Assembly (NCBI GenBank): GCA_048885925.1
Contig: JBHLLG010000009.1
Coordinates: 1-64,000 of the forward strand
Reading direction: 5' to 3'
Length of the DNA: 64,000 nt
Origin: Candidatus Hermodarchaeota archaeon
GTDB taxonomy: Archaea > Asgardarchaeota > Lokiarchaeia > Sigyniarchaeales > SOKP01
The notes under the pieces were generated by a model. That model was not told the origin of the DNA, searched no databases, and saw only the letters and a program-made list of their open reading frames with translations. Below are positions 1 through 64,000 of the stretch, one piece after another (the first letter of the stretch is position 1; each line of letters begins with the position of its first letter). The position numbers and the translations under genes were made by a program.

Positions 1-233
<233 letters not shown>

Positions 234-437
234 AATTTTTTTGAAGCTTGTTACAAGAACTTAAATCAATTTTTTGAGATATATCTCATCACACTTAGGG
301 TTTCTTAATCACACTTTCTTCAGTTATAATTATTTCTTATATAACTACATTTTTTTTATCGCATCTTTGACTCAACTCTTCATTTAACGGATATTTACCG
401 TAATCAAAGCTTACGCCGGTAAAGATACGATTTGCTA

Positions 438-449
438 ATATATAAAAAA
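438..449 (-). promoter_or_regulatory. Candidate TATA box of rRNA promoter
   Basis: TTTTTATATA on minus strand about 210 nt upstream of mature 16S, ahead of a hairpin-rich leader. Confidence 0.4.
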
Positions 450-569
450 GGAACAAAGTATTTTAAATTTTTGTGTTTTTCTGGTTTATTTCAAGTTTTA
501 ATTAATAAATTATCGTAGTTTAAAAATCTCTATTAAAATAAAAAGATATCATTTCAAGAACAGAATATA

Positions 570-1580
570 ATGTTTAAAATGCATCTAAAAGATAAAATTG
601 GAATACATTTGGACCAAATAAAGCAACTTAAAGGCGTAGAGAATGCTGTTCTAACTCAGCGAGATGGTAATCCTATTCAAGCTACCGGCGTATGGTTTTC
701 TAAAGATGAAATTTTCAATGTAAGTTCTGCAACAAGTGCTATATTTAATGTAGGGATTCATTTACATCCAAAAGATTTAAAATACATTTTAATAGAGGGT
801 AAAAAAGCAAAAATATTAATTGCTCCATTAAATAGTCCGGTACATGAATCCTTAAATAAAATACTACAAACTCAGGGGATTTTAGATTATAATCATGAAT
901 ATTTTATCGCAATTACAGCTCAGCCAAATATCAATTTAGGAGGTATTTTTTTACAAACGAATGAATGTTTAAAAAAAATTAAAACAACTCTAATAACATC
1001 GGGAGAATGTTTTAAACCACCTCTAATTCAGTTTAATAATCAAAAAATTCAAAGAATCATCGAAGGTTTTAATATTAAAGAAACAGAGAACTTTGATCTG
1101 CATTTATCTTCATTTTCGATCAGTTTTTCTGAGACGATATCATTAGAATTAAGGAAAGTTCTAAGTAATATCTCTTTAACGATTCCTGATTTAAAATATG
1201 CATTTATTACAATTGAGGGCGGTTTTATTGCATCTCAAATTTTAAAAAAAGTTGAAATCGATTCTGAAAAATTAGATAAAATCTCAGCAATGAGTTATTC
1301 ACTTTTTCAGACAGCCAATAGATGTGCTTGGTTATTAAAAAAAATGCAAGCTGAAAGAATTTTACTTGATTGTAAAGATTCCTTCCAGTTTATTGATGGA
1401 TTAGGAAAAGCTATTTTTAGTACAGAAATTGGTAAACTTAGACAAAAATTAGGATTAATAAGATTAATACTTCCGCAATTTTCAAAAAAAATTAATAACC
1501 TTATTAAAGAAGCATCAGAAGTTCAAGACCATCGAATATTTGATATTAAAAGAATGCTAGGAGAGTTAATAATAAAGTAA
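570..1580 (+). CDS. Tandem Roadblock/LC7 (MglB-like) domain protein
   Basis: Two repeats of the roadblock pattern: GVENAVLTQRDGNPI..VSSATSAIF and DLKYAFITIEGGFIAS..KISAMSYSLF. Confidence 0.85.
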   Translation: MFKMHLKDKIGIHLDQIKQLKGVENAVLTQRDGNPIQATGVWFSKDEIFNVSSATSAIFNVGIHLHPKDLKYILIEGKKAKILIAPLNSPVHESLNKILQTQGILDYNHEYFIAITAQPNINLGGIFLQTNECLKKIKTTLITSGECFKPPLIQFNNQKIQRIIEGFNIKETENFDLHLSSFSISFSETISLELRKVLSNISLTIPDLKYAFITIEGGFIASQILKKVEIDSEKLDKISAMSYSLFQTANRCAWLLKKMQAERILLDCKDSFQFIDGLGKAIFSTEIGKLRQKLGLIRLILPQFSKKINNLIKEASEVQDHRIFDIKRMLGELIIK

Positions 1581-2489
1581 TTGGGTGAAATTATGAATTT
1601 CTTTGATTTTTTAGATAAATTAAAGCGAAATTATAATTCAATAATTCTTTATTGTCTATTAGATAGAATTCCAATTGTTATATTGGGAGATGATTCAGAT
1701 TATATTGATAACATTTTAATCGAACTTTCTGAACTTGTTCATTTTCGTAAAGATTATATCTTTTATACTGATTTTATCTCAAAAATTGAGTATGAAAATC
1801 TTATTTCAAATGAAGAAATAGATTATAATTATCAACGGGCGCATATTAGATGCCCTTGTAATGTTTCTTTCAAGGCATTAAATCAATTTGATAAAATTCA
1901 ATCATGGCTTATTGGATTAAAAAACTCAGAGGAAAAAGAGCAATTAAATTATATCAAAAATCTGATTAAAAAAAAAGCAAATGAGATTCTATATATTATA
2001 ATTACTCCTAAAGATATTTACATAGATTTAGAAGGAGTAAATATAAAATCAATAGATTTAACATTTGAACAAAATATTTTCAAAAAAATTTCTCAAGATA
2101 CTGAAAAATCCATTGCAAAGATGAAGAGAGTATTATCAGATAAAATAACTACCAATAAACTTGATAAAGATTTAGTAAAAACATTGTTAGATTTTGATCA
2201 AGAAAAAAGCGAATTAAAAAAGAATATTTTTAAAAGAGAAATTCAAAATTTCTATTCTGGTTCAAAAAGAGCATTTTTTATTTTCTCTAGATTACAATTA
2301 TTAAATAATTTAGAAGTTCAAACAAGTATTGGAAGTAAAACGCTCCTAGAAACAATAGATTATGAAGAAGCATCAATAGAAAGAATAATTTCTTTTATAA
2401 AAAAAGAATGGGGTGAAAATTATTCAGATTTAATTGAAGATGGTAAAAAAGCATTCATTGGTGATAAATTAGTTTCACTTTGGGGTTAA
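1581..2489 (+). CDS. Hypothetical protein, cDENN/folliculin-C-like N-terminus
   Basis: ILYCLLDRIPIVILGDDSDYIDNILIELSEL resembles the core DENN helix-strand-helix; abuts the roadblock gene; start may be ATG 1593. Confidence 0.55.
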   Translation: MGEIMNFFDFLDKLKRNYNSIILYCLLDRIPIVILGDDSDYIDNILIELSELVHFRKDYIFYTDFISKIEYENLISNEEIDYNYQRAHIRCPCNVSFKALNQFDKIQSWLIGLKNSEEKEQLNYIKNLIKKKANEILYIIITPKDIYIDLEGVNIKSIDLTFEQNIFKKISQDTEKSIAKMKRVLSDKITTNKLDKDLVKTLLDFDQEKSELKKNIFKREIQNFYSGSKRAFFIFSRLQLLNNLEVQTSIGSKTLLETIDYEEASIERIISFIKKEWGENYSDLIEDGKKAFIGDKLVSLWG

Positions 2490-2496
2490 AAAAATT

Positions 2497-3090
2497 ATGA
2501 TTTTTAATTATGAAAATAAAACTTTACAAATTAAAATAGTATATTATGGACCTGCGATGTCCGGAAAAACAACATCTATAAAAGCTCTCTTTTCTTATTT
2601 TAAAAAAGAAAATAAAGTAAAATCAATTGATAGCTCAGTAGGACGTACATTATTTTTTGATTTTGGCGTTTTAGAATTCAAGGGAACCGTATGGGGTGTA
2701 AAATTTTTGATTTATTCCGCAACGGGTCAAGATTTTTATGCTAGCACTCGACCAGCAACCTTAAATGGAGTAGATGGAATAATTTTTGTTGTTGATTCTC
2801 AAATCGAATGTTTACAGTATAATATTAGATCTTGGAATGAATTAAAAACATTATTTGGTCAGGAATTTTATAATATTCCAATTGTGATTTCATTTAATAA
2901 GTGTGATCTATTAGAATTAGAATCTTTAGAGAAAAAGGAATTTTTATCATATATAGAATTTAATAGATTTAAAAGCATAACATTAGAAAGAACAGTAGCT
3001 ATAAGGGGAGAAGGTGTATTAAATTCATTTAATCAATTAATTAAATTTTTATTTCCACAAATGAACATTAATTTAAGTGTAACTTACTAA
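2497..3090 (+). CDS. MglA-like small GTPase
   Basis: KIVYYGPAMSGKTT, GRTLFFDF, ATGQ, GVDGIIFVVDSQ, NKCD. Confidence 0.9.
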   Translation: MIFNYENKTLQIKIVYYGPAMSGKTTSIKALFSYFKKENKVKSIDSSVGRTLFFDFGVLEFKGTVWGVKFLIYSATGQDFYASTRPATLNGVDGIIFVVDSQIECLQYNIRSWNELKTLFGQEFYNIPIVISFNKCDLLELESLEKKEFLSYIEFNRFKSITLERTVAIRGEGVLNSFNQLIKFLFPQMNINLSVTY

Positions 3091-3287
3091 TTTTTATTGT
3101 TATTCTTCTTCTCAACTTTCACATACATATTTTTTGATATTCTTTTTATATATCCCTGTAAATAAAATTGTTTAAGTAAATTTCTGACTTTTCTAACTTC
3201 TAAAGCATCAATTCTTAAAATGCTCATTAGTTGAAATATTGAAAATTGTCTTGGTAAATTATTTTTTATATTGCTATATAAGCCCAT
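3087..3287 (-). CDS. Small winged-helix-like protein
   Basis: 66 aa, VRNLLKQFYLQGYIKRISKNMY wing-like motif. Confidence 0.6.
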   Translation of the reverse strand: MGLYSNIKNNLPRQFSIFQLMSILRIDALEVRKVRNLLKQFYLQGYIKRISKNMYVKVEKKNNNKN

Positions 3288-3389
3288 TATTAATTCACGT
3301 TATTTAATTTAAATTTAATCAAAAAAATGAAGATGAATTTTTATACTTTTTTTAAAATATTAAAAAGTTATAAAGCGGAGTTTAGGTTT

Positions 3390-3474
3390 TTGTAATCCTC
3401 AAAGTAACTATAACTTATCATCCCTACTTAGAGTAGATCATTATTGTTTAGTTTTTCTCATCGAATTTTTACAA
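3390..3474 (-). ncRNA. Box C/D guide sRNA, predicted target LSU rRNA helix 69 (A1913, E. coli numbering)
   Basis: Minus strand: C-like TCGATGA, D' ATGA, CTACT/AGTAG hairpin, C' ATGATAA, guide AGTTATAGTTACT, D TTGA; flanking TTGTAA/TTACAA stem; guide complementary to GUAACUAU(A/G)AC. Confidence 0.75.
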
Positions 3475-3585
3475 CCTTAATGAACTCCTTATATATTTAT
3501 GAATAAAAATTTAGTTTAAGATTTAATTAACAAAAAACTAAAATCATATATAATTTTAAAAGATTATTCGAAAGCCATAAAAAAC

Positions 3586-4272
3586 TTAAAATTCGCGAAA
3601 ATCTTTGAAATTATCTCCAATTGGGGCCTCTCCATCACCATATATTTGATATAATCCTGTTCTTCTAGCACATTCCGAAAAACTACGATAAACGTTTTTT
3701 CTTTGCTCATATAAAGCACAAGATCTATAGATTATAGGATTCCAAATATATAATTTATGATCAGGCTCATACAAAAGTTTTTCATCTTTTAATACTTGTT
3801 TAAAATCTTCTTCCCCTATTACTTCCGTAAGATCTTGTTTATTAAGCATGATTATAAGGGGAATCTCTTTTATCAATTTGCCTCTAGTAACATTCTTCAA
3901 TTCTTTTAAAGATTCTATATTATCTTCAAAGAATTGAGTTTGCGAATCAACAGTAAATATAACTCCATCAGTTCCCTTGAAAATTTTTTTTCTTAAAGGA
4001 GAAAACCTTCTTTGACCAGCAACAGTATAAACATGGTAAAATACTTTTCCTCTACTCTTTTGTTTTGTTGATTGAAATATTCCTCTATCGAAATAAAGGG
4101 TCGATCCACTAGCCATTGAGATTTTTGTTAGATTTCCTGTAGGTTCAATATCTTTTTCATTTTCTTTTGTATATCTATATAAGGTGTCTACTATAGTTGT
4201 TTTTCCCGATCCCGCCATACCCCAATAGAGGATTTTTATATATACCTTATGATCTGCTGTAAATCGAACCAT
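3586..4272 (-). CDS. MglA-like small GTPase (second paralog)
   Basis: KILYWGMAGSGKTT, STLYFD, YTVAGQ, GTDGVIFTVDSQ, NKQD, SCA. Confidence 0.9.
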   Translation of the reverse strand: MVRFTADHKVYIKILYWGMAGSGKTTIVDTLYRYTKENEKDIEPTGNLTKISMASGSTLYFDRGIFQSTKQKSRGKVFYHVYTVAGQRRFSPLRKKIFKGTDGVIFTVDSQTQFFEDNIESLKELKNVTRGKLIKEIPLIIMLNKQDLTEVIGEEDFKQVLKDEKLLYEPDHKLYIWNPIIYRSCALYEQRKNVYRSFSECARRTGLYQIYGDGEAPIGDNFKDFREF

Positions 4273-4499
4273 TGAAAAAATTACCTTGGAGATTGAATTA
4301 TGAATTAAAAAAAACTACTTATTTGAATAAGACTTGTAAGGAACTTGCTATTAACAAAATATTGTATTAATTTTTATTAAAATATATTAATACTTATTAT
4401 TATAATTTAGTATTTATAATACCTTTTTGATATTTTAACTTAATGTTTAAACCATTATTTCAAAAATTAAAAATCACTTTTGTTAAAACAAATAAGTAA

Positions 4500-4745
4500 T
4501 TATTTTAATTCTATAAAAGTCTCTCCTAATCGAATTTTGTAATTACACCATAAAATCAGTTGTTTATAACCTTCACCAAAATAACCTTCTCTAATTATCA
4601 AATTAATGATATCAGAGTACATGATTTCTCTTTTTCCTTTTAAAATTTTATATAATTTATTAATGATCTTTTTTAATATTTCAATATTACTAAAGGGAAT
4701 TTCTTTTATATTTTCTCTACTAATAGAAGTGGGATTCATTTTCAT
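4500..4745 (-). CDS. Hypothetical protein
   Basis: 81-aa ORF filling the intergenic space; no motif recognised. Confidence 0.5.
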   Translation of the reverse strand: MKMNPTSISRENIKEIPFSNIEILKKIINKLYKILKGKREIMYSDIINLIIREGYFGEGYKQLILWCNYKIRLGETFIELK

Positions 4746-4972
4746 AATAATTAATTTTTGTTTAAAATTTCATATTTGAGATTGATATATTTCTAAAATG
4801 AACATTTTAAATTCATATTTTTTTTACTTTTACTCCTCTATCCCACTTTCCCTAGGGTATGTTTTTCTATTCTAGAATCAAGAAGCTTCTATTTCCAATA
4901 TCATTCTTCTACAAAACTAAAATATTGATGGAGAGAAATTTAAAATTCAAATTTTTAAAAAAGTTTTTATAA

Positions 4973-5998
4973 ATGGACAGAATTAACGATATGATAGAAG
5001 ATCCTAAAAATTGTCCTGAATGTGGAGGAAATATAGTACTTAACAGCTTTGAGAAAATCTGCAGTAAATGTGGATTAGTAATTACTAAATTTTATAGAGA
5101 AACAGCCTTCATGTTTAATCGTTTAAAAAGTATGAATAGCTCGAGTAAACAATATGTTGCTCTAGGAGATAGAACTGATTTCATTGGAGGTTTAGGTTCA
5201 TTTATTGATTATGAAAAATCTAAATATCTAAAAGATAAAAGTGGAAAACTTTTACCTCCAAATGAACAAAAATTATTTAGGAGATTGAAAAAAAATTATG
5301 CTCAATTTCTCAGAATTAAAGATCATGAGACCGAATATAGAGTTTTTAATATTTTAAATAAAATTTCATTATATCTTAACCTCAACAAAAATATTCGTAA
5401 TAATGCTGCTTATTATTATAAAAAAGTAATTAAAAATGAAGAAAAAATCATCAATAACATTTCCCTAATAGCTTTTTGTATCTTTTATGCCGCGAGGAAA
5501 GAATTTCATAATGCTCCTATTACGATTAATGAGATTTCGAATGGATTTCAAAATTTCGGGCACCGTGTGAATCCAAGGTTGATTTTAAGAGACGGTATAA
5601 AATATAAGCACCATTTAAGCAATGAATCTGCACCTCATAAGAGTGAAGATTATCTTGTAAGATTAATAGATGAAATCATGAATCAAAGGAAATTAGAAGA
5701 ACGATTAATAAAAAAAGGAATAAAATGGTCTAAAAATGAATTCCAAAATAAATTGATAATACAATGTCATGATGTTTTAAAAAAGTTACCTCTATGGCAA
5801 AGAGGTGGGAGAAATCCATTCATTTTGACTGGAGCGATTATTTATTTGGCAGATAAATTGATAGCTAAACAAAATAATCAAAAAGCAGTCTTAACTCAGA
5901 AAATTATATCTGAAGCAACTAAAATTGCTGAATATTCTATCAGAGATCATTATGTAAATCTTTTAAAACCTATTTTTATGAAACAGTGGAAAAAGTAA
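4973..5998 (+). CDS. tfb: Transcription factor IIB (TFB) paralog, divergent
   Basis: Zn ribbon CPECGG..CSKCGLV; cyclin repeats; GRNP motif; TQKIISEATKIAEYSIRDHY HTH. Confidence 0.88.
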   Translation: MDRINDMIEDPKNCPECGGNIVLNSFEKICSKCGLVITKFYRETAFMFNRLKSMNSSSKQYVALGDRTDFIGGLGSFIDYEKSKYLKDKSGKLLPPNEQKLFRRLKKNYAQFLRIKDHETEYRVFNILNKISLYLNLNKNIRNNAAYYYKKVIKNEEKIINNISLIAFCIFYAARKEFHNAPITINEISNGFQNFGHRVNPRLILRDGIKYKHHLSNESAPHKSEDYLVRLIDEIMNQRKLEERLIKKGIKWSKNEFQNKLIIQCHDVLKKLPLWQRGGRNPFILTGAIIYLADKLIAKQNNQKAVLTQKIISEATKIAEYSIRDHYVNLLKPIFMKQWKK

Positions 5999-6115
5999 GA
6001 ATATGAAAAAATCGTTATAAAATGTTGTAATGAAGTTATAACACATTAAATTTTTTAAATAGAATGAATTTATTATTATTATCAGAATAATTAATTGACT
6101 AGTTCATTATTTTCT

Positions 6116-6226
6116 GCTTCTGTAGTGTAGTTCGGTCAATCTAACCTTTTTTCTATAAAATTTGGTTAGGATTAAGCATTTGAGGCTCTCACCCTCGAGA
6201 CCCGGGTTCAAATCCCGGCAGAAGCA
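6116..6226 (+). tRNA. tRNA-Glu(CTC) with 36-nt D-arm intron (6140-6175)
   Basis: Acceptor GCTTCTG/CAGAAGC, anticodon arm TGAGG-CTCTCAC-CCTCG, T arm CCGGG-TTCAAAT-CCCGG; BHB-type intron boundaries. Confidence 0.95.
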
Positions 6227-6319
6227 TTGATAAATTTATATTAAATATTATTCAAAACTTAATTTCAATGAACAAAAGATTAAAATGAAATCTAGAAAAA
6301 TTCTATTTCATTATATTAA

Positions 6320-6685
6320 TTATTTCTCTAAAGGAAGTTTATTAAGAATGTCAAAACAAGATGTTAAAATATTTATATGGGTTTTAATAAGCGAAATTTG
6401 AGTTTCCTTTCTTAATTTTTGCGTAATAAATTGAATTTTTTCTAATAAGACATCTTTTAATAATGATAATACTTCATTTTGACCTTTTGTAATTTGGTCT
6501 TCATTATACTTTAATTTTGATTTTTTAATTTTATTATCTTGAGGATAAGAATTGTCTTCAATTATAACTTCTCTATTACAAGTTGGACAGAAGGTATTTC
6601 CATTTTTATTTCGAAAAATTGGATTATTACAAACAGGACAAGCTAAATTTAACATTGTATTTCCAGATCTAAGAAGATCTGCCAT
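6320..6685 (-). CDS. UPF0148 / Sjogren autoantigen-1-like Zn-ribbon protein
   Basis: MADLLRSGNTMLNLACPVCNNPIF...FCPTC. Confidence 0.88.
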   Translation of the reverse strand: MADLLRSGNTMLNLACPVCNNPIFRNKNGNTFCPTCNREVIIEDNSYPQDNKIKKSKLKYNEDQITKGQNEVLSLLKDVLLEKIQFITQKLRKETQISLIKTHINILTSCFDILNKLPLEK

Positions 6686-6770
6686 TTTTTTTATGTTTTC
6701 GTTAATTTTTATCCCTGGTCGTTCTAAATTAAATTATTTATTTTACTAAATAAATATTTCTTATAATAGT

Positions 6771-6965
6771 TTATTCCTTTTCCTTAATTTTTAATAAGTT
6801 TACAATATATCCTGAGATTCTATTTCTCAAGTGCTTTGAATCTACTTCAAGATATTTATCCAATAATTTTTTATTTTTTTCAAAATCGGTTGTAAACACA
6901 TTTGGGTATCTATTTATTAATTCTTTTGAAACATTTTTAATTAAAATAGTTCGAACTTTTCCCAT
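6771..6965 (-). CDS. rps17e: 30S ribosomal protein eS17
   Basis: MGKVRT..FTTDFEKNK..SKHLRNRISGY. Confidence 0.97.
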   Translation of the reverse strand: MGKVRTILIKNVSKELINRYPNVFTTDFEKNKKLLDKYLEVDSKHLRNRISGYIVNLLKIKEKE

Positions 6966-7027
6966 TTCTATTACAAATTTTATTCATTTCTTATTTTGAA
7001 ATTAAATATTTGGTAAAATAAATTTTT

Positions 7028-8296
7028 TTGGAATTATCGAGGTTTTTATACATAAAATTAGAGATATTTAGTGTGAAAAAAAAATATCTTCTTATTTTTC
7101 CATTACTAATCTTAATGAATCTTTTAAGTGTAATCCATTTTGCTAACGGATTTTACTGTAATTTAAATTTCCTAAATACTAATAAAATTGAATATTTTAT
7201 TGATGAAGGAATTAAAATTAATGCTTCCTGGCAATTAGACTATAATATTAATAATGAAATCGCGTATGTTCAAGTTCAATTGTTTGATGAATTTGACAGA
7301 TGTGTCTGGAATTCTTCTGAATATGATGAAATCGGGATTTTTGTAAAAAATTGGACTTTGGAATTAGAAAATTTAACATATAATTTTAATAATAATTCTT
7401 TCTTCCTCTCTATAAAATTTTTCAGTTTCTATTTTCAAATTGATACAACTAATACAATTTGTACTTTTTTAGATACAATTAAAATTATGATAATTAAAAG
7501 AGAACCTTTATGTCAATTAACTGGATATAGAGACCACATAGAATACGGGGAAAGCTTACAAATTAAAGCAAAATTTTATGATGAATTATCAGAAAATAAT
7601 ATAAATTTTATCAATCAAACAATAGAATTTCTAACAACATTTAATAGTTTAATAATATATCAGTACAATCGAACTGTGAATGAATCGGGAATGGTTATTT
7701 TATATATTTCTTCTTTTTTACATTTAAAGATAGGACAAAATTTTATGATTTTTACACTTAGAAATAATAAAATATATAATGATTCAAGATTTATTTACGG
7801 AATTTTTGTCGAGAAAAATCCTATCTATATTGATATTTTACAGTTTACAAATGTATTAAAAGAAAAAGAAGATTTAGAATTAAAATTGCGTTATTATTAT
7901 TATTTCAATCAAAATCAAACATATCTTGCAGATTATTTGATTATTATTAAGATTTTTCACATAAGTTCTTTAATTTTTATTCAAGAATTTAAAACAGACA
8001 AGTTTGGGAATTTATCAGTCATAATTCCTCAAAAAGATTTTAACTTTAATCCAAAAATAGAGGAATTGACTATAAAAATAATTTTCAACGGGACTTCTTA
8101 TATTGGAAATAAAACTTTATTATTTAACCTTATTATAAATCAAGACACAATTATAAATATAAAAAAATCATTTCAAGTAAATTTCTTTGTTTTCTTATCG
8201 ATATTGATTATAATAATAATTTTTATCATGATAGCTATAAATAACAATAGAAATAAATATGAAAAACTATTATCCGATTTAGTGATAAGATATTAA
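7028..8296 (+). CDS. Beta-rich secreted/membrane-anchored protein
   Basis: Signal-like KKKYLLIFPLLILM (likely start GTG 7073), several NxS/T sequons, C-terminal TM helix. Confidence 0.7.
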   Translation: MELSRFLYIKLEIFSVKKKYLLIFPLLILMNLLSVIHFANGFYCNLNFLNTNKIEYFIDEGIKINASWQLDYNINNEIAYVQVQLFDEFDRCVWNSSEYDEIGIFVKNWTLELENLTYNFNNNSFFLSIKFFSFYFQIDTTNTICTFLDTIKIMIIKREPLCQLTGYRDHIEYGESLQIKAKFYDELSENNINFINQTIEFLTTFNSLIIYQYNRTVNESGMVILYISSFLHLKIGQNFMIFTLRNNKIYNDSRFIYGIFVEKNPIYIDILQFTNVLKEKEDLELKLRYYYYFNQNQTYLADYLIIIKIFHISSLIFIQEFKTDKFGNLSVIIPQKDFNFNPKIEELTIKIIFNGTSYIGNKTLLFNLIINQDTIINIKKSFQVNFFVFLSILIIIIIFIMIAINNNRNKYEKLLSDLVIRY

Positions 8297-8564
8297 ATGT
8301 AGTATGAAAAATTATTATATTATTCAACAAAATAAAATAATATAACTAATTTTCAATTAATTAATAACCAGTATATAAATCTTTAAAATTTTTGTTAGAT
8401 GAGCTTATTACATTCATAAATTTAAAGAATTAATAATATTTACTATTAAGAAATCGATTGAATCTTTAAATAATATTATAATAAAAAATTAATACTCTGT
8501 ACTTTATTATAAGCTATTGTTTTCTTAAATCACCATAAAATCCCTTTTAATAAATAAAATAATT

Positions 8565-9764
8565 ATGGAATATTTTGAAGAACTATTGAAAAGACCCTCG
8601 ATTTTCAAGAATGAAAGCAAACTCGATATAAACTTTGTTCCTAATAAATTACCACATCGCGATAAAGAACTTTCATTATTGTCTCAACTTTTTTTAGGAT
8701 TAATCACTAATCCGAATTCCATCTCAAGAAAAATATTAATAACTGGAAAAACAGGAATAGGAAAAACAGTAACTGTAAAATTATTTGGAGAATTATTGGA
8801 ACAGGCTTCAGAAAAAAGGAATATAAATATAAAATATATCCATATTAATTGTAGAAAAGAAAGGACTAGTTATAAAGTTTTAATAACAATTATTCAATTA
8901 TTAAATAAACAATTTCCAAAAAGAGGATATTCTTTACAAGATTTATTAGATATTCTTATTGAACTTCTTAATCAACAGAATTTACACCTTTTAATCGCAT
9001 TGGATGAATTAAGTTATTTGATAAACAATCGAGAAGATTTAGTTTACTTATTAACTCGGATTAATGATGATTCCATAAAGGATGACCAGAGAATATCTAT
9101 TATTGGAATTGTAAGAGATCTTTCATGTCTAAATAATTTAGATAATAGTACTTTGAGTACATTGCAAAGAAATATAATTCAATTTAATAAATATTCTAAA
9201 GATCAAATTTTTGATATTTTAAAGTATCGGATAGATATAAGTCTTAAAGAAAAGGTATTATCTGACAAAATTATTGAAATGATCTCAGATATCACATTTG
9301 ATTCTGGTGATATTAGATACGGTTTAAATATTTTATGGAGAGCTTGCAAAATCGCTGAAAGTAAAAGTCTAAAATATGTATCTCTTGAATGTATTAGACT
9401 TGCGAATCAAGATTTACTTCCATTTTCTGCTTTAGATACTTTAGAAGATATGACATCTCAAAAATTACTCTTTTTACTAGCTATTATAAGAGCTTTAGAT
9501 GAGAGTGATAAAAGCAAAATTTCATTTACAAAAGCCCTAGGAATTTATTATATTATATGTGAAAATATGAGATTAAATCCTAGATCTCATTCTCAAATTT
9601 GGAATTATCTGCAGGAATTTAAAAGAGAAAGTATAGTAAAGATCCAAATCATGAGCAAAGGAATAAAAGGAAGAAAAATTTTTATCGAAATTCCTGATTT
9701 AAGTTTATCTAACTTGGAAAAGAAAATTGTAGAAACATTAGGTTCAAAAGGAATTAGAATATGA
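8565..9764 (+). CDS. cdc6: Orc1/Cdc6 replication initiator
   Basis: FVPNKLPHRDKEL, Walker A GKTGIGKT, HINC, Walker B LDE, GDIR, C-terminal wHTH. Confidence 0.95.
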   Translation: MEYFEELLKRPSIFKNESKLDINFVPNKLPHRDKELSLLSQLFLGLITNPNSISRKILITGKTGIGKTVTVKLFGELLEQASEKRNINIKYIHINCRKERTSYKVLITIIQLLNKQFPKRGYSLQDLLDILIELLNQQNLHLLIALDELSYLINNREDLVYLLTRINDDSIKDDQRISIIGIVRDLSCLNNLDNSTLSTLQRNIIQFNKYSKDQIFDILKYRIDISLKEKVLSDKIIEMISDITFDSGDIRYGLNILWRACKIAESKSLKYVSLECIRLANQDLLPFSALDTLEDMTSQKLLFLLAIIRALDESDKSKISFTKALGIYYIICENMRLNPRSHSQIWNYLQEFKRESIVKIQIMSKGIKGRKIFIEIPDLSLSNLEKKIVETLGSKGIRI

Positions 9765-10054
9765 ATGTTAATAAAATTAAAAAGAAAAATTTGATTGAAG
9801 ATTTATTTACATCAAGAGCTAGAGTTAAGATCTTGAAAACTCTTGCATTAAATGAAGAATTAACAATTTCATTAATCATTAGCAAAACAAAATTAAATTA
9901 TTCCTGTGTTGTAAAACACTTAAATTATCTTAAAATGATTAATTTAATTCAAGAAAAGAAATTTGGTCGAATAAAAATTTTTAGATTTAAATTGGAAAAC
10001 ATGAAAGCAAGAAGTTTTAGAAATTTTGTTGAACTTTGGGAAGGTGGTTTTTAA
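9761..10054 (+). CDS. ArsR-like winged-helix regulator
   Basis: LFTSRARVKILKTL...HLNYL...EKKFGRIKIF. Confidence 0.85.
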   Translation: MNVNKIKKKNLIEDLFTSRARVKILKTLALNEELTISLIISKTKLNYSCVVKHLNYLKMINLIQEKKFGRIKIFRFKLENMKARSFRNFVELWEGGF

Positions 10055-10059
10055 GAATA

Positions 10060-10718
10060 ATGTTTTTAATAAACTTCTATTTTATTATCATAGTATTTTC
10101 TGCTTGTTTATATTATGATTTGAGATTTCGTAAAATTCCTAATAGATTATTTAAAATTATTTTTGGAATAAGTTTTCTAATTAATATAGTTGAAGGCATA
10201 TTATGGTATGAAATTTTATTCATTCTAGTTTTTATAAAATTTTTTTTTTTATTCTTATTTTTCTACTTTTATTCATGCTATTTAATTTGAAAGTGATTGG
10301 AGGGAGTGATGCTAAATTAACTATTTTAATCTTTTTAGTACATTCTATAAAACATCTAAATCTTTATTTTATTACTAATTTTTTTTTATTATTTTCGGTA
10401 TTTTTTATATTAGTTTTTGTCGTAAACTTTATTTTAAATAATAATTTTAAGAACAATTGTTCATTTACTATTCTATTTAATTCAAATTTAAAATCTTCAT
10501 TCTTTTTTAAATTCTATACTAAATTCTTTTGTAATTTTTCTAATATATTAAAATTGAAAGGAATTGAAGACGAAAAATATCAAATTAAATCCTACTTTTT
10601 AGTTTTTAATTACCGCAAGGAATCAATACAAATATTAATCCAATTTCGTCCTCCCCTCATCATACTAATTATTTTTGCATACTTTTTTTGTTATTTATTA
10701 AATATTGCTTTCAAATGA
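10060..10718 (+). pseudogene. Prepilin/prearchaellin peptidase (A24), split by a frameshift at a T11 run (10240-10250)
   Basis: First Asp motif YDLRFRKIPN in one frame, GGSDAK in another; T12 gives the continuous IKFFFFILIFLLLFMLFNLKVIGGSDAK. Confidence 0.85.
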
Positions 10719-10802
10719 AACAAAATGGAATTAATTTTAAATTTAAGAATTTTTATTAGATTAATGAAAATTAATTATTTTTTTTAGTGTGAACAATACA
10801 AT

Positions 10803-11195
10803 ATGGAGATTGAAAAAACTAGAGAAACTTCTTGGAAAATACAACTTAAAAACAAAAATGAAAGTATTGAAATAACTTCTGTTGAAATTAGTGGTGAAAT
10901 CCGGATTCTTAAATTAAGTCTAGAAAAGAGTAATAATTCTGTAAAAGTTGAGATGAATAAAGAAGAATTTTTTAACTTTCTTTCTTTAATATCCGCTTTT
11001 AAAGATGTTGTTATTGGAGAAGAATCTATTATAATAACTGAGGATATAAATTTAATTGAAGATGAATCTAATAATATACAAGAAATTCCTACTTTAAATG
11101 ATAATTTATATCGAGGTAGTTCCAGCTCAATTGAAAATAATCAAAAAAATAATGAAAACGAGGAATTGAATCCCGAAGAATGGGATCCTTGGTGA
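10803..11195 (+). CDS. Hypothetical protein with acidic tail ending EEWDPW
   Basis: 130 aa, beta-beta-beta-alpha-like N-terminus plus low-complexity acidic C-terminus. Confidence 0.7.
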   Translation: MEIEKTRETSWKIQLKNKNESIEITSVEISGEIRILKLSLEKSNNSVKVEMNKEEFFNFLSLISAFKDVVIGEESIIITEDINLIEDESNNIQEIPTLNDNLYRGSSSSIENNQKNNENEELNPEEWDPW

Positions 11196-11205
11196 AAATT
11201 ATAAA

Positions 11206-11694
11206 TTATTTTGTTTGTTCTATTCTAAATTCACAAAAATCCAAATTTAAATTTTCTAAACTGCATTGAGATTCTGAAACATTAACTTTATAAAGAGCGA
11301 ACTCTCCAATTCCAGTTAATAATCCATTTAAAAAATAGCAAAAGTATTTTGATTTATTTTCTAAATCTGATGAGATATTATGGAATAGATTTATAATAAT
11401 TACATCTTCATTAATCTGTTTTGGAACAAATCTACCCCATCCCTGATTACTCAAGATATTACAACTTTGATTTATTAAATCTTCTAATGTTTTTGGCTTT
11501 AGATTTTCATCCCAATTTTGTATTAATACCCAACCTGCTTTCTTACCAAGCCAAACTAACAAAGATTTTACTCCCTCCCCATAAATTGATGACAGTATAT
11601 CTATTATTTGAGGAGGAAAAAATACAAATCGATCATTATAGAGATAATACTTACCTTTGTTAAATTTAAGTCCTTTTAATTTTAAATTTCTCAT
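11206..11694 (-). CDS. V4R domain protein
   Basis: LGKKAG, QGWG, CYFLNGLLTG, ESQC..CEF. Confidence 0.85.
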   Translation of the reverse strand: MRNLKLKGLKFNKGKYYLYNDRFVFFPPQIIDILSSIYGEGVKSLLVWLGKKAGWVLIQNWDENLKPKTLEDLINQSCNILSNQGWGRFVPKQINEDVIIINLFHNISSDLENKSKYFCYFLNGLLTGIGEFALYKVNVSESQCSLENLNLDFCEFRIEQTK

Positions 11695-11838
11695 AATTAT
11701 AATCAGCTTTTTTTCTTATATAATATTTTCTAACAGTTCTAATGTTTAAAGAAGTCAATTTTTTATTAATAATGTTGAAATTATATGAAATAATAATATG
11801 AGGTCTTTAAATAATTCATATATGATCTAGATTGAGAG

Positions 11839-12138
11839 ATGTTAGAGCTAGGTATAATATTATTTGAGATTTTACTATTAATTAGTATCTTCATATTAAT
11901 CTTTTCATATTCTGTGATTTCTGTAAATTTGATTATAACGTTTATTTCTATTTTAGTTTTTCTATCCCTATTAATTCCTTTTTATTTAGTATTAGAAAGA
12001 CTAAAAATCTTAGTATATATTAATAATCTAGAAAGTATAAATTTTTTTAAATTCATAATTCTTTATTCTAATCTAATAAACATTTTTATAGGGATATTTT
12101 TATTCATCGAATTGATTTCTCTTTTTATATTTTCATAG
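11839..12138 (+). CDS. Small membrane protein
   Basis: Three hydrophobic segments. Confidence 0.55.
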   Translation: MLELGIILFEILLLISIFILIFSYSVISVNLIITFISILVFLSLLIPFYLVLERLKILVYINNLESINFFKFIILYSNLINIFIGIFLFIELISLFIFS

Positions 12139-12148
12139 TGAGATAAAC

Positions 12149-13675
12149 TTAAATAAAAATTGTAGTATTTAAAAATGATAGAATAAATGAGAGTAAAAAA
12201 ATAAAGTTGCAAATCAATATTATTTGAAATTTATTTTGACAATTAATAATTTTTAAAAAGTAATTAGAGGTTATTGAAATACTTGATATGAATATTATAA
12301 AAATAACAATTATATGAGAAAGATTAATTAGATTGGTTAAATCCTCAAAAATAATAGGGTTATTTGAATAAATATTTCTTGTTATTAATATAAAGAAGGG
12401 AAACATTCCAGAGATAGCACCTATTAATATTGGCAAAAAAAATAAAAAAAAGAAGATTTTAAATTTCTCACCCTTAATAATTATAGAGAGGTCCTTTTCT
12501 AAGTTTTGATGTTTTTGAATTATATTTAAAATGTCAATGATTTTTTCTGAAGAATAATAAGCATTTTCCTTTACAAACTTTTCAATAGCATCTAAAATTA
12601 TATTATAACGTAGAGATTTTAATTCAAGTTTTAGATATTGTACCATCTCCTTAAAGGAACAGATAAAATTTAAAAGCTGAGATATTTGATTTTTCAATGG
12701 TTCATTAAGCAAAACAAACAGAGTTTTATTTTGGGTATAAGATTTGAGGAAAGCTTTTTCGGGAGATATATTGTTTTTTAAATTTATTGCGAAATTATTT
12801 AAAAACATGAAAAATTCATTAAATTTTTTTTTTTCTATTTTTGACTGTCCACTTAAAATTCCAATCATAAAAGAATTTTTCTTTATGAATTTCTTAAATA
12901 AAATATTTAAAAAATAAAGAAAAAATGGAATTAAAAAGAGTAACAGGATTAAGTTTATAATCTGAAATAAAATTAAAAAGCATAATCCTATAGGGAAAAA
13001 TACACCAATGAAAAAGAATATACTAATTTTTGATTGAATTTCTCTTAAATAGATTTTAAACTTTTTTTCTAATGCACTATTTTCATTATCTTCCAACTTA
13101 TAAATAGTGTTAAAATTTTTAATTAATAAATTTTTAATATATTGATTGAAATCGTTTGAAGGGGTTATTAAATTCAATAATACGTCTTCGGGTTTAGCTC
13201 CGGCTTGAATTTTATTTAAAATTTTTTTAAAATTTCCTAAGATGGGTAGTTTGTATTTTTTTAATAATTTTATAAAGTATATACAATAATCAGATTTATC
13301 CTCTAACGTATTTTGGATTAAGGAAAAATCTATCTTAATTATAGGGAGCATCGTATTAATTATTGATCCTTTTTTTTTAATATCATAATAGAGGATTAAA
13401 TTAAACCTATATGAAATAAGGAAAGATAAAATTATAGAATACAATGTTATAATTAGAATATTGAAAGCAATAAAAGCTATTGAAAGCAATATTAAACTAC
13501 TAAATGAAAATAAAAATACAAAAAAACTAGCTTTATTAACATCTTCCTCTTGAATGTTATAAATATTTTTGTATAAGTACAAATATCTTTCATTTAATCG
13601 CTTAAATTTCAATTGAGGCAGTTTTCTTTTATTAAATTTCACACAAAAATTAAGATATTTTTCAAGAGATTTCAT
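12149..13675 (-). CDS. Type IV pilus platform membrane protein (TadB/TadC/ArlJ-like)
   Basis: Two TM clusters with T2SSF-like cytoplasmic segments (IQAGAKPED, NISPEKAF); downstream of the secretion ATPase. Confidence 0.72.
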   Translation of the reverse strand: MKSLEKYLNFCVKFNKRKLPQLKFKRLNERYLYLYKNIYNIQEEDVNKASFFVFLFSFSSLILLSIAFIAFNILIITLYSIILSFLISYRFNLILYYDIKKKGSIINTMLPIIKIDFSLIQNTLEDKSDYCIYFIKLLKKYKLPILGNFKKILNKIQAGAKPEDVLLNLITPSNDFNQYIKNLLIKNFNTIYKLEDNENSALEKKFKIYLREIQSKISIFFFIGVFFPIGLCFLILFQIINLILLLFLIPFFLYFLNILFKKFIKKNSFMIGILSGQSKIEKKKFNEFFMFLNNFAINLKNNISPEKAFLKSYTQNKTLFVLLNEPLKNQISQLLNFICSFKEMVQYLKLELKSLRYNIILDAIEKFVKENAYYSSEKIIDILNIIQKHQNLEKDLSIIIKGEKFKIFFFLFFLPILIGAISGMFPFFILITRNIYSNNPIIFEDLTNLINLSHIIVIFIIFISSISITSNYFLKIINCQNKFQIILICNFIFLLSFILSFLNTTIFI

Positions 13676-13687
13676 ATAATTAAATTG

Positions 13688-14110
13688 TTAATTTAAGTTT
13701 GATAGATTGACTTTAATTAAAGTTGAAAAATAAGAGATATTAAGAAGATATATTTGTGGTAAAATTTCATGGAAATTAGAACTTAATAAGGGTACCTTAT
13801 ATTCAATAATTTTTACACAAATCTTTTTTTCGATTAAAAATTCATATTTAATGTTATAATGGCTAATGCTGATGTTTAAATTGTTAGGATATTCTATAGA
13901 TTTAAGATATATATCATTTGGGTTTTTTATAATATAATTAACGCCTAGGTCAACCTGTTCAATAAATATAAGGTAATGTTGTACATTATTTTTCTCATTT
14001 TCATTAAATTCTGATATTCTTCCTAAAAATGGAAATAGAATAGAAGTAAAAATAGTTAAAGTAAAAATTCCAAATCCAATTAATAATGATTTTTCTATTA
14101 GATTTGTCAT
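13688..14110 (-). CDS. Pilin/pseudopilin-like protein
   Basis: N-terminus MTNLIEKSLLIGFGIF matches the Flp pilin at 26287 (GNLVEYALLIGFALF); lies between ATPase and platform genes. Confidence 0.65.
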   Translation of the reverse strand: MTNLIEKSLLIGFGIFTLTIFTSILFPFLGRISEFNENEKNNVQHYLIFIEQVDLGVNYIIKNPNDIYLKSIEYPNNLNISISHYNIKYEFLIEKKICVKIIEYKVPLLSSNFHEILPQIYLLNISYFSTLIKVNLSNLN

Positions 14111-14126
14111 AACATTAAATATAAAT

Positions 14127-16307
14127 TTAAAAATTTAAACTTCGATTCTTTTTCCATCTAATCCAGAATTCTTTTAAAAGATCAATAGATCTTAAAGAAT
14201 AAAAAGATACTTTGTGAAAGAAATCAATTAATTCATTATTCTGCATTTCCTTTATCCTCAAATGAAATTCAAATATTTCTTTATATATTTCAATAAATCT
14301 CGAAAACTTTTCATCCGATAGATCTTCATATTTTTTTAAATCTAAGATTATATTTGTTCCACTAAGAGGTTGAGTTAATATCCATTTTTCTGTTTCTGGA
14401 TTATATTCAAATATTGAATTAAATTGTAAATTTTTAGAATTTTGAGCCTTACAAATTTCAAATATTCCAACTATTTTTCGATTATTAGAAATTTTTTTCA
14501 TTAAAATAATAAGATCTAAATCATTTAGACATGATTGATTTATCTTAAAATGATAAATAAAGCGATTTATTAGTGATTCAATGGTTTTTGAGTGAATTGT
14601 TTGAAATCCCCGTAATCCAGCAGCTAAGCAGTGAAATAAAGCTTCTGCTTCTTCTTTTGTTAAAATTTCTCCCAAATAAATAAGATCAGGTGTTCTATGC
14701 AAAAGAGTTTTAATTTGATTACTTTTTGAATATCTTTCAATTAGAGATTCCTCAGAAGGATCTACCATATATTTTAATTGATGTTTACCATATTCATACT
14801 GATTTAATGATTCAGTTATATCTTCAACATAAATCTTTCGAAATTCTTTTGGGGTCAAAAAATCTAAGGCATTAATTAGAGTTGTTTTTCCTGTATCTGT
14901 TTCACCTGTAACTGTTATATTTTTTCTACGAAGGATACTAAAATATAAAAATGCAGCGATTGATGGATCTAACGTTCTTTTTTTCAATAGATCTTGAATA
15001 GTTAGAACATTTTTGTTTAATTTTCGTATATCTAAAGCAAAATTGTTTATTTGAATAGGTTCAATATCAATTGCGAATCTACAATAAAAATATTTATTTT
15101 TAATCACAAATTTAATAGTTGGATTTGTAAAATCAAGTCTTTTCCCGCTGTATAGCCTAAATAAAGTTTTTACACGTTCAATCTGCTTGGAATTTAAATT
15201 TAAACCTGTTCTACAACGACCAAATTTCTGGTGATTTATATAAATTTCATCTTTAGGTGAATCTAAAAATATTTCTTCAACAAAATCATCAATTAATAAT
15301 GGAAATAGCTTATCTAAATTTAACTTCTTTATTGCTGTTATTAAAGCTATTTTTTTTTTTACATCTATAGGGAATTTATATTTAGAGTTTAGTATTTTTA
15401 GGGCTTCTTTTTTATACATACTTATTAATTTTTCTATAGGATAAATTTGATCCAATTCCACTAGTTCAATATTTTGATAAATATCTTGAATAATATTTTT
15501 AAAATAATCCTGTTCTTGTTTTTCTTTGTAGAATAAACTCACAACATACATTCTTTCAATTTCGTAAGGAATTTCATACACTTTCACTGTGAAAACTGAA
15601 TACTTTCCAGTTTCATAGTTTGTTAATAATTTTTTATTATTGTTTAAATTTGTATTTTGAATTTCGTGAGAATTTTTGGTCGTTAAAGAGTTTTTTAAAA
15701 AGAAATATCTATAAAAATCGTTCTTTTTAATATCAAATTCGTCATTGGTATCAAAATTTTTAAATCTTTGAATAATTTTTAAATTATCAAGAACTTGAAG
15801 TATAGAGTTTTCAGATATTTCTATGAGGTCTTGGCAATTAATACAAGCAGGATTTAATATCTGTTTTTTCTTTCGAATTGATAGTCTCTTTTTTATAATA
15901 TTATAGACAAGGATTGGATCCAAATAATCAATATCTTTTATTTGATATTGAGTAGAAAAATTGGAAGCAATTTTACATCTAAATTCTTTGTAATTACATT
16001 TTTGATTTCTTATTTTACATATTTTATCGTTTAAATTTTTAATCTTTTTCTTATTTTTAAAATAATCCAAAATTAAATCAAACTGTTTTGGCCAAATTAA
16101 AACGTCATTCCATAATATAGAGATATAATTAAATTTTCGATTTTTATAATTATATATGGTTTTAAAGAAACAAGTTGTACATTTGTCGGATATAAATAAG
16201 GTTTTATCTTCTTTTGGGCAGTTATAACAATCTATAATTAAAATAATATCCTTATTTCCATCTAACTTTTCTTTTTCTTTAAAATATACTGGATTGTTTA
16301 AAACCAT
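14127..16307 (-). CDS. Type II/IV secretion (TadA/VirB11/ArlI-like) ATPase with Cys-rich N-terminus
   Basis: VEEIFLD, DIRK, GETDTGKTT, PDLIYLGEI, QTIHS. Confidence 0.93.
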   Translation of the reverse strand: MVLNNPVYFKEKEKLDGNKDIILIIDCYNCPKEDKTLFISDKCTTCFFKTIYNYKNRKFNYISILWNDVLIWPKQFDLILDYFKNKKKIKNLNDKICKIRNQKCNYKEFRCKIASNFSTQYQIKDIDYLDPILVYNIIKKRLSIRKKKQILNPACINCQDLIEISENSILQVLDNLKIIQRFKNFDTNDEFDIKKNDFYRYFFLKNSLTTKNSHEIQNTNLNNNKKLLTNYETGKYSVFTVKVYEIPYEIERMYVVSLFYKEKQEQDYFKNIIQDIYQNIELVELDQIYPIEKLISMYKKEALKILNSKYKFPIDVKKKIALITAIKKLNLDKLFPLLIDDFVEEIFLDSPKDEIYINHQKFGRCRTGLNLNSKQIERVKTLFRLYSGKRLDFTNPTIKFVIKNKYFYCRFAIDIEPIQINNFALDIRKLNKNVLTIQDLLKKRTLDPSIAAFLYFSILRRKNITVTGETDTGKTTLINALDFLTPKEFRKIYVEDITESLNQYEYGKHQLKYMVDPSEESLIERYSKSNQIKTLLHRTPDLIYLGEILTKEEAEALFHCLAAGLRGFQTIHSKTIESLINRFIYHFKINQSCLNDLDLIILMKKISNNRKIVGIFEICKAQNSKNLQFNSIFEYNPETEKWILTQPLSGTNIILDLKKYEDLSDEKFSRFIEIYKEIFEFHLRIKEMQNNELIDFFHKVSFYSLRSIDLLKEFWIRWKKNRSLNF

Positions 16308-16440
16308 TTAAACCTTTTTTGATAAAGATAGATTTAAATTACCCATTTTTATTCTTGAAGGACTGTTAAGAAATAAAAATTTTAATGAAAAAATTTATTT
16401 ATTTTAAAAAATTCATTTCCAAAAGTTAATGTGATAAATT

Positions 16441-17460
16441 ATGGGTCATCGTAAAAGACATGCGCCTAGACACGGTTCATTAGCATTTCTACCTAGAAAG
16501 AGAGCTGCACAAATAAAAGGTCGAGTAAGACATTGGTTAGATAGTTCTGATGAGATAAATTTTCTTGGTTTTGCTGGGTTTAAAGCGGGCATGACTCATA
16601 TTACATACATAGAGGACCAAAGAGACAGTCCGTATTTTGGAAAAGAACTAATGAAACCAGTATCTGTAATTGAAGTTCCCCCATTAATCCTCATTGGAGT
16701 GAGAGTATATAATAACGATGAATATGGAAGATTTATTGTTGGAGAACTCTACACTAATGAATTTAACAAATTTATATTAAGGAAAATTAATATTCCAAAT
16801 TTAGAAAATCAGGATTCTGAGAATATAAAAAAAGAAATTTTAAAAAAGTTAAATAGCAAAAGTGAGATTAGAGGTGTTTTTCAAACACAGCCATATAAAA
16901 CATCTTTACCAAGAAAAAAGCCTAATATCATTGAAATTAAGATTAATTCAATTAAACAACCCAAAAAAGAATTTGAATTTGCTTACAATAATTTAGGAAA
17001 AGAAATTAGAGCAAGAGATGTTTTAAAAGACGGAGAGTTAATAGATGTAATCGCCGTTACTAAAGGAAAAGGATTTGAAGGTCCGGTCAAAAGATTTGGA
17101 GTTAAGATTCTTACTCGCAAAAATAGTAAGATCCGAAGAGCTGTTGCATGTATAGGTCCTTGGCATCCAGCTAGAGTTCTTTATACTGTTCCACGTCCAG
17201 GTCAATTAGGTTTTCATCAAAGGACAGAATATCATAAAAGAGTAATGTTAATCGGTGAGAATGAGGAGGAAATTAACCCAAAAGGAGGATTTATAAAATA
17301 TGGGAAAATTAAAGGCGATTATATACTTATTTTAGGTTCTATTCCAGGTCCTAAGAAAAGATTAATCAGAATAAGAAAAACAATTAGACCTGTAAGATCT
17401 TTTATTACAAGTACTCCTGAGATTACATTTATCAGTCGAGAAAGCCAACAACAAAAATAA
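16441..17460 (+). CDS. rpl3: 50S ribosomal protein uL3
   Basis: APRHGSLAFLPRKRA, GFKAGMTH, TKGKGFEGPVKRFG. Confidence 0.98.
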   Translation: MGHRKRHAPRHGSLAFLPRKRAAQIKGRVRHWLDSSDEINFLGFAGFKAGMTHITYIEDQRDSPYFGKELMKPVSVIEVPPLILIGVRVYNNDEYGRFIVGELYTNEFNKFILRKINIPNLENQDSENIKKEILKKLNSKSEIRGVFQTQPYKTSLPRKKPNIIEIKINSIKQPKKEFEFAYNNLGKEIRARDVLKDGELIDVIAVTKGKGFEGPVKRFGVKILTRKNSKIRRAVACIGPWHPARVLYTVPRPGQLGFHQRTEYHKRVMLIGENEEEINPKGGFIKYGKIKGDYILILGSIPGPKKRLIRIRKTIRPVRSFITSTPEITFISRESQQQK

Positions 17461-17481
17461 TTACTAAAACTAAGTGATATT

Positions 17482-18270
17482 ATGGAAAAAATAAATGTAT
17501 ATAATCTAGAAGGGAAAAAAAAAGGACTTATTGATAAACCAAAAATATTCGAGATAAACCCCAGATTAGATATGATTCAAATTGCACAATCAATTCATCA
17601 AAGCAAAAATAAACAAGTACAAGGAAGAGATAAAAGAGCAGGTTTAAGAAATACCGCTGAAAGTTGGGGAACTGGACATGGATTGTCACGAGCGCCAAGA
17701 ATTAAAGGTGGAGGTTTTATAACTGCCCGAAATGTTGGAAGAGTACCTTTTGCTAAAGGAGGAAGAATAACACATCCTATCAAAAATGAAAAAAAAATTA
17801 AAAAAAAAATCAATACAGGGATGAATAAGTTATCAATAATCTCTGCCATAGCTGCTTCTGGAAATAGATATTTCGTTCAAAAAAGAGGGCATAAGATCAA
17901 CGATATTCCTGAAATTCCATTAGTTATTGATGATAAGATTCAAACTATCAAAAAAACATCAAAAATGTATTCGATATTGTGCAATATGGGATTAAAGGAA
18001 GATTTAATTAAGATTAAAGATTACAGAAAAATTAAAGCAGGTAAAGGTAAATCAAGAGGACGAAAATACAAAATTAAAAAGGGAGTTTTAATTGTGATTA
18101 AAGATGATTTTGGAATAATTAATGCCACAAGAAATATTCCTGGAACTGATGTAATTAAGGTTCAAAATCTATCTATTAATGATTTAGCACCAGGGGGTGC
18201 ATCAGGTAGATTAATTATTTGGTCCCAATCTGCCTTCAATGAGTTAAATAATTATAAGGTGTTAGTATAG
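17482..18270 (+). CDS. rpl4: 50S ribosomal protein uL4
   Basis: AESWGTGHGLSRAPR, AGKGKSRGRKY, LAPGG. Confidence 0.98.
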   Translation: MEKINVYNLEGKKKGLIDKPKIFEINPRLDMIQIAQSIHQSKNKQVQGRDKRAGLRNTAESWGTGHGLSRAPRIKGGGFITARNVGRVPFAKGGRITHPIKNEKKIKKKINTGMNKLSIISAIAASGNRYFVQKRGHKINDIPEIPLVIDDKIQTIKKTSKMYSILCNMGLKEDLIKIKDYRKIKAGKGKSRGRKYKIKKGVLIVIKDDFGIINATRNIPGTDVIKVQNLSINDLAPGGASGRLIIWSQSAFNELNNYKVLV

Positions 18271-18534
18271 ATGGAAAAAATTTATAAAATTATTAAGAAG
18301 CCTTTAATTACTGAAAAAACTTTTGATTTAATTGAAAAAGAAAATAAATTAGTATTTATTGTTGACAGAAAAGCTAATAAAAGTCAAATAAAAAAAGCAG
18401 TTGAGAAATTACATAATGTAAGAGTAAAAAAAGTTAATACTATGATTACCCCACAAGGAAATAAAAAAGCTTTTGTCAAATTACATCCAGAATTTTCTGC
18501 TCAAGACATCGCTATTGATTTAGGTATATTTTAA
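18271..18534 (+). CDS. rpl23: 50S ribosomal protein uL23
   Basis: IIKKPLITEK, ANKSQIKKAVE, KKAFVKL. Confidence 0.98.
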   Translation: MEKIYKIIKKPLITEKTFDLIEKENKLVFIVDRKANKSQIKKAVEKLHNVRVKKVNTMITPQGNKKAFVKLHPEFSAQDIAIDLGIF

Positions 18535-19644
18535 TTATTGAATATTTTTAAAATCTTCATAATTAATTTTCTGAACTTCTTCTAGGTTAATTATTTTTAC
18601 GTTTTTTATCAATTTTATTTGCGTTGTATCTAAAAGACTTTCATATCCTAAATTATTTAATAATAAAATGTATATGAAATATTTAGGATAGTATTTTTCA
18701 ATAATTCCTTGAATGAAATTAGAGTCTAGATTAGGTAATGTTAAAAATAAGCAATTTTGTTCAATCAATAATAAATTCTTACTTAGTCTTAGATATTTAA
18801 TTTGATGATTGGTTAAATTGTATTCAATTGAGTCATTTATATCGGATATATCTACTAGATGATCTAACATTTCAGTAGAAAATAAAGAATAATAATCATT
18901 TAATAGAAAAAAACTATCATTTATTCCGATCCTCCAAATAAAATTTAAAAATTCCTTTAATTGCATATTATACCTTTTTATTAATTCACAGTGAAAAAAA
19001 GTGTTTACAATTTCCTCTATTTTTTTTAATGGTAAAGTTGTTTTCCATATCTCGACAAAATAACAAGAAAATTTAATATTTTCATTACTATTTTTAGTAA
19101 AATGAAATATTAAGAATCCCTTCCTTCCGAGATCATTAATTAATTTTAGAAAATTAGATATAAAAGTAGTTTTCTTTTTAATAAAATTTAAATTAATTTC
19201 GTAGAAATCAAAACCAATAGATTTTTTTTCACTAGAAATTATGAAAGATAATAAATCTTTCATAATTGAGGTATTGGAATTAATATCTTCAAAAATATTT
19301 GTTAAGAAATGTTCTTCTAAAACTTTTCCCTTTAAAAATTTATGATAATTTCCAATTTCGCCCAATTTTTGCTGAACAAGATTAAAAGTCTTGATAATTC
19401 CTTCTTTATTAGAATCTTCAAAATTTAAAATAAAAAGATTTTTTCCAGTTCCTAATTGGATAGAATAATGTTGAATTAAATTCTTTCTTAAAAATTTATT
19501 TAAAAGAGTCAAGTTTAAATTTACATCTTTAGATATTAATAACGCAAATGCAACTATTCTATTGTATTTGCTTATACTTTTATAATAAATTAAATGATTT
19601 TCAACTAAATATGAAAATAGTTTATATTTACCTTTTTTAACCAT
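18535..19644 (-). CDS. Hypothetical protein
   Basis: 369-aa ORF, no motif recognised. Confidence 0.7.
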   Translation of the reverse strand: MVKKGKYKLFSYLVENHLIYYKSISKYNRIVAFALLISKDVNLNLTLLNKFLRKNLIQHYSIQLGTGKNLFILNFEDSNKEGIIKTFNLVQQKLGEIGNYHKFLKGKVLEEHFLTNIFEDINSNTSIMKDLLSFIISSEKKSIGFDFYEINLNFIKKKTTFISNFLKLINDLGRKGFLIFHFTKNSNENIKFSCYFVEIWKTTLPLKKIEEIVNTFFHCELIKRYNMQLKEFLNFIWRIGINDSFFLLNDYYSLFSTEMLDHLVDISDINDSIEYNLTNHQIKYLRLSKNLLLIEQNCLFLTLPNLDSNFIQGIIEKYYPKYFIYILLLNNLGYESLLDTTQIKLIKNVKIINLEEVQKINYEDFKNIQ

Positions 19645-19909
19645 TTCAAAAATATTTCTGATAACATTTATAAAAACTTAAATATTTTATTTTTATCAAA
19701 TCATAAAGGGGATTTAAAGATTTAAATTTATTAAGAAAGCAAAGATCTTAAATCTCTAAAGCTTTTTAGTGTTTAAAAATAATAAATTTTATCAGCTTTT
19801 TTAAATCCTAATAAGAAGAATTTTTGATTTTATAATAGTTTTCAAATCTTAAAGATTTATTTAAAATAAAACTTAAAATTCCATCTATTTTATAATTAAT
19901 TAAATTTTA

Positions 19910-21187
19910 ATGCGGGTAATTAAATTGTTAAACTCTATCAAAAATTTTTTTTTAAATTTAAATCCTGGTATAATAATTCAAGCTCCATCAAGAATAAACT
20001 TAATAAATCCTTTAGATGCTGTTGAGGGTGATTTCTGGATGCCTTCTGTTGCGATTAATGGTAAAATAAATCCACTTTGTGCATTTTTTTATATTAAAGA
20101 AATTGATCAAGAGAGCAGGTTAAAAGTATATAAATTGAAGAATTTATCAAATAAATATGTCATTGAAATAGATTCTGAAGATCAACTTCCAAAAAACCAA
20201 AAAGAAATCAGAAAAAAAATAAGAGGAGAAAATAAACTAGTTTATGCCAGTATAAATAGATTCTTAGAAATGAGTTCCTATTTTAAAGAAAAATATTTAA
20301 AGACTAATATTGAAATAGGTTTAATTTCAACAATCCCATTACAAAGTGGTTTAGGTGGAAGTGCTGCCATAATAATTGCTATACTCTATGGCTTTGCAAA
20401 ATTTTTCAATATTTATAATAATCTAACTATTCTTAATCAAAATGAATTTCCAATAAATAGAGATATAATCGCAGAGATGGCTACTAAGATCGAGGATAGT
20501 GATTTAAAAATTACAGCAGGTTATGGTGATCGCTATGTAATTAGCAGAGGAGGATTAAGCTTTTGTTCTTATTACGGGAAACTTTATCATAAAGACATTT
20601 CAAAAGAACCTTTAGCAATTTATGATAGAATTGATGATGTTTATGAATTAGATGACATACCTATAATTATTTGTTATTCAGGAGTATTTCATGAAAGTGG
20701 TAACATTCATGGAAAATTAAGACACCATTATTTACAAAAGGATCAAATTCTTTTAGAAAGTTATAAAGAATTAGCAGAATTAGCATGGAAATCGAGATTT
20801 GCGATAATGCGCCGTGATTGGGAGTTATTAGGAAAATATTTTAAAGCAAATACAAAAATAATGAACAAAGTTATGAAACACGTAGGATTTAAGCATGGAA
20901 TTGGATTAGCAAATAATATTTTAATAAAAATTATAGAAGACCATCCTGAAGTCTATGCTGCAAAATTGACTGGTGCAGGTGGGGGAGGTTCTGTTTTTGC
21001 TTTAGTTAATCCAAATAAAATAGATGATATTTTAAATTATTGGAAAAATAAATTAATTGAACTTATTGATGATGAAGATACGTTCTTTACGAAATTTCCA
21101 TTAGCCACGATTGAAATAATAACCAAATTTAAAAAAGCTCAATTTTTTCAAATTAATATTGATAAAAAGGGTGTGAAAACATTATAA
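19910..21187 (+). CDS. GHMP-family sugar kinase (glucuronokinase-like)
   Basis: APSRINLINPLD, PLQSGLGGSAA, ITAGYGDR, KLTGAGGGG. Confidence 0.85.
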   Translation: MRVIKLLNSIKNFFLNLNPGIIIQAPSRINLINPLDAVEGDFWMPSVAINGKINPLCAFFYIKEIDQESRLKVYKLKNLSNKYVIEIDSEDQLPKNQKEIRKKIRGENKLVYASINRFLEMSSYFKEKYLKTNIEIGLISTIPLQSGLGGSAAIIIAILYGFAKFFNIYNNLTILNQNEFPINRDIIAEMATKIEDSDLKITAGYGDRYVISRGGLSFCSYYGKLYHKDISKEPLAIYDRIDDVYELDDIPIIICYSGVFHESGNIHGKLRHHYLQKDQILLESYKELAELAWKSRFAIMRRDWELLGKYFKANTKIMNKVMKHVGFKHGIGLANNILIKIIEDHPEVYAAKLTGAGGGGSVFALVNPNKIDDILNYWKNKLIELIDDEDTFFTKFPLATIEIITKFKKAQFFQINIDKKGVKTL

Positions 21188-21229
21188 TTCATATATAATT
21201 ATATTAACTAAAATAATTGGAGATTTAAT

Positions 21230-21418
21230 GTGAGTAAATTCGAAAGATATAAAACAAAAACTGATATCTATATTTATCCTCATAAACATTGTAAAAAGTG
21301 TGGAGAAATGATATCTGAAGCTTTTAGCTATTGCCCTGAGTGTTATAAAACTTTAAAAGAAAAGAAAAAAAGAAGATTTTTTAGAAAAAAAAATAAAGAG
21401 CTAAAAAGTTCAACTTAA
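21230..21418 (+). CDS. DUF2116-like Zn-ribbon protein
   Basis: PHKHCKKCGEMI....YCPEC followed by a basic tail. Confidence 0.75.
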   Translation: MSKFERYKTKTDIYIYPHKHCKKCGEMISEAFSYCPECYKTLKEKKKRRFFRKKNKELKSST

Positions 21419-21422
21419 AAAA

Positions 21423-23129
21423 TTAGATGTTAAGTCTTTCTAACAACCAATTTTTCTCTAATAAGGACAAAAATGGTCCTAAACGGGGACCACTTTTTTT
21501 GCCCAAAATAAGCTGATAGATCGCTTCAAATAATTTTCTTGGAGGTAATTCTATATCATTTTTTGCAATTGAGAAAATATGATTTTGAACAGAATCAGCT
21601 TCTAACTCTTCTGTTTTGTTTATATATTCTCTTAATAGATGTATTCCTTCAATTTGTTTATCATTCATCTGTTTTACAATATTTTTATCTACGTCATTGG
21701 GAATAGTAAATAATTCTACTTTATTTAAAATTTCTCTCTTAATTTTAGAATCCTTTTCCTTCTCTAATATTATTCTAACTTCCTCTAACCAATTACTTGT
21801 CTGGGTAAGAAGCTTTTCGAATTCTTGAAATTTAATTATATGGCTAAAGTGATGGTTTTCCATATAGGTTTTAGCTTTTTCATAAAGCTTATCTAGACTT
21901 AAAATATTTTGAACTTGCGCCAGAAACGCTAAGAGTTTTAATGGTAATTTATTTAATTTTGTTTTAGTAATATCGCTTATCTGGGTTAATGGGAAAATAT
22001 AATTAACAAATTTACTTTCTTCATAATCTTCTACTTGTTCTAAATTATAATAAATATTTTCCATTTTTTCATAATAATCGTAATATTGAGGAATCTCTTC
22101 AATTCTAAAGGTAATATGTTTCATTGGATTCGTCCTTAAAATAATTGTTCTATATATCCTTGGATCTGCAATTTCTAAATATTTCTTTGGTGTAAAAATA
22201 TGTCCTTTAGAAGTTCCCATATCTTGATCTCCTAATCTCAACCATTCATAAGGGACTTTAACTGGTCCCTCATAATCATAAACTTTTTGACATAATTCAA
22301 TTCCGGTATCATATGCCCCTCCTTTAACACTATGGTCTTTACCTGCTGGTTCACATGTAGTTTTATAAAGAGCCCATTTAGCAGGCCAATCTACTCGCCA
22401 GTTGAGTTTTAATCTCCCACTCCAAATAGAGATCTTTCCAGAGTACCCACAAGTTTTACACTCATATGAGACGGCTTCTTCATTTTGAAAATATTCTTTA
22501 ATTCTATTTGGTTTTATAGATCCATCTTTATCTCGATGTTGAATTCTATCACATTTCTCACAAATCGCCATTACTGGTTGCCAATATTTCTGCATATGTA
22601 TGAATTCTTCCTTATCTTCTTCTTTTAAAGTAGGAAGTATATATTTTCTTAAGATTTTTTTAATTTTATGAGTATTTTCAAGAGCTATTTTTATTTGTTC
22701 TTGCATACTTTTAGTTTTATATAACTCATGAGACCAAATTATTTTAGTTTTAATTCCAAAATCTGGAAATGTACTAATTAATTCATTACCAAAATGATTA
22801 GCATAACTCTCACAATTGCAATCTTTATATGGGCATGGAATCATTGCAAATGGCTTTCCTATATGCTCATTTTGAAAATTTATTGGTATATATGAAGGAA
22901 ATCGTTTGGCTGCATCTAAACTATCAAAGAACAATAAGTTATTAACAATTTTATCATCTTTTTCAAAGATTCTTCTTAGTGCATCACAAATTATTATCTC
23001 TCTTAGTATTCCTAAATGGATATGACCTGATGGAGTTTTACCTGTCGATAATGTTATTACTTGAGGTTTACGTGAATAAATTTCTTCTATAATTTCTTCA
23101 ATCCAATGAATTGGAAAATCTTCATTCAA
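21423..23129 (-). CDS. lysS: Lysyl-tRNA synthetase, class I
   Basis: GKTPSGHIHLG, KLNWRVDWPAKW, EPAGKDH, MGTSKG, GPRLG. Confidence 0.97.
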   Translation of the reverse strand: MNEDFPIHWIEEIIEEIYSRKPQVITLSTGKTPSGHIHLGILREIIICDALRRIFEKDDKIVNNLLFFDSLDAAKRFPSYIPINFQNEHIGKPFAMIPCPYKDCNCESYANHFGNELISTFPDFGIKTKIIWSHELYKTKSMQEQIKIALENTHKIKKILRKYILPTLKEEDKEEFIHMQKYWQPVMAICEKCDRIQHRDKDGSIKPNRIKEYFQNEEAVSYECKTCGYSGKISIWSGRLKLNWRVDWPAKWALYKTTCEPAGKDHSVKGGAYDTGIELCQKVYDYEGPVKVPYEWLRLGDQDMGTSKGHIFTPKKYLEIADPRIYRTIILRTNPMKHITFRIEEIPQYYDYYEKMENIYYNLEQVEDYEESKFVNYIFPLTQISDITKTKLNKLPLKLLAFLAQVQNILSLDKLYEKAKTYMENHHFSHIIKFQEFEKLLTQTSNWLEEVRIILEKEKDSKIKREILNKVELFTIPNDVDKNIVKQMNDKQIEGIHLLREYINKTEELEADSVQNHIFSIAKNDIELPPRKLFEAIYQLILGKKSGPRLGPFLSLLEKNWLLERLNI

Positions 23130-23267
23130 TTTTTATTCACGATGCAGCTTATTGGTTAAAAATTGGATTTTTTATTACAAAAACTTTTCTATTATGTACA
23201 ATAGTATATTTAACGACAGTATATTATAAATGATCATTTTTAATTTTAAATAATGGTAAGTTAAGTA

Positions 23268-25109
23268 ATGAGGATTGCTGTATTAAATAAGGATTTTTGT
23301 AAACCAGAAAAATGTAGTCCCTTTGGAGAAAAACCATGTATAAAATATTGTCCTAGAGTTCGAACTGGTGATAAAACAATAGTTCTAAGCCCTGATAAGA
23401 AATATGTTATAATCACAGAAAGCTTATGCTCCGGAGAAGGTATCTGTATTAAAAAGTGTCCTTTTAATGCAATAAATATTGTAAATCTACCAGATCCATT
23501 AGAAAGTCAAATATCTTATAGATATGGTAAAGATCAATTCTCTTTGTTTCGAATGGCTATACCCAAAAAAGGAAAAGTTCTTGGAATCATAGGACAAAAC
23601 GGAATTGGAAAAAGTACATTATTAAAATTGCTTTCAAATGAATTACATGTAAATTTTGGTAAATTTGATGATGAAACTCCTAATTGGAAAGAAATAATTG
23701 AGCATTTTAAAGGCTCTGAACTTCACCAATATTTCAGTGATTTGAAAGAAGACAAAGTAAAAGTTGTCCATAAACCTCAAAACATTACTATGATTCCTAA
23801 GTTTGTTTCTGGAAAAGTCTTTGATCTTTTAAATAAAAATGATGAAGAAAAAAGACTTGATGAAATTTCTCAGAAAATTAATCTTGGGGAGATTTTAGAA
23901 AGAGAAATTTCAGTTTTATCAGGAGGAGAACTGCAAAGAGTGGCTATAGCGGCTGCTTACCTTAAAGATGGAGACATTTACTTATTTGATGAACCAAGTT
24001 CCTACTTAGATGTAAGTGAAAGAATAAATATGGCAAAATTAATTCGAACGTTATCCGAAAAAAACAAAACCATAATAGTTGTTGAACATGATTTAGCTAT
24101 TTTAGATTATTTAAGTGATTATGTTTCAATTTTATACGGACAGCCTGGTGTTTATGGAATAGTATCTCATCCTCAAGGTGTTAGAGTGGGTATAAATATT
24201 TATTTAAATGGATATATAAAAGATGAAAATGTAAGATTTAGAGAAGTTCCTGTTATATTCCACGAACGTCCACCACAAGAGTCATTATTTGATGCTGGGG
24301 ATATTGTATTTTCTTATGAGGATATAGGTATTTCCTTAGGAAGTTTTCATTTAACAGCCTTAGGGAGTGAAATCCATGCCGGTGAAATTATTGGAATATT
24401 AGGACCTAATGGGATAGGTAAAACTACATTTATAAATTCTATTGCAAATACTTTAAGTAGTGAAATTAATGGTTCTATAAATGAATTTAAAATAGAGGAT
24501 GAAGTAACAAGGGAAAAGTTAAAAGTTGCTATAAAACCACAATATATTAAAATCGAAGATGATGATCATGTATCTGATCTCATTACAAAGATTAAATTAG
24601 CTCCACATCTTAGTCAATCTTATAAAAAAAGACTTATTTATAACTTAAATTTAGAAAGTATAAAAGAGAGACGTTTTTCTGAATTAAGTGGAGGGGAATT
24701 GCAACGAATCGCAATTGCTAAATGTCTTTCAACTGAAGCTGATATTTATTTATTAGATGAGCCTTCAGCATTCTTGGACGTTGAAATGAGGTTACAAGTT
24801 GCTCAGTTGCTAAGAAAGTCCATTGAAGAATTAAAAAAATCTGGTTTTGTAGTAGAACATGATATTATTACACAAGATTTTATAGCAGATTCAATTTTAG
24901 TATTCAAAGGTATTCCAGGAGTAGAAGGTACTGCTTTACCCCCCCAAAATTTAAGAGATGGTTTTAATACCTTTCTTAAGATTATGGGAATTACATTTAG
25001 GAGAGATTCAACAACAAAAAGACCCCGGGTGAATAAATTAGGGAGCAATAAAGACGTTTATCAGAAAAAAATAAATGAATATTATTATATTCCGAAATAT
25101 AAGAATTAA
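23268..25109 (+). CDS. rli: ABCE1/RLI ribosome recycling ATPase
   Basis: N-terminal Fe-S domain, two NBDs (GQNGIGKS, GPNGIGKT, LSGGELQR x2), TFRRD..RPRVNK. Confidence 0.97.
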   Translation: MRIAVLNKDFCKPEKCSPFGEKPCIKYCPRVRTGDKTIVLSPDKKYVIITESLCSGEGICIKKCPFNAINIVNLPDPLESQISYRYGKDQFSLFRMAIPKKGKVLGIIGQNGIGKSTLLKLLSNELHVNFGKFDDETPNWKEIIEHFKGSELHQYFSDLKEDKVKVVHKPQNITMIPKFVSGKVFDLLNKNDEEKRLDEISQKINLGEILEREISVLSGGELQRVAIAAAYLKDGDIYLFDEPSSYLDVSERINMAKLIRTLSEKNKTIIVVEHDLAILDYLSDYVSILYGQPGVYGIVSHPQGVRVGINIYLNGYIKDENVRFREVPVIFHERPPQESLFDAGDIVFSYEDIGISLGSFHLTALGSEIHAGEIIGILGPNGIGKTTFINSIANTLSSEINGSINEFKIEDEVTREKLKVAIKPQYIKIEDDDHVSDLITKIKLAPHLSQSYKKRLIYNLNLESIKERRFSELSGGELQRIAIAKCLSTEADIYLLDEPSAFLDVEMRLQVAQLLRKSIEELKKSGFVVEHDIITQDFIADSILVFKGIPGVEGTALPPQNLRDGFNTFLKIMGITFRRDSTTKRPRVNKLGSNKDVYQKKINEYYYIPKYKN

Positions 25110-25421
25110 ATTGTAATTAGATTCCTATGATTTTATTGTTATAAATTTCTTTATTATACTCCTTTTTTTCAACTGGAAAAATTATTTCAAAATTAAAGTA
25201 GAATTCAAGAATCAAAATTATTTAATTTTTAATAAAATAATTTAAATATTTTCTAAATTAAAGTAACTGGGCCTTATTCTAAATATTATAAGTTATTGAC
25301 TTTTAACTTACTTCTAAAGATAGTTTACAGTCGAAATTCAAGTGTATATCCTAATATTAATAATTTCTTAACATTAATTTTAGAAATCTTATAATTATAT
25401 AAAATAAAAAAAATTAATTTT

Positions 25422-25676
25422 TTAATTTTTAATTTTCCAAAAAACAAGTGGACGTCCTCTTTTCCCGTCATTACGAGAAAATTTTTCAATTACTTTTCTT
25501 TTTTGAAGTTTAACTAAATTATCATATATAGTGGTTCTAGGAGACTTTAATTCTTTTACTAGATCTCTACGAGTTAAGGGTCCAATTGCCTTTAAAGTTT
25601 TAATTAAATTAAATTGAATTGGAGATTGATATTCATTAAAATCAGAAAGATTTTCAATTGATGTTTTATTTCCCAT
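25422..25676 (-). CDS. Winged-helix (TrmB-like) regulator
   Basis: PRTTIYDNLVKL...GKRGRPLVFW; GGAGG SD upstream. Confidence 0.85.
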   Translation of the reverse strand: MGNKTSIENLSDFNEYQSPIQFNLIKTLKAIGPLTRRDLVKELKSPRTTIYDNLVKLQKRKVIEKFSRNDGKRGRPLVFWKIKN

Positions 25677-25885
25677 AATTTATTCCTCCATTATTTTAAA
25701 AAAATTTTAACACGACAATTTTTCGACTTTTTAATTTTTTAAGTGAAAAATTTTATCCTCATAATTTAATAAGTTCAAAATTATATTTAAATGATGTTTA
25801 TTTATGCATTATTATCATCAATTAGCATAAAATTTAAAAGAATTAATTTTCCTTTAGATTATATAGAATGACTAGTTTTTAAAAA

Positions 25886-26257
25886 ATGACGGAAACAACA
25901 AGAACAACAGTTACCTTAAATAAGAGTTATATGAAATTAATTGAAGAATTGGTTGATGTTTTTGGAGCGACAAAAGCGCAAGTGATTAGTAATATTGTTG
26001 AATATTTTTTTAACGATAATAAAAATGATCCTTTATTGGAGAAATTACGAGCAAGGAAAAGGAAAGAAAAATTACCTGATAAATCTGAACTTAATAGTAG
26101 GATTCAAAAATATTTGAAAATTTCTGATAAAATACCTTTTGATGTATTCATTGATCATTTAAATTTAGATTCTGATTTTGTAATTAATCATCTTGATGAA
26201 TGGGGAGAAAAATACAACTTTAAGGTTATTGATAATAAGATTGTTAAAATTAAATAA
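25886..26257 (+). CDS. Ribbon-helix-helix-like protein
   Basis: TTRTTVTLNKSYMKLIEELV..GATKAQVI. Confidence 0.7.
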   Translation: MTETTRTTVTLNKSYMKLIEELVDVFGATKAQVISNIVEYFFNDNKNDPLLEKLRARKRKEKLPDKSELNSRIQKYLKISDKIPFDVFIDHLNLDSDFVINHLDEWGEKYNFKVIDNKIVKIK

Positions 26258-26286
26258 AGACTATATTTTAGTAGTTTTTCCAAAGG

Positions 26287-26487
26287 TTATTTGAATACTT
26301 GAAGAAAGTCATTTGATAATCCTACGGTCCAATCTAACATTGAGCTTACTACCCCAATAATGATGAAAAAGATAAATAACGCAAAACCAATTAATAAAGC
26401 ATATTCTACAAGATTCCCACCAAATTCATCTGAAAAGAATTCCCTCGTTTTAGAAAAAAATTTTTTAAGAATTTTTTTTAAATTCAT
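26287..26487 (-). CDS. Flp/Fap-type pilin
   Basis: Basic leader, FFSDEFG|GNLVEYALLIG with E+5/Y+6, hydrophobic helix, 66 aa. Confidence 0.85.
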   Translation of the reverse strand: MNLKKILKKFFSKTREFFSDEFGGNLVEYALLIGFALFIFFIIIGVVSSMLDWTVGLSNDFLQVFK

Positions 26488-26560
26488 TGCTAATTTTATT
26501 TATAATTTAAATATTTAAACTAAACTTTTTGTAATGAAAAAAATTTTTAAAAACTTAAAT

Positions 26561-26974
26561 CTAAGATTTTAGGAGCTTAAAGGCTTCATCAAGATCTTCT
26601 TCCGAAGCTTGCGTTCTGGGTATTTTAATTCTAAATTTATCATCTTCAATATTTCTTGGTATAATATGAACATGAAAATGTTGAATTACTTGGCCAGCAG
26701 CTTCAAAATTGTTTTGAAGAATATTGTATCCATCAATTTTTAATTTTTCATGGATTTTTGTTGCTAAAAATTTTACTACTTTATACAATTCAGTAAGGTC
26801 ATACTCAGGTATATCTTCTAAATTTGAATAATGATTTTTAGGTATAACAATTACGTGGCCTTTAGAAATTGGCGATATGTCTAAAAAAGCAAGATTTAAA
26901 TTATTCTCAAAAATTATTTTTGAAGGAATTTCTTTAAATGTTATTTTACAAAAAATACAATTTTCGTATTTCAT
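26561..26974 (-). CDS. hit: HIT family nucleotide hydrolase
   Basis: CIFCKI, AGQVIQHFHVHIIPR. Confidence 0.95.
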   Translation of the reverse strand: MKYENCIFCKITFKEIPSKIIFENNLNLAFLDISPISKGHVIVIPKNHYSNLEDIPEYDLTELYKVVKFLATKIHEKLKIDGYNILQNNFEAAGQVIQHFHVHIIPRNIEDDKFRIKIPRTQASEEDLDEAFKLLKS

Positions 26975-27100
26975 TTTTTTCCCTCTTTATATTTTAAGAT
27001 GTTTTCAATTTAATTTAACATTTGACTCAAAATTAAAAAATCTTTACTCAGTTTCATCATATTAGAATATTCAAATTTTCCATCTTAAACCCTTTATAAG

Positions 27101-27925
27101 GTGTTTATAATGTTTCTTCATGAGATAAAAACTATTTTAACAAAAAAGTTATGTCCCAAGGTATTTAAATTGAATTCTGAAATATACGGATTACATTATG
27201 ACCAAGGTAGAACAAATAAATTAATAAAAAAAGTGATGTTAACAATAGATTTAAGTTTAGAAGCAATCCATTTTGCGATAATCCACAAAATAAATCTAAT
27301 AATCTCTCATCATAGCTTAATAAATAATCCCATAAAAAATTTCGAGAAAAATATAATAAATAAATTATCTTTACTCTCCAAATACCCTATTTCGATATTT
27401 ATATTAAATTCGTCATTAATTGCTGCAGAAGGAGGAATTTCAGATACAATAGCGAATGCTCTTTATCTAAAAGTAGAAAAAGCTTTTGAAATTAAAACTA
27501 AATTCGAATTAAAGATCCCAATTGGTAGAATTTGTTTACCATTAAAATATTTAAATAAAAATAATCCCTTTACTTTAGAACATTTAATACAAAGGATAAA
27601 AACGAATTTAGATTTAAATTATGTTTCATATGTAGGAGAACTCACCAATCTTATAAAAAGAATATGTATTGTTGGAGGAGACATATTAAAAACAAAATAT
27701 ATCAATAAAGCTATAAATATGGGATGTGATTGTTTTATCTCATGTAAATTGGATTATTATAGTGCAATTTTAGCTAGGGATTTAGGGATTAATTTAATAG
27801 AAGTATCTCACTATAAAACCGAAATATTAGCGATGAAAAAATTAAATAATATTTTGAGTTTAGAATTCCCTGAAATCGAGTTTTTATTATTTGAATCAAA
27901 GGACCCGTTTAAAACTTATATGTAA
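27101..27925 (+). CDS. Nif3/DUF34-like dinuclear metal protein (degenerate)
   Basis: KVMLTIDL, LIISHHSL, IGRI, SHYKTE. Confidence 0.85.
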   Translation: MFIMFLHEIKTILTKKLCPKVFKLNSEIYGLHYDQGRTNKLIKKVMLTIDLSLEAIHFAIIHKINLIISHHSLINNPIKNFEKNIINKLSLLSKYPISIFILNSSLIAAEGGISDTIANALYLKVEKAFEIKTKFELKIPIGRICLPLKYLNKNNPFTLEHLIQRIKTNLDLNYVSYVGELTNLIKRICIVGGDILKTKYINKAINMGCDCFISCKLDYYSAILARDLGINLIEVSHYKTEILAMKKLNNILSLEFPEIEFLLFESKDPFKTYM

Positions 27926-27958
27926 GTTTAATAAAAGTTTAAATTTTTTAAGATATAA

Positions 27959-28597
27959 TTGAATTTAAAAACTATTTTTTTAAATAATCTAATTAAAATA
28001 CCCGATAGAAAAAGCATGCCGCTGTTAGAATATAATGGTAAAAAACCACAAATAAGCCCAAATAGTTATGTATCGCCAATGGCAACATTAATAGGAGATA
28101 TAAAGGTTAATGATAATGCAATAATTTGGCCAGGATCTATTATTCGCGCTGAAAATTCACCAATTAATATAGGTGAATATACAACAATCTTTGATGGAGT
28201 AATGATGTTTACACGTTCACAAAAAAGTTCAATAAATATAGGAAGATTTTGTATTATTGAATCGGGGGTAACTCTTTTGGGATGCTTTTTAGAGGATTAT
28301 GTCCAAGTTAAAGAAGGATCATTACTATATGAAGAAGCATCAATAGGTGAAGGTGTGATTATTCTTAATAATAGCCAAGTTCCCCCAGGTTTAACAATTC
28401 CAGCAAGAACAGTTGTGAGAGGAATTCCAGTGGAACCTGTAAGAGAGCAAACCCGTAATGATATGCTTAAACAGAAAGAAAAAGCAGAAAATTATTCTCA
28501 TCTTTTCATTAAAATCAAAGAATTATTGCCAAATGCTCAAAGTTATTTATTAACTTTACCAGATTTCATCAAATTAATATTAAAAGAAAAAGATTAA
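27959..28597 (+). CDS. Gamma-carbonic-anhydrase-like left-handed beta-helix protein
   Basis: KKPQISPNSYVSPMATLIGDI, IWPGSIIRAE, hexapeptide repeats, GIP; likely start ATG 28016. Confidence 0.85.
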   Translation: MNLKTIFLNNLIKIPDRKSMPLLEYNGKKPQISPNSYVSPMATLIGDIKVNDNAIIWPGSIIRAENSPINIGEYTTIFDGVMMFTRSQKSSINIGRFCIIESGVTLLGCFLEDYVQVKEGSLLYEEASIGEGVIILNNSQVPPGLTIPARTVVRGIPVEPVREQTRNDMLKQKEKAENYSHLFIKIKELLPNAQSYLLTLPDFIKLILKEKD

Positions 28598-28620
28598 AAA
28601 AAATTATTAAATTTTTAACT

Positions 28621-29508
28621 TTATACCATAATATTTAACATCTTCACAAGTTCTTTATATCTCGAACGAAGAGTTACCTCAGTTACTCCTACTAAATTAG
28701 CAATTTCTTTTTGTGAAATTTTTTTATCCTTCTTTTTGCATACTAGATATAATGCTCCCGCACACAAACCTTTAGGATCTTTCCCACTGGTAGAAAATTG
28801 AGATGTAAATGATTGCAAAATCTTTATTGTTGTATTTTCTGCATCAGCATCTAATTCCAATTCTGCTATAAATCTTGGAATAAGAGAAATAGGATCAGTA
28901 GAAGGTGCTTTTAAATTTAATTCTCGTATTAAAGTTCTATAACATCTTCTTACATTTTTGGCACTAATAGATGTCTGCTCTAAAATCTCTTGTAAAGTTC
29001 TGGGAATTTTTCTTTCTCTACAAGCAAAATATAAACAAGCAGCGACCATTCCATTAATAGACCTGCCACGGAGTAATTTTTTTTTAAATGCTTCTATATA
29101 TAATCTTATTGCGGTCTTTTTAACATGATTTGGTAAATTTAAATTACTACCAATTCGCTTTAATTCAGTAGTAGCAATTAACATATTTCTCTTGTCCCAA
29201 GTCATGCGTGAATTCCATTTAGCCGCTCTTTTCAAATCAGGACTCTTGATACTAGATTTATCTATAATTGTGCTTAAACCCATATCTGGTAATAAAATTG
29301 AAATTGGAGATCCCGTCCTCTCCCTACTTTCTTTTTCTTGTTTTGTAAAAGCTCTTTTACCACTATGAGAAATATCAACTATTCGCTCATTTATAACTAA
29401 ACCACACTGACCACAAACATTTTCTCCTTTCTCATGAAGTAAAATAACCTTGCCTCCACATTCGGGACATAAATTCGAAAAATTACTTAAATCGGATTCA
29501 ACTTCCAT
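28621..29508 (-). CDS. tfb: Transcription initiation factor IIB
   Basis: CPECGG..CGQCGLV, RERTGSP, LLRGRS, PRTLQEI, GKDPKGL, SQKEIANLVGVTEVTLRSRYKEL. Confidence 0.97.
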   Translation of the reverse strand: MEVESDLSNFSNLCPECGGKVILLHEKGENVCGQCGLVINERIVDISHSGKRAFTKQEKESRERTGSPISILLPDMGLSTIIDKSSIKSPDLKRAAKWNSRMTWDKRNMLIATTELKRIGSNLNLPNHVKKTAIRLYIEAFKKKLLRGRSINGMVAACLYFACRERKIPRTLQEILEQTSISAKNVRRCYRTLIRELNLKAPSTDPISLIPRFIAELELDADAENTTIKILQSFTSQFSTSGKDPKGLCAGALYLVCKKKDKKISQKEIANLVGVTEVTLRSRYKELVKMLNIMV

Positions 29509-29757
29509 AATCTTAACCCTATTTTATTTTAAAAATTATAAATATTCCAATTATCTTACTAATCAATTTTTCAAAACAGATTTTAACCCGTGTACCGAAG
29601 AAAATATTGTTATTAATATTGAATAAATCTAATATGACTGAAAATCTAATATATTCTTTGATGCAAATAATATAAATATAAATATATTATATAAATGTTT
29701 CGCTCAAAATGTGATTATATGTAGTGAGTAGAACAATCATTTTTAAAAATTTAATCA

Positions 29758-30390
29758 TCATAGAAAAAACGGAAGACAAGTGTTAAATCCAAATAAAATC
29801 GCTCCAATCACGCCTGAGATTAAATATGTAAGAGCCTTACTTGGATTAGTTATCAAACGATTATTATTGATAAGGTACCATAAACTCAATAATATATTTA
29901 ATATTGATATTAATGAACCAAACGAAAAACAATAATATATCGTTTTTTCATGTGGAAATTGGGAAGCATTAATCTCTTTTATTCCATTCAAATAAAAAGG
30001 ATCAATTCCATTAAATGATATGAAATTATAAATTAGTCTATCCGGGAGAGGATCTAATATCCAGATTAAAAAGTATGTAATATAATTAAATAAAATTCCA
30101 AAACCTAAAACAATATAAGAACATCCTAAGATTAATCGTGTTTTCATTAAAAAATCTTCTTCTTTTTCAATGTTAGAAGTATTAGATCGACGATAAATCC
30201 CTCTTAATCTTAATAGTGTTAAGATTCCAATAGATAAAATTATAAAAACAAAAATATATTTCAAAAATTTACATAAAATTATAAAAAAATCATTAAAAGC
30301 AATACACCAATTTTCTAAACCGCTAATTATATCCTTAAATAGATCATCTGCAGATAAAAGCGTCCTACTATCTAGACCAAAAAAACCCAT
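29758..30390 (-). CDS. Hypothetical membrane protein
   Basis: About four TM segments. Confidence 0.7.
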   Translation of the reverse strand: MGFFGLDSRTLLSADDLFKDIISGLENWCIAFNDFFIILCKFLKYIFVFIILSIGILTLLRLRGIYRRSNTSNIEKEEDFLMKTRLILGCSYIVLGFGILFNYITYFLIWILDPLPDRLIYNFISFNGIDPFYLNGIKEINASQFPHEKTIYYCFSFGSLISILNILLSLWYLINNNRLITNPSKALTYLISGVIGAILFGFNTCLPFFL

Positions 30391-30444
30391 ACTACAATAA
30401 TATTTAATAATGTGTATTTAAAGTCTACAAAATCTTATATCTGT

Positions 30445-30876
30445 TTAAGAGATTTTTTCACATTCTTCATTAATAATCTTCATTGTAGCGTTAAAATCCT
30501 GCCACCAATCTTGTCCCTGTTGAGCTACTAGCATTGGATCTAGTTTTCGTGTGTCCAAGCATCTTATCTCTTCTTTTTGGGCTTTAATTTTACCTTTCCA
30601 TATCTGAGAAATAATATTTGTCAAATTAATTTTTACTTTCTTCACTAATTCCTCATATGGTACAGATACATCTTCAGTTTTTTGTAACCTTTGAAGCTGA
30701 TCAAATTTTACCTTTTCTTTTGCCCTATTTAAATCACCACAGCTGATTTTAATAGAAAAAGGGTCATCTTTGCCGAATTTACAAAACTTTTGAATCTCAC
30801 ATAAAGAACAATAACTTTCAAAACTGATTGTGTAATCCTCAAGACCGATGATAGAATAATTTAAAATTTTTGGCAT
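30445..30876 (-). CDS. Hypothetical Cys-containing protein
   Basis: CSLCEIQKFC..C..C..C; well-formed 143-aa ORF. Confidence 0.75.
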   Translation of the reverse strand: MPKILNYSIIGLEDYTISFESYCSLCEIQKFCKFGKDDPFSIKISCGDLNRAKEKVKFDQLQRLQKTEDVSVPYEELVKKVKINLTNIISQIWKGKIKAQKEEIRCLDTRKLDPMLVAQQGQDWWQDFNATMKIINEECEKIS

Positions 30877-31231
30877 TTGTCTAATTATGTTCTTTAATTA
30901 TAGAATGTACTTTCAAAACTAAAATATTTTAGGTTGTCCACTTTCATTGATTTTATATTCTTCAATTAAATTTTTGTACATTATTGAAAGTAGTTTTGTC
31001 ATTGGCTTAAAAGGCGAAATTGTTGCCATACATTGGATAATAATCATTTTTGAATTAATAATCTAAATGTATACAAAAATCATAGGTGGGACAACTGAAA
31101 ATTATCATGATAAGATTTTTAAAACTTCATATTTAGACTTCGAAAAAAATTCAATAAAAGCAAGGGATATATAAAATCTTTAAAATTTTACTTATTTCTA
31201 AAGAATTAGGCCCTTCTCTCTAATATAATTT

Positions 31232-32500
31232 TTGTTTTCTTTAAATAACTATTATTTAAATAGATATTATCTTATGTTTAAATCGAAGAGACTTAAATCT
31301 AAAACCTATTATAATCTGAACTTTATTTCTTATGTATGTATTTATTTAGTATATTCATCCATTTTTGTTTTTCTTAATAATTATTTTCCAATTCTTTTTT
31401 TTGACGTATTACATATTAATAGATCCATATTGGCATTAATGCAATTTCTTGCTTATTCTATTTTATTATTGCGTCCCGCTTTTGCGGCGATAACTGATAA
31501 ATATCGAATTAAAGGATATCAGCGGAAATATTATATCATATTTTCAGGATATTCAGTAACTCTAATATACATCTTTATTGGACTTACTTTTAGCAATATC
31601 TTGATTTTCGGAGTATTGTTAATATTAATTTATCTTTCAAGCACTATGTTAGATGTGTCTACAAAATCATTAGTTATCGATATTTCACCGACAAATGAAA
31701 TTAAGAAACGTCATCTTTTTTTTATGTTTGTTGGGGAAGCTTTAGGAAAGTTTTTCCCTTTCTTTCTATTTTTTCTTTTAATCAGTGATATCTATTCAAT
31801 AAGTTCTTGGGAGACTTTAATTATCTATAGTTATCTTCTTCTAATACCATTGGTAAGTATTTTACCATTTATCACTGAGAATAATCAAAAAAAACCTCAA
31901 ACTATTGGAAGCTCAGAAAATTTTAATATTTCTGGGAATAATAATTTAGATTTTTCTCCAAGATCTAAAATTACAATCATTTTACTTTGCATTTTTGTAT
32001 TTTTTGCGTTCAGCGATGCAATTTTCATTTATCCTTTCTTTCCGTTTATATTAAGTAAATTTGGACTCGAGAATTTTAACCTTTTCAATTTTTTTTTAAT
32101 TTTCTACTTCCTTATAAGTATAACAAGTAGTGCAATAGGAAGTTTTATTATTAGAAGAATAAAACCTAAAAAAATTATATTCATTTTAATTCCAGTAATT
32201 GGAATTATATATTCCTTATACAATATTGTCCCCTTTACTTTTTTTACTATATTATATTTTATTGGATGTTCTTTAGGAACAATTTGTAATCTTAATATTT
32301 CAGTTTATATAATGAAATATAAAAAGGAAAAAAAATCAATGTATTTTCACTTGATTGCATCATTCAGACATCTATCAACCTTCATTTTTCTTCCTTTAGG
32401 AACTTTACTCTCTAATTTCGTTACTACAGAATATCTAATTATCATTGGAGCGATTTTATTAAATCTATCACTGATACCTTTAATATATATAAAACTCTGA
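31232..32500 (+). CDS. MFS transporter
   Basis: About 12 TM; AAITDKYRIKGYQRK, LDVSTKSLVID (BT1/AmpG-like signature). Confidence 0.88.
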   Translation: MFSLNNYYLNRYYLMFKSKRLKSKTYYNLNFISYVCIYLVYSSIFVFLNNYFPILFFDVLHINRSILALMQFLAYSILLLRPAFAAITDKYRIKGYQRKYYIIFSGYSVTLIYIFIGLTFSNILIFGVLLILIYLSSTMLDVSTKSLVIDISPTNEIKKRHLFFMFVGEALGKFFPFFLFFLLISDIYSISSWETLIIYSYLLLIPLVSILPFITENNQKKPQTIGSSENFNISGNNNLDFSPRSKITIILLCIFVFFAFSDAIFIYPFFPFILSKFGLENFNLFNFFLIFYFLISITSSAIGSFIIRRIKPKKIIFILIPVIGIIYSLYNIVPFTFFTILYFIGCSLGTICNLNISVYIMKYKKEKKSMYFHLIASFRHLSTFIFLPLGTLLSNFVTTEYLIIIGAILLNLSLIPLIYIKL

Positions 32501-32522
32501 TATTATTGGTATTAAAAAAAGA

Positions 32523-34172
32523 CTAAGGAAAAATTATATGTTGTTTCCAGCTTTCAGGAATAAATGAATAATAATCAACATCCCTATTTTTATACATATA
32601 GCTAATTTTAAAATATCCTTCTCTTAAAATTTTGAAATCGCCCTTATCGTAAAATGGTGTTTTATTTTTTATTTGATGCTGTACAAATTCTTTTAACCAT
32701 TCATAATTAAGTCTTAAAGATGTAAGAAAATCTAAATTTTTACTCGGTCTTACAATCTTGTTATAGACTCGATGATTTGCTAGAGGTTTTCTCCACCAAT
32801 TTTTATAATATATTTTGCCTCCAAACTTTTTCTCACAGTCATTATAAATAATGGATCCTGGGAGTGCTTTATAATGTAAAATACTTAAAATAATTTTGTA
32901 TCTTTCACTTAAACCCTTTCCATTAAATCTCTTTTCTAAGAAAAATCTTTGATTATCTTTTATAACTTCTTTCGTTTCACTAGGAAGGCCTATAATTAAG
33001 TTAACCCATATAATCAAATTAATTTCATTTGAATATCTGATGAGATTCTCTACTTTCCTTATATATGTTTCAAAATGTCTGTCATTCTTAGAACTAATTT
33101 TATTTATATTTTTTAACATTGGAATTGAGGCAGATTCAAAACCAAGATGAGGTTGGATGTTAAACTTTTTGTAGTGAAGTAGGTCTTCTTTTGTGCATAT
33201 ATTAACTCTATCATAAATTGATATAGTGTAGGGAAAACCCCCTTCCTCGTTTATAAACTTTCTAAACTTTTCATAGAATTCATTACGAAGCCTTCTTTTT
33301 GGGAAGAAAACTGGATCACTAATCATAATTGCCTTAGTTTCTAACCATTTAGTATCTCTAATTATCCTTAATTCTTCAATACACTTATCTATCGATTTAA
33401 ACCGGACCCGTTTATGATAAGGTAACTCTCTTCCAGTAGCAGGAGGGCAAATCTTACAGTGAAACATACAGTTCCGTCCAAAGTCAATATTCAATCGTCT
33501 ACCCTTCAATTTATCTTTATATCGTTTTAGAAGGCTAAGATCAATAATAGGCAACTCATCAAGTGAAGGAAACATTTTTCCTTGAATTATTTCTAAGTCT
33601 TCTTTTCTATTTGTCCTTTCTGTTGATTCAATATTCATAAGGTGCTTAATTAACTCAAAAAACGCGATTTCACCCTCCCCGGTTATCAAATATTCAAAGA
33701 TTTTTTTAATTTTTGGAAAAGTTTCATAAATAAAGCTTGGGAATTTATCTGATTGAAAATCTTCAGGAATAATGGTGGGATGATATCCTCCAACTATGAT
33801 TTTAATATACGGATTTATATAAGACTTTATTAGGCACGCTATTATTACTGAATTTAAATATTCATATGAAGAATAACAAGAAATCGCAATGATACTAAAA
33901 GGGAACGCTTTATAAAGTTTTAATAAAAACACTTTTGCCTCCTCTAAATAAGGAGCTAAATCTTTAAAACTAAAAGGTGGTAATTCCTCGAGTCGTAAAT
34001 CAACATAGATTTCCTCAATCTCCCCTGATAATTCCTCTTTTCTAGAATTTAAATAATTAGAAATTCTTAAAAAATAGGTATAGATTGCATTATGTCCTTT
34101 GAAATCTCCTACTTCTTGTGGGAATAGATAAATAATTCTAAATTTTTCTTTTTTTTGAGATAGTTTTTCCAT
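32523..34172 (-). CDS. Cobalamin (B12)-binding radical SAM enzyme
   Basis: IAISCYSS, IIVGGYHPT, ITGEGE, CMFHCKIC, GFESAS, IIGLPSET; ATG 34172 with GGAGG SD at 34183-34179. Confidence 0.93.
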   Translation of the reverse strand: MEKLSQKKEKFRIIYLFPQEVGDFKGHNAIYTYFLRISNYLNSRKEELSGEIEEIYVDLRLEELPPFSFKDLAPYLEEAKVFLLKLYKAFPFSIIAISCYSSYEYLNSVIIACLIKSYINPYIKIIVGGYHPTIIPEDFQSDKFPSFIYETFPKIKKIFEYLITGEGEIAFFELIKHLMNIESTERTNRKEDLEIIQGKMFPSLDELPIIDLSLLKRYKDKLKGRRLNIDFGRNCMFHCKICPPATGRELPYHKRVRFKSIDKCIEELRIIRDTKWLETKAIMISDPVFFPKRRLRNEFYEKFRKFINEEGGFPYTISIYDRVNICTKEDLLHYKKFNIQPHLGFESASIPMLKNINKISSKNDRHFETYIRKVENLIRYSNEINLIIWVNLIIGLPSETKEVIKDNQRFFLEKRFNGKGLSERYKIILSILHYKALPGSIIYNDCEKKFGGKIYYKNWWRKPLANHRVYNKIVRPSKNLDFLTSLRLNYEWLKEFVQHQIKNKTPFYDKGDFKILREGYFKISYMYKNRDVDYYSFIPESWKQHIIFP

Positions 34173-34422
34173 ATACAACCTCCGTTATTAGTTTGGTTTA
34201 ATTTAGATTTTTTTTGTTGTATATTATTTTCTATAATTCCTTTTTTAAACAACTAAGATTTCTAAAATTAGGTTCATTTTTTTAAAATCTATTAGTTTAC
34301 TAAATTTTAAAAAACAATTAAGAGTGATAATATGAAAATTCCAGAGAAAAAAGCAATTATAACTTTATTATCTGCTATCTTTTTTATTATTTCAAATATT
34401 TAAAGAAAAGAGGTAAAATATA

Positions 34423-34441
34423 AGAATCCTATTTGGATTCT
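34423..34441 (-). terminator. Hairpin downstream of the small peptide ORF
   Basis: AGAATCC-AAATA-GGATTCT followed by a U/pyrimidine-rich tract. Confidence 0.55.
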
Positions 34442-34449
34442 AAAACAAG

Positions 34450-34479
34450 TTAAGCATTTGGTTCTCCAGATAAAGGCAC
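34450..34479 (-). CDS. Unannotated 9-aa peptide MPLSGEPNA (candidate RiPP precursor or signal peptide)
   Basis: GAGGAGGTTGAT-AAAAA-GTG CCT TTA TCT GGA GAA CCA AAT GCT TAA; TATA upstream, hairpin downstream. Confidence 0.6.
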   Translation of the reverse strand: MPLSGEPNA

Positions 34480-34536
34480 TTTTTATCAACCTCCTCACCG
34501 TTATTTACGTTGAGTAACTTTATATCGTCATTTTGA

Positions 34537-34544
34537 TATTTAAA
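34537..34544 (-). promoter_or_regulatory. Candidate TATA box of the peptide gene
   Basis: TTTAAATA about 40 nt upstream of the SD. Confidence 0.45.
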
Positions 34545-34559
34545 GTGAACGAAAAAAAA

Positions 34560-34585
34560 TTATAATTTTATACGGAAAATTATAA
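34560..34585. promoter_or_regulatory. Inverted-repeat operator candidate
   Basis: TTATAATTTT-ATACGG-AAAATTATAA, perfect 10-bp arms. Confidence 0.5.
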
Positions 34586-34741
34586 AAATCTCCCCTATAA
34601 AAATAAAAACTATTAAGATCAATTAAACTTAAGAAATTTGATTATGTGGGTAATTTAAAATTAAAAATATCTATTTAGATTTACATCGAAATACTAAAAC
34701 CGATTATTTTAAAAGAATTTTATTTTTTCACATAACAATTA

Positions 34742-34770
34742 TATGATAAAATTATCATAAGCTTATATAA
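34742..34770 (+). promoter_or_regulatory. Palindrome plus TATA box upstream of the 1214-aa gene
   Basis: TATGATAA-AA-TTATCATA followed 3 nt later by TTATATAA. Confidence 0.5.
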
Positions 34771-34819
34771 AAAATAAAAAATATCTAATAATTAGGTAAA
34801 GAAAATTTGATTTTCTTAT

Positions 34820-37800
34820 ATGTCTGGGTATTTTGATTACAAAGGTCTAGAAGAATTATCCAAAGGAAAAGGATTAACACAAATTCAGTATGTTTTTAAC
34901 ATTCTTATTTCTGAATTGGCAGATCATCTTAAATTAGAACCTATATACCAAAACATATTAATAGAATTAATTGAAAATGAAAATTTCTCAAAAGGAGAAA
35001 ACCTCTCTATCCTTGATTTTGGCGTTAGAAGAGTTGTTCAAAATAATAATTTAATAATAAAAATAAATCTTATCAATACAAAATGGTTTGCGTTTCTTTT
35101 GCTTAGAGAGGCATATTATTCATTTATTCCTATTGATGTCAGTGAACTTGTTAAAATTTGCATCAACCAAATTATAGAAAATGACCTCAAGAGAATACCA
35201 AGATATTTAGAATGGAAAAAACTGATAAGAAAATCTTTGTTGGACAGACAATTTCTTCACTCTCAGTTTGACAAACTACAAAAGTTTTTTAAAATTGAAG
35301 CGAATGAACCCTTAGAGAGTGCAATACAATTTTTTTTTAGAGAAATAAGAGAAAACATATCATTAAGTCAGGATGGAAATTTAGATCACTTCTATGATTT
35401 AATTTTTGAAAAATATACCTACCAAACCTCCCGAACGTTATTTAATTCAGAGATTATAGAAACAGTAAGACTACTTGCAAAACTGTTTTATGAAAATAAA
35501 TTATACCTTCATTTATCCGATTATCAAGATTTATTTAAGAAATCAAAGGAAAATCAACAGATTAACTCTGATTTAAGTTTGAGAAAATTTATTGAAAGTT
35601 TACAATGGATTAACAAATGTTCTTCAATTGCGCCGTCTTATGATATATTTTATAATCTTCTTGATTTAAATGTAATTTTAGCTGTAATTTATTTTAATCC
35701 TCTTTTAGAGAAGAATAAAATTAGATTGATATTAGAAGAATGGCCTTTTTACCTCTCCTTAAAATTTTCAGAAAATAGTTTCAAGGCAGAGATATCTTTG
35801 ATTTTCATAATTCCTAAGCTATACTTTAAAGATTTATTGACTTATTTAAATATCTTGGAAGAATCTGGATATATAATTAAAGTGGATTTATACCATTATT
35901 TTAAAAAAAAATCACTTATTAATCTAAATTATTTTACAGAATTATCAAATATAAAGAAAGTTATTGATCCATCTAATATTCAATATGAGAAGAAATATGA
36001 AATTGAAACAAATATTAACTGGGATCCAACTATTTCAAGTTCGATACCCCTTTCTCTTTTCGAATTTAAAATAATTGACCGTGTAAAAAATCTATCAGTT
36101 GTAGGTTTAACTTTTGATAAAAGAATAGAAACATTGAATGCAATTAAGGAAGATATTGAAAATGAGTTAAGTAAAAATAGAATCTTTAATCAAAAGTTTA
36201 AAAAATATTTCGATAAAATCCTAAATTCAAATAAATTAAAACAACAGTTTTTAAAATTTTTAGAAAAAAATAAGAACAAAGGATTTTTCTATACATATTA
36301 TCAACTAAGTCATATTCTTGATTATATAAATTTAATTAGAGATATCTTACACAAGCACCCTGACATTACGAATAAATATCAACTCCAGATGTTACTAAAC
36401 ACATCCTTAATTTCTAATAATATCGAAGAATATCAATTGATTCGCAATAAAGATGTTAAAAATACAATAATTCGGGAATTACTTCCTCTACGTTTTCGAT
36501 CTATAAAAACATTTAGAGAAGAAGTGGAAAAAGTTCAATCCTTCTACAATGTGTTAGATGTATGTTATAACTTTAAAATTTTACATTTATACAAAATTAA
36601 AAAAATTATAAATGAACCCTCGTTAGCTAAAAAAATTCATCAAAAAAGAGTGAAAAGATATTATGATATATTTAAATCCTTAAGGTCATATAAAATAACA
36701 AATGAGAAAATTGAATCTACAATCGAAGCTTTTTTAAAACATGAGCCTCCTCTATTGAAACCATTCTTAATAAATACGATATTAACTAGTACCTTTGCAA
36801 AATATTATATAGAACTAATATTAAAAGAAAAACCTGATGTCAATAAAGGGCTCACAAAGTTGAGATCAATATTTCCAAAAATTTTTATTTCTAGAATAAC
36901 TGAAGCAGCTACTAATAGAATTTTAATTTATGTTTCAACCTATTTTTTAAACATAAATGAAAAAAGATTATTTTTTTCTATTTTATATTCTTTTTTTGGA
37001 GATTCAATTATTTCAATTAAACGCTATTTTTGGAGAGGTGTTACCCGATTACACAAGCATGAACTAGGAGATTTTTATGATTTTAAGGAAAAACGATTTT
37101 TTTATTCAGAAGATTTTTTTAAACAACTTTTAATCTATACTCAAAAAATCTTCGGTGAAAAACTAGAATGGCCTAAATATCCATTGAATAAAAATGTAAT
37201 GGGACTCTTTTGGCCAAACAAACAAAATATTGATACATTAATAATGACTGTAAAGAATAGAATATCATATGAGGACTCAACTATTAATTTAAGGGAATTA
37301 TTTGAACTTTCTAATTTCTATAAAAATTTAGAAACCCATTTAATTGATCAATCAAAGTTTCTAAATATTAAAACGAAACAATTCTTCAAGAGATATGTAA
37401 AATCAATAAAATTTATTCCAGCGTTACAACAATTTGGCTTTTCGCAGTATTATTTATATTTTCGTCCTTTTTTATATAAATCTTCAACTTTTGAAATTGA
37501 TTTCAGAATTTTCTTTATAAATTCATTCCAAAATATTAAATACCCTGCTTGTATTGAACCAAATCCTGCAATTTTTATCGAATATATCTTTCCCTTCAGA
37601 AATCCTAATAAAACTTATTTGAACTGGCTCACAAAATCGAAAAAAAATGTTTCTGAGTACTGTTTATTCTATAAAAAGAAAATATATGAGATAATCCACT
37701 TTAATCGCAATTTAACGAAAGAAGGTTGGAGTTACTCTTCTCTTAGTTTTAAATCTTTCATGCAAAATGTTTTATTCAATCCAATCTATGATCCAAAGAT

Positions 37801-38464
37801 TACTGGACTAAGAGAATTTGATCTTAGTGAGATCCTCGAATCAAATATTTTAGGATATGATACAAAAGAGTATCAAGCATTAACTAATATTTACAATACT
37901 CAATCACTTGACATTAAATCGTATTTAGGAACAAGAAATTACACCATTATTAACAATATTACTGAACTCCTTAACAATAAATTAATTTTCCCTTACATAT
38001 CTTTAAAAAATTTAGATTTCCAAGATAAGATCTCAATTATTTTGCCTGAGACTAAACAAGAGTTTAATGAAAAAATAATAAAGATATTTAGTTTTTTTAA
38101 CATGAGTCGAATATATGAAATTGAGGGAGAATTTTTTATATATGGTTTTGAAAAAGAAAAAAGCTTCGAAAATGGGTTACTTATTGAGATTTGGTTCCCA
38201 AAATGTGAATTAGATGAATTTTTTAATGTATTTGATTTACTTTTTCAATACTTTGAGATTAATCATTATATAGTTTTAACCGATTTAGTTAACGGAAAGA
38301 CATTATTAAAATCGGTCTATGGAAACTTAGATTTTTTAAAAGAATATAATCCTTTATTGAACCTTAAATGGAATGATAATGATAAGATATGGATGAACCA
38401 TAAACTATTTAATGAAAAATTCGAGCCTATTTACCCAAATTTGATTAGTAAAGAAAAAAAATAA
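34820..38464 (+). CDS. Giant (1214 aa) protein with repeated Lrp/AsnC-like modules, putative regulator
   Basis: N-terminal LLREAY helix; recurrent HTH-to-RAM linker-like segments (IAPSYDIFYNLLDL, IKFIPALQQFGFSQYYLYF, IFPYISLKNLDF). Confidence 0.55.
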   Translation: MSGYFDYKGLEELSKGKGLTQIQYVFNILISELADHLKLEPIYQNILIELIENENFSKGENLSILDFGVRRVVQNNNLIIKINLINTKWFAFLLLREAYYSFIPIDVSELVKICINQIIENDLKRIPRYLEWKKLIRKSLLDRQFLHSQFDKLQKFFKIEANEPLESAIQFFFREIRENISLSQDGNLDHFYDLIFEKYTYQTSRTLFNSEIIETVRLLAKLFYENKLYLHLSDYQDLFKKSKENQQINSDLSLRKFIESLQWINKCSSIAPSYDIFYNLLDLNVILAVIYFNPLLEKNKIRLILEEWPFYLSLKFSENSFKAEISLIFIIPKLYFKDLLTYLNILEESGYIIKVDLYHYFKKKSLINLNYFTELSNIKKVIDPSNIQYEKKYEIETNINWDPTISSSIPLSLFEFKIIDRVKNLSVVGLTFDKRIETLNAIKEDIENELSKNRIFNQKFKKYFDKILNSNKLKQQFLKFLEKNKNKGFFYTYYQLSHILDYINLIRDILHKHPDITNKYQLQMLLNTSLISNNIEEYQLIRNKDVKNTIIRELLPLRFRSIKTFREEVEKVQSFYNVLDVCYNFKILHLYKIKKIINEPSLAKKIHQKRVKRYYDIFKSLRSYKITNEKIESTIEAFLKHEPPLLKPFLINTILTSTFAKYYIELILKEKPDVNKGLTKLRSIFPKIFISRITEAATNRILIYVSTYFLNINEKRLFFSILYSFFGDSIISIKRYFWRGVTRLHKHELGDFYDFKEKRFFYSEDFFKQLLIYTQKIFGEKLEWPKYPLNKNVMGLFWPNKQNIDTLIMTVKNRISYEDSTINLRELFELSNFYKNLETHLIDQSKFLNIKTKQFFKRYVKSIKFIPALQQFGFSQYYLYFRPFLYKSSTFEIDFRIFFINSFQNIKYPACIEPNPAIFIEYIFPFRNPNKTYLNWLTKSKKNVSEYCLFYKKKIYEIIHFNRNLTKEGWSYSSLSFKSFMQNVLFNPIYDPKITGLREFDLSEILESNILGYDTKEYQALTNIYNTQSLDIKSYLGTRNYTIINNITELLNNKLIFPYISLKNLDFQDKISIILPETKQEFNEKIIKIFSFFNMSRIYEIEGEFFIYGFEKEKSFENGLLIEIWFPKCELDEFFNVFDLLFQYFEINHYIVLTDLVNGKTLLKSVYGNLDFLKEYNPLLNLKWNDNDKIWMNHKLFNEKFEPIYPNLISKEKK

Positions 38465-38594
38465 GTTTAGAACTGTTAAATTAAACTGAAAACTATATTT
38501 TATTCTTAAATAAAAAATTTTAAATTGTGATAATAAAATTTAAACGATATTTTAGATATTTTAATAAGTATAAAGCATTAAATATATAAAGATT

Positions 38595-38669
38595 GGACCT
38601 ATAGCCTAGCCTGGATAGGGCGTCGGACTTCTAATCCGAAAGTCGCAGGTTCGAATCCTGCTAGGTCCG
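38595..38669 (+). tRNA. tRNA-Arg(TCT)
   Basis: Acceptor GGACCTA/TAGGTCC, TCGGA-CTTCTAA-TCCGA, GCAGG-TTCGAAT-CCTGC. Confidence 0.97.
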
Positions 38670-38672
38670 CTC

Positions 38673-39830
38673 TTATTTCGAAGCTTTTATTTTTAAATCA
38701 ACAACAACTAATTCAGATTTTGGCGAATAATGTTTTACAATTTTCGAATTATCAATAGACTTAATATCCCAATTAAGATGAGTTAATTCTCTCTCAAGCT
38801 TTTTTATAGATTTTTCTAAAGGATTTGGTTTTTCGGAGAATTGATAAAAATGTAAATTCCCGCCTGATTCTTTCATTAAGAAACAAGCAATATCAATATA
38901 ATTAATTGATTCTTCGGGTAAATTCATGATGATCCTGCTTGCTTTATTATATAATAATTTTCCTAATTGGTTTTTAGCCTCAAGAAGTTTTTTAACATCA
39001 ATATTTTCTGGGAAAATCTCTCCCTTTAACTTATTTAATTTAATGTTTTCTTTCAGATATTCATAGGCATTAGAATTAGTATCAAAAGCATAAATTTTGA
39101 TATTCTTTTTTTTCGCAATTTGAATTGAAAAAGTCCCAACTCCTGCAAAAAGATCAATTATTAATTCATTATCCTTTATCTCACTTGAGGCAATCCTATG
39201 GCGTTCAAAGACTAATCTTGGAGAGAAATATGTATTCTTAACATTAAGCTTAAAAACACAATCATTTTCTTTATATATTGTTTCAGGCTTATCTTCACCA
39301 AATAGAAGACTTAATTCTCGTAAGCGATATTTTCCCTTAATTTGACTTTTTTTCTCATAGACAGTTTTAATATTCTTGTTTATTATTGAAATAGCTTCAG
39401 CAATCTTTTCTTTATAATTATTGGATTTTTCTTTATTAATACTTTGAAATTTATCAAATTCAATCAATGCGATATGTCCAATGATGTCATATGATTTTGG
39501 AATTAAGTTTGAATATCTTTCTGGGAGTTTATCTTCTAAAGCTTCTTGAAGAGTTTTGTATTTATAATTTTCATTGTAAACACCTTCTCTAGAGATTAGT
39601 TCAAAATTAATTTTTCTATCTACTAGTGAAGTTACTCTATTGATTAGAGATTGCTCATTAATAATTGGAAATAGTATATTGTCATTCTCATATAAAATTT
39701 TAAATTTATGGTTAATAAATCGAGTATTTTTTAGCCTATTCTTTAAGAAATTAATGAAAGCTTGTCCATCTGCTTTTTTAAACTTAATATATAATATCTC
39801 AGCTTGGCTATTATTTCCCATTTCTCTCAT
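38673..39830 (-). CDS. trm5: Trm5/Met10+-family tRNA methyltransferase
   Basis: PKSYDIIGHIA, YFSPRL..ER, DLFAGVGTF, RIIMNLP. Confidence 0.92.
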   Translation of the reverse strand: MREMGNNSQAEILYIKFKKADGQAFINFLKNRLKNTRFINHKFKILYENDNILFPIINEQSLINRVTSLVDRKINFELISREGVYNENYKYKTLQEALEDKLPERYSNLIPKSYDIIGHIALIEFDKFQSINKEKSNNYKEKIAEAISIINKNIKTVYEKKSQIKGKYRLRELSLLFGEDKPETIYKENDCVFKLNVKNTYFSPRLVFERHRIASSEIKDNELIIDLFAGVGTFSIQIAKKKNIKIYAFDTNSNAYEYLKENIKLNKLKGEIFPENIDVKKLLEAKNQLGKLLYNKASRIIMNLPEESINYIDIACFLMKESGGNLHFYQFSEKPNPLEKSIKKLERELTHLNWDIKSIDNSKIVKHYSPKSELVVVDLKIKASK

Positions 39831-40245
39831 TTGTTTCGAATATGATTGATAATTTTTTTCCTGGATTTTTTAGTTTTTCGATTAGTTCACGACTTATTTC
39901 ATTTGATGATTTATTACAATTTACTAAAACTGTTCTATCACAGATAAAATTACTTTTGCGAAAAACCATATCTTTTTTATTCAATAATCTTAAATCTTTA
40001 CTTCCAAATCCAAAAAAAGAATCTTGGAGATCTTCTAATTTTAAAGTAATTTTTATTTTATTTCCATCTTTTATTTTTTGTTTCAAATTCTCATTTAAAT
40101 CAAAACAAGCTTTTGAAGCATTAATTCCTATAATACAGTTTCCTGTCTCAGTTAAACTTTTTTCTTTTGTAATTTCTACTGTAGTACTATGCGTACACAG
40201 AATGTTTTCATGTCCATAAGCAGTAATCTTTTCTAATATCACCAT
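39811..40245 (-). CDS. DUF371 family protein
   Basis: AYGHENILCTHSTTVEITKE..LT..GNCIIGI, VFRKS....RT. Confidence 0.9.
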   Translation of the reverse strand: MVILEKITAYGHENILCTHSTTVEITKEKSLTETGNCIIGINASKACFDLNENLKQKIKDGNKIKITLKLEDLQDSFFGFGSKDLRLLNKKDMVFRKSNFICDRTVLVNCNKSSNEISRELIEKLKNPGKKLSIIFETNERNGK

Positions 40246-40250
40246 ATACT

Positions 40251-41897
40251 TTATTCATCTCTAAAAAATAATAATAAGTCGTTTAATTTAGTAAAAGTAG
40301 AATAATTTGATTGAAATTTAGATTTTAAAATAGAATCTAATCCAAAAATCGGATTTGTAAAATTAAATTCTACAAGCTCATTAAATTGATTTATATATTT
40401 TTCTGGAATTAACACTCCACATTTATAATATTTTTCATAATTATGAATTATGAAAACACTTGACTTCTTTACTGAGCTCATATAAAGTTCATCATTCTCT
40501 TCTAAGGCTGTTATAGATTCAAATTGCCCCATTGGATACGTACTTATTAATTCAAGTGGAACTATTCCAAAATATAAAGAATTAAATACAATATGTATGC
40601 TTTCACGAGGGATTAATATATTTTTATTTAACTCTTCAAGCCAATTTTGGATCATTGGAGAATTTTCAGCTCTAGTATCTAATTCTGGTAAAATTATTAA
40701 AAATCTTACTTCTGTTGGAATACGATAATTCGTGTTAATCCTTTTCTCGTATCTGTTAATCAAAGGTCTATAGGTATCTTCATAAGAAACTAATAATCTC
40801 CCATGTTTCTTATAGATTTTTTCATAGAATTCAAAAGTTGGAGCTTCTTTCTTTAAGATACGTAGTGCTTTAACTAGATTTGGATGTGATCTTATTCGTT
40901 GATTAACTAGTTCCCACAAATTCCCCTCTCTTATCGCTTGCCTAATTGTTTTTAATTCAGAAAAAGAGAGATATAAGTTATGTTCTGCTAAAAGTTTAAT
41001 TTGCAAATCCTTTTCAAAATTCTTTAATTCGGTTGGATTATATGTAGTACATATCGGACAATGGCATGGAAATTCCTCTAATTCCTCAAGATCTTTAGTA
41101 CCACTTGAAAGTGTGAAATACCGGTTTTCTTTAGCATAGAGAATATAAGCTGCTGAATCCATTAAATCACATCCAAACGCGGTAGCTAAGGAAAAAAATT
41201 GAGGTAGTCCTAAACCAAACATATGGATAGGTTTATTAGGATTAATGTTTTTTTTTACAGTTAATAATATATCGAGAGCTAATTCAAATCGATAATCTAA
41301 AAAGGCTTTAACAAGCCCTCCTATCGCATAGATAGCAAAATCTAAATTACTCATTTCAATTGCGCTTCTTTTTAATAAATCTTTATATTTTCCTCCGTGA
41401 ACAGGTCCAAACCAGTTGCATTTTTTATTTTTACGTCTTTGAATATTATCTTTAGCTCTTTTAATCGTTTCATTAACTTTCATTTCAGCTTTTTCATAAG
41501 AATCTTCAAGTTGAACTGGTATATCTAAAATAACCGGGAAATCTGAATCGATCTCTTCTTGGAATCTTTCAATATCAATAGGATTAATACCCAATTCTTT
41601 ATCATTATACATATATTGTTGAAAAGCACCGCTATCAGTAGCGACCAATCCATTAAAATTTAAAAATTCATGAATTCCCTTCTCTAAGACGATTTCTCTT
41701 TTATTCTGATTCTGAAAAATGATGTAAGCATTTGTAAAAACAGCTTGAGCACCTAATTTTTTCAAATCTATCATAGGTAGCAAATTCTTATAAGGATGCA
41801 CAACAGGAAACAAGTTTGGTGTAATCATTTCTTTTCCATTAACAATAATCGTTCCAATTCGCCCTAATGCATCCACATCTATTATCTCATATTTCAA
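40251..41897 (-). CDS. tgtA: Archaeosine tRNA-guanine(15) transglycosylase
   Basis: TPNLFPVVHP, TDSGAFQ, HMFGLG, DLMDSAAY, CHCPIC, AEHNL, EGNLWELV. Confidence 0.95.
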   Translation of the reverse strand: MKYEIIDVDALGRIGTIIVNGKEMITPNLFPVVHPYKNLLPMIDLKKLGAQAVFTNAYIIFQNQNKREIVLEKGIHEFLNFNGLVATDSGAFQQYMYNDKELGINPIDIERFQEEIDSDFPVILDIPVQLEDSYEKAEMKVNETIKRAKDNIQRRKNKKCNWFGPVHGGKYKDLLKRSAIEMSNLDFAIYAIGGLVKAFLDYRFELALDILLTVKKNINPNKPIHMFGLGLPQFFSLATAFGCDLMDSAAYILYAKENRYFTLSSGTKDLEELEEFPCHCPICTTYNPTELKNFEKDLQIKLLAEHNLYLSFSELKTIRQAIREGNLWELVNQRIRSHPNLVKALRILKKEAPTFEFYEKIYKKHGRLLVSYEDTYRPLINRYEKRINTNYRIPTEVRFLIILPELDTRAENSPMIQNWLEELNKNILIPRESIHIVFNSLYFGIVPLELISTYPMGQFESITALEENDELYMSSVKKSSVFIIHNYEKYYKCGVLIPEKYINQFNELVEFNFTNPIFGLDSILKSKFQSNYSTFTKLNDLLLFFRDE

Positions 41898-42487
41898 TTG
41901 AAAAAGTCACCAATTTTATCCTTCTTGAATAATTCCTCCAGCCAATCAATCTTTCCTAATGATAGATCTTCATCTATTTCAGTCTTATTAATAATCTTTA
42001 GAATTTTTTCTGAAATTTCAGTAGGAGAAGTCTTACTTGTATCAATTTCATATATTGGAATATCTAAACTTTTCTGAAATAAGAAGTTCGCACAATTTCC
42101 CAAAATTTCACTTTGAACATTCTCAATTACTTTTTCTTTAGAATAATTTCGTTGGTCTAATCTTTTCATTAACTCATAAGGATCACATCTTAATACAATA
42201 GCAACATCAATAAATTCATTAGGTATTATATCAGCAAAATGACCTTCAATTAAAATAATTTGCTCATTTGATTGTTTGAAATTTTTAATTAAACTAATAA
42301 CATATTGAAGTAATTTTTCTGTATTAATAACCTTAGTATTTCTTTTCTTATCGTATTTAACTATATAATTTTCCGAAATTGCTAATTGGTTTAATGATAT
42401 TACCTTGCCGTTAATCATATTTGATAGAATATTAGAGACCGTAGTTTTTCCAGTTCCCGGGGTCCCAGAAATTACAATTATTTTCAT
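41894..42487 (-). CDS. Adenylate kinase 6 / Fap7 family
   Basis: ISGTPGTGKTT, IEGH, VLRCDP, RNYSKEKVIENVQSE. Confidence 0.92.
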   Translation of the reverse strand: MKIIVISGTPGTGKTTVSNILSNMINGKVISLNQLAISENYIVKYDKKRNTKVINTEKLLQYVISLIKNFKQSNEQIILIEGHFADIIPNEFIDVAIVLRCDPYELMKRLDQRNYSKEKVIENVQSEILGNCANFLFQKSLDIPIYEIDTSKTSPTEISEKILKIINKTEIDEDLSLGKIDWLEELFKKDKIGDFFN

Positions 42488-42564
42488 CTATACTTTATAA
42501 TAAAGATTTTAAGTTATAAAATTAATGGAATAGAAGTATCTTCCATAACAATATAAAAAAGTAA

Positions 42565-42638
42565 TGGGAAAGGGGGGCTTTGAACCCCCGACCTCACGGT
42601 TATCAGCCGTGCGCTATACCAGGCTAAGCCACTCTCCC
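42565..42638 (-). tRNA. tRNA-Ile(GAT)
   Basis: Minus strand GGGAGAG..CACGG-CTGATAA-CCGTG..GGGGG-TTCAAAG-CCCCC-CTTTCCC-A. Confidence 0.96.
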
Positions 42639-42793
42639 TTAAAGAGAACCTTTATAATTACGTAAAAAATTATTTTAAAAAACGTTAATTAACGAATAAA
42701 TTTAATAAATAGTATTTAAAAAATTTTTTGACCAAAAAAATAATAAAATATGGTTATTTTTAATTCATATTAATTCATAAATTCGGATCTAAA

Positions 42794-43378
42794 ATGAAGT
42801 CTGGATATAGCTACATAAAAGAAACGTTTGAGAAACATGAAAAAGGATATCAAACACCACGATGGTATCGTGGAATAGAATATAGAAAAGGTAAATCAAT
42901 TCAAAGAGTAGAAAAACCACTCAATATTCATCGAGCAAGAACATTAGGCTATAAGGCAAAGCAAGGATATATTATTGTTCGAGCAAGAATAAGGAAGGGT
43001 GGAATGCATAAAATTCGTCCAAAACGGGGAAGAAAACCAAGGGCAATGGGGGTTTCTAAGTATACTACTGGAAAGAATCTTCAATGGATTGCTGAGGAAC
43101 GTGTTCAAAGAAAGTATCCAAACATGCAAGTACTAAATTCATATAAAATCTATTCTGACGGGAAACATTGGTATTATGAAGTTATCTTAGTTGATCCAAA
43201 TCATCCAGTAATTAAATCAGATCCAAAAATAAATTGGATTTCTGAACCCCAACATACTAAAAGAGTAACTCGTGGTCTTACATCTGCCGGAAAAAGAGCT
43301 CGTGGTCTTCATAAGAAAGGGTGGGGATCAGAAAAAACACGACCAAGTATTAGGGCTAATAAAGGTCGGGGAAAATAA
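42794..43378 (+). CDS. rpl15e: 50S ribosomal protein eL15
   Basis: RARTLGYKAKQG, IAEER, VLNSY, YEVILVDP, RGLTSAG. Confidence 0.98.
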   Translation: MKSGYSYIKETFEKHEKGYQTPRWYRGIEYRKGKSIQRVEKPLNIHRARTLGYKAKQGYIIVRARIRKGGMHKIRPKRGRKPRAMGVSKYTTGKNLQWIAEERVQRKYPNMQVLNSYKIYSDGKHWYYEVILVDPNHPVIKSDPKINWISEPQHTKRVTRGLTSAGKRARGLHKKGWGSEKTRPSIRANKGRGK

Positions 43379-43431
43379 TGAGATTATCTCTTTTAAGAAC
43401 TTGAAATAGAGTTTCAATTTTTATTTATTTT

Positions 43432-44256
43432 CTACAAGGTATTTACTGAAACAGTCATTCCGCCATCTAAAATGATATTATGGCCTGTTATATAATCTGA
43501 CGCCGGTGAAGCCAAAAATAAAGCAACATCAGCAACCTGTTTTGGTTCCCCAATTCGATCTAACGGAAGTTTAATATTTCTTTTTTTCATAAATTCTCGA
43601 ATAAATTCAGGATTGTTCTTGTACATTGGTGTTAAAAATAAACCTGGGCTAATCGCATTCACAGTAATATTACTGGATCCGAGTTCCAGAGCCCAAAGTT
43701 TTGTAAAACTAATGAGCGCTGCCTTACTTACACTATATATCCCAATATATGGATTAGCGCCGACTTCTGTACCTGCGCATGATGCTATATTAATAATTTT
43801 TCCTGCTATGGGTTTGAAATCTTGTTTACTCATTTTTCTATAAAAAGCTTTTGTGACATTCCAAGCACCTTTAACATTTACATTTATAATTTTATCAAAA
43901 TCTTCTTCTTTTGTAACAAGTGAAAATGTACTCATTCTAATACCTGCATTATTAACCAATACAAAAATATTATCAAACTTTTCAAAAACTTCTTTTCTCA
44001 TCTTTTTAACTTGATCAAAATTAGAAATATCTGCTTGAGCTAATAATATCTCTACGTTATAGGATTTTAAAATAATATCGCGAGTTTCTTCAATGTTTTT
44101 AATATTAATATCATTTAATACCAAATTCGCATCTTTACTAGCAAAAGCAATAGCCATTTCACGACCAAACCCACTCCCTGCCCCCGTGACAAGGGCTACT
44201 TTTCCCTCTAAAAAATTTCCGTTCAGAAAATTTGTCACCTCCAAAAAAATATACAT
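43432..44256 (-). CDS. Short-chain dehydrogenase/reductase (FabG-like)
   Basis: TGAGSGFG, NNAG, YSVSK, NAISPG, DGG; start uncertain (ATG 44256 or CTG 44226). Confidence 0.93.
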   Translation of the reverse strand: MYIFLEVTNFLNGNFLEGKVALVTGAGSGFGREMAIAFASKDANLVLNDINIKNIEETRDIILKSYNVEILLAQADISNFDQVKKMRKEVFEKFDNIFVLVNNAGIRMSTFSLVTKEEDFDKIINVNVKGAWNVTKAFYRKMSKQDFKPIAGKIINIASCAGTEVGANPYIGIYSVSKAALISFTKLWALELGSSNITVNAISPGLFLTPMYKNNPEFIREFMKKRNIKLPLDRIGEPKQVADVALFLASPASDYITGHNIILDGGMTVSVNTL

Positions 44257-44266
44257 TAAATCATAA

Positions 44267-46003
44267 TTATTTACTAAATAAACCTTTATTTTTCTTATAG
44301 AGACCAAGTAATTTCATTGCAGGAGGGGTTTCGAATTCGATATCTACATCAAGAACTGCTGTTTTTTTAGAGTCGATGGCTCGCTGTAAGGCAGGTTTAA
44401 TATTTTCTGGTTTTTTTATTTTTTCAGTATAGCATCCAAACCCTTTTGCAATTTCAGCATAATTGATCGGTGGAAAGTCAACATCACAATATCTTCCTTC
44501 GACATTATTTTTTTGAAAACTTTTAATCATACCCCAAGCACAATTATTCGCAATAACAATAATTATTGGAAGATTTAATCTTACAGCAGTTTCTAGTTCT
44601 TGTATAGAAAACATAAAACTACCATCTCCTGTAATACATAGTACAAGTTTATCTGGTTTCGCCATTTTAGCTCCAATTGAATAAGGAATTCCCGTCCCTA
44701 AATGTGACATTGACACAGAACGAAAGAAACTTCTCGGAGGTCGATTTTTATAATTTATTAGATCCATCGTAAAGATAAATATATCTCCCCCATCAATCAC
44801 TAATAGAGTATCAGATGGAATAAAATCTAACACTTCAAATACCAATCTATGAGGCTTCATAGGTAATTTATTGTATTTTAATATTTTCTGAATTGCTAGT
44901 TCATCGTTTTTTCTAATTTCTTGTAAATAATCATTCCACTCAGACCATTCTGAAACTTTTTCTTTAGGGAGGGTTTCCTCCATATCTTTCAATAATTGTT
45001 GGATAACTGCTTTCACATCTCCAATAATACCAACATCAATAGATCTGTTTTTACCTATTTCTTTTGGATCGATATCTACTTGTATTACTTTTTGATTTTG
45101 ATTCCAAATTGGTGGTCCCCCATAAAGTAATGTGTAATTCCATGTACAACCAAGCGATAAAACTACATCTGCCCTAGATGCAGCAACTCTATAGACATTT
45201 GCAGTTAATTTAGAACCAATAAAGGTTTTATTATCTCTTCCAATTGTACCTATTCCGTTAAATGATGTTCCTGTGGGGATTAAATACGTTTCAGATAATT
45301 TTATTAGATCTTCATGCGCATCTGAAGCATTTACACCACCCCCAGCTATGATTATAGGTTTTTTTGCAGTTTTTAATATACTAATTGTCTTTTTTATTAA
45401 CTCTGGATTACCAGCAGGACGAAAAATAGGGCGATACTTTTCAGGACTTATAATTTTTTTTAAATCATCTTCACTCGCATCCCTCACTAATGCAGTTTCT
45501 CTTAATTCAAGGAAAACTGGACCTCTTCTTCCAGACATAGCAATTTTAATACACTTTTGTACAGCATGAGGTATTTCATATGGTTCTTCAACAGAAATCT
45601 GTAGTTTTGTTATAGGTTTCATTAAAGCCATTTGGTCAACGCCCCCTTGTAGGATTCCAGTATCTTCAAACATACGACCTATTTGTGCCCCAATTACTAG
45701 TATTGGAATTGAATCAGCATTTGCCGCGGCAATAGCGGGCACTAAATTAGTTACTCCAGGTCCCACAGTACCCATGCAAACTCCAATCTCCCCAGTTGCC
45801 CTTGCCCATGCATCTGCCATATGTCCTGCTGCCTGTTCATGTCGAACCATTACTGTATCTATACCTTCCTCACGACCCCATCTTTCTATAGCATCATATA
45901 TTCTCGATAATTCTCCTCCTATAACTCCAAAAATTTTGCTAACACCTTCTTTCAAAAGGCATTTAACGACTAAATCCCCACCATTTAATGTTTGAAAACT
46001 CAT
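44267..46003 (-). CDS. Thiamine-diphosphate enzyme (acetolactate synthase / acyloin lyase-like)
   Basis: RHEQAAGHMADAWAR, GPGVTN, GDGSF..N. Confidence 0.92.
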   Translation of the reverse strand: MSFQTLNGGDLVVKCLLKEGVSKIFGVIGGELSRIYDAIERWGREEGIDTVMVRHEQAAGHMADAWARATGEIGVCMGTVGPGVTNLVPAIAAANADSIPILVIGAQIGRMFEDTGILQGGVDQMALMKPITKLQISVEEPYEIPHAVQKCIKIAMSGRRGPVFLELRETALVRDASEDDLKKIISPEKYRPIFRPAGNPELIKKTISILKTAKKPIIIAGGGVNASDAHEDLIKLSETYLIPTGTSFNGIGTIGRDNKTFIGSKLTANVYRVAASRADVVLSLGCTWNYTLLYGGPPIWNQNQKVIQVDIDPKEIGKNRSIDVGIIGDVKAVIQQLLKDMEETLPKEKVSEWSEWNDYLQEIRKNDELAIQKILKYNKLPMKPHRLVFEVLDFIPSDTLLVIDGGDIFIFTMDLINYKNRPPRSFFRSVSMSHLGTGIPYSIGAKMAKPDKLVLCITGDGSFMFSIQELETAVRLNLPIIIVIANNCAWGMIKSFQKNNVEGRYCDVDFPPINYAEIAKGFGCYTEKIKKPENIKPALQRAIDSKKTAVLDVDIEFETPPAMKLLGLYKKNKGLFSK

Positions 46004-46157
46004 ATTAAAAAATTATTAAAAATGAAAAATAAACCTTGTTAAAACGTCAAATTCGTAAAAAAAAGAGTAATATTTAAAAAATAATAATTCTAAATAAAAA
46101 AATGAATAGCCTCTTATTATTTAAATAGAGAAAGCTTAGATTAATATAAAATTATCT

Positions 46158-47447
46158 TCATTTAATACTTTCTGCAAAATCTAATTCCCCTGTTGGTTCG
46201 TTCAAGAGGAATTTACCCTTTAAAATCATGGATTTTAATTGCTCAGCTAATTTTATTGCACCATATCTATCAGATTGTCTCAAAACTATTGGTATATCAC
46301 TATCTTCAAACTTAATTGATTTCAGATCTAGATTAAATGCTTCTGGGCATAAATGTGTACAATTCCCACAATTAAAGCAACGAGAACGATCTATAGCCGA
46401 AATCATACCTTTATTTATTATAAAAGCATTAGTAGGACATTTATCAATAGCCTTACAATTTTCACAATCTTTACATGCATCTGGATTGAACTTCATAAAA
46501 AAATTATTATCCCAAACATCACCATAAGTAATTTCACCAACTTTTTCTCTTCCTACAAGACTTAATATTGTTAGAGGAACATCTTTGTCAGATTTAATTA
46601 TATTATTAAAGATTTTTTCATTAAGAATTGGAATTGGGACTGCAATACTACAAATTGGCTCTAATCCATATGATGTTTTAAAAGCTCCCATATATTCCGG
46701 TTTCATACCATTCATTGTAGCTATTGTCATCATATTAGGTTTAGCTATATAATTTCGAGTACCAGGTCCTATAAGATAACCAATATTACCATTAACCAAT
46801 ATAGGGAGTCCAACACCAAGAGTCTCAAAATCTGGATCGTTTTGGAAAGGATTTAATGCACCACACCCAGAAAAGGTGATTTCAGCTTTATTAGGTTCAA
46901 AAGGTAAACAAGAAAATATAGTATCAACTTTATATGATTCACAATTAATCATTGCATTATAATTTTTAATAGCTTGTCTTGTACCCATTAACTTAGCAAA
47001 TTGCATATCTTCAAGCTTCATTTTTTTTTCAACTATTTCCCCTTCAGCACTTTTAGCCACAATTTTTATTAGTTTTCCCTCAACCATTTCTCTGAAAAGA
47101 GAACCTCCACAATAATTATTCATAGTTTTACTTTGAGTAGTTCCATAAATTATTAAATCTGCTATACCTAAATATTCATTTGGGCATGGACCAGGAAATG
47201 CAGGTATTCCATTAATACTAATTTCAGTAAACTTTCTTAATGTTTTAGGTGGTGAGAGTCGAAATGAGAATATTCCCATAATTCCACTCATAAGTCCTTT
47301 AGTTGCTGTTGTAATGACATCTACATCTTCAAATTTAACCTTCTTACCTTCACTAATAGAATCTAATAATTCTTGAACAGTTAATATAACGGCAGAACCG
47401 TTTTCGATCTTTTTTCTTATTTCTGGAAGCTTTCTTTCCTTAATCAC
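46158..47447 (-). CDS. DUF39 plus ferredoxin protein (methanogenesis marker 16-like / sulfur insertion)
   Basis: VDVITTAT..MSG, GPCPNE, FSGCGALNPFQND, two 4Fe-4S motifs. Confidence 0.85.
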   Translation of the reverse strand: MIKERKLPEIRKKIENGSAVILTVQELLDSISEGKKVKFEDVDVITTATKGLMSGIMGIFSFRLSPPKTLRKFTEISINGIPAFPGPCPNEYLGIADLIIYGTTQSKTMNNYCGGSLFREMVEGKLIKIVAKSAEGEIVEKKMKLEDMQFAKLMGTRQAIKNYNAMINCESYKVDTIFSCLPFEPNKAEITFSGCGALNPFQNDPDFETLGVGLPILVNGNIGYLIGPGTRNYIAKPNMMTIATMNGMKPEYMGAFKTSYGLEPICSIAVPIPILNEKIFNNIIKSDKDVPLTILSLVGREKVGEITYGDVWDNNFFMKFNPDACKDCENCKAIDKCPTNAFIINKGMISAIDRSRCFNCGNCTHLCPEAFNLDLKSIKFEDSDIPIVLRQSDRYGAIKLAEQLKSMILKGKFLLNEPTGELDFAESIK

Positions 47448-47567
47448 TAGAGATAATCACTTAATTTCAAAAATTAACATTTTAAATATTTATTGATAAT
47501 AAAATTTATTTATTTTTCCAATTCTTAAGATAATTATAAAGAGTCAAGAAGTTCTTTCGAGGTTATA

Positions 47568-48302
47568 TTGTTTTTGCCATATTTTGAGTCAAGATTACCC
47601 GTAGATTTCGATGATTTAAATGATATTCAGAAGAAATTAAAATTTTGTGAAAAATTGGGGATAAAAAATGTAATTTTGGAACCTAAAAACAACCTGGTTA
47701 TTATACCAAATCATATGAAAAAATTATTAAAAGAAGAACTCAAAATAAATATTTTTTATCGTGTAAATTTAAAAGTAGATCAACCTGAGGATTTTAAAAA
47801 AAGAATTAAAAATTTTAATAATTTTTCCGATATTCTTTCAATTGAATCTTTAAATAAAGAAGTTCAATTGATTTCTGCTAAAGACTCAAGAGTAGATATC
47901 GTTTCTTTTTCTAACCTTGAAATGATAAAAACACTAACTCCTGGAGTAATTTCACTTACTATACAAAATAATTCATTCATAGAGTTTTCACTTGCCCCCG
48001 TTATGGTGAGAAATAAAGCAATTCAATCAAAAAATTTTAGAGTTTTATATAGATCCATACAATTAGCCCTAAAGCTCAAAGCAAATTTAATTATAAGTGG
48101 AAATTTTGATGATTTATATGACCTTAGGAATCCAAGAGCTTTGATAAGTATATGTAATTCTCTTTTAGGAATTCCTTTAGATGTAGCCAAAAGGATATTC
48201 TCTACAAATCCTAAACTTTTATTAGAAAGAAGTAATAGAAAAAGAAATATTAATTTTGAATCAGAAGTTAAATTAATTAAAGGAAAAGATGATAATGGTT
48301 AG
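47568..48302 (+). CDS. rnp3: RNase P subunit Rpp30
   Basis: DSRVDIV, FIEFS, LRNPRAL..LG; adjacent to Pop5. Confidence 0.85.
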   Translation: MFLPYFESRLPVDFDDLNDIQKKLKFCEKLGIKNVILEPKNNLVIIPNHMKKLLKEELKINIFYRVNLKVDQPEDFKKRIKNFNNFSDILSIESLNKEVQLISAKDSRVDIVSFSNLEMIKTLTPGVISLTIQNNSFIEFSLAPVMVRNKAIQSKNFRVLYRSIQLALKLKANLIISGNFDDLYDLRNPRALISICNSLLGIPLDVAKRIFSTNPKLLLERSNRKRNINFESEVKLIKGKDDNG

Positions 48303-48621
48303 AAAAGAAAGACAAAGATATATCTTTTTTAAAATAATAAAAGATAATAAAATAACACTTGCTCAAAATTCTATCCTAAAATCAATTTGGAAATCTATTT
48401 GGCGATATTTTGGAATGAAGGAAGCGAATAAAATTGGATTATGGCTAATCGAGCTAGATTTAGATGAAAATTATGGAATTATAAGATGCACTCATAAAAC
48501 TAAAGAAATAATTATTTCTGCATTAACCTTAGTAAAAGAAATTGATGGAATTAAGATTATAATTTCGCCTACAAAAACTTCTGGAACAATAAAATCATTA
48601 AAAAATAAAGCGTTAAAGTAA
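48289..48621 (+). CDS. rnp2: RNase P subunit Pop5
   Basis: RQRYIFF, YFG, GIIRCTH, TSGTIK. Confidence 0.9.
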   Translation: MIMVRKERQRYIFFKIIKDNKITLAQNSILKSIWKSIWRYFGMKEANKIGLWLIELDLDENYGIIRCTHKTKEIIISALTLVKEIDGIKIIISPTKTSGTIKSLKNKALK

Positions 48622-48668
48622 ATAAACAAAACTAAAAAATTAAGAGAAATTGTATTTTAAGATTTAAA

Positions 48669-49109
48669 ATGAGTAAATCTAACTTCACAAGGGCATATAT
48701 TCAGCGTATTGATGATATACAACAAACTACAGTGAATATTTCACTATTAAAAATTAAAGATTTGGAAAATTATCCGTATCTTTTAATAATACAATCAAAT
48801 ATTGAAAATGCCTTAAAGATTTCAATCTATCCAATAAAAAAAGAGAAAATAATAAAGGTTACATTTTTTGGTTTCAATGTTTCTACCCAATTTTTTGATG
48901 AAATTTCCAGATTCCTCCAAAATTTTCAAGTTATTCACACCTCTGGAGTTCTATTAATTCAAGAACAATTACTCTATGAATGTTATTTAAACTTAAACCT
49001 AAAAGATATTAAAGCAAATGATCTAAAAAAATCACTAGATAAAATTAAAAACATATTTAAAGATATAAAAATAGAAGAAATTGGTATTAAAAAAAGCATA
49101 AACAATTAA
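48669..49109 (+). CDS. Hypothetical protein (possible C-terminal ACT-like fold)
   Basis: Alternating beta/alpha pattern, VIHTSG. Confidence 0.6.
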   Translation: MSKSNFTRAYIQRIDDIQQTTVNISLLKIKDLENYPYLLIIQSNIENALKISIYPIKKEKIIKVTFFGFNVSTQFFDEISRFLQNFQVIHTSGVLLIQEQLLYECYLNLNLKDIKANDLKKSLDKIKNIFKDIKIEEIGIKKSINN

Positions 49110-49111
49110 TT

Positions 49112-49561
49112 ATGAATAGTTGGAGAGTCTTTTTAAAATCAACAGATTCTATCGAAAATAAGATCGAATTATTTGATGCAAAAACGTATTTTGGAGGATA
49201 CCTTAAGATAAAAAGGAGTTATTTTAATTCGCTTGTTAAAACAGTTAATATTACAAAACGATATATTATAAAAAAAGTAATAGAAAAGGTTATAGGCCCC
49301 GATAATGAGGATTGGACACTTAATCCTTGGATGCTTATTGTTGCTAAAGATGATGAAAAAAGAAATCCATTCTGGTTTTTTATTAAAAGAGAAAAAGATT
49401 TATCAGGAATACTTGTTGCTATCGGTCCAAAACCTTTTGTTGAGTATAACAATAAGAATCAGTCAGAAGCTAGACGTGAAATTAAACGCTTGATAAATTA
49501 TATTATTTCCTATTTAAATAAATTTAGTTGTATCATTATGCTTCCGAATTATCTCCAATAA
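49112..49561 (+). CDS. Hypothetical protein
   Basis: 149-aa ORF coupled to the upstream gene. Confidence 0.7.
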   Translation: MNSWRVFLKSTDSIENKIELFDAKTYFGGYLKIKRSYFNSLVKTVNITKRYIIKKVIEKVIGPDNEDWTLNPWMLIVAKDDEKRNPFWFFIKREKDLSGILVAIGPKPFVEYNNKNQSEARREIKRLINYIISYLNKFSCIIMLPNYLQ

Positions 49562-49758
49562 AATTAGATTAATTTAAATTAATTGAATGGTTACATCTTT
49601 ATATTCAATTTTTAATAACAATCTTTTATGTTCAAATTCTTTCTTTTTAGAAAAAAGCAATGAATATGCGAAAAATATTAAATTAAATTTTAATTATCAA
49701 TTTTAATATTGAGAAATACGGATAATAGAGATAATTAAAAATACATGGCTTTTTAATC

Positions 49759-50559
49759 TTGAAGAAATTAATCTTTAAAGTATTAACCTATATTATTATA
49801 TTAAATATTATTACTAATTCATGCTTTTTTATATCTAATGGTTATGGAATACTTAATGAAATCGATTCTGAGTTTGGAGAATCTCCGGTAATCGATGGAT
49901 TCATTGATTATACAAAAAACGAATGGAATAAAGCAACAAAAGTTCCGATGTTATTAGAAGGACTACCAATCACTCTATGGGTTATGCAAGATGATAAAAA
50001 CCTTTTCATTCTAGTAAAATTTGATTTAGAAAGTTATGAAAGTGAAGACACGGAATTTATAGGAATAATAATTTCAAATAGCTCATCTATTTTACCAGAA
50101 GAGTTCATAGATGCAAAAATAATTCAATTTTATAATAAAACCTCTAATGATTTTGATTACCTTGATTATCATATTAATAATAGTGTATTTTTAAATGACA
50201 CTTACTATGATGGATTAGGTGCTGCCAAAAAAGAAGGTAAATATTCAACTTATGAATTTAGTATTCCACTTAAAAATGCTGATAGAGAGAATATTGATGA
50301 AGATGTTTTTTTAGATTATGGAAATCAGCATGCATTTAATCTTACTTATGGTAACGCTCCAATTTATCCTGAGGGTATTAGAAAAAGAAATACAATTATA
50401 ATTAATATTAAATCCCCATCCACATCAAAGCCTCTAATTACTAATTTGGCTATGTTCATTCTTGCAATAGTAATTTTTAGTATTATTGCAATTATTTATG
50501 GATTTTATATTTATAAAATTTTTAAATTAAAAGAAAAAATTGAAAGAATTAAACGATAA
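49759..50559 (+). CDS. Membrane-anchored CBM9/DOMON-like protein
   Basis: Signal peptide, PVIDG..EW, DDKNLFILV, YEFSIPL, C-terminal TM. Confidence 0.7.
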   Translation: MKKLIFKVLTYIIILNIITNSCFFISNGYGILNEIDSEFGESPVIDGFIDYTKNEWNKATKVPMLLEGLPITLWVMQDDKNLFILVKFDLESYESEDTEFIGIIISNSSSILPEEFIDAKIIQFYNKTSNDFDYLDYHINNSVFLNDTYYDGLGAAKKEGKYSTYEFSIPLKNADRENIDEDVFLDYGNQHAFNLTYGNAPIYPEGIRKRNTIIINIKSPSTSKPLITNLAMFILAIVIFSIIAIIYGFYIYKIFKLKEKIERIKR

Positions 50560-50977
50560 AATGTCAAAAATTCCTAAAAAATCAGGAAAAGAAGTAAAAA
50601 CAAGCAAGCAATATTACACAGATGAAAATTTCGCCTATAGAAGCGTGATCATATCAACAATTTTCGGTGGTATCTTTTATTTAATTTCTTTATTGTTTAA
50701 TCTTGGAATAGTATCAATCCTTCCTAATCAAAATATACTTTGGAATATTATTGATATATTCATTAAAGTATTAGTAATACTTCTATTTTTTATGTTTATG
50801 ATTACTAGTATCGGTAATTATAAAGAATTAACAGGCAAACCATTAAATTGGAAAGAATTAATTCTTCTTATTTCCCTTTCTATTGGGCAAACTATTCTTA
50901 ACCTATGGATTTTTATTTTTACTTTATTCGGTTTACTAATAGTTTTAATATATTTATATCTGGTACAAGAGTTATAA
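50540..50977 (+). CDS. Hypothetical membrane protein
   Basis: About four TM segments. Confidence 0.7.
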   Translation: MKELNDKMSKIPKKSGKEVKTSKQYYTDENFAYRSVIISTIFGGIFYLISLLFNLGIVSILPNQNILWNIIDIFIKVLVILLFFMFMITSIGNYKELTGKPLNWKELILLISLSIGQTILNLWIFIFTLFGLLIVLIYLYLVQEL

Positions 50978-51004
50978 AAATTAGAATGCAGATCTAAATT
51001 AACA

Positions 51005-51748
51005 ATGTGCTCAAAATTCTTATATATTGGACATCGAGGTACTAGAACTGATTTTGACGAAAATACCATTCAAGCGTTCAAAAAAGCTATTGAATTTGGA
51101 GCAAATTATATTGAATTAGATGTAAGAAAGACTAAAGATAATAAATTGATTGTTTTACATGATCCAACTTTAGATAGAACTACAAATGGGTCTGGTGATC
51201 TCCATAATTTTTCTTTATCAGAACTTAGATTACTTAAAACAAAATTAAGAAAAAAAAAAATACCACTTTTATCAGAAGTCTTAGAAATTTTTCGATCAAA
51301 AGTAGGATTTATGATTGACTTAAAACAGAGAGATATAGAAGATGAAACTTTCAATTTTATTAATAGTATTGGATTATTGAACGAATGTATTTTTAGTGGG
51401 AGGAGTTTAGAAGAATTACAAAAACTAAAGTCAAACGATCCACAACTGAAAGTATGTTATAATATCACAAAAGGAGATCCATTGAGTAAAGATGATTTTT
51501 TAGAGTTAGGTAGGCAAAAAAAACTTTCTCTTGATATAGATCTGATATCTTTAAGATCAGATTTAATTACTTCTGAATTTATTAATATTTGCCATTTTAA
51601 TAATATATTAGTGTTATCTTGGGATTTTTTATCTTACAAAAATCCTTTGGAAAAAATTAAAAACCTAATAAATTGTCAAATTAATGGTATTCTTTTTGAT
51701 AATTATAAGAATATCCAATTAATTAAAAAACAGTATAAAAAGGCTTAA
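51005..51748 (+). CDS. Glycerophosphodiester phosphodiesterase
   Basis: GHRG, ENT, ELDV, HD..LDRTT. Confidence 0.95.
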   Translation: MCSKFLYIGHRGTRTDFDENTIQAFKKAIEFGANYIELDVRKTKDNKLIVLHDPTLDRTTNGSGDLHNFSLSELRLLKTKLRKKKIPLLSEVLEIFRSKVGFMIDLKQRDIEDETFNFINSIGLLNECIFSGRSLEELQKLKSNDPQLKVCYNITKGDPLSKDDFLELGRQKKLSLDIDLISLRSDLITSEFINICHFNNILVLSWDFLSYKNPLEKIKNLINCQINGILFDNYKNIQLIKKQYKKA

Positions 51749-53814
51749 AATGAACTTTTTATTTTAGAATTACCCGTTGGGAGACATAATATAACATCAT
51801 CAAGAGATATTAAATTCACCCATTTCTTTAATTCCTTTTCTGAATTATTAATAAAAAAAGATTTTATTTCTTTTGCTAATTTTCCCTTACTCATTCCTGT
51901 TTTTGAGGGAATTATAACAATATAATGATTAAATTTCCTATTAATTACATCTGTAGGACCATAGATTAACATTGGATACATTGATTCAATCATATTAGTT
52001 TGATTATCTTTTATCTCAACTAAATCCAATCCAACTGCAAGTTCTGTTTTTGCATTTTTAATAAAATTCTTTTTTCCAGAGATCATAAATGACCCTTTCG
52101 GAAGAAATTCACCTGGAGGTGGGCTTTTAGAAATTTGTCCGGGGTTTATATAATATACGTCTACATAACCCCAGTTCTCTTTCCAGGCTCTCGAAAAGCT
52201 TGCAACGAAATCAGCAGCCTCTTTTATAGTAGAATATGGAATTCTTTTATTCTCTGGATTTTTTATTATAGTCAAAGGTGATCCAGCGAATTCTGTATGA
52301 AGAACTAAATCATTAGATTCTAAGTATTTTTTAAAAAGATTTTCATTAGAACTAGCATCTCTTCCTCCGATCACTAAAAATCCTTCAGAAGAATGAAACC
52401 ATCTGAATTTTCCATACCATTTCTTTTTTGGTTTTTTAATTAGGATATCAACTTTTGTTGCTATTGTCTCCTTTTCAAGCTTCAATTTATCAATTTTTTC
52501 TTCAGTTTTGTTAATTGCGTTAATTGTTCCTTTTATTTTCTTTTCAGCTTTTTTTCCCTTTAAATATATGTAATTAGCATTTTCTCCAATACTTTTCCTT
52601 AAATCGATATAGACATCATCGTTGTCGATTTTTATTAAGAGTTGACTAGTTGAAGGAATAATTCTCTCGAAAAATTCAGTTCCATTCACATTTTCTACTT
52701 TTGCTAATTCTAATTTAGTGTTGATTTCTCCCCATTCATAACCTTTGTGTTTTGCTTCCAATATCACGGATTTTAGTTTTTCTAATGAATCTAATTTAGT
52801 AAATAATAAATCTCCAATTTTATAATATTTTTCTTTTTTACTCTTCAGCTCTTTAAGATATTCTTGCTGACTTTTTAATATTTTTTGAAGAGATTTTATT
52901 TGATTCTCAACTTTTTGATCTTTTGGATCCATTATAGCATCAGAATCAATTTTTGAGAAATATTCATCAACCGCGTTGTTAAAGGTACTAAACTTTTTTC
53001 TTTCATATCCTTTGAGAATTTCTAATTCAAAAGGAAGTACATAAATTGGATCTCCATATTGATTAAAAACGATATGTGCATTTATATCCCCAAATAGTAA
53101 TTTATTTCTTACCTTTTTGAATGATTCGTATAATTGTTCGTATTCTTTAATATTAAGCTCTTTTCCATGAAAATTTTTGTCAATTTTAGCTCTATAACAT
53201 ACCTCCTCACTGTATAAACCTGAAATGTGGACATTTCTTGATATATCCCTTACGATCTCAACATCAGAATCTTTAAATAAATCTATAAAATCCTCTTTCT
53301 TTATTGTTAAGAAATCTATTTTCTGGGATTTTGGAAAATGATATTCTTTTTTAGGAAGAATATCTCTATCTCTAAATTTTTTATATTTTTTAGCAAGAAG
53401 TATAAAGTTATTATCATCAAGAATTAAATAATTTCCTTTATTAAATAATTCAATTACAAATTTCCATGGCTTATTATCTATATTACTTAATTCAATTATA
53501 ATAATTCTATCAAAATTGTGCTGGGAAATTTTTAATATTCTTCGATTTTTTAGAAATTTTCTTAGAGAAATAATGTATTGGCTAGGATATTTTGGAATTG
53601 GATACTCATATTCCGTTAAATTGATCCGAGAATCTTTTTGAATAATTAATTTTTTCTTACCAAAATCGGTATGTATTTTTAAAATGAGCAAACTTCCCAC
53701 TTTGTAAACATTTAAAATTGAACCATCTCGCAAGATTGAATCTAATTCTTTAACAATTACGAAAACATCAAAATTCGAGAATTCACTTGCTGCTTTTATC
53801 ATCTTAACATCCAA
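51745..53814 (-). CDS. rqcH: Ribosome quality control factor RqcH/NEMF
   Basis: LRKFL, FDRII, ELF..GN, WY.KFRWF.SSEG.LVIGGRDA..NE, GEFLPKGSFMI.GK. Confidence 0.93.
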   Translation of the reverse strand: MDVKMIKAASEFSNFDVFVIVKELDSILRDGSILNVYKVGSLLILKIHTDFGKKKLIIQKDSRINLTEYEYPIPKYPSQYIISLRKFLKNRRILKISQHNFDRIIIIELSNIDNKPWKFVIELFNKGNYLILDDNNFILLAKKYKKFRDRDILPKKEYHFPKSQKIDFLTIKKEDFIDLFKDSDVEIVRDISRNVHISGLYSEEVCYRAKIDKNFHGKELNIKEYEQLYESFKKVRNKLLFGDINAHIVFNQYGDPIYVLPFELEILKGYERKKFSTFNNAVDEYFSKIDSDAIMDPKDQKVENQIKSLQKILKSQQEYLKELKSKKEKYYKIGDLLFTKLDSLEKLKSVILEAKHKGYEWGEINTKLELAKVENVNGTEFFERIIPSTSQLLIKIDNDDVYIDLRKSIGENANYIYLKGKKAEKKIKGTINAINKTEEKIDKLKLEKETIATKVDILIKKPKKKWYGKFRWFHSSEGFLVIGGRDASSNENLFKKYLESNDLVLHTEFAGSPLTIIKNPENKRIPYSTIKEAADFVASFSRAWKENWGYVDVYYINPGQISKSPPPGEFLPKGSFMISGKKNFIKNAKTELAVGLDLVEIKDNQTNMIESMYPMLIYGPTDVINRKFNHYIVIIPSKTGMSKGKLAKEIKSFFINNSEKELKKWVNLISLDDVILCLPTGNSKIKSSF

Positions 53815-53873
53815 AATTAATGGTTTAATATATATAATGGTTTTTATAATAATTAATATTTATAATAATAATT

Positions 53874-54314
53874 ATGGGAAAACGCAAGAAAATAGATATT
53901 AGAAAAAGGAGACAAAAATTATTAAAAGAAAAAAAGAAAGAATTAAAACAAAAATCAATTCAAATTGAAAAGAAACCGACTAAAGCAATAGATATTCGCT
54001 TAGAGAAGGAGACAAAATTATATTGGATTCGCGCTCTTACTGGAATTTTGAGTGCGATTATCGGAAGACTTTTGTTTGGATTTATAGGGTGGTTTTTATT
54101 TCCATGGATGCTAGGATGGTGGTTTTTATTTCCTTTTTTTGTGAGTTTTATTATATTAAAGTATGAGTATGATAAAGAAGAGTGGACCTGGAAAAATATT
54201 ATTTTACCGGGAATAGGTATTTTTTTCTTTTTATTTATGATTTCTGGAATTTTAATTCATACTTTTCTATATTTTCTTCCCAATTTTTCGTCAGTTTTAG
54301 AACTCTTCTTATAA
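53874..54314 (+). CDS. EMC6/Rab5ip-like three-TM protein
   Basis: LYWIRALTGILSAIIG, third TM GIGIFFFLFMISGILIHTF. Confidence 0.6.
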   Translation: MGKRKKIDIRKRRQKLLKEKKKELKQKSIQIEKKPTKAIDIRLEKETKLYWIRALTGILSAIIGRLLFGFIGWFLFPWMLGWWFLFPFFVSFIILKYEYDKEEWTWKNIILPGIGIFFFLFMISGILIHTFLYFLPNFSSVLELFL

Positions 54315-54333
54315 ATTTAAATTATTTTATGAT

Positions 54334-54846
54334 TTATAATTTAATTCGCTGTTTTACTTTTTTTTCTTTTTTTTCTTTAGAAGTAAACACTATTTCTTCT
54401 AATTTATATATACGTTCACAATAAACACATTGTATCTTTAGAGGTTTTTCTTCTAAAACTAAAAATTCCGTGTCAATAGGTTCTTTTTCTGAATTTGTAA
54501 TACAAGTTTGATTAACACATAAAATTAATTTTTTAATTATTTTTGGAATTTTTACCTTTTTTTTCTCTATAACTTTAAAATTTTCAATTAAAGAAATTGT
54601 AGCATTGGGAGAAAGAATAGATATCTGTTGCATTTGAGTCTTATTTAAAAAAACATTCTCAATTTTAATTATATCTTTTGTTTGATATTTTTTTGATGAA
54701 ACATTAACACCTATAGTCATCAGGTTTTTAGATTCATCAAGACCAGTGAGATTTAATATTGTTAAAGCATATCCTGCATCAATGTGATCGATTACTGTTC
54801 CTTTAGAAATTTTATCAATTTTTAATTTTTCTTCTGACATTTTCAT
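54334..54846 (-). CDS. pyrI: Aspartate carbamoyltransferase regulatory chain
   Basis: GTVIDHIDAG, KDIIKIE, C..C..CVYC zinc site. Confidence 0.95.
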   Translation of the reverse strand: MKMSEEKLKIDKISKGTVIDHIDAGYALTILNLTGLDESKNLMTIGVNVSSKKYQTKDIIKIENVFLNKTQMQQISILSPNATISLIENFKVIEKKKVKIPKIIKKLILCVNQTCITNSEKEPIDTEFLVLEEKPLKIQCVYCERIYKLEEIVFTSKEKKEKKVKQRIKL

Positions 54847-54907
54847 AAAAAAAATTACCTTAATTGAAAAAATTTATGCTAGTGACAAAATAATAAAAAG
54901 GATTTAT

Positions 54908-55978
54908 CTATAAAAGAGAAAATGAAATAAAAAATAATATTGTGCATGAACAGAAATTATAAGATAGATTATCGTCTATTTCTAAACTTATATAATCCAA
55001 TAAACCAATAATTAGAGCACCTATAAGAGGAATAAGAAATAGACCTAATAATGTGAATTCATAATAAGCTCGTAAAAAATATAATACTATTACGCCTGAT
55101 ATAAAGGCACTAATAAGACCTGCAAAAAGACCCTCATAAGTTTTTTCTGTTTTTCTAATTTTTCTACTCCCTATTGTTCTTCCAACTAAATTAGAGAAAA
55201 TATCGCCAAAAATAGATATTGCCATTGAAGTACAAATTATCACAGGTCCGATTGGTTGGAATAAACCATACAATAAAATTATTGAAAAACACCCAATACT
55301 CATAGATATGTGAGGACCTAATCGTAAATGCAATTCCTTTTTACGTAATAATTGATTAACAGGTTTCAAAGGATATAACTCTGGGCTTATTATCCTTACA
55401 ACGTCGGCGGTTAATAATCCAATAAAAGATATCCCCACCAAAAATAAAACCAAATTCTGAGTAAAAATCATCATATTTCCTTGAATATAAAATAAATTTG
55501 AAATGAAATCAGGAACAAATTCAAAGATATATATAAAAAAATTCTGTATCAGAAATCCAAGTGTAAAATAAAAGAATATTATACCTAATACAATTAAATG
55601 AGTGATTTTTCTATATAGATCATATTTAAGTGGGATTTCAAATAAGGATTCATTATTAATTTTGAACTCTTTCTTCTTAATTTTTATGTTTCTTTTTTTT
55701 TCACGATAAATAAAAATAGAGAATAAAGGAACATATATACAAATAAAGATAATCATTAATATATTGAAGGGAAAAACTATGAACTCTTTAAGGGGAAGTT
55801 TTAAAATTTCAATTGAGATGAGATTTATTGTAATTGAGAAAATTAAAACTAACCCATTTGTTAAATTGTTTATAAACGCACTTTTTTCTCTATTTTTTTT
55901 TGCTAAATAGGTAATGTATAAAATAATTAATCCAGAAATATAAAGGATGCTTAATATAATAATTGAAAAGATATTCAA
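54908..55978 (-). CDS. CTP-dependent polyprenol/diacylglycerol kinase family membrane protein
   Basis: RKITHL, GDIFSNLVG, KTYEG, IDDN. Confidence 0.88.
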   Translation of the reverse strand: MNIFSIIILSILYISGLIILYITYLAKKNREKSAFINNLTNGLVLIFSITINLISIEILKLPLKEFIVFPFNILMIIFICIYVPLFSIFIYREKKRNIKIKKKEFKINNESLFEIPLKYDLYRKITHLIVLGIIFFYFTLGFLIQNFFIYIFEFVPDFISNLFYIQGNMMIFTQNLVLFLVGISFIGLLTADVVRIISPELYPLKPVNQLLRKKELHLRLGPHISMSIGCFSIILLYGLFQPIGPVIICTSMAISIFGDIFSNLVGRTIGSRKIRKTEKTYEGLFAGLISAFISGVIVLYFLRAYYEFTLLGLFLIPLIGALIIGLLDYISLEIDDNLSYNFCSCTILFFISFSLL

Positions 55979-56193
55979 TAACTAACAAACTCGTCAAATT
56001 TTAATATTTAAAAGTTTCTTTTATTTTAAGATTTTCTTGAACATAAAAAGAAGTATCTAATAATTTTCTTTTATGTATATTCTGAATTAAATTAACTTTT
56101 AAAATAATTTAATTTGTTCTTAGAGAAATATTTGAACTAAAATCATCAAAAAAGCTTATGATATGAATCAGAAATAATAAAAAAATGTAAAAT

Positions 56194-56598
56194 TTATCGG
56201 CCTTCAAAAATTTTATAAAGATTTTTTGCTGCAATCCGCATAACTTTTACAGTCTTCATTAAGGTATCAATCATTGTTCCCGCACAAACAATAACCAAAC
56301 GTCCTGCATTGGTAATAACTATATAACCATTTTCGGCTCGTACAATAATCTCACTTAAATCTTCCTGAAATAAAGTTTGAATTGTTGATCTCCCTGTCAT
56401 TAATAACGCACTAGCAAGACCGCAAAATTGGTCTCCATCGACATGATATTGTGGTAATGCTGAAAAAGCAATTTGATACCCTTCAAAACTTACAAGTGCT
56501 ATTGCTTCTATATCTGCGTTAGAGGTTATAAATGTAATTTGGGGGCTTATTTTTTCAATATCATCTTGGTTGATCCCTAAATCAGACCCAAATTGAAT
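56194..56598 (-). CDS. Roadblock/LC7 protein, 134 aa, probable ATT start
   Basis: Frame open 66 codons upstream of the called ATG, encoding DIEAIALVSFEGYQIAFSAL..FCGLASALL; AGGTG SD 7 nt before ATT. Confidence 0.85.
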   Translation of the reverse strand: MQFGSDLGINQDDIEKISPQITFITSNADIEAIALVSFEGYQIAFSALPQYHVDGDQFCGLASALLMTGRSTIQTLFQEDLSEIIVRAENGYIVITNAGRLVIVCAGTMIDTLMKTVKVMRIAAKNLYKIFEGR

Positions 56599-56985
56599 AA
56601 ACTTGCACCTTTACTGTTTTTAGATTTTATAAAGATTATTATAAATATAATAATTTTTTTCTTATTATATTTTTATTTTTAAACTTGAAATTTCCTAGAA
56701 AAGTAATATATAATTAATTGTTAATGCTTTTAAATCTATTTTAAATTTAAATATAGTTGTAAATCTCCTTATTGATGTGATGTATGCTTAAAATTTACCA
56801 CAAACTGAATCAGATATGTTTTTATTCCTTTTTCTTATTATTGTATTCCTACTGTAATATTTTTATAGAAAAGCTTTAAAAACAATTCAAAAGTAAATTT
56901 TAATACTTTATAAACTTAAAAATATTTAAAACAACCTTTTTATTTTTAAAGATGGTATTAAATATTTTGAACCTATAATTAGATT

Positions 56986-59292
56986 ATGATAACTACACGT
57001 GAATCTTTGGGTTACCAATTTTCATTGATATTTGGATATTCATCTCCTAATGATGTTATTGTTGGAGATGTAATTGGACCAGGAAGGTTAACAAAAAAAA
57101 AAGTTAATGACCTCGCAGAAGAAGTAATTCAATTTTTAACTATGTATAATGCAATTTTAAGGGATTATACAGGTGCAGAATTGTTTAGTATTGAGTTTAA
57201 TTTATACAATATTGATGAAAAAAGAGCTAGAATTAATATATACCCTCAATCTATGATTTTTATTCCAGGTGTATTTAAAGATTGCGAAAGTTTATTACTT
57301 GCTTTAAAACCTGAAACAGGAGTATTAGATATTCACAAATCTCGGGAATCTCTTAATAATATAAGTAAACTATTTTTTGAGGTTGAAGAATTTACTAATC
57401 GTCCGGAATTAAATAATGATAATAAACGTTTAGTATATAATAAATTTGCTTCTAGATTTAGTAAAAGGCTCTATGGTGAATTAATCGAAGATAAGTGGAA
57501 TAAAAAGTTAATTGGTATAACTAAAACACTTCCCACAGAAAAGGAGATGTTGAATACATATATAAAAGCAATCTCTAATGTGAAAATTCTTTGGTATAAA
57601 AAACCTATGGAGATTAACTTTAATAGTACTAAGTTTCAAATGATTAAGCCACCATTTAGTGGGCAACAAGGTATTGAACATATCAAATTTTCAATTTCTG
57701 AACCAAGTATTAATTTTATTGTTGATAAAACTCTAAAATTAGGTACTAATCTCATCAATTTAGCAAATACAGGTACTTTAGATGAATCCCAGGATGAATT
57801 AATTGTTTTTATAATTAATTATATTAGGGAAAGGTTAAAGGAACATAGTGAACCATGTACAGCAGAATGGCTAGTATCCAAAATAAAGAAATTACTAATT
57901 GATTTCCATGGATATATCAATAAATTTCTAGAATACTCTAAAGATTTTCTAAGTACTGGAGAAATGGGAGATCTAAATGAATTATTAAGAAAATATCGTC
58001 ATTTTATCTTAAATAAAGGAGAATTAGAAAATATAAATTTTGAAGATATTTATATAATCATAAAAAAGTTTATTGAACAGACAATTTCTCAAACAGAAAG
58101 ATTAAGAGTAATAGAATTAAACTCTATCTTTAATTATTTTTCAGAAATTGTCAATAAAAGTCTTAATTTAATTGAAAGTATATTACCAAAATATCTTTCT
58201 TATCGACGATTAAAAGTGCTTACTATAATTTTAATGAAAAAATTATCTGAAAAATTTGATCAAGAACAAAAACCAGCAAGAATCTTAGGACAAAAATTAT
58301 TAGAAGAATTTAAAATCTTTCTTTTCAATCAAATTGAAACACATCCCTTCCTTTTAGAGAAGAATGTTAAGTTTAATGAGAAAGAGATCTTAAATGAGTT
58401 TTCTTCTTTAATTAACAACAACATTGACACATTCTTTAATGAAATTCAATTAGGAATAGACAATTTAATATCTTTCGCTGAGATTCAGATGGAATCAAAT
58501 ATACAAAAAATAAGTGATCATATTCGAAAATTTAAGAAGTTTTCGAGGGAGTTGAATTATTTATTAAGTTATATTTTAAGACATTCAACAATAAATCGTT
58601 ATATTAAAGAGGAACCTGATAAGGAAATCAGTGACCCCGTAACATTTTCTAATAGGTTTCATAGATTTTTAGAAAAGAGAATTGGTGGTATAAATCTTGA
58701 ATGGAAGTTTTATATATTAGATTGGATAAAAGACTATTCTAAACAATATCTTAGACCAGAAAAACAAAGAACTTGGACATTATCAGAGATATATAATGAC
58801 TTCATTAGTTATTTTGAAGTGAGAGAATTTGAGGAAAAAAAAATAAACAATTTTTTAACATTTCTTGATACTTATATAGCAAAGATACCTGATCTTGAAG
58901 AAAAAAGTCTATTAATTGAATTTTATAGGAATTATGAACATAGTATTGATATTAATATAGAATTTCCAAAATACGTGAAAAATAGTATTAAAAACGAGTT
59001 AAAAAATCAAAATTTCCAACAAGAGAATATAGTACCACTCAAATATTTTAATTTAGATGAGATTGAGACTTTTTATGATTATATTAAAAATACAGAATTG
59101 AAATATTTTTCAAAACTAGTCCCTAGACCCCTAACAGTAACTCTAAAACATAATCTAACTAATGAAGAAAAAGAATTATTTAAAGGTGATCTATTTCACG
59201 TAATAGATTTTAAATTTTGGCATAATAATGCTAGATTTGAATTATCAGATAATTTTAAGGAAGTATATAGAGAATGGGTGACTGAATTATGA
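56986..59292 (+). CDS. Large hypothetical protein
   Basis: 768-aa ORF, alpha/beta N-terminus then helical. Confidence 0.85.
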   Translation: MITTRESLGYQFSLIFGYSSPNDVIVGDVIGPGRLTKKKVNDLAEEVIQFLTMYNAILRDYTGAELFSIEFNLYNIDEKRARINIYPQSMIFIPGVFKDCESLLLALKPETGVLDIHKSRESLNNISKLFFEVEEFTNRPELNNDNKRLVYNKFASRFSKRLYGELIEDKWNKKLIGITKTLPTEKEMLNTYIKAISNVKILWYKKPMEINFNSTKFQMIKPPFSGQQGIEHIKFSISEPSINFIVDKTLKLGTNLINLANTGTLDESQDELIVFIINYIRERLKEHSEPCTAEWLVSKIKKLLIDFHGYINKFLEYSKDFLSTGEMGDLNELLRKYRHFILNKGELENINFEDIYIIIKKFIEQTISQTERLRVIELNSIFNYFSEIVNKSLNLIESILPKYLSYRRLKVLTIILMKKLSEKFDQEQKPARILGQKLLEEFKIFLFNQIETHPFLLEKNVKFNEKEILNEFSSLINNNIDTFFNEIQLGIDNLISFAEIQMESNIQKISDHIRKFKKFSRELNYLLSYILRHSTINRYIKEEPDKEISDPVTFSNRFHRFLEKRIGGINLEWKFYILDWIKDYSKQYLRPEKQRTWTLSEIYNDFISYFEVREFEEKKINNFLTFLDTYIAKIPDLEEKSLLIEFYRNYEHSIDINIEFPKYVKNSIKNELKNQNFQQENIVPLKYFNLDEIETFYDYIKNTELKYFSKLVPRPLTVTLKHNLTNEEKELFKGDLFHVIDFKFWHNNARFELSDNFKEVYREWVTEL

Positions 59293-61688
59293 TAAGTGGG
59301 GTTAAAAGAAAAACAACTGCTGTCGAAAGCACATTTAGATTTTTTCAAACTGTTGACTTAATAATTTCACATTTTAAAAGGGAAGCTGATAAAAAAAAGA
59401 TTTTTGAACTCATTAATCAAAAAACAAGCTTTCATAATTTACTTATAGCTACTGCCACTATTCATATTTACCACAATCTAGGAATTCGAGTTCAAAAACT
59501 CGCAGAAATGGATAAATTCACATTCGATTCAACTAAAAATTTAGAGATTGCAGAGAAAAGAATTATTATTAAAGAAGTTGAATCCTTATTAGATGGCTCC
59601 TTGTCTCTAGAAGTAAAACTTCTTAACAAGATAATTGATTTAGAAAATATGTTTATATCTTTTTTAATTGAAGAAAGAAAGGAAGAACTTCAAGAGATTC
59701 AAAAGGAGAAAATGGTTAAGGATATGGAAGTTCAAATCGAAAAAGAATTACAGGAAATTATAATGAATTATCCTTCTTTCTACTTTTATGATTTTATAGG
59801 AGATTTAATAGGCTTGAGTAATGAATTAAAAAAAGAAATCTTAGAAGAAACTGCTGCTTTTAAAGATATCTCTGTTGAACTAGAGAAAAAATTAGATTCA
59901 GAAGAAAAAGAGGATAAATTCATAGAATTAGCCACATTAAATCGATTAATTAATAAAACACAAACCGATTTTGAGTTTAAATCATATAAAGAGTTACAAA
60001 TTGAAGCGATGCCAGTAAGAATGATAAAAAGAAGAATATTAGATTTTAATTTAGACCAATTTCCTATTTCAATACCGGGTTTGAAAGTCTTTATGGAAGC
60101 TAATAATCTAAAAAAGCAGTTACTGAAAAAAATAGATAATGCACTTCAAGAAGAAATAGAATATGATGAATTCGAGAAAAAAATACTTAATTATTTAAAA
60201 GAAGAATTAATTGAAAAACTAAAAAAGAATCCAAATGATTTTATCTACTTTTTACAATGTATAAATGAATCAGATTTTGAAGATATAATCTATATATTAC
60301 AAAAGTATGGAGTTTATAATATTTTACATTTCTTAAATATGGATGAAGATCTGGTAGAAAAGGTAAAAAAGAATATGATTAGATATAACATAAAAAAACT
60401 GGATCTTGTATCTTTAAATGATTATAAACAGAATTTAATATACTCAGCCAAAAAAGCTGTTTCTCAATTAAATTTCCAAATTATCCAAGAAAATATTGAT
60501 ACCTCTACTATGAATTTGGAATATGGAATAATCAATCTTATCAATCAAGATGCTAAAATATCCCCTGCTATTTTAAGAATCATAGAAGAAAAGACAGGTA
60601 AGAATATTGATTATTTAAAAGAATATATTAGAAAAAAACAAGCAATTGACAATATCTTTCTAAAAGAATTAAAGCTTGAAAATTACTCTCACTTATTATT
60701 TATATTAGAATTTGATGATATTCTTAATGACCTAGTAAAGGATATTTTTTTTTATACCCTATCCAAGATTTTAAGGCAACTTAGTAGGATAATCGAGTTA
60801 TATCTTAAAGTGTCTAATGATAGATCTTTATTTCTATTAGCCTTAAAAAAAATGGGTGGAACTACCGAGTCTGAAGAATGGATTAAAATCAAACTCGAAG
60901 AACTTATGATTAAACGCTTAAATCAGAGACAAGAAGAATTAGTTATAGTATTTAATGCATATAATCAGCCATTTTTAGTTAATGGATTTATTTTAGCTCG
61001 ATTGATGGAAATCTCTTTAAATGAAGCTAATTTTGAATTGAAAAACAATGTTAGTCCGATATATGATGATATAGCTGAAATAAGGCTTAAATCTGATTTA
61101 ATTTCTCCAATATCGTATTGTATAGGATACGATATAATTAAACGATTTGAAAAATTTGAAGAAAAGCATAAGTTAGAAGTTGAATCTATAATTGAATCGA
61201 AAGAGAAAGAAAAGGAGGAAAAAGCTAAAAGAATTCGTGAAGAACAGGAGTTAAGTACTTTAAATTGGATTGAACGCAGAATTACGAGTTCTATGATGAG
61301 AATTAATAGCCCCGGTATTAATCCAAATCAATTATACTGGCAAGAAAAAGATACTAAAATAGCTACTGATAATATTAAATTACATAGCGAATTAAGAGGA
61401 GAACCAATTGATTTAATCAGCCAATTTTTTAATTTTGCAGTAGAAAAAATTGGAAATTTCAATTTAGATGTAAAGTTACCTGATTCCGAAAGTATTAAGA
61501 AAATGGTAAATGACATTACAGAAAACACGTTAATGAAAAGATTTAAAGTAAAACCAACTGATGATCAAAAAAGAAATTTACTCGATGGGGAGAGATATGA
61601 AATTGGGAACCAAATTGCGGTAAAAATTGGACGTTTATTAGATAAAGCTCTCTATGCAAAATTTAAAAGTAAACAGAATTCTATTTAG
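59289..61688 (+). CDS. Large helical/coiled-coil hypothetical protein
   Basis: 799-aa ORF with ATGA overlap to the previous gene. Confidence 0.85.
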   Translation: MISGVKRKTTAVESTFRFFQTVDLIISHFKREADKKKIFELINQKTSFHNLLIATATIHIYHNLGIRVQKLAEMDKFTFDSTKNLEIAEKRIIIKEVESLLDGSLSLEVKLLNKIIDLENMFISFLIEERKEELQEIQKEKMVKDMEVQIEKELQEIIMNYPSFYFYDFIGDLIGLSNELKKEILEETAAFKDISVELEKKLDSEEKEDKFIELATLNRLINKTQTDFEFKSYKELQIEAMPVRMIKRRILDFNLDQFPISIPGLKVFMEANNLKKQLLKKIDNALQEEIEYDEFEKKILNYLKEELIEKLKKNPNDFIYFLQCINESDFEDIIYILQKYGVYNILHFLNMDEDLVEKVKKNMIRYNIKKLDLVSLNDYKQNLIYSAKKAVSQLNFQIIQENIDTSTMNLEYGIINLINQDAKISPAILRIIEEKTGKNIDYLKEYIRKKQAIDNIFLKELKLENYSHLLFILEFDDILNDLVKDIFFYTLSKILRQLSRIIELYLKVSNDRSLFLLALKKMGGTTESEEWIKIKLEELMIKRLNQRQEELVIVFNAYNQPFLVNGFILARLMEISLNEANFELKNNVSPIYDDIAEIRLKSDLISPISYCIGYDIIKRFEKFEEKHKLEVESIIESKEKEKEEKAKRIREEQELSTLNWIERRITSSMMRINSPGINPNQLYWQEKDTKIATDNIKLHSELRGEPIDLISQFFNFAVEKIGNFNLDVKLPDSESIKKMVNDITENTLMKRFKVKPTDDQKRNLLDGERYEIGNQIAVKIGRLLDKALYAKFKSKQNSI

Positions 61689-61796
61689 CAAAATCCCATT
61701 ATAAACATATCAATTTTAAAATTTCTTTGGGAAAAAAAGATATTAAAATACCCTTTCGTTAATTTAATAATAGAATAAATTGAAGAGGATCAACTC

Positions 61797-62072
61797 ATGG
61801 TATCTATATTTTCATGGATTAAAAAAGAACTAGTATATTTAAAAGATTCTTTTTTTGAAGTTATTAAGGGAATTATTTTTGTAATTTTAGTATCTATTGG
61901 TTTGGGGTGTGCATTATTTTTAAGATATTTGGGTTTTAATGGAACAATTATTTCATTTTTCGGTATTCTTACAGAGTTTGTTTCTTTATTTTTATGTTAT
62001 TTTTTATTTCGGGGATATTTAAAATCAGAGGAGAAATCTGAACTTTCTAAATCGAAAGGAGAGAAAATATAA
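61797..62072 (+). CDS. Small membrane protein
   Basis: Two TM segments; GAGG SD upstream. Confidence 0.65.
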   Translation: MVSIFSWIKKELVYLKDSFFEVIKGIIFVILVSIGLGCALFLRYLGFNGTIISFFGILTEFVSLFLCYFLFRGYLKSEEKSELSKSKGEKI

Positions 62073-62074
62073 TT

Positions 62075-62821
62075 TTAATAAAAATTTTCCCAAGGTCTTT
62101 CATCAATTCGTAGAGAAATTAAATAATCTCTAATCTGTTTTTTTAAAATACTAGGATCATATTCCCAACCGCCTTCCTTATTAAATGAAATACATTTAAT
62201 CTTATTGATATTTAATTGAGATTTAACTAATAAACCATACATAGCAACCTGAGGCAGAGAAATTAAAAAATTACCTTCGGGTTTATAATCAATAACTTTT
62301 ACAGTATCATTTTCAATTTGGATTAAATCAATATGTCCTGTGAGATATTCATTTTTCATTTTTTTCCAAATTGGTACTTCTTTTGCAATTGAATCTTTAT
62401 CATTAATTAAAATATACTTTAAAATAGGATCGTGTTTTGGGGGGATATTTAGATTTTCTTTAATAAAATTTTCATGAACAATTTGAGCGTATTTGGGAAG
62501 GTTTGATTCGGAGTCAAGTTTTTCAATCTTTCTACTTTGAATGAGTTTCTTGCTCAAACTCCTTATAAAAGCACTTTTTAGTCCAGAAATTTTAAATTGC
62601 GAAACTCGAGGATATTGTCTTTTATTAAATATACTATTCATATGTTTAAAATATTTTTTATTTAAGATTTTATGGAAATGTGTTTCAAGTTTCTCAAATT
62701 CATATGCGCGGGGATTAAATATAGAAATCTTATTTAAATGATGCTTATAATTCCAACTAAAGGAATATCGTATATGTTGATGATAAAAATTTTGATGATA
62801 AAGATTTAATTTTTTTTGCAA
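62075..62821 (-). CDS. PD-(D/E)XK nuclease family protein
   Basis: EVPIW, TGHIDLI, VIDYKP, QVAMY. Confidence 0.85.
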   Translation of the reverse strand: MQKKLNLYHQNFYHQHIRYSFSWNYKHHLNKISIFNPRAYEFEKLETHFHKILNKKYFKHMNSIFNKRQYPRVSQFKISGLKSAFIRSLSKKLIQSRKIEKLDSESNLPKYAQIVHENFIKENLNIPPKHDPILKYILINDKDSIAKEVPIWKKMKNEYLTGHIDLIQIENDTVKVIDYKPEGNFLISLPQVAMYGLLVKSQLNINKIKCISFNKEGGWEYDPSILKKQIRDYLISLRIDERPWENFY

Positions 62822-63188
62822 AATAAAAACTTTTTTTGATTTACCTTCCTGAAAAATATATTTGATATAATTCTTAAATTAAAATAAAGAGTTGTATTTA
62901 TTAAAAAGGATATGTTAACAATTTATTAATTTATCAAGAAGCTTATTAATTTAACCAGCATAACTTAAGATCTGACAGATTTTGAGATAATTAATTGAAT
63001 TTTTAGATTTTAATTATTTTCTTATTTTATTGGATTTTCTAAATAATTAGTAACTCTATAGTCCAATTGATTGAGATTTATATTTATTCCCTAACTACTA
63101 GATCTAAAAAATAAACATGCTAAAAATATATAAAGAAGTATAAAATTTATTAATTTGAAGAAGCAAAATAAAGGAGTTTCTAAAATCA

Positions 63189-63674
63189 GTGAAAAAGAAT
63201 AATAGAAATAAAAAAGTATCAAAAAAAATAAAAACAATGGATGATGAAGGTCTCACTGTCTCCTATAATAATGAGAATTTAAAACAGCTTTTCCCTCATT
63301 TATTAAAAGAAATGGCCGAAAACACAAAAATTATAAAAATAAATTCGAATATTAATGGAAATTTTCTAAAAAATATCCCTGAACATAAAAATATTAATAA
63401 AATATATCCTAATGAATTATATAATCCTACCGCCATTGATTTTATTAGAAGGTGTACAAAGAAAGAGGAGGCAATAGCTATTTTAGATTATTTATTGAAA
63501 AGGAATGAAATTAGTGAGAAAGATTATAACAAATACAGAAATATCATTTCAAATGAAGAAGGATTAAATCAACTTATTAAGGAAAGTGGTGGTCAAAAAC
63601 AACCTGGTTACTATATGAGAAAATATTATATGAAGAATTATAAAAATCAAACATTAAAAACAAATGAGGATTAA
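63189..63674 (+). CDS. DUF2095 family protein
   Basis: FPHLLKE, PTAIDFIRRC..EEA..ILDYL, PGYY. Confidence 0.88.
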   Translation: MKKNNRNKKVSKKIKTMDDEGLTVSYNNENLKQLFPHLLKEMAENTKIIKINSNINGNFLKNIPEHKNINKIYPNELYNPTAIDFIRRCTKKEEAIAILDYLLKRNEISEKDYNKYRNIISNEEGLNQLIKESGGQKQPGYYMRKYYMKNYKNQTLKTNED

Positions 63675-63681
63675 TATCATT

Positions 63682-63756
63682 TGACAGATGATGAACTTAT
63701 GACAAAGTTAGCTACTTGCTCTGTAGCAATGATATTGTCGCCCCAAACTGATGTCA
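63682..63756 (+). ncRNA. Box C/D guide sRNA, predicted target LSU G2251 (P-loop)
   Basis: TGACA stem, C box ATGATGA, internal GCTAC/GTAGC hairpin, C' ATGATAT, guide TGTCGCCCCA, D box CTGA, TGTCA stem. Confidence 0.88.
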
Positions 63757-63769
63757 TCTAAGAAAAAAA

Positions 63770-64000
63770 TCATTTTTCTAGCCTTTTTCGAAAATTAATA
63801 CCTTTTTCAGTTAAAAAATATTCGTCATTATTTTTTTTTATCAAACCTAAATCAAGTAAAACTGGAATTCTCCCATTTATACAAGTAATTGGTAAACCAG
63901 AAAATAATTTAATAGTTTCATAATTCTTTGCGCCATTTTCTATAGCAATTAATATTTCAATTCCCATATATCCCAAAAGATTTTTTAAATCTTTATTAGT
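63770..64000 (-). CDS. Winged-helix protein, 5' end probably beyond the window
   Basis: LLDLGLI..YFLTEKG; frame is open to position 64000. Confidence 0.65.
   Translation of the reverse strand, partial: TNKDLKNLLGYMGIEILIAIENGAKNYETIKLFSGLPITCINGRIPVLLDLGLIKKNNDEYFLTEKGINFRKRLEK

Follow-up and report, generated by a model that had tools for sequence, protein, structure and literature searches.

The three genes between positions 570 and 3,090 of the window (the whole stretch of 64,000 nucleotides of Candidatus Hermodarchaeota DNA that was analysed) represent, with a probability of roughly 0.6, one instance of the published Asgard operon for a Roadblock protein, a DENN protein and a small GTPase, acting as a self-contained GTPase switch by the steps proposed below. 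The folds and families of the three products, the missing longin lobe, the gene order, the phyletic pattern and the co-inheritance are directly supported. The operon, consisting of genes for a Roadblock-superfamily protein, a small GTPase and a DENN protein, was reported by Liu et al. (bioRxiv 10.1101/2020.10.19.343400; Nature 2021) for most Asgard archaea, and the section of that work on the operon proposes for it a folliculin-like role, as a regulator (GEF) acting on GTPases. The module is thus real, widely conserved and already described in 2020-21, and the novelty implied for it in a preliminary description of this DNA has to be given up. Full-text literature searches, with subscription journals outside their coverage, returned by title or abstract no experimental study of the three-gene module. 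To our knowledge, regulators of the DENN/folliculin type were long believed to be restricted to eukaryotes. The presence of an Asgard DENN protein beside a Roadblock platform and a GTPase of the bacterial MglA type bears on the origin of the eukaryotic regulation of membrane traffic and nutrient signalling; this point is already published, and the window contributes one further genome only.

ORF calling located in this interval, on the forward strand, three co-directional and closely packed ORFs (Table 1), the second of which contains the string ILYCLLDRIPIVILGDDSDYIDNILIEL quoted in the preliminary description. The gaps between the genes had been given there as 0 and 7 nt. The gap of 7 nt between gene 2 and gene 3 stands, but genes 1 and 2 are more probably separated by 12 nt than by 0 nt, because nearly all of the 120 listed relatives of gene 2 are 298 aa in length, corresponding to the ATG at 1593, and because the letters GGGTGA in front of this ATG resemble a ribosome-binding site.

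Table 1. Genes, alternative start and domains of the three-gene locus (positions in the window)
Feature	Positions	Strand	Remarks
Gene 1, tandem Roadblock protein	570-1580	+	336 aa; ORF, Pfam, AF2 model
Roadblock domain 1 of gene 1	585-1001	+	about aa 6-144; insert at about aa 87-110
Roadblock domain 2 of gene 1, MglB-like half	1119-1529	+	about aa 184-320
Gene 2, stand-alone DENN-fold protein	1593-2489	+	298 aa from ATG 1593; no longin lobe
Gene 2, alternative start at an upstream TTG	1581-2489	+	302 aa
Gene 3, MglA-family small GTPase	2497-3090	+	197 aa

The arrangement of the three genes is far from chance, as their order and strand are identical in all of 69 related loci from 11 family-level groups. 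This set consisted of 29 loci from the same genus and 40 loci picked across the 11 family-level groups from the match list of a genome search, and the spacings between the three genes are mostly -10 to +22 nt. The close coupling claimed for the genes is borne out by these loci, and the synteny check suggested across Asgard genomes indeed found the order conserved throughout the phylum. Within the phylum, gene 1 was detected in 232 and gene 2 in 230 of 399 genomes, the two being present or absent in the same families. The gene trees (FastTree) have 22 to 24 of 38 splits in common, against at most 2 after shuffling of the labels, an agreement that is expected for any genes inherited together.

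Gene 3 encodes a GTPase of the MglA family. A profile search gave an E value of 6.9e-44 for MglA (3t12_A), against 2.2e-13 for Rab11B as the best non-MglA chain, and in a single-sequence search of the PDB MglA (6hjh_A, E 6.1e-28) was followed by Rab5A (8.7e-7). Each of the residues G18, G23, K24, R50, T51, Q78, N134, K135 and D137 is kept in 41 of 41 sequences, N134, K135 and D137 being those of the NKxD motif, and Walker A (P-loop) is likewise present in all 41. R50 aligns with the switch-I arginine and Q78 with the switch-II glutamine of MglA, which we take to be numbered R53 and Q82; around them G-R-T-L-F-F-D-F aligns with E/D-R-T-L-F-F-D-F, and T-G-Q with P-G-Q, of MglA. MglA carries Ser or Thr instead of Asp in the DxxG motif, and S74 of gene 3 (Ser in 33 of the 41 sequences) aligns with the Thr of MglA Y-T-V-P-G-Q, replacing the Asp of DxxG.

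The AF2 model of the gene 1 product (pLDDT 80.2, pTM 0.79) consists of two units of the Roadblock type, each with the order helix-strand-strand-helix-strand-strand-strand-helix. Only domain 1 is detected by Pfam (Robl_LC7, residues 12-89, 28.1 bits, cut-off 23, E 1.8e-6), the second half giving no Robl_LC7 match above the cut-off, and BLASTP found no similarity between the two halves (E 7.6). Comparison with solved structures by VIA-align, however, matched both units with Roadblock proteins: domain 1 (model 6-141) with a Thorarchaeota Roadblock protein (7f8m_A; Z 11.5, rmsd 1.7, 113 residues aligned), and domain 2 (model 184-317) with MglB (3t1r_A; Z 17.5, rmsd 1.6, 130 residues aligned), with Roadblock3 of MK-D1 (9jue_D; Z 16.7) and with Myxococcus xanthus MglB (6hjm_A; Z 16.1). 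The linker at 145-183 is modelled with low confidence (pLDDT below 50 at 168-182), and the pTM of 0.79 suggests a defined mutual arrangement of the two modelled units. Between strands 23-30 and 35-40 of domain 1 sits the hairpin Q30-x-D32-G33-x-P35, the four specified residues each being conserved in 38 of 41 sequences. The longin-domain GAPs (FLCN-FNIP, C9orf72-SMCR8, GATOR1) carry their catalytic arginine and a GP motif in the longin domain, according to a section of PMC12290439; unlike this G-P, the hairpin of gene 1 reads G-x-P (D32-G33-x-P35, ahead of strand 2). R31, beside the D-G-x-P hairpin, is absent from the columns kept in at least 80% of the sequences, a point that counts against the reading of the locus preferred here.

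For the gene 2 product, the AF2 model (pLDDT 90.6, pTM 0.86) was matched best by the C-terminal domain of folliculin (FLCN; 6nzd_H, chain 347-558; Z 13.4, rmsd 3.5, 186 residues aligned by VIA-align), with DENND10 (Z 11.4), SMCR8 (11.4), C9orf72 (11.0) and DENND1B (10.7) as further matches. The top five chains among 48,161 representatives were all DENN proteins, with Z from 13.4 to 11.0, and so were the top six chains in a second structural comparison. The DENN parts of FLCN, DENND10, SMCR8, C9orf72 and DENND1A/B cover residues 1-275 of the model at Z 13.4 to 9.8, from which matches gene 2 is seen to consist of a core DENN alpha/beta lobe followed by a helical downstream (d-DENN) lobe. Conserved residues of the gene 2 protein include R25, R52 and R82. 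The N-terminal longin lobe is missing, since the DENN alignment starts at residue 1 of the model and the chain is only 298 aa long. A search of 5293 candidates for longer (fused) relatives at E <= 0.001 found none, nor any fused Roadblock-DENN protein, which is weak evidence in either case, the lack of a fused form counting against the preferred reading, and six relatives of middle length carried no informative Pfam domain.

At the level of sequence, gene 2 gave nothing over the cut-off in Pfam or NCBIfam and chance matches only (E 1.4) in a sequence search of the PDB. The cut-off of the Pfam DENN-clan models was reached by none of 45 members of the gene 2 family, which likewise counts against the preferred reading, and the commonest Pfam family among the relatives was Folliculin_C (3 of 45, best E 4.8e-4, below the cut-off). 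Among the language-model neighbours of gene 2 is a eukaryotic cluster carrying Folliculin_C/SMCR8_C, at a score of 0.91, which is a lead only. The Foldseek check proposed in the preliminary description did return a DENN protein, DENND1B (3tw8_C), with a probability of 1.00, but at an E value of only 4.7e-3, and no Foldseek match stood at E <= 0.001. Taken with the AF2 models and their best structural matches, and with the profile scores and invariant R50 and Q78 of gene 3, the family assignments made in that description (two Roadblock domains in one chain, a DENN-like core with no longin, and an MglA-type GTPase) all agree with our results.

[quoted passage not shown] Relative to that description, gene 3 is here specified as MglA-family where theirs is 'Rab-like', and gene 1 as a tandem of two Roadblock domains, the second half being MglB-like. 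With the MglA-MglB system of Thermus thermophilus and Myxococcus xanthus (3t12, 3t1q, 3t1r, 6hjm), the locus shares the GTPase family, the intrinsic arginine and glutamine, and a Roadblock partner encoded beside the GTPase, domain 2 of gene 1 being placed on MglB at Z 17.5 and rmsd 1.6. MglB is, however, a homodimer of single-domain chains, whereas two diverged Roadblock domains are joined here in one chain, and a DENN-fold gene stands here between those for the Roadblock protein and the GTPase. Folliculin-FNIP2 (6nzd, 6ulg, 3v42) and C9orf72-SMCR8 (6lt0, 7o2w, 7mge) provide the structures that gene 2 resembles most (Z 13.4 to 11.0). Common to these eukaryotic longin-DENN GAPs and to the operon, the latter known from genes and models only, is a platform of the longin/Roadblock type with DENN lobes and small GTPases. 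In the eukaryotic GAPs, longin and DENN lie in one chain and two such chains are paired, the platform is longin and the client is Rag or Arf; here the DENN protein is without longin, the platform is Roadblock and the predicted client is of the MglA type, and the sequence model Folliculin_C stays under the cut-off on the gene 2 family. The DENND1A/B-Rab35 GEF (3tw8, 6ekk) aligns with gene 2 over both DENN lobes, core and downstream (Z 10.7 and 9.8-10.0, at a sequence identity of 9-14%), but in DENND1 the same chain starts with a longin (uDENN) lobe, which gene 2 lacks, and the client is a Rab.

From these comparisons we infer all the binding steps, the stoichiometry and the assignment of GAP versus GEF roles of the proposed switch. 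The gene 3 GTPase contains both R50, the switch-I arginine, and Q78, the switch-II glutamine, of its own. Gene 1, with its two Roadblock domains joined in one chain, would be the covalent counterpart of the MglB homodimer, and most likely forms the platform docked on one GTPase molecule (1:1), where it would accelerate GTP hydrolysis by positioning R50 and Q78, like MglB on MglA. Gene 2 is most likely a second regulatory subunit on the gene 1 platform, either an exchange factor or a scaffold/localiser, in a placement akin to that of the DENN lobes in folliculin-FNIP and C9orf72-SMCR8, where these lie behind the two paired longins. The catalytic arginine of folliculin and SMCR8 resides in longin, the domain that gene 2 lacks, which counts against this explanation. 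In a complex prediction of genes 1, 3 and 2 with gene 2 scored, both scores were 0.00, where the mark was 0.32, values that were obtained without controls and have no bearing on binding.

Alternatively, gene 2 would not regulate the nucleotide state but serve as an output of the switch, acting as effector or adaptor of the GTPase in its GTP form and linking it to membrane or cytoskeleton, with the Roadblock protein as sole regulator, like MglB. The GTPase with its own R50 and Q78 and the MglB-like platform would leave a further catalytic subunit unneeded, and in Myxococcus RomRX is reported, in a 2026 paper (PMC13408092), to be an effector and not a GEF, MglB being bifunctional. We nevertheless consider the effector role unlikely, as the characterised DENN-fold matches all come, by their entry titles, from GEF or GAP complexes, and a stoichiometric complex would account at least equally well for the strict coupling of the three genes in 69 of 69 loci. 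This coupling also bears on the view that the three proteins are merely co-expressed and have different partners, the Roadblock and DENN proteins acting for example on other GTPase paralogues. A second MglA-like GTPase is indeed encoded at 3586-4272, 500 nt downstream on the other strand, the GTPases of MK-D1 are generally not in operons with their own regulators (Tran et al. 2024), and Liu et al. (10.1101/2020.10.19.343400) suggest in their discussion of the module that it may act on Rab and Rag GTPases. The second GTPase was, however, seen in only 7 of the 40 diverse loci, all of them within the family-level group of the window, whereas all 69 loci contain gene 3, and separate partners are thus improbable.

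The remaining alternative concerns the fold itself. Gene 2 might be related to secretion or RecA-type P-loop ATPases and have degenerated, its likeness to DENN reflecting a common three-layer alpha/beta architecture and the operon being unrelated to folliculin/DENN systems. The modelled fold class is common to P-loop-like three-layer domains too, as GspE (2oap, Z 10.1-10.3) and FlaI (Z 9.6 over 183 residues) come near the weaker DENN scores; many RecA-like ATPases match residues 1-150 of the model at Z 7-8, and the Foldseek list of gene 2 is headed by CMG/MCM and ATPase chains. DENN proteins nevertheless occupy ranks 1-5 and 1-6 in the two comparisons, the first of them standing 3 Z units above the best ATPase, and their matches extend over residues 1-275, taking in the C-terminal helical lobe as well. 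Walker A was found in 0 of 45 members of the gene 2 family; the sub-threshold Pfam and language-model matches were Folliculin_C, C9orf72 and DENND11/SPA/Avl9, with no ATPases among them; and DENN was assigned independently from sequence profiles in the operon section of Liu et al. (10.1101/2020.10.19.343400). An origin of gene 2 from such ATPases is therefore highly improbable.

Within the preferred reading of the locus as a Roadblock-DENN-GTPase switch, the preliminary description had put forward the hypothesis of a split GAP/GEF, in which the fused Roadblock domains would stand in, in trans, for the longin-like lobe. Carried further, the locus may have kept the arrangement that preceded the fusion of longin and DENN in the eukaryotic regulators, a single-chain pseudo-dimer of Roadblock domains forming a folliculin/FNIP-like complex in trans with a DENN protein encoded separately, with GAP activity through Roadblock and GEF activity through DENN, on an MglA-type GTPase; we regard this as a tentative and rather doubtful extension. 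If true, it would tie the bacterial MglA/MglB polarity switch to the eukaryotic Rag/Ragulator/folliculin logic.

Some minor observations were made along the locus and in its relatives. The Folliculin_C profile gave no match in the same genome, nor did it in control genomes, so that the result does not speak for absence, and a single weak match to Folliculin N in the same genome belonged to a longin-Rag/Gtr fusion that has no relation to gene 2. A sigma-70 promoter and terminator scan, uninformative for an archaeon, gave 0 terminators and 29 promoter-like sites, where 23.2 were expected. One marine-sediment metatranscriptome library contained a 233-nt contig identical to window positions 1601-1833, which may represent DNA carry-over and bridges no genes; two other runs yielded no contig for the locus. 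Gene 1 appeared shortened in 3 of the 40 diverse loci (L037, L039 and L056), for which the ORF caller took ATG, GTG and TTG starts only. In two of the three, the profile match spans positions 4/5-316 in an open frame with no stops, and these shortened forms of gene 1 are therefore start-codon artefacts rather than truncated genes.

The three-gene operon at positions 570-3090, encoding a modelled tandem Roadblock protein (gene 1), a predicted DENN-fold protein (gene 2) and an MglA-family GTPase (gene 3), is a further example of an Asgard operon already described in the literature; the anatomy drawn in the preliminary description is correct, and the finding is real. It lies on contig C9 of a 3.9-Mb assembly (completeness, 95%), in an AT-rich region with a GC content of 0.21-0.32 across the first 10 kb of the window. 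The coordinates of the operon and of neighboring features are listed in the table.

Features of the window and of the gene 1 product
Feature	Position	Strand	Length or remark
16S rRNA gene (archaeal), 5′ end	1-232	-	truncated by contig end; 153 bits
Gene 1 ORF	570-1580	+	336 aa
Roadblock-type unit 1 of gene 1	residues about 6-144		with insert; AF2 model
Roadblock-type unit 2 of gene 1	residues 184-320		AF2 model
Gene 2 ORF	1581-2489	+	302 aa from TTG
Gene 3 ORF	2497-3090	+	197 aa
Small ORF	3087-3287	-	66 aa; stop overlapping gene 3 stop
Second MglA-like GTPase	3586-4272	-	228 aa; convergent with operon
TFIIB-like transcription factor	4973-5998	+	
tRNA-Arg (TCT)	38595-38670	+	
tRNA-Ile (GAT)	42565-42638	-	

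Gene 2 gave no family match in Pfam or NCBIfam and no match in the sequence search of PDB. Its family, of 384 clusters at 90% identity and 93 representatives at 50% identity (E <= 1e-30 for 29 of the 93), consists, in the sources that name its members, of hypothetical proteins from Promethearchaeota, Lokiarchaeota, Thorarchaeota, Hodarchaeota, Odinarchaeota and similar groups, which makes the organism an Asgard archaeon. P27 and R52 are invariant in the alignment of 45 gene 2 sequences, and R25, E74, R82, W105, E159 and F268 are nearly so. The confident AF2 model (pLDDT 90.6, pTM 0.86) consists of an alpha/beta domain (about residues 1-150) and, C-terminal to it, a helical one (about 157-275). 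After comparison of this model with 48,161 chains by VIA-align, the ranks 1-5 were all occupied by DENN proteins: folliculin 6nzd_H (Z 13.4, rmsd 3.5 over 186 residues, covering chain residues 347-558, the C-terminal DENN domain), folliculin 3v42_B (Z 13.0), DENND10 8p0v_M (Z 11.4), SMCR8 6lt0_B (Z 11.4) and C9orf72 7o2w_A (Z 11.0). The protein is without a longin lobe, because the DENN matches begin at model residue 1.

The possibility that gene 2 encodes an ATPase was weighed. In the Foldseek search no chain was found at E <= 0.001, and DENND1B 3tw8_C (E 4.7e-3, probability 1.00) and folliculin chains (probability 0.94-0.97) were interspersed with ATPase chains. Below the top five of VIA-align stand the GspE ATPase (10.1), DENND1A (9.8) and FlaI (9.6), and the order was unchanged when the comparison was repeated on Foldseek's 1000 best chains, with DENND1B at 10.7. 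We consider the ATPase reading unlikely on the grounds of the five leading DENN ranks, the lack of a Walker A motif in all 45 members (0/45), the sub-threshold matches to Folliculin_C, the Pfam family seen most often in the members although in just 3 of 45 and below the cut-off, and the language-model neighbors, which as a lead only include clusters with C9orf72-like, Folliculin_C/SMCR8_C and SPA/Avl9/DENND11 families. From the model we conclude that gene 2 encodes a longin-less DENN-fold protein, as the preliminary description had proposed; its homology to eukaryotic DENN domains is likely, though not proven at the sequence level.

For gene 1, Pfam Robl_LC7 covers residues 12-89 only, BLASTP between the two halves detected no likeness, and the PDB sequence search gave only a faint Roadblock match at residues 230-311 (E 0.79). 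The AF2 model, based on 41 orthologues (pLDDT 80.2, pTM 0.79), contains two Roadblock-type units joined by a linker of low confidence. In the comparison with 48,161 representative chains, unit 2 matched MglB 3t1r_A (Z 17.5, rmsd 1.6, 130 residues) and Roadblock proteins from MK-D1, a cultured Lokiarchaeon (Z 16.7 and 15.0), and unit 1 a Thorarchaeota Roadblock (Z 11.5, rmsd 1.7, 113 residues). The claim of two Roadblock domains in one chain is confirmed by this model. One in-frame stop was noted inside the gene 1 profile match of six listed relatives (TAA in G255, G238, G164 and G151; TAG in G182; TGA in G375).

Gene 3 matched only general small-GTPase families in Pfam (Arf, 35.9 bits; Ras, 28 bits). 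By sequence search against solved structures, MglA of Myxococcus/Thermus was the best match (E 6.1e-28), followed by Rab5A (8.7e-7), and the gap became wider with the profile of 41 orthologues (MglA 6.9e-44 versus Rab11B 2.2e-13). In the profile alignment R50 is placed at the MglA switch-I arginine, Q78 at the switch-II glutamine, and S74 at the MglA threonine standing in for the DxxG aspartate; all 41 sequences retain R50, Q78, the P-loop and NKxD. By these sequence criteria gene 3 encodes an MglA-family GTPase, in agreement with the initial assignment.

Of the 399 genomes examined in the phylum, 230 (66 of the 90 high-quality ones) matched the gene 2 profile and 232 the gene 1 profile. Both genes are present in the family-level groups f1 (that of the window), f3-f8, f10, f11, f19, f27, f30 and f31, and both are absent, for example, from f13 (0/31), f15 (0/12), f16 (0/22) and f18 (0/12). 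We compared 69 loci, 29 being the best matches, all of the window's genus, and 40 being hand-picked from the gene 2 match list so as to span 11 family-level groups. The order gene 1, gene 2, gene 3 on one strand was retained in all 69, with spacings mostly of -10 to +22 nt, bearing out the predicted synteny across Asgard genomes. The FastTree phylogenies of the three proteins, each with 41 taxa, have 22-24 of 38 splits in common, whereas shuffled labels gave 2 at most; this shows joint inheritance and nothing more, as expected for linked genes. Because almost every one of the 120 listed relatives of gene 2 is 298 aa long and GGGTGA lies upstream of the ATG at 1593, this ATG is most likely the true start; the gaps are then 12 nt (gene 1/gene 2) and 7 nt (gene 2/gene 3), so that of the 0 and 7 nt originally described probably only the latter holds.

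As judged from the MglA/MglB system, the two fused Roadblock domains would most likely form a 1:1 platform on the GTPase and activate GTP hydrolysis by way of R50 and Q78 of the GTPase itself, with the DENN protein most likely as a second subunit, either exchange factor or scaffold. The idea that the Roadblock pair might stand in for the missing longin lobe of gene 2 is attractive, because eukaryotic longin-DENN regulators set their DENN lobes behind a longin pair. A search of 5293 candidates for longer relatives of gene 2 gave none at E <= 0.001, and hence no fused Roadblock-DENN protein, which is weak evidence. In Roadblock domain 1 the D-G-x-P hairpin bears only a loose resemblance to the GP motif of longin GAPs, which, together with their arginine finger, a 2025 Traffic paper (PMC12290439) connects, in its accessible part, to Asgard longins.

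In the portions available, Liu et al. (bioRxiv 10.1101/2020.10.19.343400) assign the operon's GTPase to a family distinct from Rag and put the module forward as a possible guanine-nucleotide exchange factor and folliculin analogue; Tran et al. 2024 describe MglA-like GTPases and Roadblock structures in Asgard archaea, the GTPases lying generally outside operons with regulators; the preprint of Vargova et al. lists, for Asgard archaea, both MglA groups and DENN domains; and a 2026 COMMD-protein paper mentions DENN-like folds in prokaryotes, without follow-up in that portion. By title and abstract, a full-text literature search outside subscription journals returned no experimental study of the three-gene module. 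The remaining interest of the operon is its biochemistry only.

The second, more diverged GTPase downstream (best PDB match MglA 6hjh_A, E 2.5e-20; Pfam Arf 7.4e-18) is found beside the operon in 28 of the 29 loci from the window's genus and in 7 of the 40 diverse loci, all seven in f1, and is a conserved neighbor only inside the window's own family-level group. The small ORF shows a weak HTH_25 match (E 0.045) and has relatives at the same place in several same-family loci; the TFIIB-like factor carries a TFIIB repeat (1.8e-5) and a zinc ribbon (9.7e-5). About 340 nt separate the 16S rRNA gene fragment from the start of the operon, and since many relatives have a contig end 0.2-2.8 kb away from their gene 2 match, this adjacency may be conserved and may account for about 10 of 52 same-genus assemblies without a match. 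On another contig of the same genome (C7), locus L071 (153-1616) encodes a protein of 487 aa in which a weak match to a folliculin-type longin (residues 96-154, E 0.0075) is joined to a GTPase domain of Rag/Gtr type (Gtr1_RagA 6e-25); by hhalign this protein has no relationship to gene 2, and its architecture is known in Asgard archaea from the accessible parts of Tran et al. 2024 and Liu et al. (bioRxiv 10.1101/2020.10.19.343400). A 233-nt contig from one marine-sediment metatranscriptome library is identical to positions 1601-1833 within gene 2, a weak hint of expression.

Follow-up and report, generated by a model that had tools for sequence, protein, structure and literature searches.

Typical archaeal box C/D sRNAs are 50-70 nt long. 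Helices 69 and 71 of 23S rRNA are known hotspots, and the archaeal dual guides described by Dennis et al. 2015 (PMC4644070) and Lui et al. 2018 (PMC6009581) target helices 68-71; in Pyrobaculum, about 45% of the sRNAs aim both of their guides within 100 nt, as the latter paper reports. In eukaryotes, the nucleotides equivalent to A1913 in helix 69 and to G1945 in helix 71 (E. coli numbering) are both methylated in yeast, Dictyostelium and others, and for yeast PMC5699541 lists snR63 as the guide of Am2256 and snR75 as the guide of Gm2288. Archaeal C/D guides are described as turning over fast, with exact sites seldom common to lineages (PMC7994747, PMC6009581), and it is this rapid turnover that makes it hard to link a eukaryotic snoRNA to an archaeal one. 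No published description of C/D sRNAs from Asgard archaea was found, and an A1913 guide from outside this group is possibly contained in the additional files of Dennis 2015 or Grosjean 2008. The RNA described in the following belongs to the known class of box C/D guides, and neither an Rfam family nor a published description of it was found.

In the window, i.e. the whole stretch of 64,000 nucleotides that was analysed, a box C/D sRNA gene very probably lies on the minus strand. It occupies about 3385-3476, possibly extending over 3377-3488, and its RNA is predicted from the sequence to serve in the ribose methylation of 23S rRNA. Along this strand the elements are arranged as C - guide - D' - C' - guide - D. 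The 5' arm of the terminal stem consists of GG and TTGTAA (3469-3476, the TTGTAA at 3474-3469), followed by a TTC (3463-3465) that forms the 5' side of the Watson-Crick stem of the terminal kink-turn, and the 3' arms at 3385-3398 are composed of the partners GGA (3396-3398) and TTACAA (3390-3395), an AAA bulge, and CC (3385-3386). Directly after the TTC comes the 3-nt bulge GAT (3462-3460), and a degenerate box C, ATGAGAA (3455-3461), has its GA (3459-3458) placed so that it can form sheared pairs with the counterpart GA in box D, which is the variant TTGA for CTGA (3399-3402). The D' spacer AAACTAAACAATA (3442-3454, 13 nt), a decayed second guide, leads to box D', ATGA (3438-3441), which directly adjoins the 5-bp stem of the hairpin TCTAC-TCTAA-GTAGG (3423-3437). 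The internal kink-turn takes its Watson-Crick stem from this hairpin, and box C', ATGATAA (3415-3421), comes after a 3-nt bulge beyond it, followed by the 12-nt D guide GTTATAGTTACT (3403-3414), which is the complement of the helix 69 loop and has box D directly at its 3' side. Both kink-turn motifs comprise a Watson-Crick stem, a 3-nt bulge and a GA opposite a GA, with invariant GA/GA cores, and in the internal one a T-T pair comes after the GA pairs. The C'-D spacer has 12 nt, the C-D' spacer 13 nt rather than 12. With an extended terminal stem and a C'/D' motif that is closed by a genuine hairpin, the RNA reaches about 90-112 nt, and it is uncertain whether the outer stem of GGAGTT (3483-3488) and AACTCC (3377-3382) is part of the mature molecule.

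Much of this had been seen in a first-pass annotation of the DNA, and reading the sequence again bears it out: the helix 69 sequence AGTAACTATAACT lies on the plus strand at 3403-3415, its minus-strand complement directly precedes the TTGA, the C' box, the hairpin and the D' box are all located where they had been placed, and the stems TTGTAA/TTACAA and GGAGTT/AACTCC are nested as described. The proposed box C had to be moved. It had been read as a C-like TCGATGA, but among the 27 copies of the genus the base before the ATGA varies (20 G, 5 A, 2 T), and as the TTC/GGA stem abuts the bulge GAT, which in turn is followed by GA, box C is ATGAGAA at 3461-3455. The boxes had rightly been called degenerate, box C agreeing with RUGAUGA at 5/7 positions and box D with CUGA at 3/4. 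In most of the genus box C is ATGAAAA, and TTGA is the usual box D in the family of the window, CTGA in other families. The A at position 6 of box C can still pair with the T that opens box D: where box D starts with T, position 6 of box C is A, and in CTGA lineages it is mostly G, with exceptions. All 27 copies have invariant columns in box C (A31, T32, G33, A34), box D' (A51, T52, G53, A54) and box C' (A71, T72, G73, A74, T75, A76), and T91, G92 and A93 of box D are likewise invariant among the genus copies. Canonical boxes, ATGATGA and CTGA, are found in copies titled Hod or Heimdall, whose guide and register are those of the window. Degenerate boxes such as TTGA and ATGAAAA can thus persist under selection, which is relevant to sRNA gene finders in AT-rich genomes.

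The assembly of the window's own genome lacks a 23S rRNA, and the target pairing therefore rests on the 23S of relatives. In G029, a genome of the same genus, the helix 69 loop is matched by the D guide with 12/12 Watson-Crick pairs, which none of 2000 shuffled guides equalled. Guide position 1 pairs with 1909 and position 5 with 1913, and the T five bases upstream of box D thereby comes to lie on A1913, just as had been derived from the D+5 rule. In 27/27 genus copies the guide has at least 11/12 pairs, a Watson-Crick fifth pair, and exactly the same 12-nt C'-D spacing. Across the phylum, a 10-nt core of the guide is constant while the stem sequences differ between classes. A bare 11-mer is no rarer than chance, with 3 matches in the window's genome and 7 for the reversed control, whereas 128 out of 399 genomes from the phylum contain the composite pattern TGA-N4-TTATAGTTAC-N-YTGA and none its reversed control. 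As to the site itself, E. coli 1909, 1915 and 1917 are given in PMC2584109 as yeast 2252, 2258 and 2260, and with this constant offset the G029 23S has, by hand, the correct base at 8/8 further yeast sites from 2258 to 2288. The published tables (as far as given in PMC5699541, PMC2584109 and PMC6461891) together with the 23S sequence support that A1913 equals yeast Am2256 and human Am3739, and hence the first-pass assignment to the site of snR63 and SNORD46.

The stems are preserved along with the guide. In the genus, 92.5% of the cells are paired, and sliding the partners by 1 to 3 columns lowers this to 39-57%. The D'-C' hairpin is paired to 99.3% (including one double change from A-U to G-C), the TTC/GGA stem to 98.8%, TTGTAA/TTAYAA to 98.1% and the outer stem to 76.6%, and the two pairs of GG/CC in the terminal stem are formed in 27/27 and 25/27 copies. 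Covariation within the genus is small, with two-sided changes in only 6 cells. Across the phylum, the D'-C' hairpin is paired to 98.8% with two-sided changes at 5/5 pairs, and the outer stem to 75.2% with two-sided changes at 6/6 pairs, in an alignment that was fitted to the model and is thus biased towards the structure. It comprises 26 sequences from several classes, in which 89.1% of the cells are paired (48.9% in shuffles) and two-sided changes are seen in 192 cells (59.6 in shuffles), a score reached by 0/500 shuffles. Pair 20:100 is G-U in 21, A-U in 4 and G-C in 2 of the genus copies, and as the frequent G-U pairs (20:100, 28:95, 55:69) would be C-A mismatches on the opposite strand, it is the minus strand that constitutes the RNA. 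With kink-turns and stems kept and compensatory changes across the phylum, the initial reading as a minus-strand box C/D guide has held. The minimum-energy fold of the single sequence (z-score -2.2), in which one guide pairs with the other, was not used as a structure model.

The other spacer of the RNA, a second guide that the first-pass annotation had missed, is intact in relatives and decayed in the window. The site at which this D' spacer is aimed in most lineages is G1945 of helix 71 (yeast Gm2288), 32 nt downstream of A1913. Types with an intact D' guide include Hod/Heimdall, Jord/Frey and Borr. In 17/27 genus copies it forms 10 Watson-Crick pairs and one G-U with helix 71, the fifth pair being on G1945. 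The window's D' guide carries three G-to-A/T changes and in register has 7 Watson-Crick pairs, one G-U and 3 mismatches over 11 positions with helix 71 of G029, and 1933 of 2000 shuffled guides match equally well or better somewhere in that 23S. Elsewhere, the D' guide co-varies with the 23S of its own lineage: in the window's genus the target is CCTTGTCTGGT and the guide ACTAGACAAGG, in G065 they are CCTTGTCGGAC and GTCCGACAAG, and in G306 and G180 the guides CTGGCAAGG and CCGGCAAG face the 23S sequence CCTTGCCGGAT. A helix 69-71 query found no 23S match in 6 genomes of family f16 (Hod/Heimdall type). As the D' spacer is aimed at G1945 in most relatives, the ancestral RNA was a dual guide, and given the decay of this spacer, the RNA of the window's genome probably acts as a single guide.

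Among the same-genus relatives, 26/35 have the RNA. A scan of 185,579 species gave 49 matching stretches, 40 of them with the whole RNA layout, namely 34 titled as Asgard, 5 as 'uncultured archaeon', and one contig titled as a bacterium that is identical to a locus of an Asgard class. A member of the family lies on the minus strand at 7858-7971 of L162, a record titled Candidatus Lokiarchaeum ossiferum, and for this lineage, as for the window's, no guided methylation of G1945 is expected. The survey of archaea that had been proposed at the outset therefore ends with a full-layout guide in A1913 register in Asgard-type records only. Eight bacterial records are chance matches, and so is the Thermoplasmata record L129, in which two matches lie within a repeated stretch and have neither boxes nor stem. 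When one mismatch was allowed in the pattern, only families with all members matching were regarded as real, because the reversed control also matches a fair number of genomes and single extra matches are therefore unreliable. The locus of the window is flanked by Arf-like GTPases and a Roadblock domain, and by a 66-aa ORF without family. These neighbours, and the fact that the named carriers are Asgard lineages, support an Asgard origin of the DNA, as read from its genes.

Rfam has nothing at the position of the RNA at gathering thresholds (whole window), and at E values up to 10 (window 3200-3650 and 10 representative loci) the Infernal-type comparison that had been advised returned no snoRNA, sRNA or C/D family there. 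No RNA run was listed as containing the stretch, and no reads aligned to 3250-3650 from four metatranscriptome runs of studies whose DNA does contain it; both results are silent on expression either way. Further, a bacterial-type scan, uninformative for an archaeon, gave 7 promoter-like sites where 7.6 are expected, and 0 terminators.

If the RNA works like the known archaeal C/D particles, L7Ae would bind both kink-turns, Nop5 and fibrillarin would assemble on these, and the 2'-OH would be methylated on the rRNA nucleotide opposite guide position 5, counted upstream from box D, in this case A1913. In most relatives, the D' spacer would likewise direct a methylation of G1945 in helix 71, and the ancestral dual guide may in addition tie helix 69 to helix 71 in the course of folding. 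It is improbable that the RNA binds helix 69 purely as a folding chaperone or placeholder in 50S assembly, with boxes too degenerate to still position fibrillarin for any methylation. Boxes C (ATGAGAA) and D (TTGA) are indeed off consensus, the D' guide is decayed in the window's genome, and for Pyrobaculum PMC6009581 describes guide-target pairings that seemingly act without modification and a chaperone role of dual guides. Against this speak a fifth pair that is Watson-Crick in every genus copy, an exact 12-nt spacing, invariant GA/GA cores in both kink-turns, the A (sixth position of box C) and T (first position of box D) that can still pair, and relatives with canonical boxes in which this guide occurs in an unchanged register.

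Of the proteins of such a methylation guide, the window's genome encodes L7Ae (78 bits; L7Ae genes are on contig C2), but Nop5 and fibrillarin were not found in its assembly, which is rated 95% complete, whereas full-length scores for the adjacent Nop5 and fibrillarin genes were obtained in 34/35 and 33/35 same-genus relatives. One may therefore think of a decaying relic in this genome, with the methylation machinery lost and the RNA unused, all the more as contig C76, where relatives carry Nop5 and fibrillarin, has an integrase-family gene and DNA unmatched in 5 relatives, and as the D' guide has suffered its three changes. Such a relic is highly unlikely. RNase HII, which adjoins fibrillarin in G029 and is found in 14/14 control genomes, is missing as well, and the other flank of the Nop5/fibrillarin region coincides with the end of contig C12, so that an assembly gap explains all three absences; likewise, the absence of 23S, Nop5 and fibrillarin from the assembly looks like an assembly gap. 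Moreover, the window shows no damage to the D guide, to any of the four boxes or to the stems, and the closest relatives possess the Nop5/fibrillarin machinery. Hardly credible is a cis-acting L7Ae kink-turn in the UTR of an adjacent mRNA, or an AT-rich hairpin that arose by chance, with a merely coincidental helix 69 match: kink-turns that bind L7Ae are described from the leaders of archaeal mRNAs in PMC5539422 and PMC6298567, and the bare 11-mer and the fold z-score are unremarkable, but neither neighbour is L7Ae (they are small GTPases or unassigned ORFs), the guide core is invariant while stems vary across classes, the composite pattern has 0 control matches in 399 genomes, and the second spacer tracks lineage-specific changes of helix 71.

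Taken as a methylation guide, this is one RNA that in many Asgard lineages addresses two nucleotides of the intersubunit-bridge region, in helices 69 and 71, and the status of A1913 and G1945 in Asgard archaea bears on the question which ribosome modifications predate eukaryotes. That a guide for a eukaryote-methylated nucleotide is conserved in Asgard archaea hints, at the level of sequence, that the modification of A1913 may be older than eukaryotes. It is conceivable, though rather doubtful, that SNORD46/snR63 and U15/snR75, two snoRNA families of eukaryotes, both descend from the Asgard dual-guide family. The Asgard lineage ancestral to eukaryotes would then have had a dual guide, for A1913 by its D spacer and for G1945 by its D' spacer, which later split, SNORD46/snR63 retaining the D guide and U15/snR75 the D' guide. 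In this case, both methylations in helices 69 and 71 would predate eukaryogenesis, and a snoRNA lineage would be traceable from Asgard archaea to eukaryotes by target site, guide side and phyletic distribution.

Compared with the archaeal box C/D sRNAs as described in PMC4644070 and PMC6009581, the Asgard RNA has the same element order, kink-turn cores, 12-nt C'-D spacer and fifth-base rule, but at about 90-112 nt it is longer, with an extended terminal stem and a real hairpin at C'/D', its boxes C and D are degenerate in the window's family, and its hosts are mesophilic Asgard archaea, unsurveyed for such RNAs. For an L7Ae kink-turn of an mRNA leader, a single kink-turn hairpin is expected, whereas the window's RNA has two kink-turns and two spacers. 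The haloarchaeal Gm1950 guide (E. coli 1909) and Pyrococcus sR41 that are reported by Grosjean et al. 2008 (PMC2584109) are likewise C/D sRNAs on helix 69, but predicted for 1909, four nucleotides upstream of the Asgard register at 1913. With SNORD46 (U46), snR63 and Neurospora CD33, the Asgard RNA has the target nucleotide in common (the equivalent of A1913; Am3739, Am2256), and in U46 and CD33 this site is guided by the box D spacer, according to the descriptions in PMC7229835 and PMC2780460, just as in the Asgard RNA. U46 is with 98 nt of similar length, but unlike the Asgard RNA has no recognisable C'/D' boxes, and the Rfam covariance model of SNORD46 matches neither the window's RNA nor nine relatives at E values up to 10. 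Of the counterpart to the eukaryotic snoRNA that the first-pass annotation had proposed for an Asgard-like genome, the predicted target, the use of the D spacer and the Asgard origin have thus stood. The Gm2288-type guides, i.e. yeast snR75, the U15 of plants and animals, and Neurospora CD7, address the same G1945 as most Asgard D' spacers, and CD7, as PMC2780460 describes it, likewise guides from its D' spacer. Fungi thereby share the guide-side arrangement of the Asgard RNA, with the A1913 equivalent served by a D spacer and the G1945 equivalent by a D' spacer, but in eukaryotes the G1945-type guide is on a separate snoRNA, whereas in Asgard archaea both guides are on one RNA.

By its sequence and predicted fold the helix 69 sRNA of the window (minus strand, about 3385-3476) is a box C/D sRNA, and thus of a known kind, and no ORF of at least 40 aa overlaps the region 3288-3563. 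Read from its 5' side, the outer stem arm GGAGTT (3488-3483) is followed by the terminal stem arm GG TTGTAA (3476-3469), three unpaired bases, the TTC of the terminal kink-turn stem (3465-3463) continued by GAT GA GAA, a C-D' spacer of 13 nt (3454-3442), box D' ATGA (3441-3438), the internal hairpin TCTAC/GTAGG (3437-3423), a single G, box C' ATGATAA (3421-3415), the 12-nt C'-D spacer GTTATAGTTACT (3414-3403), box D TTGA (3402-3399), the 3' arms GGA TTACAA AAA CC (3398-3385) and the outer stem arm AACTCC (3382-3377). The outer stem (3483-3488/3377-3382) may or may not be part of the mature RNA, and a TATA-like AT-rich stretch lies directly upstream of it. The terminal motif has the geometry of a kink-turn, with the TTC/GGA stem followed on the 5' strand by the 3-nt bulge GAT and then GA, and with the GA of TTGA immediately before GGA on the 3' strand. 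In the internal motif, ATGA adjoins a 5-bp hairpin, and the opposite side has a 3-nt bulge, GA, and then a T facing a T, which in the predicted fold is the canonical arrangement of a C'/D' pair with a real stem closing it. The elements listed in the first-pass annotation (guide, TTGA, ATGATAA, hairpin, ATGA and nested stems) are present letter for letter where it had placed them, but its register for box C, TCGATGA, has to be corrected: the G that would be essential there is the variable first bulge base before box C (20 of the 27 genus copies have G, 5 have A and 2 have T), so that box C reads ATGAGAA in the window and, in most genus copies, ATGAAAA. A box D that starts with T goes with A at position 6 of box C, and the lineages with CTGA mostly have a G there (Hod/Heimdall, Jord/Frey and Borr types, and record L152), with the loci L121, L089 and L091 as exceptions.

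In a BLAST comparison of the 141-nt region with 60 relatives, 26 of the 35 same-genus genomes gave strong matches, with E below 1e-23 and 82-92% identity, and no genome beyond the genus did so. In the same-genus alignment A1 (n = 27 sequences, mean column identity 89%), little or nothing varies in the four boxes, the D spacer and the stems, and the flanks diverge; the specified structure is paired in 92.5% of cells, against 39-57% with partners slid by 1-3 columns, and only 6 cells have two-sided changes, the genus being too shallow for much covariation. G-U pairs are common among the 27 copies (20:100 in 21, 28:95 in 25, 55:69 in 26), and as these would be mismatches on the plus strand, they mark the minus strand as that of the RNA. 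A search with R1, the covariance model built from A1, recovered copies outside the genus, and in 26 model-aligned sequences from several classes 89.1% of cells are paired, compared with 48.9% in shuffles and 39-46% with slid partners, numbers that are biased towards the modelled structure, as this phylum alignment was fitted to the model. All 22 pairs have two-sided changes in it (192 cells against 59.6 ± 6.6), and it is the size of the effect together with the differing stem sequences among lineages that makes the predicted stems and internal hairpin credible across the phylum.

The window's own assembly contains no 23S gene, and guide pairing was therefore computed with congeneric 23S, for which 39 other same-genus genomes were searched; G029 has one complete gene and G061 two full-length ones, of which L035 was used. 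The other 23S-like match of G061, L043, is different near helix 69 and may come from another organism. Helix 69 of both G029 and L035 reads GGGAGTAACTATAACTCTC, with which the D spacer of the window forms 12 of 12 pairs; among all sites of the 3381-nt rRNA this one ranks first, and none of 2000 shuffled guides equalled the score. All 27 genus copies have 11 or 12 of the 12 pairs, the variable position being the one that adjoins box C', and the fifth pair is Watson-Crick in every copy. In GTAAC, it is the second A that stands opposite the fifth base from box D. Haloarcula 1956/1958 is equivalent in published tables to E. coli 1915/1917 and yeast 2258/2260, and E. coli 1909 to yeast A2252 (PMC2584109), and since the two U's of the loop, one base apart, fix the register, the predicted target A corresponds to E. 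coli 1913 and yeast 2256, which is tabulated as Am guided by snR63 in yeast 25S (PMC5699541) and as A3739 guided by SNORD46 in human (PMC6461891, PMC7229835). Both the D+5 assignment to A1913 and the equivalence to these two sites, as claimed in the first-pass annotation, are borne out. That the helix 69 sRNA guides methylation of A1913 is quite likely; given how archaeal C/D particles are known to work, L7Ae, Nop5 and fibrillarin would bind the sRNA, and methylation would take place at the fifth guide pair.

Compared with G029, the L035 23S (G061:C48) has about 30 extra bases just 3' of the helix 69 stem, with CTCTCTTAA on one side and GGTAGCC on the other; they may be what is left of a small intron, or else an expansion. 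The helix 69 loop of the G180 23S (L171) is TATGAC, not TATAAC, and the one-mismatch guides TCATAGTTAC of six genomes (G068, G072, G146, G156, G158, G160) are a perfect match for a TATGA loop; such guides may, together with TATGA-type loops, represent further guide-target co-variation.

A second guide, missed in the first-pass annotation, is suggested by the D' spacer, which in 17 of the 27 genus copies ends in CTAGACAAGG. Such a spacer can form 10 Watson-Crick pairs and one G-U pair with CCTTGTCTGGT in helix 71 of the same 23S, 32 nt downstream from A1913, and its fifth pair is on the G. Helix 71 is the best rRNA site for this spacer, yet 128 of 2000 shuffles score equally somewhere. The predicted D' guide is better supported by other lineages than by this pairing within the genus, as their spacers track the respective helix 71: the 23S has CCTTGTCGGAC and the guide GTCCGACAAG in G065, CCTTGCCGGAT goes with CTGGCAAGG in G306, and the same CCTTGCCGGAT with CCGGCAAG in G180. 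With a constant offset to yeast, under which G029 has the correct base at yeast 2258, 2260, 2264, 2266, 2278, 2280, 2281 and 2288 (read by hand), the D' target G corresponds to yeast 2288, which is tabulated as Gm guided by snR75 (PMC5699541). Human A3739 and G3771, 32 nt apart in 28S, are both listed as methylated (PMC10657414), and both sites are listed for Dictyostelium (PMC8817022). The D' spacer of the window and of the group of G029, G005 and G025 has three mismatches to helix 71, and no better 23S target was found for the window-type spacer (1933 of 2000 shuffles match equally well); the window sRNA is probably a single guide. In L162 (titled Lokiarchaeum ossiferum) and L154 ('uncultured archaeon'), the terminal stem, boxes C, C' and D and the D guide are kept and the D' guide is not recognisable, with an AT-rich hairpin-like stretch instead, a single-guide layout that is reminiscent of eukaryotic U46.

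The pattern TGA-N4-TTATAGTTAC-N-YTGA occurs in 128 of the 399 genomes of the phylum, and its reversed control in none. It is found in 85 of 133 genomes of the window's family (f1), in all members of f16 (22/22), f21 (6/6) and f28 (5/5), in 5 of 14 of f2, and in none of the 31 of f13 and the 86 of f31 (2 of 86 with one mismatch allowed). One mismatch raises the count to 178 of 399, but the reversed control then matches too; the families gained with every member matching are f9 (3/3), f25 (5/5), f26 (3/3) and f27 (4/4). Some genomes of the window's family have two copies of the guide (G221, G258, G273), on two contigs each in G258 and G273; in G221 (C77:38581-38688) the matches start 86 nt apart and differ in their C' boxes, as a tandem duplication might. 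A scan with the CTGA form that covered 185,579 bacterial and archaeal species, each represented by a single genome, gave 49 stretches, 34 of them Asgard-titled (Heimdall-, Hod-, Prometh-, Jord-, Frey-, Borr-, Sif-, Atabey- and Thor-archaeota, Lokiarchaeum ossiferum), 5 'uncultured archaeon', 1 Thermoplasmata and 9 bacteria-titled. When the flanks were read, the whole layout was present in all 34 Asgard-titled and all 5 'uncultured archaeon' records, as well as in L138, a bacterium-titled contig (Candidatus Deferrimicrobium sp.) that is identical to the locus of G056 (same class as the window) and is probably mis-binned. The Thermoplasmata record and 8 bacterial records lack the boxes and the stem and are chance matches. 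With a perfect 10-nt core and the fixed spacing of the pattern, the scan found the guide in this register and with its full layout only in Asgard-type records; mismatched or differently spaced guides would escape such a search, and the supplementary site lists of archaeal surveys may name further ones. The euryarchaeal helix 69 guide is described as aiming at E. coli 1909 (PMC2584109), and dense predicted sites around A1912 are found in hyperthermophiles (PMC4644070).

The window contig starts inside a 16S rRNA gene (1-232, minus strand, 5' end at 232), some 3.1-3.4 kb upstream of which the sRNA lies on the same strand, and in the three same-genus relatives checked (L176, L177, L178) the sRNA is likewise followed, at a distance of about 3.1-3.4 kb, by a 16S gene inside which the contig ends. 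Opposite-strand genes between the sRNA and 16S in the window make co-transcription unlikely. A eukaryote-like signalling gene cluster (570-4272) flanks the sRNA, with genes for a Roadblock/LC7-domain protein (570-1580) and for two Arf-family small GTPases on the plus (2497-3090) and minus strand (3586-4272). An ORF of 302 aa at 1581-2489, with a weak match to an archaeal integrase, also lies there; two tRNA genes are at 38595-38669 (plus) and 42565-42638 (minus).

As for the protein machinery, L7Ae is found in the window's own genome, and searches of its assembly for Nop5 and fibrillarin found neither. Same-genus relatives have Nop5 in 34 of 35 and full-length fibrillarin in 33 of 35 cases, with adjacent genes. 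A true loss from the window's genome is possible, but RNase HII, whose gene is beside fibrillarin in the adjacent Nop5/fibrillarin/RNase HII genes of G029 and which all 14 control genomes have, is likewise missing from the assembly, and contig C12 ends (base 2) exactly at the flank of the G029 locus. Where the three genes would be expected, beside the dihydroorotate dehydrogenase gene, contig C76 (about 6209-7708) has a phage-integrase-family gene and DNA that matched none of the 5 relatives compared, which points to an integrated element at the break. The three missing genes are most simply explained by an assembly gap beside an inserted element.

The interpretation of the first-pass annotation is essentially right, and the sRNA family is larger and older than could be seen there, and partly decayed in the window's genome. 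No description of Asgard C/D sRNAs came up in a literature search. Of the proposed functional counterpart of SNORD46/snR63 in Asgard archaea, the predicted target is upheld. An Rfam search matched the helix 69 sRNA to no family; membership in the SNORD46/snR63 or snR75/U15 families has no model match in support, and common descent with them is possible but less likely than not. What SNORD46/snR63 and the window sRNA have in common is the predicted target nucleotide and the use of the D spacer for it, and the D' spacer of the Asgard relatives would aim at the site that is described for snR75/U15 (PMC2780460).
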